Assembly (NCBI GenBank): GCA_951406725.2
Contig: OX597824.1
Span: 66,402,001 to 66,466,000 of the forward strand
From: Octopus vulgaris
Taxonomy: Eukaryota
Direction of reading: 5' to 3'
DNA length: 64,000 nucleotides
Shown here: positions 1 through 64,000 of the stretch, piece after piece
Layout of the letters: each line of letters starts with the position of its first letter
Numbering within the stretch: the first letter of the stretch is position 1
Made by a program: the position numbers and the translations under genes
The notes under the pieces: model-generated
Told to the model about the DNA's origin: nothing
The model's input: only the letters and a program-made list of their open reading frames with translations
Databases searched by the model: none

Positions 1-1150
1 ATATTATAGAGCTGAATGTTTAGTAACCCATAAGTAATGCTCCTAATTTCTACTAGTAAATTTGTGGAAAAACTTTATGTTGTGCTCAAATGTAAATTTG
101 ATATTGTATACAGAAAATTTTGGCACAGCCTATCTATCATGGCTAATAAAACTGTAATGGAATATCTTAATGAGGGCCTTATGAAAATCCTACCAACAAA
201 ATTTTTAATCTTGTGTAAAAATTATTCTAAAGAAAGTATGTTAAAAATATTTTTAGGAATTTTAACAAGATAAACTTATCAAAACCACTACTACTAGGCT
301 TTAAGGACTTCATGAAAAAAACATTGAATTCCTATAAACTGTTTCAAAAACATTTAATTAATTCTAAGCATAATTATTAATTACTGCATTATTTTTTCAC
401 ACAACTTTTGTGCACTGACTGCAAAACATGTTTAAACACACACATGCCCTCTTTAGAAGGAATGTTACCCATTTAGTCAGATTCATTGTTTCTTCTCTTC
501 CCTCACCCACTAGTCTTGGAGGTCTTGAAATGGTCATGGGTGTTCCCCTTCCTTCACTGATGAAGCCATAAGGGGGAAAAAAGTTAATGAGTAGAAAGCT
601 GAACTGTAACATAAGCTCAGCTTGGCATCGCTTGGCATCATGTGTAAGCCATTATTTATAAATGTTTAAAATGTTATAATATTGATATTATAATTAAATC
701 ACCTGGAAACCATAAAGATTAGTAATTAATGAAATTCATGTTCAAGATGTGATTAGTTCTAATTAACTATTAATCTATAATGTTGCAACATGACAACTAT
801 ATCAATACTTACATATCTCGAAACATACGTTGTAATATAATACTAATCTCTGACTTAAATATATCATCACATCTGGGAACACTTATCAGAATCTATTAAA
901 TATTAATCCCTAACTAAACTACATAAGTAAACAGCACACCTAGAACACACAAGTCACAATGTAATACTAAGCTGTGATTTAACTATTACATCATGACTAA
1001 CTTAAAACTCATAATTATAAATAATCTATAGCAAAACAGAATATATAAGGATCATCAGATCTAGAAAAAATACATAAATTGTACTCATAACTATATCAGG
1101 ATCATCACATATAAATTGTTTACCTAAATAAAATTAGGGAGCCTCTACAT

Positions 1151-1369
1151 CAGTGGTTTTCAACCAGGGTTCCGCGGAACCTTAGAGTTCCGCCAGTACA
1201 GTCTAGGGGTTCCGCAAGAAGTTACAAAACTGCTAAAATTGGCAGTAATTTTTAATTCTCCTGTGCAGATATGTGTGCATAAGACTATTAAATTATTGCA
1301 CAGGGGTTCCTCGAGCCAGTGAAATGTTTCCTTGGGGTTTTGCTCCAGCAAAAAGTTTGAAAAGCACTG
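1151..1369. mobile_element. hAT (Charlie-like) MITE
   Basis: TIRs CAGTGGTTTTCAA...TTGAAAAGCACTG; perfect 8-bp TSD CTCTACAT (1143-1150 and 1370-1377). Confidence 0.9.
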
Positions 1370-3029
1370 CTCTACATAGTCATGTGGTATGTTAGAATTA
1401 GCTTCCAAATCTCCCTCAAATCATACCCTACTATCTTAGAGAAGAACACAGTGGACAATGTGGTCCTGGACACACTTTGCCTCAGAAAAAGACAAGATGG
1501 TCATAGATGGAGCGCCTGTCATCCAGGGCTGTAGAGTTGAAGTCATGGAGCCAGGAGGAATTGACTGAAGTGGAGTTCATAAAAATGTACTTACTGGTTA
1601 ATCCTTTTGATACCAAATTGCCAGAAACTGCCTTTGGCTCTATGATACAAATTCCTTGGTTTATAGAGATTTTAATTAACACCAGATTAATAATAATTTA
1701 AAATTTTGACACAAAGCCAGTAATTCCTGGGGGAAGGGGCAAGTCAATTACATCAAGCCAGTGCTCAACCGGTACTTAGTTAATCGACTCCAAAAGGGTG
1801 AAAAGCAAAGTTGACCTTGGCAGAATTTGAACTCAGAACATAAAGATGGACAAAATGCTTACCAGCATGCTAATGATCCAGCCAGCTCTACCTTACACCA
1901 GATTAATAATGATAAACTTATTTTATTAAATTCATTATTTCCAAAATTAACTGAAACAAATGCAGTGTATTTTAACAGAAATATGGTAACAAAAGGGTTT
2001 ATTGTAATAATCTGCTAAAATTTTCAATTTCATAGATATCACACTGAAAATAATCTAGTCAGATTTAAGGGTGTTTATGGAGGAGGTTCTAGTAGAAGCA
2101 ATTCTGTTTTGAAGAATGAGACACTGGTAAATTTAAGGTATAGATTTCTGACTTAACCCTGTTCTATAGATGCAAAGTTTCTTGATTAAATTTCAATGGG
2201 ATAAACTTTTTGGTTGTTTGGTAATATAATTTTTATTTCATTTAATGTAATTCTTCAGGTTATATTCACTTCAAATTTATATTCAAACAATACTTTAATC
2301 TTTTTAATGCCAACCAGTTTGAAACTGCCTCTGATCTAATTTAAAAGCTTTCATCAAAATTTCATGCTAACCTATGTGCCAAACATCAGCAGATAAACTT
2401 ATTTTGCTAAATTCTTTATTATTTTTCAAAATTAATTTAAGCAAAAACAGTAAATTATAACAGAAATATGGCATCAAATGTGTTAACTCTTTGCCTGTCG
2501 TCCTGTATATCATGATACACACAGGACATAATTTCCTTGATGTCCATGCAGTATATATGTATGGTGCACATACCCAATTTTTTCAACCACCAGAGTAACT
2601 TGGGACTTAAGAAAGGAAAGGCCAATGAAAAGATCTCAAAACAAGCATAGATGTTTAGGACAAACTTATGAAAATGATTTGTACAGGTAAAAGATTATAT
2701 ATAAACACAATTACAGTTTGTTTTATTTTTTTTAAAAGGTAGTTTTAGGTGTTAATCATTTAGTTTCAACTTAGTATACAAGTTTGAAAATCTAAAATGC
2801 ATCAATGATGTTTCTGATTCTTTTTTATTGTATCATTATAATTTCTTTTACATCCTTTTACTTTATGGCCTTTTGATAAAAACATTTTATTTATTTGTAA
2901 GTTTTGTCTAATAATTGTTGGTAAATTCCAAACAACAGCTCCCTTTTGTCTGCTTACCAGTTGCAGAGACCTTAAATAGAGTCATAGGTGCTGTCTTTTC
3001 TCCCATAATTAAGCAATAAGAAAAATAAA

Positions 3030-3705
3030 AACCTTTGTCTTTTCCTTGTTTCAGTCATTGGACTGTGGCCATGCTGGAGTACCATCTTGAAAGGGTTTGT
3101 TGAACAAATCAACCCTAGTACTTATTTTCTTAGTCTTTTGCTGAACCACTAAGTTACAGAGATGTAAACAAATCAACAGTGGTTGTCAAGCAGTGGGGGA
3201 GGGACAAACACATACACACAACATACTTCCAGACAGTTTCTGTCCAATAAATTCTCTCACAAGGTATTGGTTGGCCTGAAGCAGTGGTTCTCAACCATTT
3301 TTTGCCTATATACCCCTTTAATTCCTATTTTAATCAGATGCCCCCACCCCACCCCCAGCCATTCATCATCATCATCATCATCATCGTCGTTTAACGTCCG
3401 TTCTAAACGACGATGATGATGATGAATGGCTGGGGGTGGGGTAAAACTATTATACTTTTTTAATTGAATATTACTAGGTATTGTCTTAAAAGATTGTTGA
3501 AATATTTTTAGAAGTATAACTAATTTTATTGGACATCAATTTAACAACAAAATCTTATATGGACACCCAAGGGTCATGTGGACCCTGATTGAGAACCACT
3601 GGCCTAAAGCTACAGTAGAAGATACTTGCCAAAGTATACCACACAGTGAGACTGAACCCAAAACCATATGGTGGCAAAGTAAGCTTCTTAACCATACAGC
3701 CATGT
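3030..3705 (-). mobile_element. tRNA-derived CORE-like SINE, interrupted by the hAT MITE
   Basis: Reverse complement of the family also seen at 12290-12685, 13955-14350, 31738-32090, 40984-41362, 43835-44000, 58430-58600 and 62268-62410 (GGCACCTTGGGCAAGTGTCTTCTACTATAGCC...GGTAGACGGAAACTGAAAGAAGCC). Confidence 0.75.
3282..3601. mobile_element. hAT MITE nested in a SINE
   Basis: TIRs CAGTGGTTCTCAA...TTGAGAACCACTG; TSD GCCTGAAG/GCCTAAAG. Confidence 0.85.
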
Positions 3706-3830
3706 CTACTAAATATAGCTAAATATTGAACTAGAAACTAGCTACTTTCAGTAGTACTGGTTATGCTTGCGTCATAAAGGGCACGTGTAACACTGAGCCC
3801 ACCCTAACTTTGGACGAAAGAGGTCATTAA

Positions 3831-4050
3831 CCCTTTCGTTACTGTATTTATTTTGAGATGCTCTGTGTTTCTTTCAATTACTTTAACTATAATAAAGAAT
3901 TTAGTAAAATAACTTAGTTATCATTCAGTTAGTGTTAGGAACATAAACTGTGACTATGGTTTGCTGGAAGATTTTAATTCAAAACTCATGAAAACAAGAC
4001 ATTTGTACTCAGAGCCAGAGCTGGTTTCAGCTGGGTTGGTAACGAAACAG
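3831..4050. mobile_element. piggyBac-like MITE
   Basis: TTAA|CCCTTTCGTTAC...GTAACGAAACAG|TTAA. Related decayed copies near 1600-2000 and 2297-2485; another TTAA-flanked MITE at about 4593-4835. Confidence 0.75.
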
Positions 4051-6359
4051 TTAAAGTGGAGGGTGGCTAGCTAGATTTTCTAAAATTTTTCAAGCCAAAC
4101 AAAAATACCAAACCTCAATCAATTATTACTGAATATTAGACTTTCCTACTCAGACCAGACAAGCTTGAGAAAATTATTGGCATTCTTCTTCCTTCTCAGA
4201 CTAATTAAGAAATAAGAAAATATAATTTTACATGCACACATATATATTGCATAGATATACATATTCTTTCATTCTGTTATTGGTTTTAATCATTGGACTG
4301 TAGCCACACTAGTGTATCACCTTTAGTCGTATTGATCTCAACACTTATTTTAGTCCGGTACTTATTTTATCAATATCTATCTATCTATATATATATATAT
4401 ATCAGATGAATAACTTTAATATACTTTTTTACTGGGCAGTGTTGTGCCAAACACAAACATTGACACACACACAAACACTATAGTTTCTATCTAATAAATT
4501 CCATTAATAAATCATTTGTTGTCTTAAAGCTGTAATAGAAAATACATGCCCAGAAGGTGGGCAAAATTTTCAGCAACAATTCTGAGTAAACATTAACTCT
4601 TTAACATTTAACCTTTTGGTATTCAAACCAGCCATATCAGGCCAAAATATTCAATATGTTTTAAGTTCAAACAGGCCTGATTAGGCTTCTCACACCTATC
4701 CTAAAATGTCGTTCTAAAAATTAGCAATCACATCATTTAAATCTCAATGCTACAAGATAATGTATGATAAATTCAAAACAATGTGAATAAATAAGCATTG
4801 CATTTGACAGAGTAATCTGAATTGTAACAGATTAACTTTGCTTGTTACTATTACTCTGGACACCAGTGTCTGAAAAGCTCAGACTAATCTTCCTGCTTTT
4901 AGAAAATCCAACAACTGGTGCTGAAAGAATTGATGGGATCCAAAATGTGAATGCTCCTTTCTTGACCCCTTTGAACTAATCAGAGAAATGAAGAAGAAAC
5001 AATCCCAAATATTTAACTGGTTCTTAAAACCAACTGTGGACCCATGAAATGCTAAGTTTATTTGGTGGAATTTGAACTAAAAACACACAGAACTGGAATA
5101 AATATCTCAAAACATCCTATTTGACACTCTAATGAAGACACATGCAACCTTTGTTTAGAAGTAGGCCACATGAGACAGGACTCATCATCAGGTGGGCCAC
5201 ACTACAACAAAAGAATTTCGAGGTAATTTTTCTATCCTGCAGTCTACAGTTTGCTCAGGACTTCTCTAATGCTTGCCATTTAGCAACCTTTTAGACTAAT
5301 AAGAGACATTCGTTCAACAGCAAATCAGACAAGTCAGTTGTTTTTCTTTACTCCTTAAATGTATTGATAAAGAGGAGCAGTGCATATAGCACATTGCAGT
5401 TTATAATGGATTAAGGATAATGTGAAATCTAGCTGAATATGTTGTTCTTCCATTACACTGCTTTTGCAAATTCCCACGACTGTCACCATCCAATTCCATT
5501 ATTATGATTCTGAATTGGGAGCTTGATCAACAGCAAACCTTTCATTGATGGTTACACAACCATGGATGCTGCCCCTATGGATGTATTGCAGTTACTCTCT
5601 TGATACAGCAAGGTGATCTTAACCATATATCTTCAAAAAAGATGATGTCAGGAAGGGCATTTGGCAGTATAATAATGTCACTAGAAGTTACCTCCAACCT
5701 ATACCAACATGGAAAAAGCACACGTAAAATTTTGGCGAAACGATGAGATTTCAGTGTATACTTTCGCAGACAGATTATCAAATAAACATGAAGAATTAAA
5801 AGGGCGTTGGCTAGTCAGAGTCCCAACTATTCAATAAAGAAAATTTTTTTAAGGGAGGAGGGATGAAAAACATATCCTGCTTATTTTATTAAAAAGAGAA
5901 AGACAAAACGTGCAACATTTCAGATTCCAGATTTCTTTCCAGGAATTAATATGCCACAAATATACAACAGTTCTGTTCCCTCATTTAACTACACCAGGAA
6001 GTGTAAGAAGTGAAAGAGAGGGATAATCAAAGATGGAGTATGCCAGACAGAGACGGAGATGAAGTTTGGAGAAAGTGTGAGAGAGAGAGAGAGAGAAAAG
6101 GAAAGAGAAGGAAAGAAAAGGAAAGGAAAGGAAAGAGAGGTCAGTGTGTTTCAGTTAAGTTTTAGTGCTAACAGTAATAATATAAAGCAGGCAGAAACTG
6201 CAATAAACAGTCAAGAGAATGCCAAGAGGAAAAAGATTTGGATGATTACGGCAACTTAGATTATGTTCAATCTAATAGGAAACATCTTGCTTAGACACCA
6301 TGTTTAATAGACTATTGCAATACAGAATAGTTGGTTTTTCCCTTTTGTTAACCATTTAC

Positions 6360-7540
6360 TTTGGAGAAAAAAAGAGGTGGGAAGAGGAAAGCCAGAAAGA
6401 AAAGAGGAAATAGAAGATAAAAGGGACAGAGGAATGAAAAACAGAGAGAGAGACGAGAGGTAGAGAGAGAGAGAGTCGAGAGGTAGAGAGAGAGAGAGAG
6501 ACGAGAAGTAGAGAGAGAGTGGGGGAAACAAGAAGTAGAGAGAGAGAGTGGGGGAGACGAGATAGGGAGAGAGAGGGGGAGACGAGACGTAGGGAGAGAG
6601 GGAAACGAGAGCTAGAGAGAGAGGGAAACGAGAGCTAGAGAGAGAGGGAAACGAGAGCTAGAGAGAGAGGGAAACGAGAGCTAGAGAGAGAGGGAAACGA
6701 GAGCTAGAGAGAGAGGGAAACGAGAGCTAGAGAGAGAGGGAAACGAGAGCTAGAGAGAGAGGGAAACGAGAGCTAGAGAGAGAGGGAAACGAGAGCTAGA
6801 GAGAGAGGGAAACGAGAGCGAGAGAGAGAGGGAAACGAGAGCTAGAGAGAGAGAGAAAGAGAGCTAGAGAGAGAGAGAAACGAGAGCTAGAGAGAGAGGA
6901 AACGAGAGCTAGAGAGAGAGGGAAACGAGAGCTAGAGAGAGAGGGAAACGAGAGCTAGAGAGAGAGGGAAACGAGAGCTAGAGAGAGAGGCAAACTGAAA
7001 AAGAGAACGAAGGAGAGAGAGAACGAAAGAGAGAACAAAAGAGAGAGCGAGAGAGCACTAGAGTGGGCGAGAGAGCGCTAGAGAGGGCGAGAGAGCGCTA
7101 GGGAGGGCGAGAGAGCGCTAGGGAGGGCGAGAGAGTGCTAGGGAGGGCGAGAGAGCGCTAGGGAGGGCGAGAGAGCGCTTGGGAGGGCGAGAGAGCGCTT
7201 GGGAGGGCGAGAGAGCACTAGAGAGGGCGACTGTGTGCTAGGGAAAGCGACTGTGCGCTAGAGAGAGTGAGAGAGCACTAGAGAGCAAGCAAGAGCGCTA
7301 GAGAGTGAGAGAGAGCACGAAGGAGAGCACTAGAGAGAGAGTGCTAGAGAGTGAGAGTGCACCAGAGAGCAAGAGAGTGAGCACTAGAGAGCAAGAGAGG
7401 GAGAGAAAGTGAAAGAGAGAAGGAGAGAAAAAGAGAGCTAGAGTGTGATAAGAGTAATGAAGAAAAATGCAGAGAGGGGGACAAAAAGGAGAAAAGAGAA
7501 AGTGAACAGAAATAAAGAAAGAAAAGAAAGATGGTGTAAA
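6360..7540 (+). repeat. Polypurine (GA-rich) tract with a 23-bp minisatellite (GGGAAACGAGAGCTAGAGAGAGA, about 6594-6990) and a 20-bp minisatellite (GAGAGAGCGCTAGGGAGGGC, about 7050-7270)
   Basis: Tandem periodicity is directly visible. Confidence 0.9.
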
Positions 7541-9664
7541 CAAGATATGCAATATCTGGAGAAGGAAGAGATTACACTATGATTTTGCATAATGTTTTAC
7601 AGAAATTAGTTTAGTTCCACAAGACTGAGTTAAAATCCCTGTGTGGCTGACAAAATAAGTACCTGTCAGGTATTCAAGTTATCACATTCTCCCCCACCAA
7701 ATGTATGGCAATGTGAGATAATAATCCTTTCTACCTTGGGGAACTGAGCTAGTAAATTACACTGAACCAGTTGAGCACTCAATTGGTGCTTATTTCATCA
7801 ACATTGAAAGAATGAAAAGCAAAGTTGATCTTGGCAGCATTTGAATTCAATACATAAAAACATATGAAATACCACAAAGCATTTTGTCTGGAATACTAAC
7901 AATTCTGACAGCTTGCTGCCTTAATGATGATGATAATCCTTTCTACTATAGGTACAAGGCCTGAAACTTTGAGGAAGGGAGTTAGTCGATTACACTGGCC
8001 CCAGTACTTGATTAATTATTTTATAATGATGATTTCTATATTAGCCACAAGGGCTTAAAGAACTCAAAGGACAAAATACAAATCAAGGTGAGAATTTTCA
8101 TGTGACATAAAAAGTGATAGCAAAGTAACAACAAAATTCCAACAGTAATAGAGGGATAACTGCTGAGGGCCAATCAAGGAGATTCCACAAGATCTCAATG
8201 ACTGACTCCCCAGAGCAAGTACCATTTCCCAAATTTCATTTTCTAGCCTACAGGTGCATGCTCAGAGTAGATCCATTTACAGGTACCAAATTCACTACTT
8301 TCACTCACCTTCTAAAGAATTTATTGGAGTATGGAGGCAAATGTCTTTTACAATAGTTTCAGGTTGACTAACGCCTTGTGAATGGAATTTGGTAGGTAGA
8401 AATTGTGATGACACCCATCATATATATATGTGTGTATGTGTGTGTGTTTGCATGCATACATACAAACACCATATCCATACAGACTTGTGCTATTTCCAGC
8501 AAAATAAGGATACTCAATATATAAGGGAATGAAATATTATTATATAGTAGTTGATATTAAATTTCTAGTCTATGACAAATGCTCTAGTCTACAACAAAAT
8601 CTTTACATACATATTATGAAAGTGAATTCTTTATTTCACAAGATGTCATTTTCAAATCCATCTGATGAATGCTAGATGCACAGGATTTGATGTAGACAAG
8701 AAATCTAGATCAGTAATTAGCACTACATCAGATATATATATTGCGAAGGCACATGGCCTAGTAGTTAGTCTGTTGCATTCACAATTGCAAGATTTTGGTT
8801 TTGATTCAAGAGATTTTCCATCGTCTCTAGTAAAAAAAAAAAAGTGAGGGTTAGATTGATTTTAATCAATACTGGCAGAATCATTAGCACATCAGACAAA
8901 ATGCTTAGTAGTGTTTTGTTTGACTATGTTCTGAGTTCAAATTCTGCCAAGATTGACTTTGCCTCTCATCCATTAAGGGGTTGATAAAATAAATACTAGC
9001 TGAATACTTACTGGGGTCAATATAATCGACTACCCCGCTCCATCAAAATTTCAGGCTTTGTGCCCATAGTAGAAAGGATTATTATTTGCAGCATGTGACT
9101 TATTTTTTCTTTTTCAGAACTGAAATCTTAGTGTTGAAAAGTAAATATATTTTGTATAATGAGTTAAGCTCTCAAATAGACATTATGGCATATATGAAAC
9201 AAATCTACATACAAATAGCAACAGTAGCAGTGTTTATTTGGCATTATGAGTAAACCTACTTGTATTCAATAATTTAGAAAATACATTAAACTCTCTCATA
9301 TATACATATCTATCTATATATAAAATACAATATGTGGTGAGTCATATTTAGAAAGGTGAGTAAAATGTTGAATAGCTATAAACTGATTTAAGTTATACAC
9401 AAAGCACAAAAGACACGTACATGTGAATAGAACTTTATGCAAATACAAAGCCATAATGAAATAAGGTCTTACAACCAGGCACCAGTTCCGAAATACTCCA
9501 CGTGCCATGCATATGTGTCACTAATACCCTAAGGAAATAGTATCACAAATTCATATTTTACATCTTATATAGCTTTGAGATCTGTGTCCCATACTTATAC
9601 TTATGGAAAAATAAACAAAAACCTGACCTGAAAATTTACAATAATCTACATTTGTTTTTTTATT

Positions 9665-10282
9665 ACATAGGCACAAGGATGGAAATTTAGTGGGAGGAGG
9701 ATAACAAATTAACAGATTTAATCAACTCCAATACTTAGATTAGTACATATTTCATCAGCTGCAAAGTTGAGCCCAAGAGATTTGAAATCAGAATCTGCAG
9801 TGACACAGCTAAATATCATAATACATTTTATTTGATGGTCTACTGTTTCAGTCAATCTACAATCCCAAATAATAATGATAATCTTTTCTGCTATAGGCAC
9901 AAGATCTGAAATTTTGGAAGGCGTAACAAGTTGAATAGATTGACTGGTACTTATTTTATAGACCATGAAAGGATTCAAGGCAAAGTCAATCACAGCAGAA
10001 TTTGAACACAGAACACAAAACTGGAAGAAATGCTGCTAAGCACATTCTCCGGTGTAGTATTGATTCTGCCAGCTTACTGTTTAACAGTTTCAAATTTTGG
10101 CACAAGGCTAGCAATGTTAGGGGAGAGAGTAAGTTGATTACATTGACCCAAGTACTTGACAGGTACTTATCAATTCTGTAAGGATGAAAAGCAAAGTTGA
10201 CCTTGGCAATATTTGAACTCAAAATGTAAACAATCACTAAACATTTTGTCCAATATGCTAATAATTCTGCTAGCTTGCCAAC

Positions 10283-10336
<54 letters not shown>

Positions 10337-10520
10337 CATGGTTCCAAATTTTGACACGAGGCCAGCAATTTCAAGGGAAGGGGCCCAAGTTGACTACATT
10401 GACCCTAGTATTTAACTGGTACTTATTTTATATGACTCCAGAACTTGGAATGTGAAAGAAATGCCCACTAAGCGTCTTGTTCAACATGGTACCCATTCTG
10501 CCAGTTTACTGCCTTAATAA
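9665..10520 (-). mobile_element. Head-to-tail cluster of Meta-domain-like tRNA SINEs separated by (AAT)n
   Basis: Repeated GGTACTTATTTTAT...AAAGGATGAAAGGCAAAGTCGACCTCGGCGGAATTTGAACTC-like units; (AAT)n at 10285-10335. Confidence 0.75.
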
Positions 10521-11021
10521 TAAAAATATTCATCTAAAATACATTCAAAAACATTTCCTAAAACTTTTAGCAAAGATCTATATACACAAACAATAATATG
10601 TACCAGGAAAAATGAAGACAAAACAAAAAAGAGGAAAAAAATTTTTTTCACACCTGCAGAGCTAGAAGTTCAAATAGTGAGAAAATATGAGAAACTTGAT
10701 ATTTTAAAAGTAATCTTCTTTCACAGGTGAAAAAAAAAAAAATTTAAATACCTACTTCACCAAGATTCTACTTAGAATATACTTTTTCTTAACAACCAAC
10801 CAATTTGACACAAGTTTCAAGCACTAATGATGCACTTACTGTACATGTTTGCACACACTCACTCGTGCACACATACAGAGCCTCTATGTCATTGCTTAAA
10901 AAATAAAATAGTAACCAAGTCTTCCTCAAATCACAGCTTACCTTTTAAAAAAATCAGGTAGGAAAAAAAATGAAGCTGGAATAATTTGATACTTGATGGG
11001 GATGATCTGGAACTAAACAAC

Positions 11022-11186
11022 AATCCTTTAGTTACTCCTATTCATACTAAGCCTGAGTGGTATTTTTTATTTGCATATGGTGTTTTACGGTCAACTCTAA
11101 ATAAGGTGGATGGAGGGGAATATCCTATTGTCTTGTTTGTTAGTCTTTTTTTTTTACATATTAGGGGATGTATAGGATTAACATTC
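11022..11186 (+). pseudogene. cytb: NUMT: nuclear fragment of mitochondrial cytochrome b (PEWY region)
   Basis: [28 protein letters not shown] matches cytb [28 protein letters not shown]; similarity continues weakly to LHxxGxxGLTF. Flanked by nuclear repeats inside the PACS intron. Confidence 0.85.
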
Positions 11187-11393
11187 TTAGGAGAGGCATG
11201 AACACCAAGACATTGGTTTTGCATGCAATGGGTCTCAAGAGAAGATGGGATTACCATAGAGTTGCTTTGACATGACTGACTTGGTGTTAAATACAGACAG
11301 CAATGAAACCCATGCACAAAATACAATCTGGACCATAAACAAAGTGCCCTCTGATTAAAAAGTGAGACTTTATTCATCAACATACTTAAACCT

Positions 11394-11617
11394 ATTTATT
11401 TACTACCCACAAGGGGCTAAACACAGAGAGGACAAACAAGGACAGACAAACAGATTAAGTCGATTACATCGACCCCAGTGCGTAACTGGTACTTAATTTA
11501 TCGACCCCAAAAAGATGAAAGGCAAAGTCGACCTCGGCGGAATTTGAACTCAGAACGTAACGGCAGACGAAATACCGCAAAGCATTTTGCCCGGCATGCT
11601 AAAGATTCTGCCAGCTC
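11394..11617 (-). mobile_element. Young Meta-domain-like tRNA SINE
   Basis: Near-consensus copy with CpGs intact; same family at 1700-1900, 7720-8010, 8873-9085, 29568-29890, 56505-56690 and 62925-63140. Confidence 0.85.
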
Positions 11618-13004
11618 CTTTTCTATAAGCTCTACCAACTACAACTTAAACCTATTTAACTCCAGTACTTCCTCCTATTTCTAAACATCAGGCTAAACAT
11701 GTTGCCTAAACAAGAGAACACTTTGAACAAAGTAGTCTGAAATACAGTATCTAGAATAATGGGACAGTCATGGATTGACTGCTTTTAATGATCATAGATA
11801 TATTGGAACCAAACTGACCTAGGAGGGCTAAATAACACTAATTTCTCTGGAAACATGAATGCAGTATAATTGAAAACAGTATGGTGGACACAAACATGTA
11901 AAATATACCTGTAAACTGATTAAAATATAGAAATATATTTTGAAAATATATCAATTAAGTTTATAAATATAGGTTAACTTAATAATGAAACATTAACTTA
12001 TCTTCTGAAGATAAAATATCACTAACTGTTATTTCAGTATAGCATGAATAGCACGTTATCAATCACAGATTAATATAAATTAAACAAAATCTACTAATTG
12101 AACAAATAATGGGCTGATGATGATATTATTAACATTAATAGTTAAGTGCTGCAGGACAGAGAAGAACATTGTCAACAATACTACAGGTTTCAACACACAA
12201 CTCAAATTTCTGTCACATTCTGCATAGCTATGCAGCAGCACTCACAGCTACCAGTCTGGTCACCAAAATCAGTATCTTAGAAAGTAGAAACAAACTGAGA
12301 AGCTTGCTTCCCAACCATCTGGCATCATGCTCAGTTCCAATGCATGGCATCTTGGGCAAGTGTCTTCTATTAGAGCCCAGGCTGAATAAAGCCTTATCAG
12401 GGAATTTGGTAGATGAAAACTGAAAGAAACCTGTTGTGTGGTGTGTGTATGTGGTGCTTTTGCGTGTGATGCGTGTGCGGGTCTCTCCCACCACTGCTTG
12501 ACAACTAGTGTTTACTTATATCTCTGTAACATAGCAGTTTGGCAAAAGAAACTCATAGAATAAGTACAAGGTTTAAAAAGTAGGTACTGGAGTCAATTTA
12601 TAATTTATTCAACTGAGACCTGTCAAGGCAGTACCCCAACATGGCCACAATCCAATGACTGAAACAAGTAAAGGATAGAGATAAAATACCAGATTAACAG
12701 ACTAACAGTCAAGTGACATGGTCTCTTCCCCACTCTATGTTTTGAGTGCTGGATATGGCATGGTCAGATTGTTAAGAAGTTTGTTTTGCAACCATGAAGT
12801 TCTATGTTGATCTCATTGCATGGCATCTTTTATAATAAATCTCAGGTTAATTCAAAGCTTCTGAATGAAACTGTTATAATGATTGTCTCATACATTGTGT
12901 CACACTGATTATGCATGAGGATTACATCAAGGATATGTGTGTTTGTGGGGTACTCACCCACTTACATACTAATCCACTGAGTAGATGGTTCACTAGAATC
13001 AAAA

Positions 13005-13460
13005 TGCAACAATTAATGTAGAGAGGTATTGTCATCAACTGGAAGTATTCCACAAAAATTGGAAGAAAATGTGTCCGTTATTGGTCAGTTGTAATGCAAG
13101 ACCACATATTGCCAAAGTAACACAGAAAAAGATTATAGCACTAAATATGGAATTTTTGCTTCATCCTCTTTACTCTCCTGACCTTGCTCTCCATCTGATT
13201 ATCATCTTTACCAATCATTGTAACATTATTTAGGGGGATACAGTTTTATTAATTGTGAAAAGGTTAAAAAAATAATATTCAATGTTGCTCCTTTTTGAAA
13301 CATGAAGAATTTTATGCCTGAAAGCTAGACAATTTGCAAAATCGGTGAAATTATGTTACTAATACTGAAGAGGAATATTAACTTGATTAAAGATATCAAT
13401 TAAGATCTAAAATGTATTTATTTATTTCCCAATTTGAAAAGGACTTCTTTTCCAACCTAA
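13005..13460 (+). mobile_element. Mariner transposase 3' remnant with right TIR
   Basis: NARPHIAKVTQKKI...LLHPLYSPDLA/PSDYHL motifs with stops and frameshifts; ends TTTTCCAACCTAA. Confidence 0.8.
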
Positions 13461-15844
13461 GTTTCTTTTTTCATTGAAACAGAAATTAAGATTTTGTTTC
13501 ACAACTTGTTTTTCATGCCATTGCAATCTTCAGGTGAGAACTGATATATAGTCATTTATTCATCTATTTCAAGTTTATTTAGAATTATCTCTTGATATTT
13601 GCATTGTTATATTTTTCATAAAGTATCTTGCTGCATTTTAATGAGGTTTAACACATGATTTTAATTTTAAAAAGTTGTTGGATTAAAATAACAAAAATCA
13701 ATCACAATGCATCAATTGATTACCAGAGAAACCTGACAGAAAACAATATTTGAAACAGACAACATGTAATTTATAAATATTAATTATAGTTGCTATTGTT
13801 TAATTCCATGTTAGTCTTAATTCAGTAGATCTGTGATCAAAAAGGAGGTCCCACCACATCACACCCACCCTTTTTTTTTAGATATCAAAAACTACATTGT
13901 CCAATGTTACCTTTCTTAGTTATTTGACTTTTTTAAAATAATTATTGTATTCACAGCATAGACATGGATGTCTAGTTAAGGAATTTACTTTGCAACCTTG
14001 TAGTATCAGGTACAGTTCCACTGAGTGGTACCTGAGGCAAATGTCTTCTAATTATAGCCCTGAGCCAACCAAGCCTTGGGTGAATTTGGTTGATGGAAAT
14101 TGTGTGGAAGCTTGTCATGTATGTGTGTTTGTGTATACATGTATGCATCTTTTGTCTGTCTCCTACCACTGCAAGACAACTGGTGTTGGTTTATTGAACT
14201 GCTAAATTCAACAAAAAAAGTTCGATAGAATAAGTACTAGACTTACAAATAATTAAAATAATTATAGGGGTCAATATGTTTAACTAAAATCTTTCATGAT
14301 AGTGCCCCAGCATGGCCACAGTCCAATGACTGAAACAAGTAAAAGATAAAAATTTAATAAATCTGATTCATGGTGTGTTTTCTTTTTTTTTTTTTTTTTA
14401 ATTTTTAACAACCTGAAAAACTTACAAGACACATGGTACTTAAAAAAATTTCTTGACAGACTCGTGCAGTTCTTATTTTCAAGACTGTTTGAGAAAATTT
14501 CTAGCTGCAACAAATTCAGTTAGGCTGACACGGTTGGTGTGTCCAAAGAAATGGAGTGGAAAGAGTTTGCAGAGAAGAAAAGCGTTGCAAGGAAATGATA
14601 AAATATCTTTGGAATACACTTCTGGTAACCTATTAAATGATTGAATTATTCACTAAAGAAATATTCCTGCCATTTTGCTCTTAATTTGAAAACTGCTAGA
14701 GGCGCTTTTAGAAAGATCAAAGCAAGCTGCAGATTGATAATGCGAAATATTGCTAAAGTAACATTTCATAGAGTTTCATGCAAGATATGCCATGTGTTTT
14801 TGGAAATTCATTAGAAATATTGTAATTTATGTGTATTTTGAGGTAACTTGATTTGTCTTGCTCTGCAAAATATTATATTCAAACTAATGATTAAAAAAAA
14901 AATTAAGAAAAACATGGCTTATAGAGACAACTTTTAATAGGCTATTGTACTAAATAAAATATTTGATACGTCTCTTACACACACACACACACAGCTAGGT
15001 TGCTGAGTATATTATTAAAGTTATTTTTTTTTAATGCAGTAGAATTTATGAACGAAGTTATTTTAATAATATGAAAAACCAATTTGTTTTAACAGATCAA
15101 TGAGAGTAAATGACAGACAGAAATTGTGAAACTGTGACAGTGTGCTTGTGTGCGAAAGACGGAGAGAGAGAGAAGGAAAGACAAAAAGAGTGTGAGGCAG
15201 AAAATGTGTGTGCGTGAGTAAGACAGATCAAGAGAGAGAAAGATAGAGTGTAAAGAGAGAGCGAGTGACACAGAAAATGTGTGTGCGTAAGACAGATCAA
15301 GAGAGAGTATAAAGAGAGAGAGAGTGAAACAGAAAAATGAGGAAAGAGAAGAGAAATAGTTCGAGAGTGTAACGGAATGAAAGAGAAAACAAGAGTCAGT
15401 GTGACACACACACACACAGAGAAAAAACTGAGGAGTGAGAGAAGATGAGGGAAGGACGACAGAATGAATTAATTGAACGACAGTATAGGGAAGGAAAAAA
15501 ATGTGCGCGAGTCTTAAAATGCTACTATACTGTTGTTCTGTTGTTATATGGAGAATAAGTAAAATTGCAATAATGTCGTGTGGAAACAGCACTATGTGAA
15601 CGTATGGAATGGATGGTTGCTACCTGTGACGAGAAATGACAGATACAAACGGACAAGGAGGGAAGATGGTGGTGGGGGGACCAAATAGAGATAGAGGGGA
15701 AAACAACACTGCTAATAACAGCAGCAGCAGCAACAACATCGTCATTAGTATTACTACCAACGTTAACAACAGCAACATCAGACTTTTCAAGTTTAATGGC
15801 CAATGCGACATCTTGCGTCACGATAAGTCTTCTTTAGACAGGTT

Positions 15845-16510
15845 GTTGTTGTTGCGGTTTAACCCCAGGTCAGGTCTGATCAAACAAACCTACGATCGAA
15901 TGACATTCCAGTGGTGACCGACCATCCAGTATGTTTTATATCCCCAGCTACAATGCATCTAGAATTACATTATCCAATGAGTCTTTTTTTTTTTTATTTT
16001 AAGACGGTCGAGTTTTTGTTTGAGAATGATTTGACTGCTATTTCTAGTATATTGTGCGGCCACGTCGAAGCTCCTTTCAACCAAAAATGAGATTGAAAAT
16101 TACAAATGTAGACTGACAGTTATTGTTACGAACTTCATCGATATTTTTAATTTAAAATAACCCTTCAATACACATAAATATACAATTACGCGCTAAAGAG
16201 AGAGCTTCTGCATAGTCGTCCGACCTGCAATAAATAACTGCCAAATCTCCCCTCAGTGTGCCCTATCGTCTTAAGACGAGGATACACTGGATAACGTAAT
16301 CTTTGATATATCAAAAAGATAGTCATGGCTGGAATACCCTGGATTATAAGTGCTCAATCGAAGTTGACCGCGGATTAAATAACGCCAACAATAAGTAAAG
16401 CATTGACTGGATATAATATATCTGGGTATAAGACGGGATGGTCACCGTTGAAACACTTTTGATCAAAGGTCTGCAAGGTTAGAGCGGTTCTGGGGCGAAA
16501 CGAGCACTCA
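15845..16510. repeat. Copies of a ubiquitous 150-200 bp dispersed repeat (…GCTAGAAATAGCAGCCAAATCTCCCTCAAATCAC…GATCATAGGTCTGCT…GGGGCTAAACAACAAC)
   Basis: About 20 diverged copies across the window, e.g. 1370, 10880, 13800, 17090, 18540, 30140, 46010, 51130, 56200, 63605. Confidence 0.75.
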
Positions 16511-19216
16511 CAAGAAAGAAAAGGAAAAAGTGACAGAACATAACCGCTCACTTTTCCCTGAGATTAACTAACTACAAAAATGGATTAATATTATTACATT
16601 CCCTCATATCGTTAGCAAATGTTCAGTATACATATATCAATCACATTTAGTTTGGCTAATCTGGGATCGAACGACAAACACATGTTTACAGCTTGAAACA
16701 GTGAAACATGTTCAATATGAAGACTTACTATGTATGAAAGAAAAGAATAAAACATGAGGACTCGATTTATTTCATTTTATTTTTCCATCTCTTAATTGGG
16801 TACTTACTCATTGTAATATTAAGCACTTTTTGCTAATGCAATGTTCTGCTTTGTTTAGAAAAATTTTAAACGCTTTTGCCGATCAAGCCTTGATTAAACA
16901 CCAACAAATTTAACTCGCGAACTTTATAGATGGGTTCGAAAGAGTTTGGATGGAAAAATGTAAAAAAGAAACCTTGATTTCCAACTGGATCATCTGAGAA
17001 ATATATATAACTTTCCGATTGTGACGTAAAATCTGCAGATAGATAAATTCCTTTAAAACGTTATTAGCAACTTAGATGAAGGTCACCACGCACAAATCGC
17101 ACCCTAAAAAAAGGGTAAAGATATAACAGATAATGATGTAATCGAGAATATATAAAAAAAAAAAAAAAGACGGGATGGTCACTGACGGAGTGTGTTTGAT
17201 CATAGGTCTGCTAGATTAAGACTGACATGGGGGAGGGGCGAAACAACAACAGCAATTTCAAGGGGAACAAAAAAAGTAATTTATAGAAAGGGAGTTGGAA
17301 ATGGATTCGGCTGTGGCAATATCATAAGTGGAAGACAAAAAAAGTCTTGTGACAAGTTCAAACGCAATATTCTTGGATTTCTTTGTATTTTGTTTTGACG
17401 TTTATACTTTTTTGTCTTCAATAAACAATGTTAAATTTTTCTTTTAATTCTCCCTCAACAAACATCTTGTTCACTACAGAGGAAATTATAATAAAAATTT
17501 GAAAGATGGATGGCATCCAGCATAATGTTTATGGTTTTTCAATATAGTTATATTAGTGTTTGTTGCTGGTAGATGATGGGAGTGATACTAATGTAACTAC
17601 TACTACTACTACTTATAGTAGTAATAGTAGTAGTAGTATTCGTAATTGCATTGGTAATAATAGTGTGGTGGTAGTAGTAGTAATGGTGATATTGGTTGGA
17701 GATGAAAAAATACACACACAGGGTTTCAGTGACATGGGCAGAGGCACCGGCACCAAAATTATCACTAGCACAGCATAGTACTGACCTGGCTAGCACTGAC
17801 GGTCGAGGAGGTTAACACCAATAAAGATGTGAGCAGTAGAGAATAGACAGGTGATTCGATCATTCGATACGATTTTAAAGAGATGATAAGGAACTAGAAA
17901 ACTCACCATCTTCATATGCTATACGAGGTGTGAAATAAATGAAAATATATACATATATATGGTGTCTCATAATGATGGAACATATTTTATTTTACAAATG
18001 CACCTCTTTCAGTCCTAGTTACTTGCATTTAAAATTTGTCCAAATACTACGACACCCAGTGTGTGTGTGTGTGTGTTTGCACGCACATACAAACGCAGTA
18101 CGCGCGCACACGCACACAAGAGATACATGTACATGTCACAAACCAAAACATACAAGATGACCACCATAAGAGACACACCCACAACAGACAGATGATACTA
18201 CAAACATCTACCAGGCACACATCAACGCCATAGCAATCAATCACCTTTACAACTACCGACTAATAATTAGCATAGTTTACGAAAGAAGATGATCACCTAT
18301 AAGGGTCGTCGTAGTGCCGGCTCATGAGAGCTGACATACAGTCGATGTTTTGGGGGATCATATGAGCATTGCGCCAAAACACTAAAAAGACGGTGTATAT
18401 GTGTGTGAAAAATAGAGAACATGCATGCGTGGGGATCTAAAAGACAATGTAAATGTGGGAGGATTATGCATGAATTCCTATTTGTAAGGACTAGGGAGAA
18501 AAAATACTCTATATTCGTATGTATGTAAAAGAAATTGTTATGTTTTCGTTGTAAAGGCCCAAGTCAGCTCTGAATGAACAGACTTGTGATGAAAGTCGTG
18601 ATATTTTCGTCTTTTGTATTTTTATTTTATCATATATAAAACTACATTAACTAAAGTGTACATTTTTTTTAGAAAGAGAGGATATGAAGAGCTGTCAACT
18701 ATTTGTAGCAGGTCGAATTAGGAATGTGAGGAATATTAATTTGAATATGTGTATGAAAAGATACGCTTAGTGTTTTAATATTTTTCAATTTCATTTTTGG
18801 GACTACGCTGTGTGTGTGTGTGTGTATGTTGCTATTGCTTGTGTCATAGATGTGTGTTTTTATATATCGAAATATATGAGAGTGGGCCAGGAACATGACT
18901 ATGTGTGCATTTGTTAGTTTGTGTGTTTACATCAGAAAAATGACTAAACAAGTTGCGTGTACGTTAGTAATTCTGTTGGTCTGCGTCAGTTTTAGAACAT
19001 TGGGCTTTTGGGGTTCATGTATGCATATTGGGGTGTGTACGTTCTTATGTGTCGCTATGTAGGTGTATATCTTACACGATAATTAACTGTACGTGTATAT
19101 AGGCGAATAAGTGAGTACACGAGTATGATATATCTACATGCCTATGGCTGTAAACATATACATGATTACGTATCCTATAAACATGTCACTATATATATAT
19201 GTAAACACACACTTCG

Positions 19217-19284
<68 letters not shown>

Positions 19285-19285
19285 A

Positions 19286-19317
<32 letters not shown>

Positions 19318-20067
19318 TGTGTTTCGGTTTGAATATGTGTATATATGTGTAAGCGTTTATATGAATATGTAACCACACGTATGTCTCGAGTGTGGTGTGT
19401 AGGAACGCATGTCTCTTATGTGAAACTATGTATAGGAGTATTTTTACAGGTTTATGCAATACATAAACACTGCTGTTCGAACAAGACAAAACTGTAATAA
19501 TGTATTACAGACACGCAGCATGAGCTTTTGAGATGAAGGTTGAGACATTTATGCTTTTGTCATAGGACAATGTATCATGTGAGAAAGAGATATAAACAGT
19601 AACCCGGGTTGCGGGATCACTTCAGTTTAATATAGGTACAAACCCTCAGAATTATAAACGAGACACGGTTGATGCTAGGTAGTTTCATTTATTCTTTTTT
19701 GGCTGTTGCAGAGAAGAAACTAAATAAGAATCCACATTTCTAGTAAGAAAAAAATAAAGAGAACTAGAGTTGGTAAAAACAGGCTGACCACAGAACAAAC
19801 AAATATCAGCGACAGTCAGTTTTTCGTTTTCCTTCAAATTTTCCATATGATATCAATGGTGAAAAGGAAGCCGAATAATCACATGACAGATGAGTGAGAG
19901 GAGAAAACAAAAATCTCCCCACAAATCTTCCAGTTTCTCATTTCCCGGAGACAGACGAGAAATGAATGGGTTAAATGTAATAATATATATATTTATGCGG
20001 ACTGGCTATAAAGAGAGAAAGTATGAGCTACAAATGTCAGCGGCTAGTTAAAAAGCTGACCACTTAC

Positions 20068-20186
20068 CTCGGGACACAACTGGGCGATGATTTCTCTATT
20101 TCCCGTGTAGCAAACAATTTCATGGGTACGGGTTTTGTGCCTGACATGACTGTCAGTCCTTTAGAATATTTAGAATCCGCCATCAT
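20068..20186 (-). CDS. PACS2: First coding exon of a PACS-family (PACS1/PACS2-like) gene, [40 protein letters not shown]
   Basis: [22 protein letters not shown] matches the PACS furin-binding-region N-terminus (human PACS2 [22 protein letters not shown]). It ends at a canonical phase-2 donor AG|GTAAGT at 20068. No exon 2 (LCSLTL...) was found in 1-20067, so intron 1 probably exceeds 20 kb. The PACS1/PACS2 split is vertebrate, so the symbol is approximate. Confidence 0.9.
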
Positions 20187-20189
20187 CTT

Positions 20190-20290
20190 GGCTAGATCAA
20201 CGACTGGCGCATGCGCACTTCGACTCGCTCGCTCGCCTGCATTCACACAACTGAGCAGAAGGCGGATAACGGATTGGACTTCTCTTATAC
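20190..20290 (-). promoter_or_regulatory. PACS promoter/5' UTR with an NRF1/EWG-type palindrome GCGCATGCGC (20207-20216)
   Basis: CpG-rich stretch immediately upstream of the PACS ATG; GCGCATGCGC is the NRF1 consensus. Confidence 0.55.
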
Positions 20291-21184
20291 TCCTACTAGT
20301 TTGTTTTTCTTTTTACTTTCTACGGATGATCAAATTTGCAATAATTGCTTTATCGCTTTTTATTTTTCCTTACTATTTTTTTATAGCCTTTCACTTCATC
20401 AGTCTTAGGTTTTCTTTTATAATTGGGGTATCTAAGTAAAGAAAAATAACTTTGCAAAAACACTGGAAAAAAAGGATAAACCTAAATTACCATAGTTTTT
20501 TTCTTTTTTTTTATAGCTGTCAGTTACTTTTGAGTACGTTTGTATATTACTGGGCTTATTTCACACTTTTCCAGTTTTTAAAACCTTAAAATTAAAGGGG
20601 CGTATTATACACAAAAACTAGTTTAGTACAAAAGAAATTGTGAGTTTGTATATATATATATATATACATAACTGCCACCTCTGAAGAATGCAGGGTTACG
20701 TTATCAGGCTGTTACCTAACACTGCCAAACCCCTAGCGTGAAACTGATTGGTAAAGATCAGCTGTAATGGATATATGATACTGTACACATCGATTAATAT
20801 ATTCACACTCTTAACAAATATACGAGTACACATTTTTTCTAACTTATAGATTCTTAGACAATGTGTATATATATATGTAGGGACCTCACTTGGCTCTGCC
20901 TGAGATACAAAACCAAATCCACTTGCTTGTTACTTGTCTAGCCAGTGAAGGCTAGCTGACTGAAACTTAATATATATATATATGTGAGCTGGCAGAGTTT
21001 CTACAGCTGGATACCCTTCCTAATGCCAACCACACCGAGAGTGTAGTGGGTGCTTTTGCACGCCACTGGTACAAGGGCAAGTCAGGTAGCTCTGGCAATG
21101 GCCATGCTCGAATGGTGTTTTTTACGTGCCACCTGCACAGGAGCCAGTCCGGTGGCACTGGCAACGACCGCGCTCGAATGTTAT

Positions 21185-21217
<33 letters not shown>

Positions 21218-21665
21218 TACATATGCATATATGGGTACAGAACGTCATCAAAGACAAGCATGAAATACAAAAACAAATGACTTCAATATGCAAACAATGA
21301 CAGAAACAAATAGAAAATAGGACAAGTAACATGAAGAATGACTCTTCATCAATTGTCAGTTGTCTATCTAAAAATTCTTCAGTGGCCAGCTATATAGGCT
21401 TAGTGATACAATCAGGAAAAGAGAGCTCAAAATATGAGTATATATTCGTTTCTTATCAATAATTTGCGGAAGTTTCAGAGTGACTCACTGATAATGTTTC
21501 ACTCTGAGAAGTGCCAAGACATGAGTTTCATGCAATGGCACTTAAACTCTTGGCCCTTGAGCCACTCTGTAACTTCTGCCAATTATTAATAAAAAACATA
21601 TCTATCTATCAATCCAGCTATCTATCTATCAATTTATCTGTCTATCTATCAATCTATCAATAGTG

Positions 21666-22540
21666 AGAATTTAAAAAAAACAAAAGACAAAGACAGGTGT
21701 GTAAACAACAAACAGATGTATTAGTTTAACACTCAGGAAGTGAGAAGGTCTTTTACGTTTTGAGCCTATGCTCTTCAACAGAAAGGAACACAGAAATAAA
21801 CAGGGAGAGAAAACAGAAAAAGGTTTAGTGGCTAGCAATCTATCATGGCGAATGCCAGACAGAGGGGTCACACAGGTGAAGGGAGAGTGTGGAAGGGAGA
21901 AGGTGGGTAGGAGTGAAGAGAGAAAGTAGGTGTCAGAGTAAGAGAGGGGAGATGGGTGGAAGGAAGTAGGTGTGAGAGGAAGAGAGGAGATAGGAGGAGG
22001 GTTAGATGAAGAGGAGAAGAGAATTGAGCCCATGTGGTGCAAAGGACTGAAGAGAGAAGATTAATCTCTGCTCATGGTGAAGACACAAGTCCAGATGGCC
22101 ACTGTGCAAGGAGAATCCGAACATAGACAGGGGTTATAAAGAGTGACTGGTAGAGCGGAAATGGCATGAGACCAGGGTGTCGTTGCCGAGTCGGATGTCT
22201 CAAAGGTGTTCCACATACCAGTCAGCCAAGCAGCATCCCATTTGACCGATGTATAAAGGTCAGAGAGAGCAAGAGATGCAGTAGATGACATTCTTAGAAG
22301 TGCAGGTGAAGGAGGCAGTGATATGATAGGGTCGATGATGGGTGCCTGTGAAAAGGGTGGTGTAAGGGCAAGTGTGGTAGTGTGTCGGTGGGATCAGGGG
22401 AATGAGCTGGTTTGGGAGGTCTGGTTAGGGAAGAAGCTGTGGACCAAGAGGTCTCATATGTTATGGGCTCATTTGAAGGAGGGGAGATGTGCTAAGTGGA
22501 GGGGTCGGACTGGAATCGCCGGAAGGCTTGGAGAATGCTA
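21666..22540 (-). mobile_element. Penelope-like element 3' part: GIY-YIG endonuclease remnant plus pseudo-LTR
   Basis: The minus strand reads FTCTSKNVIYCISCSL*PLYIGQMG...HFRSTSHS...EQRLIFSLQSFAPHGLN. A degenerate hammerhead motif lies at 21748-21786. Confidence 0.85.
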
Positions 22541-22544
22541 CATT

Positions 22545-23270
22545 GGAGTCCTAATAAGTAGGAAGGCAGGCAAACCACAAATCCCTTCAGGTAGATGGCC
22601 CTGCTCAATCTGTAGAAATGGTGTAGGTAGAAATTCTATAAGATGTACCCAGTGTAAGCCATGGACACATAAGAGGTGCAACAATATCAAAGCCCACTTA
22701 TAACCAGCCCACTTATGCATTCCTTTCCTTCATTGGACACTAAACTGCTTGTGAAGACCTGTAGAGGCAAGTGAAATTGGAATCAAAATTGAAATCAAAT
22801 TTGATGACTGGCATCCATGCTAGTGGAGCGCTAAGAGCACCATCCGAGCATGATTGTTGCCAGAGTAGCTAACCGGCTTCCATGCCGGTAGCACGTAAAA
22901 AGCACCATTCAAGCATGATCGTTACCAGTATCGCCTTACTGGCATTTGTGCCAGTAGCAATTGAATAAAACATTAAAGCGAGGTTGTTGCCAGTGCCACT
23001 GGACTGGCTCCTGTGCAGGTGGCACATAAAAAACACCATTTGAGCACGGCTGTTGCCAGTACCACCTGACTGGCTCTCGTGCCGGTGGCACGTAAAAGCA
23101 CCCACTACACTCTCGGAGTGGTTGGCATTAGGAAAGGCATCCAGTTGTAGAAACTCTGCCAGATCAGATTGGGGCCGGGTGCAGCCATCTGGTTCACCAG
23201 TCCCCGGTTAAATCGCCCAACCCATGCTAGCATGGAAAGCGGACGTTAAACGATGATGGTGATGATGATG
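22545..23270 (+). mobile_element. RTE-type LINE fragment plus 3' UTR with about 60-bp tandem units and a (GAT)n tail
   Basis: GRWPCSICRNGVGRNSIRCTQCKPWTHKRC is a Cys/His motif seen in RTE-like ORF2. Ends GGACGTTAAACGATGATG. Related 3' ends at 20985-21180, 31045-31282, 32175-32380, 32993-33260 and 57643-57955. Confidence 0.75.
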
Positions 23271-23619
23271 ACTGCAATTATTTTAGCACCAGCCTACAGT
23301 GCAGATTATACATGTGTATTATTTTTTTCCAAAACCTCTTCATCTACTATTAGTGGTATACCTGTTATACACTAGTGCCTATTATACATCAATAAATATG
23401 TTTTCTTATTTAGATCTATTAACAAGTTTCTCAGTTGTTGTCATAGTAGGAAATACAGACGTTGCACAGCCATAAAGGACTAAAATGACATAATTCATTT
23501 ACTTTCATATTACTCCGGTAATATCATATAAATTTACATGGCCAATATATAACACAATACACTAAACTAAATATTCTACTGTTCAGTATTATATTCCGTG
23601 TATAGCTCCTTTCCATGCA

Positions 23620-24010
23620 GATTCATGTTTTTATGTGGTTTATATTAATAACACAGCTATTTGTCTTCTCAGTTTTGCTGTAATAAGACAAGGTGATATC
23701 ACCTTTAAAAGTGAGAGCTACAGATCCATTTAACATGCAAGACTTTCACTTTTGCAGAACTGTACTTATTTGCAATCTTGCTGTCTGGAAATATTTTGTC
23801 AACAGGGGACTCAAATTGTCATTGATTTTCGTAGAAATGTTATGCTGAGTCATGAAGATTTCAGCTTTAAACCTCCACATTTATGATCAAAATTTGTGTA
23901 TAAATTGAAGCTTTCATTAAAGCTTTCATATTCATGGATAGTAACTGTTACTGTATTTTACCTTATCAGCCAAACGAGCATCATGACAAATAGCAAATAT
24001 AATCTTTTCT
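23620..24010 (-). mobile_element. hAT transposase remnant
   Basis: AEIFMTQHNIS...IFPDSKIANKYSSAK..CMLN (the hAT FPDSKIA motif), with frameshifts. Confidence 0.6.
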
Positions 24011-24169
24011 GAATCTGCTATTTCAGTATTTCTTTGGTGCATTATTATGGCAACATGTCAAATGATGTCCTTCGTGCTCTGATACATAAAGTCTATGTTT
24101 TGCAAACACACACCTCACAAACAACCTTTATGCTGCACACTTATAGAAGTTTAAGTATATTGTGACCAT

Positions 24170-24740
24170 TACAAATGGTGGGGGTGCAAAAGGCTGAACT
24201 GGATGTTAGTATTGCAGCTACTATTACAGTTATGCCCCAGCTTCAGCATTTGATCCTCAAAAGAGGAGAGGTCGATAAGAAAGCTAAATTTGTTATCTTC
24301 AATTTGGTTTTTGTGCTTATCCTCACCTATAATCATGAATGTTGGGAATGACCAAAAGGTATAATAGTGTACACAAGTGGCTGAAATGGAGTTCCTCTGA
24401 AGGATTTCTAGAGTAACATTATTCAACATGACGCATAGCTCAGAGATCAGAGAATCTCTCCAGACTGAGCTACTACTTCTCTGTATTGAGAAATCTCGGC
24501 TCCAGTACTATGAATATGTGGTGAAAATGTCACAGGAAAGGATCACAAGACAGATTCTTTAAGATGAGACAACCAGCAGGAAACTTAGTGGTAGACTGTG
24601 AACAAGGTGGGTGGATAATACCCAGTCTTAGCTGGTCATGCTTGGGAATCCAGTAACAAAGTTTAATGACAATTGTTATTGATATAACCCTATGGAGGAG
24701 ATACCTGAAGACCACACCCTCCATAGCCCTCCCTGGAATG
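24170..24740 (+). mobile_element. RTE LINE ORF2 C-terminal remnant
   Basis: ILTYNHECW...VQVAEMEFL*RISRVTL...SSEIRESL..ELLLLCIEKSRLQ...TRWVDN. Confidence 0.75.
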
Positions 24741-25614
24741 TGAACATCAAAAATGGATGGATGGATGTTTGCTTTGGATTGAATTCCATCCATACCAGCT
24801 TTAGTTGGTGCAAGTTTTGCGAAATTAACCTCCATTACTTTGCTACCAGAGATTCCTCCAATGTTCTGTCACATATATATGCCTAGAAGTATTTTGATTT
24901 CAATTGCACATTCAACATGATTTCTTATACATTAAAAAGTAAACTTTGTTTAAACCAATTACAGCATGCCATTTTTTTCCCCCGCATATTTCAGAATGAA
25001 CCAAAAGTTAGACCAAATCAATATTCTACTGGCAATGTTCCACAAAGGGACAATGAAACATGATAAAACATCATAAATAATGGAGAATTTCTAAAATGCA
25101 ATAAATTTTGTCAAATTATTTGAATGCATGAAGAGATGATGAATGCTGCTGGAAATTCTCATACAATGCAGGAAGGTTAACAAACCTGTAATTTCATTCA
25201 TATCCTGCATGCTTTATGGTATTATTAAATTGATCTCAGTACTTGCCTAGTGCTTTGTTTTTGATGGTGTTTAGTAACAATCTTTGTGTTATGAGCTCAA
25301 ATCCTACCAAGGTCAAGTTTGCTTTCTATCTTTCTGGAGGCATAAAATAAATTTCCTGTCAAATCGTAGATAAGATTATATTACTATAATGCCTATTAAA
25401 TGTCAATGGAAATATAATGAACTTTTATGAATTAATCAACACTGCTTTCCACCAGATTACTCTACAATTACTCATCTACTGTCTTATCTAGACACTTGGA
25501 CAAAAGAAACAGATAATAATAACACTATATATATTTTCTACATTTACACACTAAAAAACATACATTACTGTTAGTCACAGCACATTCATACAAATAATGC
25601 AGTAATATCATTTT

Positions 25615-25835
25615 AATGCATAAATGATAGGATGGGTTAAAGATTATCTGACAGGATTTAGTTTGTTCGTATTGAATACCATTCTTCAACATCTTTAAGT
25701 TGAAGAGATGTTCTGCAAGGTAATCTTTTGGGCCCTGTTCTTTTTCTCATTTATATCTATGATATCATATCAGTTATCAGACCAGCCCCTTAAAAATTAA
25801 GTGCAGATAATGTTAAATTATATATTTCTAGTCCT
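25615..25835 (+). mobile_element. CR1/Jockey-type reverse transcriptase fragment
   Basis: VLQGNLLGPVLFLIYIYDI...SADNVKLY resembles GVPQGSVLGPLLFLIYINDL...FADDVKLY. Confidence 0.7.
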
Positions 25836-26174
25836 AGTCAAAAAATGATTCCAATGGAAGAATTAAAAAACAAACAAACAAAAAACTTTATTATACTTGA
25901 TTATGACAATAACTGCTCTCTTGTGAAACGAGATGGGAGCTTCTATAAGGTTGTTAATCCATCTGCTTGAAATAACAACTAAATATTTCCAAAATCACAC
26001 ATTACCATCTTGAAATAGGAAAGATACACAGGGGGTTGCAATTGTATGCATGTATGTATGTATGTATGTATGTATGTATGTATGTATGTATGCATGTATG
26101 TATGCATGCATGTATGCATGCATGTATGCATGCATGTATGTATGCATGTATGTATATTATATATTATATATATT

Positions 26175-27353
26175 CAGGGTGAGTGAGGTGTTTGAGGAGA
26201 TATTTGGCAATTTATTAAAATTACTTTAATTTAGCAAAACCAAATGTATTTTAATAAAAATTTGTGCCTATGTTCTCAGTAAACATTTTTACAAGATTAT
26301 TCCATGAACCTGACTTCAACCTTGATGTCTGCTTCAGTGCCCAACTCAAATCGTTGATATGCCTACATTAAGTGGTCCTTATTCAACTGAATAATGGTAG
26401 CCTTCAGTGAAACTTATAATATTGTGTAGATGTCAATTAGTCTTTCTTTCAACACTGCTCTAAAAGTAGTAGTTCATAGGATTAAGTCCAGTAAGTATAG
26501 AGTCCACAAATTTGGTGTTACACGATCATAAATATTGTCTGACATCCATTCTTGTTTTACTATGGACTTTGTCTGAAGGTATTAAGTCTTGTTGAAATAC
26601 ATATGGCCTTCCACTGCATATTTCATCCACCCATGGCTTACCAATTGTTTCCAGAACCTTGGCATTAATTCTAAGACCTTGTGGAATAATATGAGGTAGC
26701 ATCATTTTCATTACTCATCACTCCTAAACCCATCACAGTCACTAAAAATTTAGTGCACATCATTCTGTGGACATCAGTAGTATCTGCACTGAGCATCTAT
26801 CACTCATTAGACTTTTGGTCTGGTTGAAGAATCAAAGCATGCCGTGTTCACAAGAGATTTTAACCTTGTTAAGTGATGGCTTGGCACAGATGAAACAGTG
26901 TCTCTGTATCTTTGCAGACATGAATTGGCCTCCCTTCAGTACACAGTATTGAATATCCTCATGCACCACAGTTTTGGTAGTCCACTATGGCATTTGAAGT
27001 TCTTTGACAATGGCCTTTGTTTATTTTCCAGATTCATAGTTGATGATGTTTTGAACCTGTTGAATGAAATTGTTGTGTCCTTATAGTGTTTAAACATTTA
27101 GGTATTTAGAATGTACAGTTGAAATATTCCAACCAGAGATTTCCAATTCCATCCAAACACTGTGTACAAAACATCTTGCAGAATTTAGGAAGTTAGCAAT
27201 TTCTAAATCATTGTGTTCTGCACATACGGCAACAATGACTGCATGTCTTTTCCTTTCTTGCATTATATCTGTCATTGGAGAACCAGAAAGAAATAAAGAC
27301 CTTTTAATTTGTGTACTGATAATTAAATGTCCTCAAATATCCCTTGCATCCTC
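26175..27353 (-). mobile_element. Decayed Tc1/mariner element of the maT (DD37D)-like group
   Basis: N-terminus KRHAVIVAVCAEHNDLEIANFL; catalytic region LPHIIPQGLRINA..KPWVDEICSGRPYVFQQD; degenerate TIRs in TA-rich flanks. Confidence 0.8.
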
Positions 27354-27435
27354 TATGTGTGTATGGATATATATTATCAGCATCATCATTGTTTAATGTC
27401 AACCTTCCATGTATATATATATATATGTGTGTGTG

Positions 27436-27476
<41 letters not shown>

Positions 27477-27477
<1 letters not shown>

Positions 27478-27858
27478 GAGGCGCAATGGCCCAGTGGTTA
27501 GGGCAGCGGACTCGCGGTCATAGGATCGCGGTTTCGATTCCCAGACCGGGCGTTGTGAGTGTTTATTGAGCGAAAACACCTAAAGCTCCACGAGGCTCCG
27601 GCAGGGGATGGTGGTGATCCCTGCTGTACTCTTTCACCACAACTTTCTCTCACTCTTACTTCCTGTTTCTGTTGTACCTGTATTTCAAAGGGCCGGCCTT
27701 GTCACTCACTGTGTCACGCTGAATATCCCCAAGAACTACGTTAAGGGTACACGTGTCTGTGGAGTGCTCAGCCACTTACACGTTAATTTCACGAGCAGGC
27801 TGTTCCGTTGATTTGGATCAACCGGAACCCTCGTCGTCGGAACCGACGGAGTGCTTCC
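27477..27858 (+). mobile_element. Young full-length tRNA-derived SINE inserted in (TA)n
   Basis: Box A TGGCCCAGTGG and box B GTTTCGATTCC; CpG-rich. Older relatives at 49055-49270 and 12750-12990. Confidence 0.85.
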
Positions 27859-28000
27859 ATATATATATATATATATATATATTCATATAAAATACAGTGT
27901 ACATTTTATATGAATAATATATATAGTCTATTGACTAATTTTTCTATACGCTAGACCACTGATAGTAAAAATTTCTAAAATCTTTATTACCCTGATATTA

Positions 28001-28039
<39 letters not shown>

Positions 28040-28082
28040 GCTAGATAGATAGATATAAATGTGTGTGTGTTTGCGTTCACCA

Positions 28083-28430
28083 TCTGTATAAATAAATGGC
28101 AATTTCTGTCTGTTTGTGGCTCTGTGTGTGTTTGTGAATTTGTTATTTAACTCCTCCAAGACTATCCAAGCGATCTTGATGAAACTTGACACGTGTGGTG
28201 GGCATATGCCCATGTAGTTACTTACACACTTGGAATTTCAAAAACATTGATGATTTTTAATCAGCATCGATTTTTCAAAAATCAGTAGGACATTTCAATG
28301 CAAATTCTCATATGAATGTTATTTTCTGCCATAACTTTTAAAGTTTCAACCGATTTTCTTGAAATTTTATACACAGATGGAATATGCATTAAAGATGGGT
28401 TGAGACAAATAAATTTTTATCTAGGCTACT
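28083..28430 (+). mobile_element. Probable non-autonomous Helitron 5' part
   Basis: A|TCTGTATAAATAAATGGCAATTTCTGTCTGTTTGT start plus GATCTTGATGAAACTTGACAC; no clear 3' hairpin. Confidence 0.45.
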
Positions 28431-29128
28431 CAAACAAAGCATAAGATGATTTTTGATTACCTGATTAATGAAATTTGGCCACAATTGTTGTGGGGTTAAA
28501 ATGTTCATCAATTATCTCAGGTTGCTGTAACGTATTTTATTAACACCTGCACTTAAAATTATCAGTTCTTAAAACTGCAACATTGTATGCTAAAACATGT
28601 AACATGTATTTTCTTAACACATGCACTTAAAATTGTTGGTTCTAATCGTTGCAATCGATATTTGGTTCTCACGATCAGTGGAACTATACCCATGAAACAC
28701 AAACGTCAAATTAAGTGCATGTGCACTTAAAATGTTCTTTTGGGTTGCAAGAGAATTTACCCCAAAATGACAAAAATCATCATATTTGTATGCTTTTTCT
28801 TCCTCCTCATAGCATCTTATGACTCTTATAACTGCCATGTTGTCACCTTTGCACTTCAGCCATTTTTGTAAGTATAAAATCTCTTTCCTCTAAATAATTT
28901 TTTGTTTACTTTTCAAACTTTTATGTTACTTAGTGAGCTCACTGGTGCTAGGGCCACATAAAAAGCACCTGGTACACTCTGCAAAATGGCCATAGAAGTC
29001 ATGACAAAATAGACTGTAGAACTTGTATATATACAAAGCAGATAGTCAAACTTTATGCATATAAATATATATATATATAAAATGTATAGATTCAATACAT
29101 ATATACATATGTACACACATACACGCAT

Positions 29129-29204
<76 letters not shown>

Positions 29205-29627
29205 GCACACACATGGTTGAAATGCTTCCTGCTTATGTGACTGCCAAATCAGGGTTAGCCTGAAGTTAAGTAACAACAACAGCTGTTCTCATAACATGCT
29301 CATCAATCAGAAATTTATTTGGTTACTAACTTGTTTATGTTACTTGATGACTTCACCACAATTCTGCTAGCTTTTTTTTTTTTTGTTTATTTTGTTGTTG
29401 TGCTTCTATATCATTCATATATCATTGTTGTTGGTGGTGGTGCTGGTGTTGTCAATGGTGACATTGTTGTTGCTAAGCCTCAGTAACGTTAATTCAGCCT
29501 TGACCATAGTGTGGTCATATCAACCTATACCTTGTAGGTAATGTTTGGTTGATAGAAACTATATTAAGGCGGCCAGCTGACAGGGATGTTAGAGAGAGAG
29601 AGAGAGAGAGAGGGGGGGAGAGAGAGA

Positions 29628-29679
<52 letters not shown>

Positions 29680-30425
29680 TAGTTGATTCAAAGAAATGCT
29701 TAACAGTATTTCATCGGCCGCTACATTCCAAGTTCAAATTCTGCTAAGGTCAGCTTTGCCTTTCATCCTTTCGGGGTCGATTAAATAAGTACCAGTTGCG
29801 CACTGGACTCGATATAATCGACTTAATCCGTTTGTCTGTCCTTGTTTGTCCCCTCTGTGTGTAACCCCTTATGGGCAGTAAAGAAATAAGAAACTATATA
29901 GAGGCTCATTGGTGTTGGAGTCAGTCTTGCTCTTGAGTGGTAGACTTTATCAGTCATCTTGTATAATACTGCTATCTGACTCCTAGGAGTCTTTAGCAAA
30001 GTCCACTCTGTTTCAAGCATTTGGACCAGGATCCTGTCTGAAGATAACTTCTTCCCATTAATCTGAAAGGCCCTTAAAATGGTCATGGACTTACTCCTTA
30101 CTCCTCTGGCTAAGCCATTAAAAAATATCTAGGCACTATAGTATCCAATGTTCCCTTTTTAAAAAGACTAAGATTTAATTTTGGGAAGATTTGGCTGCTA
30201 TTTCTACTAGACTGAGCACCTAAAAACAGGCTTCTGCACTGATACAAGCAGTGTAAAAAAAATATCTTTCATTATTTTTCTATCGATTACACCAGCTATT
30301 CTCTTCATTAATTCATGTCTCTGACCAGACACTCACAGACTGCTTAATCTCTATTCTCACTCACCGTTAAAATATTGTACAACATATTCAATTCCATGCA
30401 GATTTTCTTTCTTTGAATCAACTAA

Positions 30426-30649
<224 letters not shown>

Positions 30650-31665
30650 TTCCACATGTGTGTTTTGTGAAGATTGTTTCAGACTAAAGCCACATATGTT
30701 TTAAAGTGAAAAGTAATTAAATTATTAGTGGAATCTACCAATGTAGATAATTACATTTCAACAAGCTAGCAGTCATTCAATTTACCTGGATTGACAATGA
30801 AATCGACTTCAAATAACACCTAATATCTTAAAACAGGAAGGTGCATTGGTAATGTAGCCTAAGGTATATCTTGTCTACAAAGAAGATGGAATGTCTTTGA
30901 TCATAGGTCTTCTCAAACTTGGCTGTCTGGGGGCTAAACAATGATAAGAAACATATATATTCAGCTCTGAGCTCTCGAAGGAAAACTAAATCTCAAATAT
31001 TTATTTGATGAAGATTCATTCTATGCCTCACTCCCATTTTCAAGCCTACGTAAAAAGCACCAACTGATCGTGGCCACTGCCAGCCTCCCCTGGCACCTGT
31101 GCTGGTGGCATGTAAAAAGCACCCACTACACTCACGGAGTGGTTGGCGTTAGGAAGGGCATTCAGCTGTAGAAACACTGCCAGATCAGACTGGAGCCTGG
31201 TGCAGCCTCTTGGTTTTCCAGACCACGGCTGAACCGTCCAACTCGTGCTAGCACGGAAAACGGATGTTAAACGATGATGATAATGTTATTTCAGTACTGC
31301 CATTTATATTTATTTTATAAGTTGGTCTGATAAAAAGGAGTCGAACCCAAAACATTCACAAACCTTTTCAGATTAGCAATGTAAATACAGTTAATATTCA
31401 GCTTGAACTTCCGTAGGGCAATGAATGGTGGGAAAACATGATGAGAAAGAAACTGTGGGGGGCTACAGTTCTGAGAATGGGAAACAGTAAGAAGGTCGAG
31501 AAAAAAGAAGCCAAGTAAACTGAAGGCTCTTTAGTGAGGAGTGTAGTGGTCAGATTTTAAATGTTAAAACTAGGAACCAATGAAATATTTGGAAGAGACA
31601 AAATGAGGATGTAGGACAACAATGAGCTAATAATTATAACATGTTGATAAGAGAACCTTTCTCAC

Positions 31666-31698
31666 CCATCAGTTGCATAAACTGATTCATACAAAAAT
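31666..31698 (-). CDS. Candidate 33-nt phase 1-1 exon (N)FCMNQFMQLM
   Basis: Acceptor ATATATTGCAG, donor G|GTGAGA, in phase with the 183-nt exon. Confidence 0.3.
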
Positions 31699-32415
31699 CT
31701 GCAATATATGTATATGCAAAAACAATAGTTCAAAACATCTTGCTTACTGACCACATGGTTCCGGGTTCAGTCCCGCTGCATAGCACCTTGGGCAAATGTC
31801 TTCTACTATAACCTCTGGATAACCAAAGCCTTGTGAGTATATTTGGTAGACGGAAACTGAAAGAAGCTCGTATGTATATATATATATATATACATTTGTG
31901 TGTCTGTGTCTGTCCCCCCACCGTCACTTGACAACTGATGTAGGTGTGTTTATGACCCTGTAACTTAGTGGTTCGGCAAAAGAGACTGATAAAATAAATA
32001 CTAGGCTTACAAAGAATAAGTCCTGGGGTCGATTTGTTTGACTAAAGCTGCAGTCAAATGATTGAAACAAATAAAAGAATAAAAGAAAAAAATATCATCA
32101 ACAAGTAAAATTCCAAATGGATTATCGTCATGACCTACCCTCTCTAATACACCCCTATTTAGCAGAGGTGGCTAGTCTTAGTTAGTCAGTGACCTCACTA
32201 GAGCCATAAAAAGGAACTCAGTGAACCCTGTGAAGTGACAGACATTAGAAAGAACATCCAGCTTTAGAAACCATGCCAAAACTGTCACCAGAGCTCAACA
32301 CAGTCCTCTGGCTCAATGGATGCTGTCAAACTATCCAACCCATGCCAGCATGAAAGATGGACATTAAATGATGATGATGATAGTAGCAGCAGCAGCAGTA
32401 GCAACAGCAGCAGCT

Positions 32416-32455
<40 letters not shown>

Positions 32456-32456
32456 C

Positions 32457-32502
<46 letters not shown>

Positions 32503-32537
32503 AAATATACTTTGTGAATTGCACAAAATTCACTCAC

Positions 32538-32720
32538 TTGTCCTTCTGAAATGCATTGGTGTATTCTCATATCTTGCGATAAAGATCTCTTCAACATCTA
32601 GCATGTTGATGCCCATCCTGAAAATCTGCAGATCAATGGCTGTCGCAAATAATGAGCTGTAGAGAATTAAGGGGGCAGGATCTATTTCAGATACTTGCAA
32701 TCGAATGAACTCAACTAAAG
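32538..32720 (-). CDS. Candidate 183-nt phase 1-1 coding exon of an unidentified gene: (A)LVEFIRLQVSEIDPAPLILYSSLFATAIDLQIFRMGINMLDVEEIFIARYENTPMHFRRT
   Basis: Acceptor TTTCTTACTTTAACATCCAG, donor GTGAGT, only one fully open frame, length divisible by 3, unique sequence that keeps 3 CpGs in a CpG-depleted region. Confidence 0.5.
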
Positions 32721-32945
32721 CTGGATGTTAAAGTAAGAAACAGGCTGACTGTATAAACAAGATAGTTTGTTAACTTCAGTTTATGGTATTATCAGTTTTC
32801 TTTATGTCTGAATGACTTTTGTATCCATTGAGTCTTTAATGCCTTCTGTTTTGTATCTAAAATTTTTATAACTTTTCATACATATGAAAGATCCTCATAC
32901 AAATACAGTGTGTGTGTGTGTGTACATGGCTGTGTATGTGTGTGT

Positions 32946-32985
<40 letters not shown>

Positions 32986-33431
32986 TTTATATATCATCAT
33001 CATCATCATCATCGTTTAACGTCCGCTTTCCGCGCTAGCACGGGTTGGACGGTTTGACCGGGTCTGGGAAGCCAGGGGCCGCTCCAGGCTCCAGTCTGAA
33101 TCTGGCAGAGTTTCTACGGCTGGATGCCCTTCCTAACGCCAACCACTCCGTGAGTGGATTGGGTGCTTTTTACGTGCCACCTGCACAGGGGCCGGAGGGT
33201 CCGGCATCGTCACGATCGGATTCGAGCATTTTAACGTGTCAGCGGCACGGGGGCAACGAGGTCCGGGGTACTTTGGGGATTGGGGTATTTTGGGGATCCA
33301 GGGTACTTTGGGGATCCGGGGTACTTTGGGGATCCGGGGTACTTTGGGGATCCGGGGTACTTAGAATGGGTAGGGGGGTACTTAGAATGGGTAGGGGGTA
33401 TGTGGAATTGCTGCAGAAAGCAGATATATAT

Positions 33432-33482
<51 letters not shown>

Positions 33483-33860
33483 TTTATATATATATATATA
33501 TATATATACATATTTTATATATATATACACATATACAAATATACAGACAGACAGAAAGGCCGGCAGGGAGATAAATAGATAGATTGACAGAGAGATACAT
33601 ACACACATACATGTAATACATGTATGCATGTATACATATATGTACGTATGCATATTTGCATCTGTATTCAGTCATACAAAGGTGTGCTGAAAAGTTCTTG
33701 GTGAATGGCTTTTGCATCCGTTGAGTCTTTCACACCTGTTTTATATTTAAAATTTTTATAACTTTTCATAATAAGAAAGATCTCCTACCAATACAGTGTA
33801 TGTGTGTGTGTGAGTGTGTGTGTGTAAGTGTGTACACGGTTGTGTATGTATGTGTGTGCC

Positions 33861-33899
<39 letters not shown>

Positions 33900-34022
33900 A
33901 TACAAACATACAGACAGACAGTCAGACAGATAGAAAGGCAGGCTGGGAGATAAATAGATAGATTGATAGAGAGATACATAGATACATACATGTATGTATA
34001 TTTGCATCTATATTCAGTCATA

Positions 34023-34240
34023 CAAGGGTGTGCTGAAAAGTTCTTGGCATTAAGAGTATCACTAAAGGCCTGGTCAGAGGCCCAACCTTCTGAGTTCTTT
34101 TACAGGGCTTAGAGAAACTGAAGGACTACTGTAATAAGTATGTGAATTTGAGAGGGGAATATGTTGAATAAAGTCATAATTAACTGATCCTCCTGTATTT
34201 TCTCTTACCCAAAGCTCAAATTTTTCAGCCACCCACCTTG
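34023..34240 (+). mobile_element. Mariner-derived MITE
   Basis: TA-flanked TIRs CAAGGGTGTGCTGAAAAGTTC / TTTTCAGCCACCCACCTTG; keeps the transposase C-terminus (…LRGEYVE*). Confidence 0.85.
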
Positions 34241-34417
34241 TATATATATATATATACAACAAAGAAAAGAGTACTTAATGCAAAAGATAGAGTGAAATCT
34301 ATCTATCTGTCTATCATCTACCGATGTATGTATGTATGTATCTAAAACCCACATCAGCATGGAAAACAGACATTAAATGATAATGATGATGATGATGATA
34401 AGGATTCAAATATATAC

Positions 34418-34513
34418 CTCTTGGTATATATTTAATTACAAATGTATGATACTCAATGAAATGAACAGTATTTTCTTGAATTTGCTGCTTTAAGAAAACA
34501 TTGACACTCAGTC
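34418..34513 (-). CDS. Candidate 96-nt phase 1-1 exon (G)LSVNVFLKQQIQENTVHFIEYHTFVIKYIPR
   Basis: Acceptor CCAAATTTTAG, donor AG|GTATAT, open and in phase with 32538-32720. Confidence 0.35.
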
Positions 34514-34672
34514 CTAAAATTTGGAGATCTTTATTCTAACATACATGTTCCTTTGAACAGGTAACATCAGAATTTACTCATATACATACATATAGACACA
34601 CAGACAAGCTGCAAGGTAGACATACATACACATACATACATATATACATCTGCACACACATATATACATACA

Positions 34673-35070
34673 CTAGCAGTATCGCCCGGCGTTGCTCGGG
34701 TTTGTAAGGGAAATAACTATATAAGCATTTTTAGAGAGTTATAGCCAAAAAATAGCAAAAAAATGCATTAAAAATGGAAAAAAAATTAAGGTAAATTTTT
34801 TTTTTTAATCGTTGACACATCGTAGATATTTTTAGAGAGTTACTTCCCTTATATAATAGCGAAAAAATGCATTAAAATGGAAAAATATGATGGTAAATTT
34901 TTTTAAAATCGTAGACTCATCATAGACGCACGCTAATACCCAGAAGGGCTCGATATGAATCACGACTATAAGATACCCGGTTTTGGTTACACTGCACCGC
35001 AAAATGTGGGAGTAGTTAGGAATCTAAATCGTAGGAGACAGACACACAACTTCACTTTTATATATAAAGA
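34673..35070 (-). mobile_element. Non-autonomous Helitron
   Basis: On the minus strand: 5' A|TCTTTATATATAAAAG; 3' hairpin CCCGAGCAACGCCGGG followed by CTAG|T; inserted between A and T with no TSD. Confidence 0.85.
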
Positions 35071-36883
35071 TATAAGCCACGTAGTTATATACACATACTT
35101 TGTTATATACACATTCTTAAAAGAAAATGTTATTTTGAACACAACATTTATAAAGAATAAAATATGTTTTGGTTTTTTTTTTAAACGGATGCATACATTT
35201 ATTAATAACTATATATAAGTGTCGTCTGTTTATACATAAACACTGTTTCATACTGCAAGCTTGGCTCGCCAATTAATACTACCAAAATTTAACGACAGAA
35301 AGTAAAATAAAAACCAATTTACCTTTTCTGTATTGTTATAGCAATTCGACCGTCCGTGTGTCTTTGCAAATGTGTTGGAATGAGAAGTGAGTTGTGCTTT
35401 GGCGCCTTTTTTACTAATAACAAACACACACGTGTTTGTATGTAGTTGTTTGAAACGTTTGTGTTTGTCACTGTCATATATGTATGTGTATGCGTGTGTG
35501 TGAGGAATGACACACACACACTCACGCACGCACACATGTACATCAATGCTTTCGGAGTGAAATGTTAAAATATTGAGTTTTCTCGAATTTTGTCTTAATT
35601 GGGGGTAAAATTGAAGAAATTTTGTATGGCATGACCCATTGGAAGTACTTTGAAAAATCATGGGTAAACTCTAATTGAAGAAATTGTGTGAGGAGTAAAT
35701 CGTTATGTATTTATTTGTTTCTGTTTGCTGTGTTTTTTTTTTTTAGTAGTGGTTTAAGGTACACTTCTCTCGTTTTATAGAAATAGTTTCACTTTAATCG
35801 TTGCAAACTTGCAAAGAGAAAGTCGTAGAAATTAGAGTGATAGCGTGAGTGAATCAGATCGCTCCCTTTTTGTGTGTGTGTGCGTGTGCTATAGCCCACA
35901 CTAAGAAAAGCACTTGACTTACACACCACAATGTGAGTTTTCTCTAAATTTTGCTTAATTGGGGTTGAAATTTTAAAAACTGGACCTGGCACGACCCGAT
36001 GCATTCTACTCTTAAAAATGGTAGGTAAATTGTAATTGAAGAAATCCTATATTGTAGATTTCTATAAGAGACAAAGGGAGGCAGATAAAATCTGCCTTTT
36101 ATAATAAGAGATACATACATACATCTGCACCCACATACACATATACAAACATGCATGTACATGATTTATATGTGCTTGGTGATTTTTTTTTGACTACCAG
36201 CACTTGTGAGGTTGCCATGCAGTTTGTACGATGAGGCAGAGGCAGCTTTACACTCACAGCCTATATATAGACGAATAAATGTATATCAAATACTATATAT
36301 AAGATGATCTCTCAAGGGTGAGTGGGTGAGAAGTGATAATAAGGCATTTCAGAGATCTGGACTGTGTCCAAGTAAATAATGGATTAAATAATAGATTAGC
36401 TGAATCAGACCCTGAGACTTAAATATAATATATATATTGCTCCAGCATTGTTGCAGTCAAATGACTGAAACAAGTAAAGTAATAAAAGAATATAATAGAT
36501 CAGGATTTGAGTGAATATGGCACTTAGATGGTAAGGCACCAAGTCAGGTCCAAAATACACAACAAAAGTAGAGGAATACATATATGGGTACCAAAATACA
36601 GGTAGAAAGATATTCAGGTTATGTATACAATTAATTGTACCTAACTGAGTATATCATGAGCCCTAAGGCTACACTAGGAAATGTACATTGCACTAAATTT
36701 ACAGTCCATAATATATTTTGGATCCATGCAAGGAGCAGGTTCTGAGAGAGGTGAATAATAAATAAACAAATAACAACAGATGGATAAAGTGTCAATCCAC
36801 TACAGTTGTATCCAATGAGTTTTTAATTAATGGAGAAATTACATCATTAGAATTATTGAATTATGGTTATCATATATTCTATT

Positions 36884-39290
36884 TGTTGGAGGAAATTAGT
36901 AATAATGGTACACCCCTCCCACGTGACGACTGGAATAACATAGTTACTATAAGAAAGAGAAGTACGTGAAGAGAAGTACATGGAGTACTGGAGTACGTAG
37001 TAGGTGGTCAGAGATAGTCGTTCTTTACTGATTTTACTAGGTATACTGCATACCAAAGTGGGCATTATAACAATCCAACATTTTAAAGGATTATAACAGT
37101 AGTGACGAGGATTTAAACAACTCATGAGGAATTAATAAATTCGATGAGGATAAACCAATTCACATGGAGTTAATAGAAACTCAAAGAGGAGTTAATGAAC
37201 TCATAAAGTTGGTGTACGAATTTTATGAAAAATCACAAAAGTATGGAAAATTTGTTGGAAGCTTTGCTCAAGTTGCAAAAACAGCAACAAATACTGCAAT
37301 TACGGAAGTTGTCAGGGAATTCAGAAAAAGTGTTCTTGTCAGACTATGTTGCAAACTCCATAACAGAGTTCAAATACGAACCTGATGAAAGAGTTACCTT
37401 CGAAGAATACTACAGAAGATATGAGCAAATCTTCGAGAAAGGACGTAAAGATTGGGACAACAAGATGAAAATGTGCTTAATCTTGAGAAAACTGGCAGCT
37501 ACAGATCATGACTGATACAGTAATTATGTACTTCCAAGAAAACCTTCGGATGTAAACTTTAATGACACAATAAATATATTGTGTAAAATTTTGCAGTGAA
37601 AAAAGCTCATTGTTCAACACACGTTGGAAGTATCTGAACATAGAGAAAAACAATGATGAGGACTACATCACATATACTGGTAGAGTAAACAGGAAATGTG
37701 AGAAGTTTAAGATGGATAAATTAAGGCTAGTTATGTTCAAATGCCTGATTTTTACACAGGGACTTACTGCCATAAAGGACACAGAAGTTAGAACTAGAAA
37801 TCTCACAAAGCTGGAACAAAACTAGATGTAACCCCACAGCAAGTGTCAGAAGAATGTGAAAGGATAGTCAAATTAAGATGTGACATTGAGGAAATTAAAT
37901 GTAAAGATTGTTTCCAAGTAAAGCAAATGCGAAATAGTTAGAATAGAGAAAAGTGTTTTCTAAAAAACACAACAAAAATCAGGAAATAGACCCATGTTTT
38001 GTATGTGGAGGTATACATCTGAGGAAAAATTATCCATTTAAGAAAGCGGAGTGCTTTCGTTGTGGAAATATAGGACATATAAAGATGCACTGTAGAACGA
38101 AGATGACAAAACATCAGAACAAAAAGAAAAAGAATAAATAGTATATCATTGGGAGAAATTGATAATATAATGATGAGGAAATTTGTGAAGGTGAAAATCA
38201 GAAATATAAATGTTAAAATGAAATTAGACACTGGAAGTGATATCACCATTATAAACAAAAAAACTTGGAATATGTCAATAAGCTGAAATTAATTAAATTG
38301 AAAAAAGTAGCACATGGTATTATGGGAAAAGGATTATATTTTTTTGGTGAATTCATACGTAATGTAACATTTCGAGGTCAAGTGAAAAATGCAAAGATAT
38401 ATGTGTTAAAAAGTTCACTTGATTTATTCAGCACAAAGTGGATGGAACTATTCAAAGTATGGAATATGCCCATAAGTGTTTTGTGTGGAAATATAGTCGG
38501 TTGAGTCAAAAGTTTGAATGTGACTGAAGGAGTGAAATAAAAAATTGCAGTAAAACAGAGTGGAACACCTGTATGTAAGTCAAAACAAAATGAAAAATTG
38601 CCCATGATAAAAAGTTCAAAAGTAGATGTTCCATGGTTGAGACTACACATCGATTTCACTGGTCCTTTAAACAGTTCATACTACTTAGTGGTTGTTGACA
38701 GTTTCTTGAAATGACCTGAAACTTGCAAGTGTAAAAAACCTACCTCCTCAACTGTGATAAATTTTTTACACAAATTGTTTGCAGGATTTGACATTTCAGA
38801 CAAGATAGTGTCTGACAATAGAACGCAACTTGTGTTTAGCAAATTTTGAACATTTTGTGAAACGTCTGCTGTAGAACACATAACTACAGCACCATATCAT
38901 CCCAGATCTAATGGGTAGGTAGAATGCTTTGTTGATACTTTCAAGAGAACCCTTAGAAAATCAAATAAGGAAGTCATGGATGAGGTAGCTCTACACCAAT
39001 TTTTAAGAGTGTACCATGTGACACCAAATCCAACTACACCAGCAGGTGGATCACTAATGGAGCTGATGTTGGCGAGGAAAGTAAAATCAGTCTTCGATAC
39101 ATTGATACCAGGCAAGACGAGGAAAAGTGCCTGGGAAAGCATGACAAGATTCTTTAAAATTAGTGAAAGGGTGTTTATGAGGGCATATAAGAATGGAAAA
39201 CAAAGTCGTGAAGATGTTGTAATTACCAAATGCCTAGGTAAAATTGGTAAAAAGTAGAAAAGACATACAAAAGAGACACAGGAACCAACT
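36884..39290 (+). mobile_element. Decayed Ty3/Gypsy (Mag-like) LTR retrotransposon; RT/RNaseH deleted, 3' LTR not found
   Basis: LTR TGTT...AACA at 36884-37098; PBS TAGTGACGAGGAT (37100-37112) resembles tRNA-Ser TGGCGACGAGGAT; gag (ITEFKYEPD..TFEEYYRRYE), two zinc knuckles, protease LDTGSD, integrase PWLRLHIDFTGP...VSDN...PYHPRSNG. Confidence 0.88.
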
Positions 39291-39594
39291 CCTTCACTGT
39301 TATAAATCTATGTTACTTCACTAATCACACCTAACCTCATGGTACTTTTCTCCTATGATACAACCAAACTGAACAAATTCATTCTTATGACCTGCACTGG
39401 TCATTGAATTATGAAGTGGCACAAACTGTTGGCTTTTGAATGTTTTTCAATGTGATTCATGTATTCACCTGATGAAAAGAGTTTTTTTCTAATGATGTAA
39501 TTTCTCCATTAATCAATTAAAAACTCATTGGAAACAGCCATAGTGGACTGACTCATTATCCATCTGATGTTATTTGTTTTTATATATATATATA

Positions 39595-39651
<57 letters not shown>

Positions 39652-39784
39652 TTATGCATATATGTGGTTGTGGGGGCATGTATTTGTATATTATATGTAC
39701 ATAATTATATGTGCTTCCCCCATAAATACATTGTTATATGCAAAGGAACCAGCCCATGAGCTACATTTTATATATATATATAGA

Positions 39785-40943
39785 TTAGGTCGTCAAGTAT
39801 GAAATTTGTAGAAAAGAAAAAAAGTTTGTTAATGTATTATGAATACAAGGAATAGTCTTATTCATCAAAGTATGCACCCATATTGTCAATACACTTTTGC
39901 CATTTCAGTGGTAGCTCGTCCAGCCTGGAACTGTAAAAGCCTGGCAATCTAGAGTCAATAAAATTTTGGAAGGCCTGTTTTACAGCATCATCAGAATTAA
40001 TTTTTTTTCTAATCAAAAAGTTATCCAAATTCTGGAAGAAGTGGTAGTCAGTGGGGGAAAGATCAGGTGAGTATGGTGGATGATGGAGAACTTCCAACTC
40101 CTGCTCCTGTAGTTTCACCAATGTCATTTTTGCAATGTGTGGTCTGGTGTTGTCTTGCAATAAAATAGGAGTGGATCTGTTGACTAATGTAGGCTGTTTT
40201 TTGTAAGTTTCTGCATCATTTGGTCCAGTGAGCTGCACTATACTTCAGCTGTGATTGATGAGCCACGTTTAATGAAATTATAATGGACCACACTGGTGCA
40301 AGACCACCAAACACACACCACCAGCTTCTTTTGATGAATTTTGCTTTTTGGACTGTGTTTTGGTGGCTCATCTTTGTTCAAGAATTGTGCTGAACATTTA
40401 CAGTTGTTGTATTGGATCCATTTTTCATCATATATTACAATTCGATTCAAAAATGATTCATTTTAGTGATGAGAAAGTAGCATAATGCAGGCTTCCAAAC
40501 GTTGCTGTTTCTGATTTTCATTGAGTTCATGTGAAGCCCACTCATCCAACTTTTTCACTTTACCGATTTGAACTAGGAGAGACAATATTGTTTGCTTGCT
40601 AACACCAAACAACAATTATAATTCACAGGCACTTTGAGATGTGAGGTCAAAGTTACCAGAATGAAATTTTGCAAACCAATTTGATACTCCATTAATGTTC
40701 TGAGCAGTCTGTGATGTATTTCCAAGAAAGAACTCATATTTCAAAACTGTACAAATTTCTGACTTACCCATCTCTTAACAAAAATAGCAAAAAACGATTT
40801 ATAAATACTTTATAAAGTGCAAAATGAGTTAGAATAAAGAAATAGATGTATCAGCTTTCTAACAAAAAATAAAGATTGTCAAAATGAGCAGCTGTCAAAG
40901 TTTACCATATACCTTACTACAAATTTGATACTTGATGACCTAA
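39785..40943 (-). mobile_element. Near-full-length decayed mariner element
   Basis: 27-bp TIRs TTAGGTCRTCAAGTATSAAATTTGTAG at 39785-39811 and 40917-40943; YDEKWIQY, QDNTRPH and HPPYSPDLSPTDYH motifs. Confidence 0.92.
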
Positions 40944-41398
40944 TATATATATATATGATGATGATGATATATATATATATATACTCTTTTCCTAATTTAC
41001 TTGTTTCAGTCATTTGACTGCACCCATGTTGGAGCACTGCCTTTAGTCGAGCAAATTGACCCCAGGACTCATTCTTTGTAAGCCTAGTACTTATTCTATT
41101 GGTCTCTTTTGCTGAACCACTAAGTTATTGGGATGTAAACACACCACCATCGGTTGTCAAGCGATGTTGGGGGGACAGACACAGACACACAAACATATAC
41201 ATATATACGATGGGCTTCTTTCAGTTTCCATCTACCAAATCCACTCACAAGGCTTTGGTCAGCCCGAGGCTATAGTAGAAGACATTTGCCTAAGGTGCCA
41301 CACAGTGGGACTGAACCCGGAACCATTTGGTCGGTAAGCAAGCTACTTACCGCACAGCCACTTCTGCAACAAAATAAGCAACAGGATATCCAGAGGTA

Positions 41399-41486
41399 AT
41401 GCAGTACGATAGTTTCAAGTAACTCCATTTAATTGAACAATGCAACCATTAGATCAATTTAAATGCAGAGCAATCCTCAGCTGCAT
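41399..41486 (-). ncRNA. Type I hammerhead ribozyme motif, core intact
   Basis: ATGCAG-CTGAGGA-[long stem II]-GAAAC-TATC-GTA-CTGCAT: 6-bp stem I, GUA cleavage triplet, predicted cut between 41405 and 41404. The base of stem II is imperfect. Confidence 0.7.
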
Positions 41487-41959
41487 AAATACATAGAAAT
41501 AAATTAAATTAAAACAGATGGACACATTAATATAATTTTACCTAAAACCTCCAAATTAAAACTGCATAATTTTACCTAAAACTTCCAAATTAAAACTGAC
41601 CTCAAAAAACAGTGACAAGCTAGATCTCTAACAAGTCTTTCTTCCTTATACCTTAGTAGCTTCTAAACTGAAGTGAACACATCATGTTCATTGTCTATCT
41701 CCTTACCTTCTTGGAGGTTTTAGGTAAAATTATACTACTGTGTCCATCTGTTTTATTTATGCAGCTGAGGATTGCTCTGCATTTAAATTGATGTAATGGT
41801 TGCATTGTTCAATTAAATGGAGTTGCTTGACATGATTGTAATGTATTACCTCTGGATATCCTGTTGCTTATTTTGTTTTTAATCGACTTATTTTGAAACT
41901 GCATGGATAATACTTTACTAAATTATGGTGCCTCAACTTAAGTACCTAATTCATCTGAA

Positions 41960-42983
<1,024 letters not shown>

Positions 42984-44179
42984 TATATTCATATTCATAA
43001 GACTATATCTTTTAAATTAGATTTCCACAGTTCAGTTATCATGTTGAATGCAATAATGGCAGAGCAAAATTAAACTTTTAGATACACACACACATGCGTG
43101 CATGCACACTCTCTCTCTCTCTCTCATACACACACATATGTATGTACATTAAGAAACTCATTTAAGTTTATGGATCTGATTCAGCTAATCCATTATTTAC
43201 TTGGACACTGTTTACATCTCTGAAATGCATTATCACTTCTCACCCATTCGACCTTAACCACCTAACACATAACCCCTGACCTCTATTCCTTGAACTGACC
43301 TCCAGCAACATACTGCCTGGCACTAATTTCCTTTCTGCCACTTTGATGTTAATTAACAGGAAAGCAGTAATTCCATTATTCCGAGACCAAAGCAGGTGGT
43401 AGGATAGTGAGGTAGGTGGGGCAATATGGTGATAGACAAATGTGAAAATTAGAATGTGCCTATCAGGGTGGAAGGGTAGTGGAAGGGTTGAGGGTAGAAG
43501 CTAGGATTGGATATGAGAGTAGGAATAAGGGTGGGGGATGAATCATTTAATTTCCCAGAACTGGATGTGACTGGAACAGAATTTGACATTTACAGAATTA
43601 ACCCACATATCTCTAATGTCTGTCAGAATGTCTGCCCACTTGTCTGTCTGACTGACCAGTTTTCTTTCCTCCCTTCCTCTCTCCCTCCTTCCTTCTCTCT
43701 CTCTCTCTCTCTCTCTCTTGTCATTCCTTCATTCACCTACATTTCCTATAGTTCCTTACCCTTTCTTTCTCTTTCACACCACCTCCACATTTGGCCTCAA
43801 TACATTCTCTATCTCACTCACTCAAAATATATATATATATGTGGGCTTCTTTCAGTTTCCATCTACCAAATTCACTCGCAAGGCTGTGTTTGGCCCGAGA
43901 CTACAGTAGAAGACACTTGCCCAATGTGCCTCGCAGTTGGGCTGAACCCAGAACCATGTGGATAGGAAGCAAGCTTCTTACCACACAACCACGCCTGTGC
44001 CTATATATATATATATACAAAACTATTTACTCTCTAACTCTTTTACTAGTTTCAGCTCAAGAGCAGCAGCTATGCTGGGGCATCGCTGTTGGCTTCGCTA
44101 TATCTTCACTGCTTGAAACCTCCTCTGATATGTGGCATTTGAAGAATGAGGGAGTTTGATGCTGCTGGTCTCATCTGCT

Positions 44180-44227
<48 letters not shown>

Positions 44228-44446
44228 CACACCATGTGTGTGTATGTCATGTCCTAAAAACTGGATTACTTGTTTATTGGACTAAGGTGTAGTTGGCAGG
44301 GTATTTCTGAGGCTTAAGTAGCCATAATACAATTCTCAGACAGCACCAGTGCAACACATTATATAATGAGGTTGGGCTTTTGAATTACAGGTATAGTCCA
44401 GTTGAATGACTTTCACACAAATTCTGTGAAATATTGTACAAAGTAC

Positions 44447-44554
44447 CTCTTACTTGATCAGATCTGATTGAATAAAAGATGTTTGTATAATATTGCACAC
44501 TGTGGGATCGTGCTTGAAAGCTCAAGATTGTGAAACTTAATTCCTTTGTTATAT
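44447..44554 (-). CDS. Candidate 108-nt phase 1-1 exon (D)ITKELSFTILSFQARSHSVQYYTNIFYSIRSDQVR
   Basis: Open unique sequence between AATGCAG (weak pyrimidine tract) and AG|GTACTT. An alternative GTAAGA donor would end the exon at 44454. Confidence 0.25.
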
Positions 44555-45357
44555 CTGCATTTTTACATGTATACACACATGTATGCATACACACATATGT
44601 ACATACGTACATACATACATACATACATACATACATACACACACACATACAGAAAACTATAAAATAGGTGAAGGTGATGAGATATCATGCCCTGTAAGTG
44701 GCAGCTCACATGCTATCAGTGACATAGTATAGTATCTCTGGATGAACCACTTAACATTTAACTCACCACCACCTAGTATCAGTAGCTATTGCAGAGCAGA
44801 ATAGGCTATCCTTGAAAAAACAGTGACAGCATGTAAACTAAATTGGTGTTTCCTTAGCTTACCTCTAGTGGGTATTTTGGATCCTTCTGTGGTGGTGGCA
44901 CTAGGACTGTGGCCTAGGTGTCAAGGGGTGGCTGCTCAAAAACGTTTGGTATCCGTTAACAGTTAACAGATGCAGCGAAGCTAAAATCGGTGGCGGAAGT
45001 GTGTTGGAATTACACCCCACCGTTCACCCGCCAATCTTCTGACTCATTCAATTTGATGTCGTGCAACAGGGAAGGAGCCGGCTGGGGCAGATGAAATCTC
45101 TTGGTGCATAACATACACCCTCACACAGAGACATTCATGCTGGATGAGGTCCTCTTTCTTAGTGAGTTCAGCAAACCTTTGATTCAGTGGCTAAAGTGTG
45201 TAGGACTTATTCCAGCCGTTTACCTGCAAATCTTTCGATTCATTCATTTTGATGTTGTGCGACAGGGAAGAGATCGACTCAGGCAGAGGAAATCATTTTG
45301 GCGCATAACACACAGACACACACACACTCATGCTAGCTGAGGCCCTGTTCGTTAGCG

Positions 45358-45614
45358 CAGTGGCTCCCACAGTGGACGGTATCCCTCCCCCCCCCCCCCG
45401 GCCGGTGAAAAAATTTCCAAGGCGTTGAAGAAAAGTGGGGCGATAATGGGGTCACGATTCATGTAAAAACAACAAAATAACGTTGCAAAAAACAATTGCT
45501 TCGAATTTGCTTCAGAAAGTGGTCTATCTATGTGATGGTTTGTTGGGTTGGGAGCACTAGGAACGTGGCCTGGGTGTCAAGGGGCGGTAGCCCGGAAAAG
45601 TTTGGGAACCATTG
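45358..45614. mobile_element. hAT MITE, with a partial older copy at about 44890-44957
   Basis: CAGTGGCTCCCACA...TTTGGGAACCATTG termini. Confidence 0.7.
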
Positions 45615-47522
45615 GATTAGATTAATAAATAGGTACGGATATGGTCATGTAGTTATAAAGTTCGTTTTGTAGTCTCCGGTTTATGAAACAAACATTTTAA
45701 CCAAATGACAGGCTTGTGAGTAAAAGCTAACAGACAAAAACTGAACCAGATGTACATAAGACGTGTATAGATTCAAGCTTTTGTCCCACTACACTGAAGT
45801 CAACTTTACTTTTTCTCTTTTTGGATAAAATATTTCAGACAACGTTGTGGGCTGATTGTCTACAAAACCTTGAAAATGGTTTACCAACATGGTTGCAGTC
45901 CTGAAACAAGAAGTAGTATATGTGTGTTGTTATTTTGTGCGTTTACGCTTGCGCAACTACAGTTGCAAAATGTTCGTGTGAGCTGCCATTTTTGTTGTTA
46001 TCGTTATTGCTGTTTATGTCCATGTGAGGTCTGAGAGAGTATAACTATGATTAAAAGCATTGCAGTCATGACTACTCAGTCCTTTTGGTAGTATGCAAGA
46101 CTGCAATATTAAATGCGTCTTTTCTTAGTCAAGACGATAAGTTGTAATCTGGAAGAGATTTAGCAACTATTTCTAAGAATTCGAGCGAACGCGCAGTGAC
46201 TTTCTTGGGACTATCACTTTCATACCCTCTTAGAAAGATCCATTTAATCTGTATAACTTTGAGCAGAAACAATCCTCAAAAGACTGTAGCAAACTCTAGT
46301 GAACTTCCTCTCTCTATTATATATAAACATACAAACGTTGCAGGTAACAGCTAACATTTGGACGCTGTTTTGGACCTCGTCGTGTCTACCACTCTGATTG
46401 GTTGGTATTAGTGTAATTTGTCTCTTACTCTATCGCGCGCCAATATACAACCTAATCAATTGCAGCCTCCAAATAAATCACATGAGACAGTCTGTTCTAA
46501 ACTCCATTTGAGACTACTGTTACCTATAAAAACTCACCTCCTCCTAGTCATGGGGTCTGTTGGTTTCATACCTTCTAAAGTCTAACCACTGACCACATTA
46601 CAGTGACCTCCATCTTCGTCGCCACAATCATGTCTTTCACCAACGTCGTCAACAACGTCTCTACACAGCACCGACAACACTGCACAGGTTCTAACATATC
46701 GCTGTTCGTGAGCTTCCTCACCAGGGTAAACAGCAAACATACAATCCACGAAGATGCATGTAGATATATGAATAAATGTCCATCAACCACTTCCATTTAT
46801 CATTCGACTTGTGTATACACATGTGTGGCCGGCATTAAAGACATTTAAAGTTACCACCTTGTTCCGTGTATTTCTTTATACCATGTACCTGTCAATTGAT
46901 AGTACAGCCTTCTTAGTAGAGTCACATTAGATGGTTCCACAACCTATCCTTCTATAAGACCATCTCTGCAAACCAATTTAAATTCTTTGATGGGGGTCAA
47001 CAAAAGCGACTTTTTGGTGGGTGGGGACCTTTCACTTCCTACATTTCTACGGTCGAAAATTATGTTTAACAATAATTTATTACCACGAGAGCTGCAGCTT
47101 GTATTCATTGGAGACATGTTTCAACACCATTTGGTGACGAACGTTCAAGACATGTGCGAAATGTCTGCCGAAGATAGAGAGACACTCCTGTACCCACTGC
47201 ATTAACTACTGACACCCGTATTTTTATAAAAATACTTTTAGCATATCTTGTGTCATTTAACGCCATACTTCTCTCTAGCTTTATCAAAGGACATCATAGT
47301 GGCATTTAAACAAGCCGTTACAGAAGACAAGCTGTCAAAGTATTTCTTGAGTTCAGCTATCATTTGCTCTGAATCTACCTCAACCATGATGAGAAGGCAT
47401 TTGACTCATTCAAGGCCTTGAGTAATGACAGTGTTTCTTCTGATGAAGATCTCTGAGTAGTGCTCTATCCAATTCACTATCTGTATCTGTCAGTTATTGC
47501 AATTCTACACGAGAAATTGTGG

Positions 47523-47765
47523 AATAATAGTCTTAATGGTAAAAATTTCAATTCCTTGGATGGCGTAAAAAGATACCTTGATGAATTCTTTGCCATGAAA
47601 CCACCTCAATTCTGAGAAGAGGGTATTTTCAAGTTAAAGGAAATATGGAGACGCATTGTGCACCAAAATGGTTCATATTTGGTTGATTGAAAATGTAATG
47701 GCAAGTATTTATGGACCTTTTTCTTTCCTTTAAAAATCGGCACGAACTTTCCGGACAACCCAATA
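47523..47765 (+). mobile_element. Mariner 3' end with TIR
   Basis: NNSLNGKNFNSLDGVKRYLDEFFAMKPPQF*EEGIFKLKEIWRRIVHQNGSYLVD*; ends CCGGACAACCCAATA. Confidence 0.85.
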
Positions 47766-48044
47766 CATTGCTGACCGCATTCACTGAAAAGCCAGCGACA
47801 TCAGCGAACAAACGAAAGTTCGTGAGTTCGTATATCATGTGTAGAAAAGCAATTTATCGTTTAATCTGCAAGAAAAAAGGACCTTTTTGTTTTCAATTTA
47901 CAGTTTTAAGATAGTAATCTAACTCACGAACTTCACTGCATAATTTTTGCTGATGCATATCACCATCGCTTTCCTTGGATTGTGTTCTTTTCTTAAAAGA
48001 AAGTTATCAAGAACAGTATTTTGCAACTCATAGTATAAGTAGCC

Positions 48045-48310
48045 ACTCTGAAGAAAAACGTTTATCAGGTGTGTGCACACCGAAGAAAAAGGGCTACACC
48101 TTTTTGCAAGGGGAAAATCTCAATTGCATCGGATTTATAATTAACAACTTCTCGCTGAAAAATGATCAAACTAGAAGACAACAGATCTGAACACAACTTA
48201 TTCGCTGTATCTATACCTCTGAAGGTCCAGTCAGATTTATCAGTGTAAATGTTACTATCTTATCTGTCATGTCTGAAGTGAAGGATGAATTCTATCAATC
48301 CTTGACGCCA
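48045..48310 (+). mobile_element. RTE LINE AP-endonuclease fragment
   Basis: RLSGVCTPKKKGYTFL...IGFII...TSEGPVRFISV...SEVKDEFYQSL resembles the RTE APE domain. Confidence 0.65.
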
Positions 48311-48689
48311 TTCCTTAAAATGTTTGGGTCACTTTGGAATTGTCAAGATCTTGTAGTGAGACTAATTTTATAATTGCATGATTAGACTTAAGTACTCGGA
48401 AATTGGCTCCAGGCGTGGGTCTCCAATGATTAGTCAAGTGACCAGTTATGTAATGCTGAAATACTTTGTGGAGTTTGCTGAAATATTTTGTCGATTTGGA
48501 TTGGTCTAGTTTTACGCGGGATACGAAGAGTATATCCAATCGCATTGCACAATAGACCACCAGACGCGACAAATTTAGAATGTTGGTTTGAGCCAGTTTT
48601 TGTTATTAAATAGCATGAGGTTTTTCATTTTCACCAGTGAGAGCAAGGAGAGGTTGTTTTCAGGAAGCCACGTCACATTATTTTTGTTC

Positions 48690-48925
48690 CTGTTCAAGGA
48701 TGTGTAACCAAGTTTGACTGAGCTGAAGAGCCAACTATGGATGATTTTCTACAGTTCAAATTTTCTTCGTGATGTATTATCTGGTTCGTAGTATAATTTT
48801 ATTTAGCTTGTTAATCAAAAGCTGACTTTTGGTATTATTTCCATAATTTTATATACAAAGCAAGAATTTGTATTAAAAGGGCCAGAGAACAACCTTCCAG
48901 CTAAATTTGGTGACCCCGACGTGAT
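48690..48925 (+). mobile_element. Probable LTR followed by a perfect tRNA-Trp primer-binding site
   Basis: TGGTGACCCCGACGTGAT (48908-48925) is the 18-nt complement of the tRNA-Trp 3' end including CCA. The LTR boundaries are approximate. Confidence 0.65.
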
Positions 48926-49269
48926 ATTACATAGTATCTTCGCAACATATCATTCACCAGCTAAAATCTCATAAGAATTAATTGTAGAATTTCTATTTAA
49001 AAACTGCGTCAAATAATACACATTGTTCAAAAAGGTTACCTATTAAATTACATGTGAAAGCGTGTGGCTTAGTAACCAGGAGTCTTCAGCTCATGATTGT
49101 AGGGTCATGAGATCGATACCTGGCGAGACATTGTGTCTTTGAGCAAGACACTTTATTTCATGTTGTTCCAGTACACTCAGCTGGCAAAAACGAATACTAC
49201 CTGTATTTCAAAGGATCAGCCTACTCACATTCTGTGTTTCAGTGTATCTCCCTGAGAATTACGTTAAGA

Positions 49270-49303
49270 GAACCTGGGTTCTCGTTCCTAAGGTATTTTT
49301 CGA

Positions 49304-49345
<42 letters not shown>

Positions 49346-49600
49346 CATTATTATTAATGTAAATAATAATATTATTATTACTATTATTGTTCAGGTGTCT
49401 TGGGGAATAATAATGATAATGATGATGATAACATCGAAAAATACCTTAAGAATGAGAACTCAGGTTCGAAATTTCCCCAAGATACCTGAAGAAGGCTGGA
49501 GGGTATATCAGCCGAAACGTGTTAACAACAAACGAGATGAGGACAAATATCCGTTGATTGTAAATAATGCACATAGTTCCTCATCTCTTAAATATAAAAC
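49270..49600. mobile_element. Penelope-type pseudo-LTR pieces in inverted arrangement around (ATT)n
   Basis: 49272-49305 and 49391-49407 are reverse complements of 49433-49466 and 49473-49489; hammerhead-like motif at 49481-49523. Confidence 0.7.
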
Positions 49601-51522
49601 TATATGTGAGACCCTACTGTGTTTCAAAGAACCAACAACGGAGCCTCGACGTGGTAGCTATTTGTTGATTAGCTTCTGGTCTGGCGTAATCCATGAACAC
49701 TCTGTCTTTTGTATATCTAGGACTATTTTGCCCATTGTTTCATTTCATTTTAAACACAGTCGGTATGGTGTGATTTGAGGAAAGATTGACAACTTTTGTA
49801 GGACTTAAGTGTAGAAGCTCCCTTGTTCGCTCAACTTACTAGAAATAGAAATCAGCTCTCCCTCGAATTACACCCTAGCAGCTAAAACATTATGGTGAAC
49901 AAGATCAATCTCATCTATCTTGGAGGATTGTGAAGGCCATGAGTACAGTCCTTTCTCCAAGACCAAATCACTAAAAGAAATGAAGTTCTAGATACAGGAT
50001 GTTTGAAAAAAGAAAGAAAAAACTCAAAGGTAGATTAATTTTGATCATAGGTCCGTTCATCCGCTCATCCAGTGATGACCCAGGGTTTAAAAAAGCAACA
50101 GAAGAATACGAGAAAGTTAGTGACAATTTTCACCTGCAAATAGTAATAAAAAAAAAAAAAGAAAATCGCAAAGTGTGATAGTTTCACTTCCTTCCGTCGA
50201 AGGGCTCTCTCTGAAACGGTAGGCTTCTCTTCCTCACGGTAACAATCTATTTTATTTACTTTGAGAACTTTTGTATGGAAGTCAAACATAGACAATGTAT
50301 ACAAGGTGAGCAGAAATGAACACTTTCACACGCCCTGTCTTCATTGGGTCTTCTACACTTTCTGGTGAGATAAAGTATAAGGCACTGATGTCTTCTCCAT
50401 AACAAACCACCACAAAGTACATGCTACTCAGTCATCATAAGCTACTCATACTTGGTTATATCCGACAAATCCATAAAGGCGTGATTTAAATTGAACATAT
50501 ATATCAGACAAGAAGACTAATGGCTGTTCTTAGTTGTGCTATAAGAATGTTTGTTAGCACGACGGTAACACTTGGTGGATGTTGGCAATGATTACAACAG
50601 ATAGTATTACTTTAAACAGCATCTAGTAATGGGGCCTTGGTTAGGGAGTTTCAAGGTTTTGATGAATGTGGGACCAACTCTTAGCTACTATTGATCCCAG
50701 GTCTACTCTGACTAGGAATAGCAGCCTCTGTCAGGGTCCCAGCTAGGGATTAAATAGCATGTAGCCACTCGATCCAGGGTACGCAGAAATAATGAGATGC
50801 AGCATGGTGTATGTGAACTACTTCAGCAGATGAACTTTTTGAATCAATGACGAATATCATTAGAGCGAATGAACAGACAACGGACTGTCAACGGCCAGGA
50901 TCAACCATTTCAGTTAGCAAACTCATAATATCAACAGTAGTCTCATGATGTAAAGCAGATGAGATATTTCAGCTAGCGAAAGACCAATGTATCTAAAGCA
51001 GATATTGATGCTACATCACTCGATCAGGAGATCTAGTGTGGAAGTGTTGCATTCATCCTGGCAAGTCGTCCGACCGGATGATGATGAAGACAACAATAGC
51101 GAAATTATTTTTATTTAACCTAATGTTAATCCTCCTCCAACACTCTTTTGATCAAAAATGTTCCAACTGTGACCACCATCTCTTTTACAGACAGAGTATC
51201 TAAAACGACACTATTCAATATGTCGTCCCGTTTTTTAAAGACTATTTGGTGTGATTTGAAGGAGATTTGACTGCTACTTCTTGTATGTCGAACGTCACGC
51301 AGAGAAGCTTTCATTGCAATATTTGGTATGGTTGTTTTTTAGAGGGCGAAGTTTTCTCTAGCAGTAGTTCGGAACTAAGTAGGACAGATTCAGGGAAGTC
51401 TGGAAAGCTACCCGTCTCATAACCTAACGTGCATTCAATACTATAGCGACCATTATTTTGCAGTGACCAACCAATCATATTCGACGTTATTTTAGGCAAC
51501 ACAGCCCATTATAGAACATACA

Positions 51523-52176
51523 TTGTAACTCCGAGTTTCATGATAGAGTGATTTACACAACTATCAGACAAATTACCTTAACCAGTACATGTGAATATTG
51601 ATGCATGCTAGAAAGGAAACGTTATAAGGCACAACACTTACGAAATTTGAGAAATACGAAAATAGTAGTGGATAATGGGTGGGAGAAAAAGAAAATATCT
51701 TATATGTTATTGAATAAGACTATCTACAACAAGACAATCACTTGCTACATCAAAGCACTAAAATCTAGTGGACTCAGACACAATTTTTTACACTCCAAAC
51801 CTCCACAATCCCAAATTAAGAAGGGACGCTATTGGATCCTTTGATTTATATCTCCTTTTTCGTTAAAGTTAAATTCTATATTGCTAAGAGTACTTTAGCC
51901 ATGATTGATTAGCATTACCCTGTTAACCATAAATACACAAAATTATTAATAGGAACAATCTTAAACTCAGTAGATGTACTATCAATATAAAGAATCTAAT
52001 AGCTTATAAATCTTCGAAATTAACTGACGTTAACTGTTCATGCAGAAAACTAATACATGCCCACTTAATTAGCCATATGATGCTGAAGCGGAAGCCATCT
52101 TCATTGCACTAAGCATTGATATGGTTCATAAACACTACATGAGTATGACAAAATAAATTTAAACAATGATACTTTA

Positions 52177-52255
<79 letters not shown>

Positions 52256-53092
52256 CTGACATGAAGAAAGCAATCTAACAGTAATTGATGAATTACATTT
52301 CACGCCTGAAAGAGTACACTACTAATTTCAATCCTCTATAAGGCCATATTAAGAACGAGAATAAAAGATACGATATATATATATATTCAAAGATGTGATG
52401 TATGAAAAGAGCCTAATACTTAAAAAACGTAATCATGCTGCTAATTACCTGAACACAAGATATGAGATGTTTACAAAATGCCGCCACTTTGGCAAGCATT
52501 TACCAAGAAAACTGGAATTCGTAGTCATTATCTGACTAAATGGTACTAAACTAAATATACACACATTTTTCAATTTATGCCTTTTTCTTTCTACATAACT
52601 AAACGAATTTTTACCATTCTGATTTAATATCCGTGAATCTTCTATATGCACTGGATCTAATAACGTCAACATATATGGTATGTGTGTAATATATATATAC
52701 GTATGCGGGCATATATACTTTATTACTTAATATTACTGAAATAATTTCAACTTTACTGGATCCCTATACCATTCCTGAACTCAATTCACGTTTGTTAGTC
52801 TATATTTTTTTCTCTTCTTTTATTTGTACTCCTCTTCTTTTCCCCCTTTATTTTCTCTTCTTTTTTTTTACAACCCTCATGTTTAACCGCTACTATTTTC
52901 ATATCTTTCAATTTTTCTACCCAAGGATAAACAACCCATGTTATAAGTTCTGCCCCTTATAACACTTTCTTCTCAGCACACCTGAAGGGATGCTTTGTAT
53001 ATCATGAATATTTCAAGATATGTTAGTTAAGCCAATTATTTGTCTGATGTTGCTTAATGAATTATCTAATAAGGCACGAAACTCAGTTACAA
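51523..53092 (+). mobile_element. Decayed Penelope-like element bounded by inverted hammerhead-bearing ends
   Basis: Remnants ID*HYPVNHKY/KIINRNNLKLS.CTINIKNLI (about 51880-52010) and EKSLILK...LNTRYEMFTKCRH (about 52390-52500) match PLE ORF motifs; degenerate hammerheads at both ends. Confidence 0.7.
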
Positions 53093-53237
53093 TTATATAT
53101 AAATATTGAACTGTATTACACACGCGCGCGCACACATGCACCGAATATTCTATTTTTGTTCCTGCAGTCAACATGCATGTATGTATGAAGTATGTATGTA
53201 TGTATGTATGTATGATGTATGTATGTATGTATGTATG

Positions 53238-53268
<31 letters not shown>

Positions 53269-53548
53269 GTTTGTATGTGTGCGTGCGTGTTATGTATAAG
53301 TTTATACATGCATACTCAGACACAAGATACTTCAATAAAACAAAACTTAATACCTTCTCCTACTTTTGTAAATATCTAAATTTACAGAACTATCCAATTC
53401 ATATGATCGAGAATTTGTCTCACTTTTCCAGAATTACGTAGCGTTGTATTGAAAAAAAAAGTGTTGGACATTAAAATATAATACCATCGTTTCAATCAGA
53501 TACATTTTCTTTGATTTAAATGCGCGCGTGTATGTATGTATGTATGTA

Positions 53549-53588
<40 letters not shown>

Positions 53589-54276
53589 CGTGCGTTTGTG
53601 TGTATACTGAGGAAAATAAGAAATAGACGAAAATTAGGGTAGAAGTGTACCCACAGATTATCTTGAATAAAAATTCATGTATTACACATTTTTAATACCG
53701 ACATTGTACAGTGTACAATATTATGCAACACCACTATATCACAAGAGGTGCATGAAATACACACCCTAAAGAGTGTTGTTGGACATTAAAATAAGGGCAG
53801 GTTCGAATATCATTCTATAAAAATACATGCCATATGTCTAAATAACAGTATATTGTGCTAATCAACAGTGTTAAAACTGAAACAGATAGAAGTAGTGTAG
53901 GAGTGTATTAGCAGCATCCACTGAAGATATGTCTCTTCAAGTAAAAATTGTCGTTTCGAAACCTTGTCATCAACTATGAATCAGCCTATACCCAATCAGT
54001 TCTACTTATTTATGAAATTCTCGAACCTTTACTAGCCCTTCCAGTACCTTCTCAGGAGATAAGCAGTCCAAGGGTGCTGTTCCTGTCTACTAAGACTAAA
54101 GAAGAAATAAATTCGAAAAATCCACCACACTATCATCTCTTCTTTTTTTCTTTTCTTTCATCCTCTTTTTTTGTCTTTACCGCTGCACAAGCACAAATAA
54201 CTTACACCGAAGCTACACTTTCGATGTTCCGTAGTTTATAATAATCTCTTGTCATGCTTCCACAAAACTAGAACTG

Positions 54277-54292
54277 TTTCCGGAAGTAAACA
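54277..54292 (+). promoter_or_regulatory. Overlapping ETS (CCGGAAGT) and forkhead (GTAAACA) motifs in a CpG-retaining unique region; putative promoter
   Basis: TTTCCGGAAGTAAACA, with CCAAT at 53992. Motif-level evidence only. Confidence 0.3.
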
Positions 54293-57200
54293 ACACAAAG
54301 CTGCTTTTGCTCTCACGAAAAGAAGCGCGCTTGGGAAGTAATTATTTGTTTGCTGTATTCCGTAACATGTATGGTGTGTGTATTTCAAACTACTGTATAC
54401 ATTAAGTACCATACACAAACGTATATACGGCATGTGATAGATAACAGCAGCAGTGTCGACGGTCGCAGTACTATTATGACACTAATAAGTGGTTATACAT
54501 TACATTGAATGAGTTTTGTCAGCTCCTCATATCGTCTCGTGTGTGTGCATGTGTATATGTAAATCTATGCTTGTTTGTTGTCTGTAGGGAGAAAGAAACA
54601 TAAGGAACTGTGTCTGAGAGAATGCCAGTAATGTGTGCAGGTATGTAAATGAAGGCGTTTCTGTTTGTATTTGTGTGTGTGTGTGTATATAAACAAAAAC
54701 AACAAAGTTCATCTATCCGTGTGTGGGAAACTGAGAAAAAGGGAAGACAAGTCGGAGAGCGTATCTATATACGAAAGATGATGCCTGCCTTGTGTGTGAG
54801 AGAGAAAGGGAAGACAATGGTTATGAATATAAATTATATTCGTGAGAAAGAGAGAGAAATCATGTTTTATGAAATGTACCCAGTATGGTGGTGGGGGGGG
54901 GCGGAAGAAAGAGAAAACGAGAGAGAAGTTACTGAGTGTGATCAGCAGAGTGAATGAAATAAGAGGTGAGAAATGTGTTTGATCAAGTAGTGTGTGTGTA
55001 TATGTGCGAATGCAAGAAAGAGAAAGGAAATGAAAGATGAAAAAAAAGAAAAAGAATTCATATATTTGAACACTCAGCTGTGTGAAAGACTAAAAGAAAG
55101 GCAAGCGTTTTTTCAATGGTTCCTCAGAGGACGGGTTGGGCAGTGGTAGTGGAACAGTATCCGTATCATTTCCAGTCCTTTCCCTTCATCTGAATGGTGA
55201 AATTATGAGTAATATTTTGAATTGTTTCGGGTTAGTTTTAATGGCGAGGAAGTGTGTGTGTTGGGGGGGGTGGGTGAGGCAAAGTGAACCAACAAATTCC
55301 AAAGTGAATCGTTTCTAGAAAGGAAAGTCTGAGTGATTTTGTTTTTTAATAAACGGTTTAAGGAGTGAGGATTTTAACATCGTGGGAGTGACATGCGGAA
55401 GAAAAGCCAGTGCAAATGGGCTGAAGTTGGAGGTAGTATACCAGTCGAGATGTGACGCATAAACTTGTTTGTGTCCACCTTCCGATGTATGTGTGTATAG
55501 CGCTTCTCAGTTGGAAAGTTATTTGGAATGGGTGTGTTTAATAGGCAAAAACCTGCTTTTCTAGGGTATCTGACAAAAATTTTAAGAGGAGATCCAAAGT
55601 TTCTTTCAGTCAAGTTCCCTTCTGTGAATGCTTGAATTCAATTTTTGCAAACATTTTCCAAGATTCCAGGAAACTGTCGAGTCCAGGTACGGCATACCCC
55701 ACTCCATTTCATAAGGGGTCTGCTCTTCTGTATGTGTGTTTGTTATAAAAATTGAGATGTTAATGGTTATATAATAGCAACGGATATTTAGTTAGCTGGA
55801 TGTTGGTAATGTGTTGTTGTTTAGACCCGAGTAAGGCATTATTACATAAACCAATAACGAAAGGCGCTCCAGTCATGACTATCCCTTGTTTCTGCTCGGT
55901 ATTGGCTATCTAGAACTACCACATTTACTCAATCTCTGCTTAAGTGCGATCACCTTCTTTGTTCCTAAAGATCAGCAATATATGTTTTATTATCCACTAA
56001 TCTTGTTTACCCTCGAATGTAATGAGCGCTTCTTTCTCCACAGTTTTTGCCCTGCAATCTCGTCTAAAATTTCTTGCATAATACGGTACATTATTAATTC
56101 TGTTCCATCCCTTTTCCAGAAATGTAATTTGAGGAAGATTTAGCTGATATTTTTAGTAGGTAGAGTGACATCTTGTAGAGTTTCTTACCTCATTCCATAA
56201 GTCATGTTGTTTAGCCCCAGGGTGACATTGACTAAGAAGACCTGCGATCGAAGGAATTACAACCATAACACCTTCGCCCTTTTTTCCGCTATACTTATCC
56301 AATACAATACATTATTTCTTTATTTAAAATGGTAGGCTGTGAAATGAAGGAGAATTTGGCTGATATTTCTACTTAACAAGTCGAATAACTGCATAGAGGC
56401 TTATTCTGTTGCCTGCGTTTGTGTTCGCGCGTGTTGTGTGTATGTATGTGTGTGTGTTTTATGTGTAAGCCCTGTGTGTGTGCGTGCTCTTTGTATCAAG
56501 TCTGGGTGGTGAATTGGTAGAACCATAAGAGCATTTGACAAAATTCTTTGTAGTACTTCTTCCAGGACTTAGTGTGCTAAGTTCAAATTTTGTTGATGTC
56601 AACTTTGCTTTTCATCCTTTCATGTATTGGGGTCGATGATATTGACTAACCTCTCCCTTCATCTGGCCTTGTGCCTAAATTAGAAGCAATTGTTGATGAG
56701 CTAATTGTGTATTAAGGCCTTGCTATACTAAGCAATGAAGGAAACTGAAGCTTAGATGTTTAATGTTTAACTCAAACCCTTTTCTAGAGACATAAGCCAG
56801 GGAATATGAACAGAAGGAAATCCCAAAGGAATGCAGATTTGTGGAAGAATCATCATGCATAAAATTCAGGTTTAAAAAAATAGACTCCAAAGCATATGAT
56901 TCCCTATTTTAAAGTCATTTTATCGAGGTACTAGGTCAAGCAGGTTAATCAACTGAACAGGAGTTCCTTAACAAGCATAGATTGAATACCGTTGCATACT
57001 GTGTGAAGGCACATGACTCAGTGGTTATTGTGCCAAGCTCACAAGGTAGTAAGTTTGATTCCTGGACTGGGCTGTGTATTGTGTTCTAGAGTAAGACACT
57101 TTATTTCATGTTGCTCCAGTTCATTCAGCTATAGAAATAAGTTGCGACATCATTGGTGCCAAGCTGTATTGGCCTTTGCCTTTCTCTTGGATAACATTGG

Positions 57201-57992
57201 TGGTATGGAGAGGGGAGGCCAGTATGCATGGGTGACTGCTGGTCTTCCATAAACAACCTTGCCTGGACTTGTACCTCTGAGGATAACTTTCTAGGTGCAA
57301 TCCCATGGTCATTCTTGACTGAAGGGGGTCTTTACCCTTTTTACTATGAACCAAAAATAAGTGTCTCAATGTGGTCATTTAACTTGTAAGAAATAGCGAT
57401 GTAAATTTACCTTCAATCATAACCTCTGTCTTAAACAAAGAAGGAATACTTTAGATAATGTAATTCTAGATCTATTGGTTGGCACTTTATGGCAGTACCA
57501 ACCAATGTCCATATCCTCTGGAAAAAGATGAGTTGTGAACATTATTCTCCTGCCTATATTCTTCTAACTACTTTTACTCTTTATTCTTCTATTTTACTAA
57601 TCTATTCTATTTTATTCTTTATAAACTGTGAATTTTACTCCTTCATCATCATCATCGTCATTGTTGTTTAACATCCACTTTCCATGCTGGCATGGGTTGG
57701 ACTGAGGGCTGGCGAGCCTGAAGGCTGCACCAGGGTCCAATCTGATCTGACAAAGTTTCTATAGCTGGATGCCCTTCCTAACGCTAACCACTCCAAGGGT
57801 GTAGTGGGTGCTTTTACGTGGCACTGGCACAAGGGCCAGTCAGACAAAACTCAATTCGACCATGCTCAAATGGTGCTTTTTACGTGCCACTTGCGCAGGA
57901 GCCAGTCCAATGGCACTGGCAACAAGCATGCTTGAATGGTGTTTTTTTTACGCGTAAACTGTAAATTTTCCGTCAAAAATATTCATACCTTA

Positions 57993-58063
57993 TCTCTGAT
58001 GACAGAATACCCAGTGCATGGACATGCTAACCAACTTGGTTTATTCCAGAAACAGTTGTAAGA
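57993..58063 (+). ncRNA. Type I hammerhead ribozyme motif, core intact
   Basis: TCT-CTGATGA-[GAATA..CCA..GCATG/CATGC..TGG..TATTC]-GAAAC-AGTT-GTA-AGA; stem I is only 3 bp. Confidence 0.55.
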
Positions 58064-58163
58064 CTTCAAATTCACCTTACCCTAATTAAATTATTCTAAA
58101 TGACTTGAGATGCTTGTTTTGCCTTGGTTTTGATTTTTCCTCTAATATGTATGTGTATAAATA

Positions 58164-58217
<54 letters not shown>

Positions 58218-58596
58218 CATGCAGTTAAATATATGTCAGGTCATAGGGTGATTAATAGTTTTGTATCCATGGATGTGAAACCATTGGTCACTCTATGATT
58301 GGACTGCGTGTAAATACCTTACTGCTCTATCCTTTAGAGTGTGCTTCTCTTGTGGATATAGATCCACTGACAATATATATTTATATAAATGTATGTATGT
58401 ACATATATATTTATATAGAGAAAGAGAGGGGTGCAGGTGTAGCTGTGTGGTATGCGTTTTGCTTCCCAACCACATGGTTCTGGACTCAGTTCCACTGCAT
58501 GGCTTCTTGGGTAAGTGTTTTTTACTATAGCCTCAAGCCTACCAAAGTCTTATGAATGGATTTCATAGATAGAAATTGAAAGAAGCCCATTGTATG

Positions 58597-58627
<31 letters not shown>

Positions 58628-58719
58628 ATATATATGTATGCATTTTTTTTATTGTATATTTAGAATGTTTATTTAATATGAAAACATTTGTTCAAACTTG
58701 ACACCTCCTCAGTAACATT

Positions 58720-59085
58720 ATATTTCATTAGTTGGCATGACAAAATCTGTTTTATAACTAAAAATATCTCTTTCCGCCTTAGAAATTCATGTTCTCTCTT
58801 CTCTTTACACTGAAGAAACTGTTCAATCTGCTTAGATCAATAATAGTTCTTTGTTTTCATCTTTGAAAATTACTGTTCTTCATTACAATTCGTAAGCATT
58901 TAAGCCAAATAGATATGTGAGGCAATTTCTACATTGGAAAACAAAATTCTAGGTGGTTGTCTGATATTAAATAATAAACCTGCAGCTCCACAGAATCATT
59001 TTTTGTGCCAACATGAGGAGGAAGATTAGTTTTCAGAAACAAAAAATCTTGGTATTTTCCCAGGCTTTCTTCCAAATCTTCTAAA
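58720..59085 (-). mobile_element. hAT transposase C-terminal (dimerisation domain) remnant
   Basis: LPHISIWLK..LTNCNEEQ*FSKMK.KNYY*S resembles FPN..IAL...TNCSGERSFSKMK.IKN.LRS. Confidence 0.6.
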
Positions 59086-59579
59086 TCAAAAACAATAATA
59101 TAAGCACAAGCTTGGCTATGTTATTAAAATGTTTGTTTCTTAACCATGTTGCCTAGGTTCAATCCCACTGCAAGGCACATTCCACAACAACCTCAGTTTC
59201 AATGTCTTATGAGTAGAATTTGATAAACGGAAACTGTGCTGAAGACTGTCATCTTTATATATGCATGTGTCTATGACAATGTTGCTGTTTCCATGAGTCT
59301 AAAATTCCAGTGCTGTTTTGGTTGTTTCAAGTAACCTGTTTGTTAGCAAAGATTTTTACATTAATCACCAGGATATTTGCTAACTTAAGAATTTATATTA
59401 AACCAATTAATATATTATTGCAATTTCTACAATAATATTAATACACTTTTGCCACCATGGGTAACATAAAAATATATGGCATAGATAAGATAATTATAGT
59501 TCAACTTTTATCAAATTACCTATGACAGCAAAAGTATACTTCCAAGGTTACATGTCGTATGATAGGTAACACTATAGTA

Positions 59580-60245
59580 ACAATAATAATAATTCTTTCT
59601 ACTATAGGCACAAGGCCTGAAATTTTGGGTAAGAGGACAAGTTGATTACATCAACCCCAGTGTTTCACTGGTACTTAATTTATTGACCCTGAAAGGATGA
59701 AAGGCAAAGTCAACCTCAGTGGAATTTGAACTCAGAATGTGAAGATGGACAAAATATCGCTAAGCATTTTGCCTGGCATGCTTACAATTGTGCCAGGCTG
59801 CCACTTTAGTAATAATAATAATAATGATAATCCTTTCTATTATAGGCACAAGGCCTGAAATTTTGGGGAAGGGGATAGTCATTTATATGAATCCCAGTGC
59901 TCAACTGGTACTTATTTTATCAACCTTGAAAGGATGATAGGTAAAGTTGACTTTGGCAAACTTTGAAATCAGACAGTAAAGACAGACAAAGTGCTACTAA
60001 GCATTTTGTCCAGCATACTAATGATTCTGCTAGTTTGCTGCCTTTAGTAATAATGGTTTCAAATTTTGGCATAAAGCTAGCAATTTTGGTGGTGGGGTGA
60101 GTCAATTACATTGACCCCAGTGCTCAACTGCTACTTTTATTGACCCTGAAAGAATGAAATCCAAAGTCGACCTCAGTGGAATTTGAACATAAGGAAATGC
60201 TGCTAAGCATTTTGCCTGGCATGCTATTGGTTCTGCCAACTCACT
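59580..60245 (-). mobile_element. Three head-to-tail Meta-domain-like SINEs with (AAT)n spacers
   Basis: Three successive units of about 200-240 bp starting near 59580, 59810 and 60045. Confidence 0.85.
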
Positions 60246-60265
60246 GTCTTTTTTACTGTAGTAGT

Positions 60266-60300
<35 letters not shown>

Positions 60301-60329
60301 TAGTGGTAGTAGTAGTAGTAGTAGTAGTG

Positions 60330-60367
<38 letters not shown>

Positions 60368-60371
<4 letters not shown>

Positions 60372-61135
60372 GACAAAGCAAAATCCCTGCAATAGCTGAG
60401 AAGCTCAGGACTCAAAGCAGAGACTGAAGGATTTTTAATTGCAGCACAAGACCAAAGCTTCCCCACCAGAAATTACCAAAAACATATAATGAAAAGAAAC
60501 AATAAATTATACTGTCTCTGGCTGCCCAGTCCTGGCTAAGAAGGAATATATTCACAGACACAGAGTTGGGACCTACATACACTGGAAGCTATTCCAACAC
60601 TATGGAATAACAACAGAAAAAAAGATGGTATAAGCACACGCCAGAAAAGGTCACAGAAAATGAGAAAGCAACAATACTATGGAATATACCAACATACACA
60701 GATAGAGAAATTAAGGCCAATAGGCCAGATATAGTTATCAAAGATCATGAAGAAAAAAAAAATGCTTTCTAATTGATGTATCAATACTAACAGATGACGT
60801 TTCTCTAAAAGAAATAGAGAAGCTTTCAAAATACAAAGACCTGGAAATAGAGGTAACTTGAATGTGGAGTCTAAAAACAGAAACAAATCCTATCACAGTG
60901 GGTGCATTAGGCATGATCAAAAAATATTCAGACAAATACATAACAAAAACACCAGGACTAACAAATATATATAACATACAGAAAATAGCACTACTAGGCA
61001 CTGCACACATCCTACGTAAAACACTTTCAATACAGTAACCATAAGAGCATCACAGCAAACCACTGCACATACCCAAGGCACACAGAGCTGTGCTCGGTAG
61101 TGCAGTGAAAGCATGTTATAAAAATAAAACTTCTG
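60368..61135 (+). mobile_element. 5'-truncated R4/Dong-clade non-LTR retrotransposon (restriction-like endonuclease) next to (TAA)n
   Basis: LKAETEGFLIAAQDQ...SGCPVLAKKEYIHRH...NRPDIVIKD...LIDVSI...EKLSKYKDL...IQKIALLGTAHILRKTL, with frameshifts. Dong-type elements are known to target (TAA)n. Confidence 0.88.
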
Positions 61136-62520
61136 AAGAAGAAGAAGGAGGAGGAGGAGGACGATGACGACAACAGCAACAACAACAACTTTCAATACAA
61201 CCAAATCATTTTACATCAATGCCATTTTCTTTTAGGAAATCATGCAAACTTTGAGCAAGCTATTTAACACCAACTTTCCATGTTCTTTCAGTAAATTCAT
61301 AAACATTTCAACATGACAGAAGATAATGCAGAATGCATCACTCAGTATTAGATACATTTGAGTTTGATTCTAATGAAGCTGAGGAACATTTGTACTTTTG
61401 GAATTCATAGATAAGGCAATCAGATTAATAAACATTTCACTTCTTTTTAACACATTCACACGAAGCTGAAAAAAGTGTTCTCCCTTTTGTGTATGTGTGC
61501 ATAATAGCTAATATTTTATTGCATTGCTTCATTCACTTCAACCAGTGGCTTTCAAAGAGTGTGCCATTGTACACTGGTGTGTGTTACAAAGGGTACTTAG
61601 AGCCATTGTGGGAGTTTCAAAATATAATTTAAGGCTTTAGGGAAGTCCATACTAGAGCTCCAGCATTTTGAAAAATATATTATCATAAGTTTGTTGTAGT
61701 CAAATCATTATCATAACTACTGCTGCCACCACTTCTAGTTCTGTATACTTGCATAGGTCAGATGGGATTTATTAAGGCAGATTTTCTACAGCTGGATGCT
61801 TCTTCCTGTTAATAACCCTCACCTATTTTCAGGCACAGTAATATTCCCTTCTGGCCAAACATATTGTCACAGTTGACACTGCTTATATGGCAAATTATGC
61901 TTGTTTATATCTGTTGTATATATAATGGACTTCTGGGGCTACAGTAGAACATGCAGTGGGATTGAACTAGAAATCATACGACTGGGAAGTGGATTTCTTA
62001 AATCACACAGCTATAACTGCACCTCTGATTAACAAAACAAGATAAGCAAAAGCTTTTATGCTTAATAATAAAACAGTTTCTTTTAAAGCTCTCCATGCAG
62101 AATGAAATTACTTTTATATTCAGTTTTCAGTGTATCACAAAGTCAAACAGATTGAGAACCACTGATTTAAACAATCTTGAAGACAATATATATTACTATA
62201 CATCAATAATAATATTGACACGTGAGTGTAATTTGAGATAATTTTCTTTTCTTTTTTTCTGTATTCAGGTGCAGGCATGGATGTGTGGTTAAGAAGTTTA
62301 CTTTCCAATAAATGGGTTTCTGGTTCAATCCCGCTACATGACACCTTGAGTGAGTTTCTTCTATTACAACCTGGGCTGACCAAAGCCTTATTAATTGATT
62401 AGGTAGATGGATTACAATTGACTCCAGTGCTCAACTGGTACTTATTTAATAAAGATGTTACTGATTGAAAAAGCTCATCATACATACACACACACACATG
62501 TATGTATATACATGTGTGTA

Positions 62521-62735
62521 CGAGGAGGTGCTGAAAAGTTCCTGGCTTTGGGTAAAAGAAAATAAAGAGGATCAGTTAATTATAATTTTATTCAACATAT
62601 TCCCATCTCAGATTCATACACTTATTGCAGTGGCCCTTCAGTTTTTCTAATCCCTGTAAAAGAATTCGGAAGGTTGGGCCTTCAACCACACCTTTCGCAA
62701 TACCCTTAAAGCCAGGAATTTTTCAACACCCCTCA
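62521..62735 (-). mobile_element. Second copy of the same mariner-derived MITE
   Basis: Reverse-complement match to 34023-34240, TA-flanked. Confidence 0.85.
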
Positions 62736-64000
62736 TATGTAAATAATGGATGCAGTATACATAGAAGCAGAAGTTGATAGGATCAATGGTGGTTTTGTGT
62801 TTTATTTGTATTTTTTTTATCTTTCTTACACATCTATGTCACCCTTCTTATAACATATTGTATATATGAATATGCCCAGGGGAAAAATAAAAGTAAGTAT
62901 TATTATTATTTTTATATTTTGAGGTTGGTGTGTTGGTGGATTTATAGTGTTGGACAAAATGTCTTGTATTATTTAGTCATGTTATTTTACGATATGTGTT
63001 CAAATCTCATCAAAGTCGACTTTGTCTTTCATCTTTCCAGGGATGGAAAGGGGTGACAAATAAAGTAGCAGTCAAGTACAGGAGTTCATATAATATACTA
63101 TAAACCTCACTCCTCATGTGTTTTATGTTAGAAATCATTATTATCTTGTACTTTTATGTTTTGTATAACTGAACAGTCTTTGTACAAGAAGTAATAAAAT
63201 AACCTCACTGGAAAAAAATTAATTAAAAATTAATTAAGTAAAGGAATAAAAAGAAGTTTGAACAATAAAATGTCACAGCATTTAAAAGTTTACTGGGAAG
63301 TTTTAATTCATTTTCAGTCAATTTCTATTCCATATTCTTTAATATGTAAGCACCCGAGACTCATTTTTAATAGGATAACATTTTCAATGTTATGATGTAA
63401 GTTGAATGATATAAAGGTCAACAAGTTCATTCTAATGATGCTGAGTTTGTGGGTGGGTGTAGGTCATTAAACGGTAGAGAGGGAAGTGATGATGGTGGTG
63501 GTGCTAATGTTTGTTGTTTGCCTAGGGTTAGTGTTGTTGTTGATGATGTTGATGGTAAGGTAATGGAAGGGCTGGTTATTGAATGGTAGTAGTGTTGCTG
63601 TTATCCTTATTGTTTAGCCCTAGGTCAGTCCTGCTTGAGCAGACCACCTATGATCAAAAGCATTTCAACCATGACCATCCCACTGTGACTAAATTTGGAG
63701 AGTTTTACAAAAATGGAGAACATATTGTCCTCCTTTTTCTTTTTCTTAGTGTAATTTTCTTCTTCTTGTGTGTAATTTGAGAGAATTTGACTGCTATTTC
63801 TAGCAGATTGAGTGTCCATGTAGAGGCAACTTCTTGATGTTATTGGTAGTGGTGGTCAGGTGGTAGAAGTATTGCTCATTGAACAGTGGCAGTGGTTCAG
63901 TAATAGTCATTGATACTAGTGGTGAAGATCCTAGAAGTTGAGTGATGGTGGAGATTGGAGATGGTGTTAGTGATGAAGGTGTTGAGGGATGGCTAATGGT

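What the first reader, a model, noticed from the sequence alone, without database searches (positions are those of the whole stretch)
41368..41877. About 500-bp foldback element whose two arms each encode a hammerhead ribozyme, on opposite strands
Seen: 41368-41554 and 41711-41877 are inverted repeats. The left arm read on the minus strand gives ATGCAG-CTGAGGA-[about 57-nt stem II]-GAAAC-TATC-GTA-CTGCAT. The right arm on the plus strand gives the same motif decayed (GACAT-GATT-GTA). The two-arm consensus of stem III is the palindrome AC-GATC-GT. Known: Penelope-like elements and metazoan retrozymes carry minimal type-I hammerheads with palindromic stem III, proposed to cleave as dimers. Inference: this is a non-coding PLE-derived unit that could self-cleave minus-strand RNA. 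Minus is also the strand of the putative host gene whose intron spans it, and the long hairpin would be an ADAR substrate.
Basis: partly seen in the sequence, partly recalled or inferred. Interest (0 to 1): 0.7.

Follow-up and report, generated by a model that had tools for sequence, protein, structure and literature searches.

The report
Penelope retrotransposon stub with inverted end
The hairpin is real, but it is the decayed, cut-short end of a very abundant Penelope-like jumping gene plus the mirror copy that such elements likely make on landing; its self-cutting RNA motif is conserved across the family, while in this copy it is mutated and predicted to be locked shut by the hairpin.

Summary
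The inverted repeat and both hammerhead motifs are there as described. They are not a self-contained non-coding unit. [quoted passage not shown] An inverted partial copy, a tail on one end only and a (TA)n-type flank are published features of such insertions, and this junction is unique in the genome. The family hammerhead looks genuine (5,725 core matches, control 0; compensatory changes across five families) and has an unusually long 57-60-nt stem II that Rfam misses. This copy is probably dead: the right arm has core mutations, the left arm has lost its stem III palindrome and a stem II pair, the motifs lie on opposite strands, and either transcript makes the antisense arm first. No host gene spanning the site, no locus-specific RNA and no editing were shown. 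The scan met the same kind of foldback in at least 15 other genomes.

The parts
41368..41554 (-). Inverted, 5'-truncated partial copy of the element's 3' end, stopping at the family's short terminus (no tail)
   Evidence: Maps to family reference 1259-1444/46 at 96%; 48 of 117 family 3' ends fall at 1440-1456
41399..41486 (-). Type-I hammerhead motif: core letters intact, 57-nt stem II region, stem III palindrome broken (ACTATCGT), one G-C pair at the stem II base lost
   Evidence: Sequence; folding and duplex energies; alignment A1
41532..41598 (.). Head-to-head junction between the inverted and forward copies, present twice as a 33-nt tandem duplication, with a 2-nt microhomology
   Evidence: Direct repeat D3; junction read-out; only these two matches in the genome
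41587..41963 (+). Forward, 5'-truncated copy: last ~400 nt of a Hydra-type Penelope-like retrotransposon (end of 3' UTR, hammerhead, tail), with a 20-nt internal deletion
   Evidence: Maps to family reference 1135-1532 at 89%; linked to RT and EN in L141, to EN in L104, L065, L148, L151
41759..41846 (+). Decayed hammerhead motif: GAAA to GACA, closing pair of stem I broken, five substitutions within 14 nt
   Evidence: this variant occurs once in the genome
41878..41963 (+). Tail of about 85 nt, present on this end only
   Evidence: 56 of 117 family 3' ends fall at 1521-1560; 18 of 22 inverted pairs have one short and one long end
41959..42127 (.). (TATC)n/(TA)n microsatellite at the 3' end, the likely target
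   Evidence: 99 of 117 family ends are followed by a microsatellite within 30 nt against 14.6% of random positions
41000..41367 (+). High-copy short interspersed repeat abutting the inverted arm (recalled as the common octopus SINE; not tested against a library); no target-site duplication seen
   Evidence: Very high multi-copy depth in reads and contigs; same repeat flanks other loci

Best explanation
The foldback is one decayed insertion of an abundant, protein-coding Penelope-like retrotransposon with Hydra-clade motifs: a 5'-truncated copy of its hammerhead-bearing 3' end joined head to head to a shorter inverted copy, likely made once at this site when the element's enzyme primed reverse transcription from both cut DNA strands. 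Shown: the architecture, the link to RT and endonuclease, two preferred 3' ends, the one-sided tail, the microsatellite flank, the unique junction, and covariation of the family hammerhead. Inferred: the endonuclease cuts both strands of (TA)n-type DNA; two cDNAs start at the two internal start sites (about 40 and about 130 nt past the cleavage site) on RNA that was uncut or re-ligated; both stop early and are joined by microhomology. The hammerhead likely served the parent element, as a weak dimer- or protein-assisted ribozyme. In this copy it is predicted to be inactive, and the hairpin is a passive by-product.
For: L141 holds inverted arm + RT + EN + 3' UTR + hammerhead in one locus; L156 shows hammerhead and tail running straight into the ORF start, the pLTR-ORF tandem. 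RT piece matches 484-712-aa proteins at E 1e-36 to 4e-29, 36% identity; EN piece matches P0001 at 2e-21. Motifs DKT, CxCx5C, CxxC..E..N..CxH, no cysteine pair inside GIY-YIG fit the Hydra description (PMC8557442 section 11). 104 of 117 3' ends at two sites; 18 of 22 inverted pairs short+long, p=0.002. Inverted/forward junctions differ from locus to locus; this one is unique. 24 of the first 100 pattern matches sit in 12 pairs within 1.2 kb, all in the window's orientation (counted by eye). An anole PLE protein cuts and extends both strands and starts at two internal sites (PMC11167929). Covariation: 91% of cells paired, 6 of 21 pairs with changes on both sides, slid controls 24-52%. Foldback -275 to -280 kcal/mol pairs 77-84 of 88 hammerhead bases with the other arm.
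Against: No intact ORF was found; all coding copies seen carry stops or frameshifts. Pfam gives only a sub-threshold GIY-YIG hit (E 0.01) and no RT hit. No tree was built, so the clade rests on motifs; the RWK motif reads RWI here. The two-strand priming model is borrowed from a Poseidon-clade element; self-priming on an antisense template (PMC3846280) fits head-to-head repeats too. In one search the count of pairs with two-sided change was reached by 90 of 500 shuffles, the rows are related, and the search pattern fixed the core, the first two bases of stem I and a purine-purine-pyrimidine-pyrimidine loop. Single-sequence folding gives low stem I probabilities for four of the five family representatives (0.00-0.30). 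No cleavage was measured.
Confidence: 0.9

Rival explanations
1. The left arm is a live ribozyme that cuts a minus-strand host pre-mRNA, regulated by the hairpin or by ADAR.
For: All 12 core letters are intact in the left arm and stem I is predicted to form in the isolated 98-mer (P 0.92-0.96). The right arm, not the left, took five core-proximal substitutions. A U.U at the base of stem II is compatible with cleavage in an axolotl hammerhead (PMC7229834 section 15) and is the Hydra norm (14 of 26 rows).
Against: Stem III palindrome broken, stem II base reduced to one G-C pair, antisense arm transcribed first, stem I probability about 1e-61 in context; 96 of 134 sampled copies also keep the core, so an intact core is the default; no spanning gene found; depth 0-4.
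Confidence: 0.04
2. A non-autonomous foldback element (MITE-like or retrozyme-like) that is copied as a whole.
For: Long terminal inverted repeats, no ORF in the 500 bp; two other loci match most of the stretch at 78-83%.
Against: Those two loci have different junctions; most copies have one arm only and scattered 5' ends; no target-site duplication here; no tandem unit with same-strand hammerheads; junction unique.
Confidence: 0.02
3. Same element, but the inverted arm arose by snap-back or self-priming of one cDNA (or an antisense template) rather than by priming from both strands.
For: Many short stubs have palindromic or microhomologous centres; proposed in PMC3846280; the duplicated junction here shows slippage.
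Against: The two outer ends usually fall at different preferred sites (18 of 22), which two separate starts explain directly; a snap-back copy would need a second rule to end at the other site.
Confidence: 0.2

Closest known systems
Hydra clade of C-terminal-endonuclease Penelope-like elements (Craig et al. 2021, PMC8557442; section 11, passages and supplementary files S1/S2 part 2 read)
   Same: RT then CxCx5C linker then GIY-YIG without the internal cysteine pair; DKT; CxxC and CxH around E and N; (TA)n targets; type-I hammerhead near the 3' end, with a U after CUGANGA and a U before GAA as in 14 of 26 listed rows; inverted 5'-truncated copy (noted for Penelope-13_HM). A Hydra family is already listed from Octopus bimaculoides.
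   Different: About 6 kb in L141 (a few later insertions included) against under 3 kb, owing to a 3' UTR of roughly 3 kb of ~865-bp tandem units and an Asn-rich insert; 57-60 nt between the two core halves against at most 26 in the 26 listed Hydra rows; RWI for RWK; the listed octopus family has a different, short hammerhead.
Insertion architecture of endonuclease-bearing PLEs: inverted pLTR and one-sided tail (PMC3846280 passages; PMC8557442 fig. 2 legend; PMC11167929 parts 1-2 of 4)
   Same: Head-to-head inverted partial copy, tail on one end, two preferred ends, AT-rich targets, no sign of RNA ends at the ribozyme site.
   Different: Tail about 85-100 nt rather than 30-40 nt; no target-site duplication here.
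Minimal type-I PLE hammerheads (Cervera and de la Pena 2014, PMC4209133; parts 1-2 of 4 and passages read)
   Same: Palindromic stem III; thousands of dispersed copies; 'dual' motifs 100-700 bp apart on opposite strands are described there for Schistosoma.
   Different: Much longer stem II with a covarying distal hairpin; no G10.1-C11.1 pair. A similarly long stem II is listed for the spike-moss element PLE-X1_sMoe.
Metazoan non-LTR retrozymes (PMC7229834, passages and section 15; bioRxiv 10.64898/2026.07.22.740005, part 1 of 5)
   Same: Type-I hammerhead in a dispersed animal repeat tied to PLEs.
   Different: Retrozymes are head-to-tail tandem units of about 300-350 nt with same-strand ribozymes; this is head to head, not tandem, and is contiguous with a coding element.

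Membership tests
EN+ Penelope-like element | RT followed by C-terminal GIY-YIG endonuclease in one ORF, physically linked to this end | tested here: met
   L141 and others; homologues; all copies seen are broken; Pfam GIY-YIG only E 0.01
EN+ Penelope-like element | pLTR formed by partial tandem: 3' end region also precedes the ORF | tested here: met
   L156: hammerhead + tail continue into the ORF start; L178 shows the last part of the same junction
EN+ Penelope-like element | 5' truncation, inverted partial copy, tail on one end | tested here: met
   tail longer than published
Hydra clade | DKT, CxCx5C linker, no CCHH pair inside GIY-YIG, CxxC and CxH around E and N | tested here: met
   (DKT in 6 of 6 readable copies; CxxC..E in 11 of 11, final CxH in 9 of 11; one Cys only inside the GIY-YIG stretch in 5 of 5)
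Hydra clade | N-terminal RWK motif | tested here: inconclusive
   RW present, third residue I in 2 of 2 readable copies
Hydra clade | (TA)n insertion preference | tested here: met
   99 of 117 ends followed by a microsatellite, control 14.6%; the test counted several microsatellite types
Hydra clade | Placement in the clade by RT phylogeny | not tested
   No reference set was on hand as usable sequence; no tree built
Neptune/Nematis clade | CX2-5CxxC linker and CCHH motif with two cysteines between GIY and YIG | tested here: not met
   Linker is CxCx5Cx5C and only one Cys lies inside the GIY-YIG stretch; definitions
Type-I hammerhead (family level) | CUGANGA, GAAA, NUH in order, with stems I-III | tested here: met
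   Core intact in 96 of 134 copies found by similarity; N7 varies G/A/U between families; stems recovered by RNAalifold and covarying
Type-I hammerhead (family level) | Self-cleavage | not testable with these tools
   No pile-up of read ends in three RNA runs and no unique spike of DNA junctions at the site; neither is a cleavage assay
Type-I hammerhead (left arm) | Closed stem II base and pairable stem III | tested here: not met
   U.U, U.U, G-C, C.A; self-duplex +0.3 kcal/mol
Type-I hammerhead (right arm) | Intact core and closing pair of stem I | tested here: not met
   GACA for GAAA; G.A at the closing position
Rfam hammerhead families | Match to a covariance model | tested here: not met
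   No hammerhead hit in the window; no family at gathering score in 20 loci with intact cores
Non-LTR retrozyme | Head-to-tail tandem units with same-strand hammerheads, no ORF link | tested here: not met
MITE / foldback DNA transposon | Copies share both termini and a junction, with a target-site duplication | tested here: not met

The most novel reading that the evidence does not exclude
Several Hydra-type Penelope families in this genome carry, in more than 5,000 copies, a hammerhead whose stem II has grown into a 57-60-nt imperfect rod with a covarying tip that standard models miss. The rod is kept under selection across families only 53-82% alike there, and works as a docking site or switch that couples cleavage to binding of the element's protein, next to two reverse-transcription start sites about 90 nt apart.
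Probability: 0.3. Interest if true: 0.55.

Novelty: new variant of a known kind. Interest (0 to 1): 0.28.

Why it matters
The locus itself is transposon debris and should not be read as a regulatory ribozyme. The family matters modestly: it adds thousands of hammerhead motifs that Rfam does not see, it extends the little-studied Hydra clade to a longer element with a long stem II and a long tail, and its many dated insertions give a natural test set for how Penelope-like elements make inverted ends (one short and one long end in 18 of 22 pairs). If such foldbacks are transcribed they would add to the double-stranded RNA load in an animal group known for heavy editing (recalled), but that was not shown here.

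Tried and rejected
MITE reading: rejected (scattered 5' ends, single arms, unique junction). Neptune assignment, which I held until: dropped after reading the Hydra section and checking motifs. Junction pile-up at the cleavage site: a one-sided listing suggested it (7 of 17 junctions within -5..0 among 100 of 1,894 matches, by eye), but a two-sided listing did not (100 of 157 matches shown; 27 set aside as internal indels, duplicates or unclear; of 73 junctions 7 at +1, 8 at +7, 7 at +10, density rising towards the 3' end, by eye; the first 30 rerun agree except one row read on the wrong strand). A 26-codon reading frame starting in stem II: not kept in the second subfamily (stop at codon 3). 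U.U at the base of stem II as a sign of decay: dropped, it is common in published Hydra hammerheads. RNA: no RNA holder on record was listed; the three raw runs were added by species label, about 6% of each was read, strandedness and species identity with the window are unknown; family-level reads lay on both strands, about 90% ran on into unlike sequence, and no common start or end was found. Hyper-edited reads would fail the 96% filter. Host gene: 125 open stretches (111 minus, 14 plus; of 312 that passed the first filter) gave only transposase, gypsy-type, PHD-like and cytochrome b hits; two atlas look-ups were uninformative. One search used wrong coordinates and returned the Asn-rich linker of a sister subfamily; one of its loci (L189, L205 arms) entered the 134-copy set. 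Lunse et al. 2017 (PMC5785218) is not held and is cited only through a review passage. Searches for a prior description of this family or of a long stem II found none beyond the papers named; most subscription journals and Repbase/Dfam were not searchable, and only part 2 of 59 of the Craig supplement was read.

Full report
Observation. The inverted repeat is present: 41368-41491 and 41754-41877, 124 nt, 94% complementary, extending with one 20-nt gap to 41554 and 41711. The left arm on the minus strand reads stem I, CTGAGGA, 57 nt, GAAAC-TATC-GTA, stem I; the right arm on the plus strand carries the decayed form. Rfam reports no hammerhead in the window at E<=1 and nothing on 41360-41900 at E<=10. 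The genome is 2.8 Gb in 227 contigs; I take it to be an octopus from the flanking repeat and the size (recalled, not tested).

It is part of a large dispersed family. A search with the 510 bp gave 3,199 candidate places, 40 scored. Most copies hold one arm only, share their 3' ends and differ at their 5' ends. Walking upstream through copies led through about 3 kb of AT-rich ~865-bp tandem units to a GIY-YIG-type endonuclease and a reverse transcriptase. L141 holds inverted arm, RT, endonuclease, 3' UTR and hammerhead in one stretch. In L156 the hammerhead and tail continue directly into the ORF start, the partial tandem that makes a pLTR. All coding copies seen are broken. The RT piece matches four proteins of 484-712 aa at 36% identity, E 1e-36 to 4e-29, plus one fused 1,618-aa record; the endonuclease piece matches P0001 at 2e-21. 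Pfam gives only a sub-threshold GIY-YIG hit.

Clade. The protein shows DKT, RW(I), a CxCx5C linker, one cysteine only inside the GIY-YIG stretch, and CxxC and CxH around the conserved E and N. These are the features given for the Hydra clade (PMC8557442 section 11), not for Neptune or Nematis. The same paper's supplement lists a Hydra family from Octopus bimaculoides and 26 rows of Hydra hammerheads, 14 with a U on each side of the stem II base as here, none with more than 26 nt between the core halves (counted by eye). No tree was built.

Architecture. Among 117 distinct 3' ends in loci L001-L182, 48 lie at reference 1440-1456 and 56 at 1521-1560; 99 are followed by a microsatellite within 30 nt, against 14.6% of random positions. 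Of 26 inverted pairs 20 have one short and one long end; after dropping 4 (two pairings with an arm of another insertion, two where the forward copy runs on into the ORF) it is 18 of 22, p=0.002 against one half. The window copy follows the rule: short end on the left, tail on the right. Junctions differ between loci and the window's junction occurs only as its own 33-nt tandem duplication. A core pattern matched 5,725 places, reversed control 0; 24 of the first 100 listed sit in 12 pairs within 1.2 kb, all minus-then-plus like the window. Inverted partial copies with a one-sided tail are published PLE features, opposite-strand hammerhead pairs 100-700 bp apart were noted in 2014, and a purified anole PLE protein cuts and extends both strands from two internal start sites on mostly uncut RNA. 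The foldback is therefore best read as a product of one insertion.

Is the family hammerhead real? The core is intact in 96 of 134 copies collected by similarity; within the window's subfamily core columns are 96.9% conserved against 91.0% for flanks, a modest difference partly due to subfamily structure. Across five families 53-82% alike to the window's family in stem II, stem I reads ATGCAG/CTGCAT, ATGTGG/CTACAC, TTTTAG/CTAAAA, TTTTGG/CTGAAC and ATTTAG/CTAAAC; the free position 7 varies; stem III stays self-complementary. RNAalifold recovers stem I, the distal hairpin of stem II and stem III unprompted. On 27 rows, 91% of cells pair, 54 cells change on both sides (shuffles 22.5), and slid controls pair 24-52%; the count of pairs with two-sided change (6) was reached by 90 of 500 shuffles. 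The rows are related and the pattern fixed some columns, so this supports the fold without proving activity. Single-sequence folding favours the hammerhead for the window's subfamily but not for the others. Rfam finds nothing at gathering score in 20 loci with intact cores.

Is this copy active? Probably not. The right arm has GACA for GAAA and a broken closing pair of stem I; its five substitutions in 14 nt are private to this locus. The left arm keeps the core but its stem III self-duplex is +0.3 kcal/mol against -10.0, and its stem II base keeps one G-C pair. A U.U at the first position is not itself disabling. The two motifs lie on opposite strands and cannot pair as a dimer within one RNA. 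On either strand the antisense arm is transcribed before the sense motif; in the 621-nt context 77-84 of 88 hammerhead bases pair with the other arm and stem I has a probability below 1e-60 (equilibrium model).

Expression and host gene. Family-level RNA reads cover the hammerhead and tail on both strands, mostly run on into unlike sequence, barely touch the ORF and show no common ends. At 96% likeness the foldback has depth 0-4 and no A-to-G cluster. These runs were sampled at about 6%, may be of a related species and would lose hyper-edited reads, so the test is weak. No gene spanning the element was found: the one supported minus-strand coding exon, 20186-20068, resembles the start of a PACS gene (PF25332, E 0.087, below cut-off) and leads away from the element. 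An unseen non-coding or small exon cannot be excluded.

A lead from earlier scan notes, that fold-back points mark the ribozyme cut, was tested and not supported for this family (see Tried and rejected).

Verdict. Ordinary locus, known architecture, known clade by motifs; the family's long stem II, long tail and long 3' UTR make it a modest variant. The scan has met this kind of foldback in at least 15 genomes. Interest 0.28.

Noticed in passing
window 20186-20068 (-): Likely first coding exon of a PACS gene (weak PF25332 match, GTAAGT donor, CpG-rich upstream stretch); the gene would run leftwards.
   Followed up: partly
window 41829-41846 (+): All five substitutions of the right arm's 124-nt core-bearing part fall within 14 nt of the catalytic 3' half; two are CpG transitions. 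Chance cluster or selection against a plus-strand ribozyme; unexplained.
   Followed up: partly
window ~47700-47256 (-): Intronless, stop-ridden ORF remnant followed by UTR-like sequence; pseudogene-like, unnamed.
   Followed up: partly
window 10974-11198 (+): Cytochrome b fragment (PF00032, E 3.5e-10), likely a nuclear copy of mitochondrial DNA.
   Followed up: no
window 39861-40462 (-), 42612-42803 (-), 37207-39254 (+): Tc1/mariner transposase remnants on both sides of the element and a gypsy-type remnant (DUF7083).
   Followed up: no
window 51713-52049 (+): Remnant of another Penelope-like ORF (tblastn with P0004, E 1e-4).
   Followed up: no
G000:C7:97459730-97459789: Short run of (CCCTAA)n telomere-type repeats at the 5' junction of a family stub.
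   Followed up: no
rows, e.g. L277, L290: Several copies lack the 11 nt right after the cleavage site, between two CTG repeats; slippage or a sub-lineage.
   Followed up: no
L245, L247, L251, L262, L264, L270: Further diverged families with the same long stem II and the same two 3' ends; their link to an ORF was not traced.
   Followed up: partly
L156:470-500 (+): Pyrimidine tract and AG just before the ORF start codon, suggesting a 5' UTR intron as in other PLEs; no canonical joint seen in reads.
   Followed up: partly
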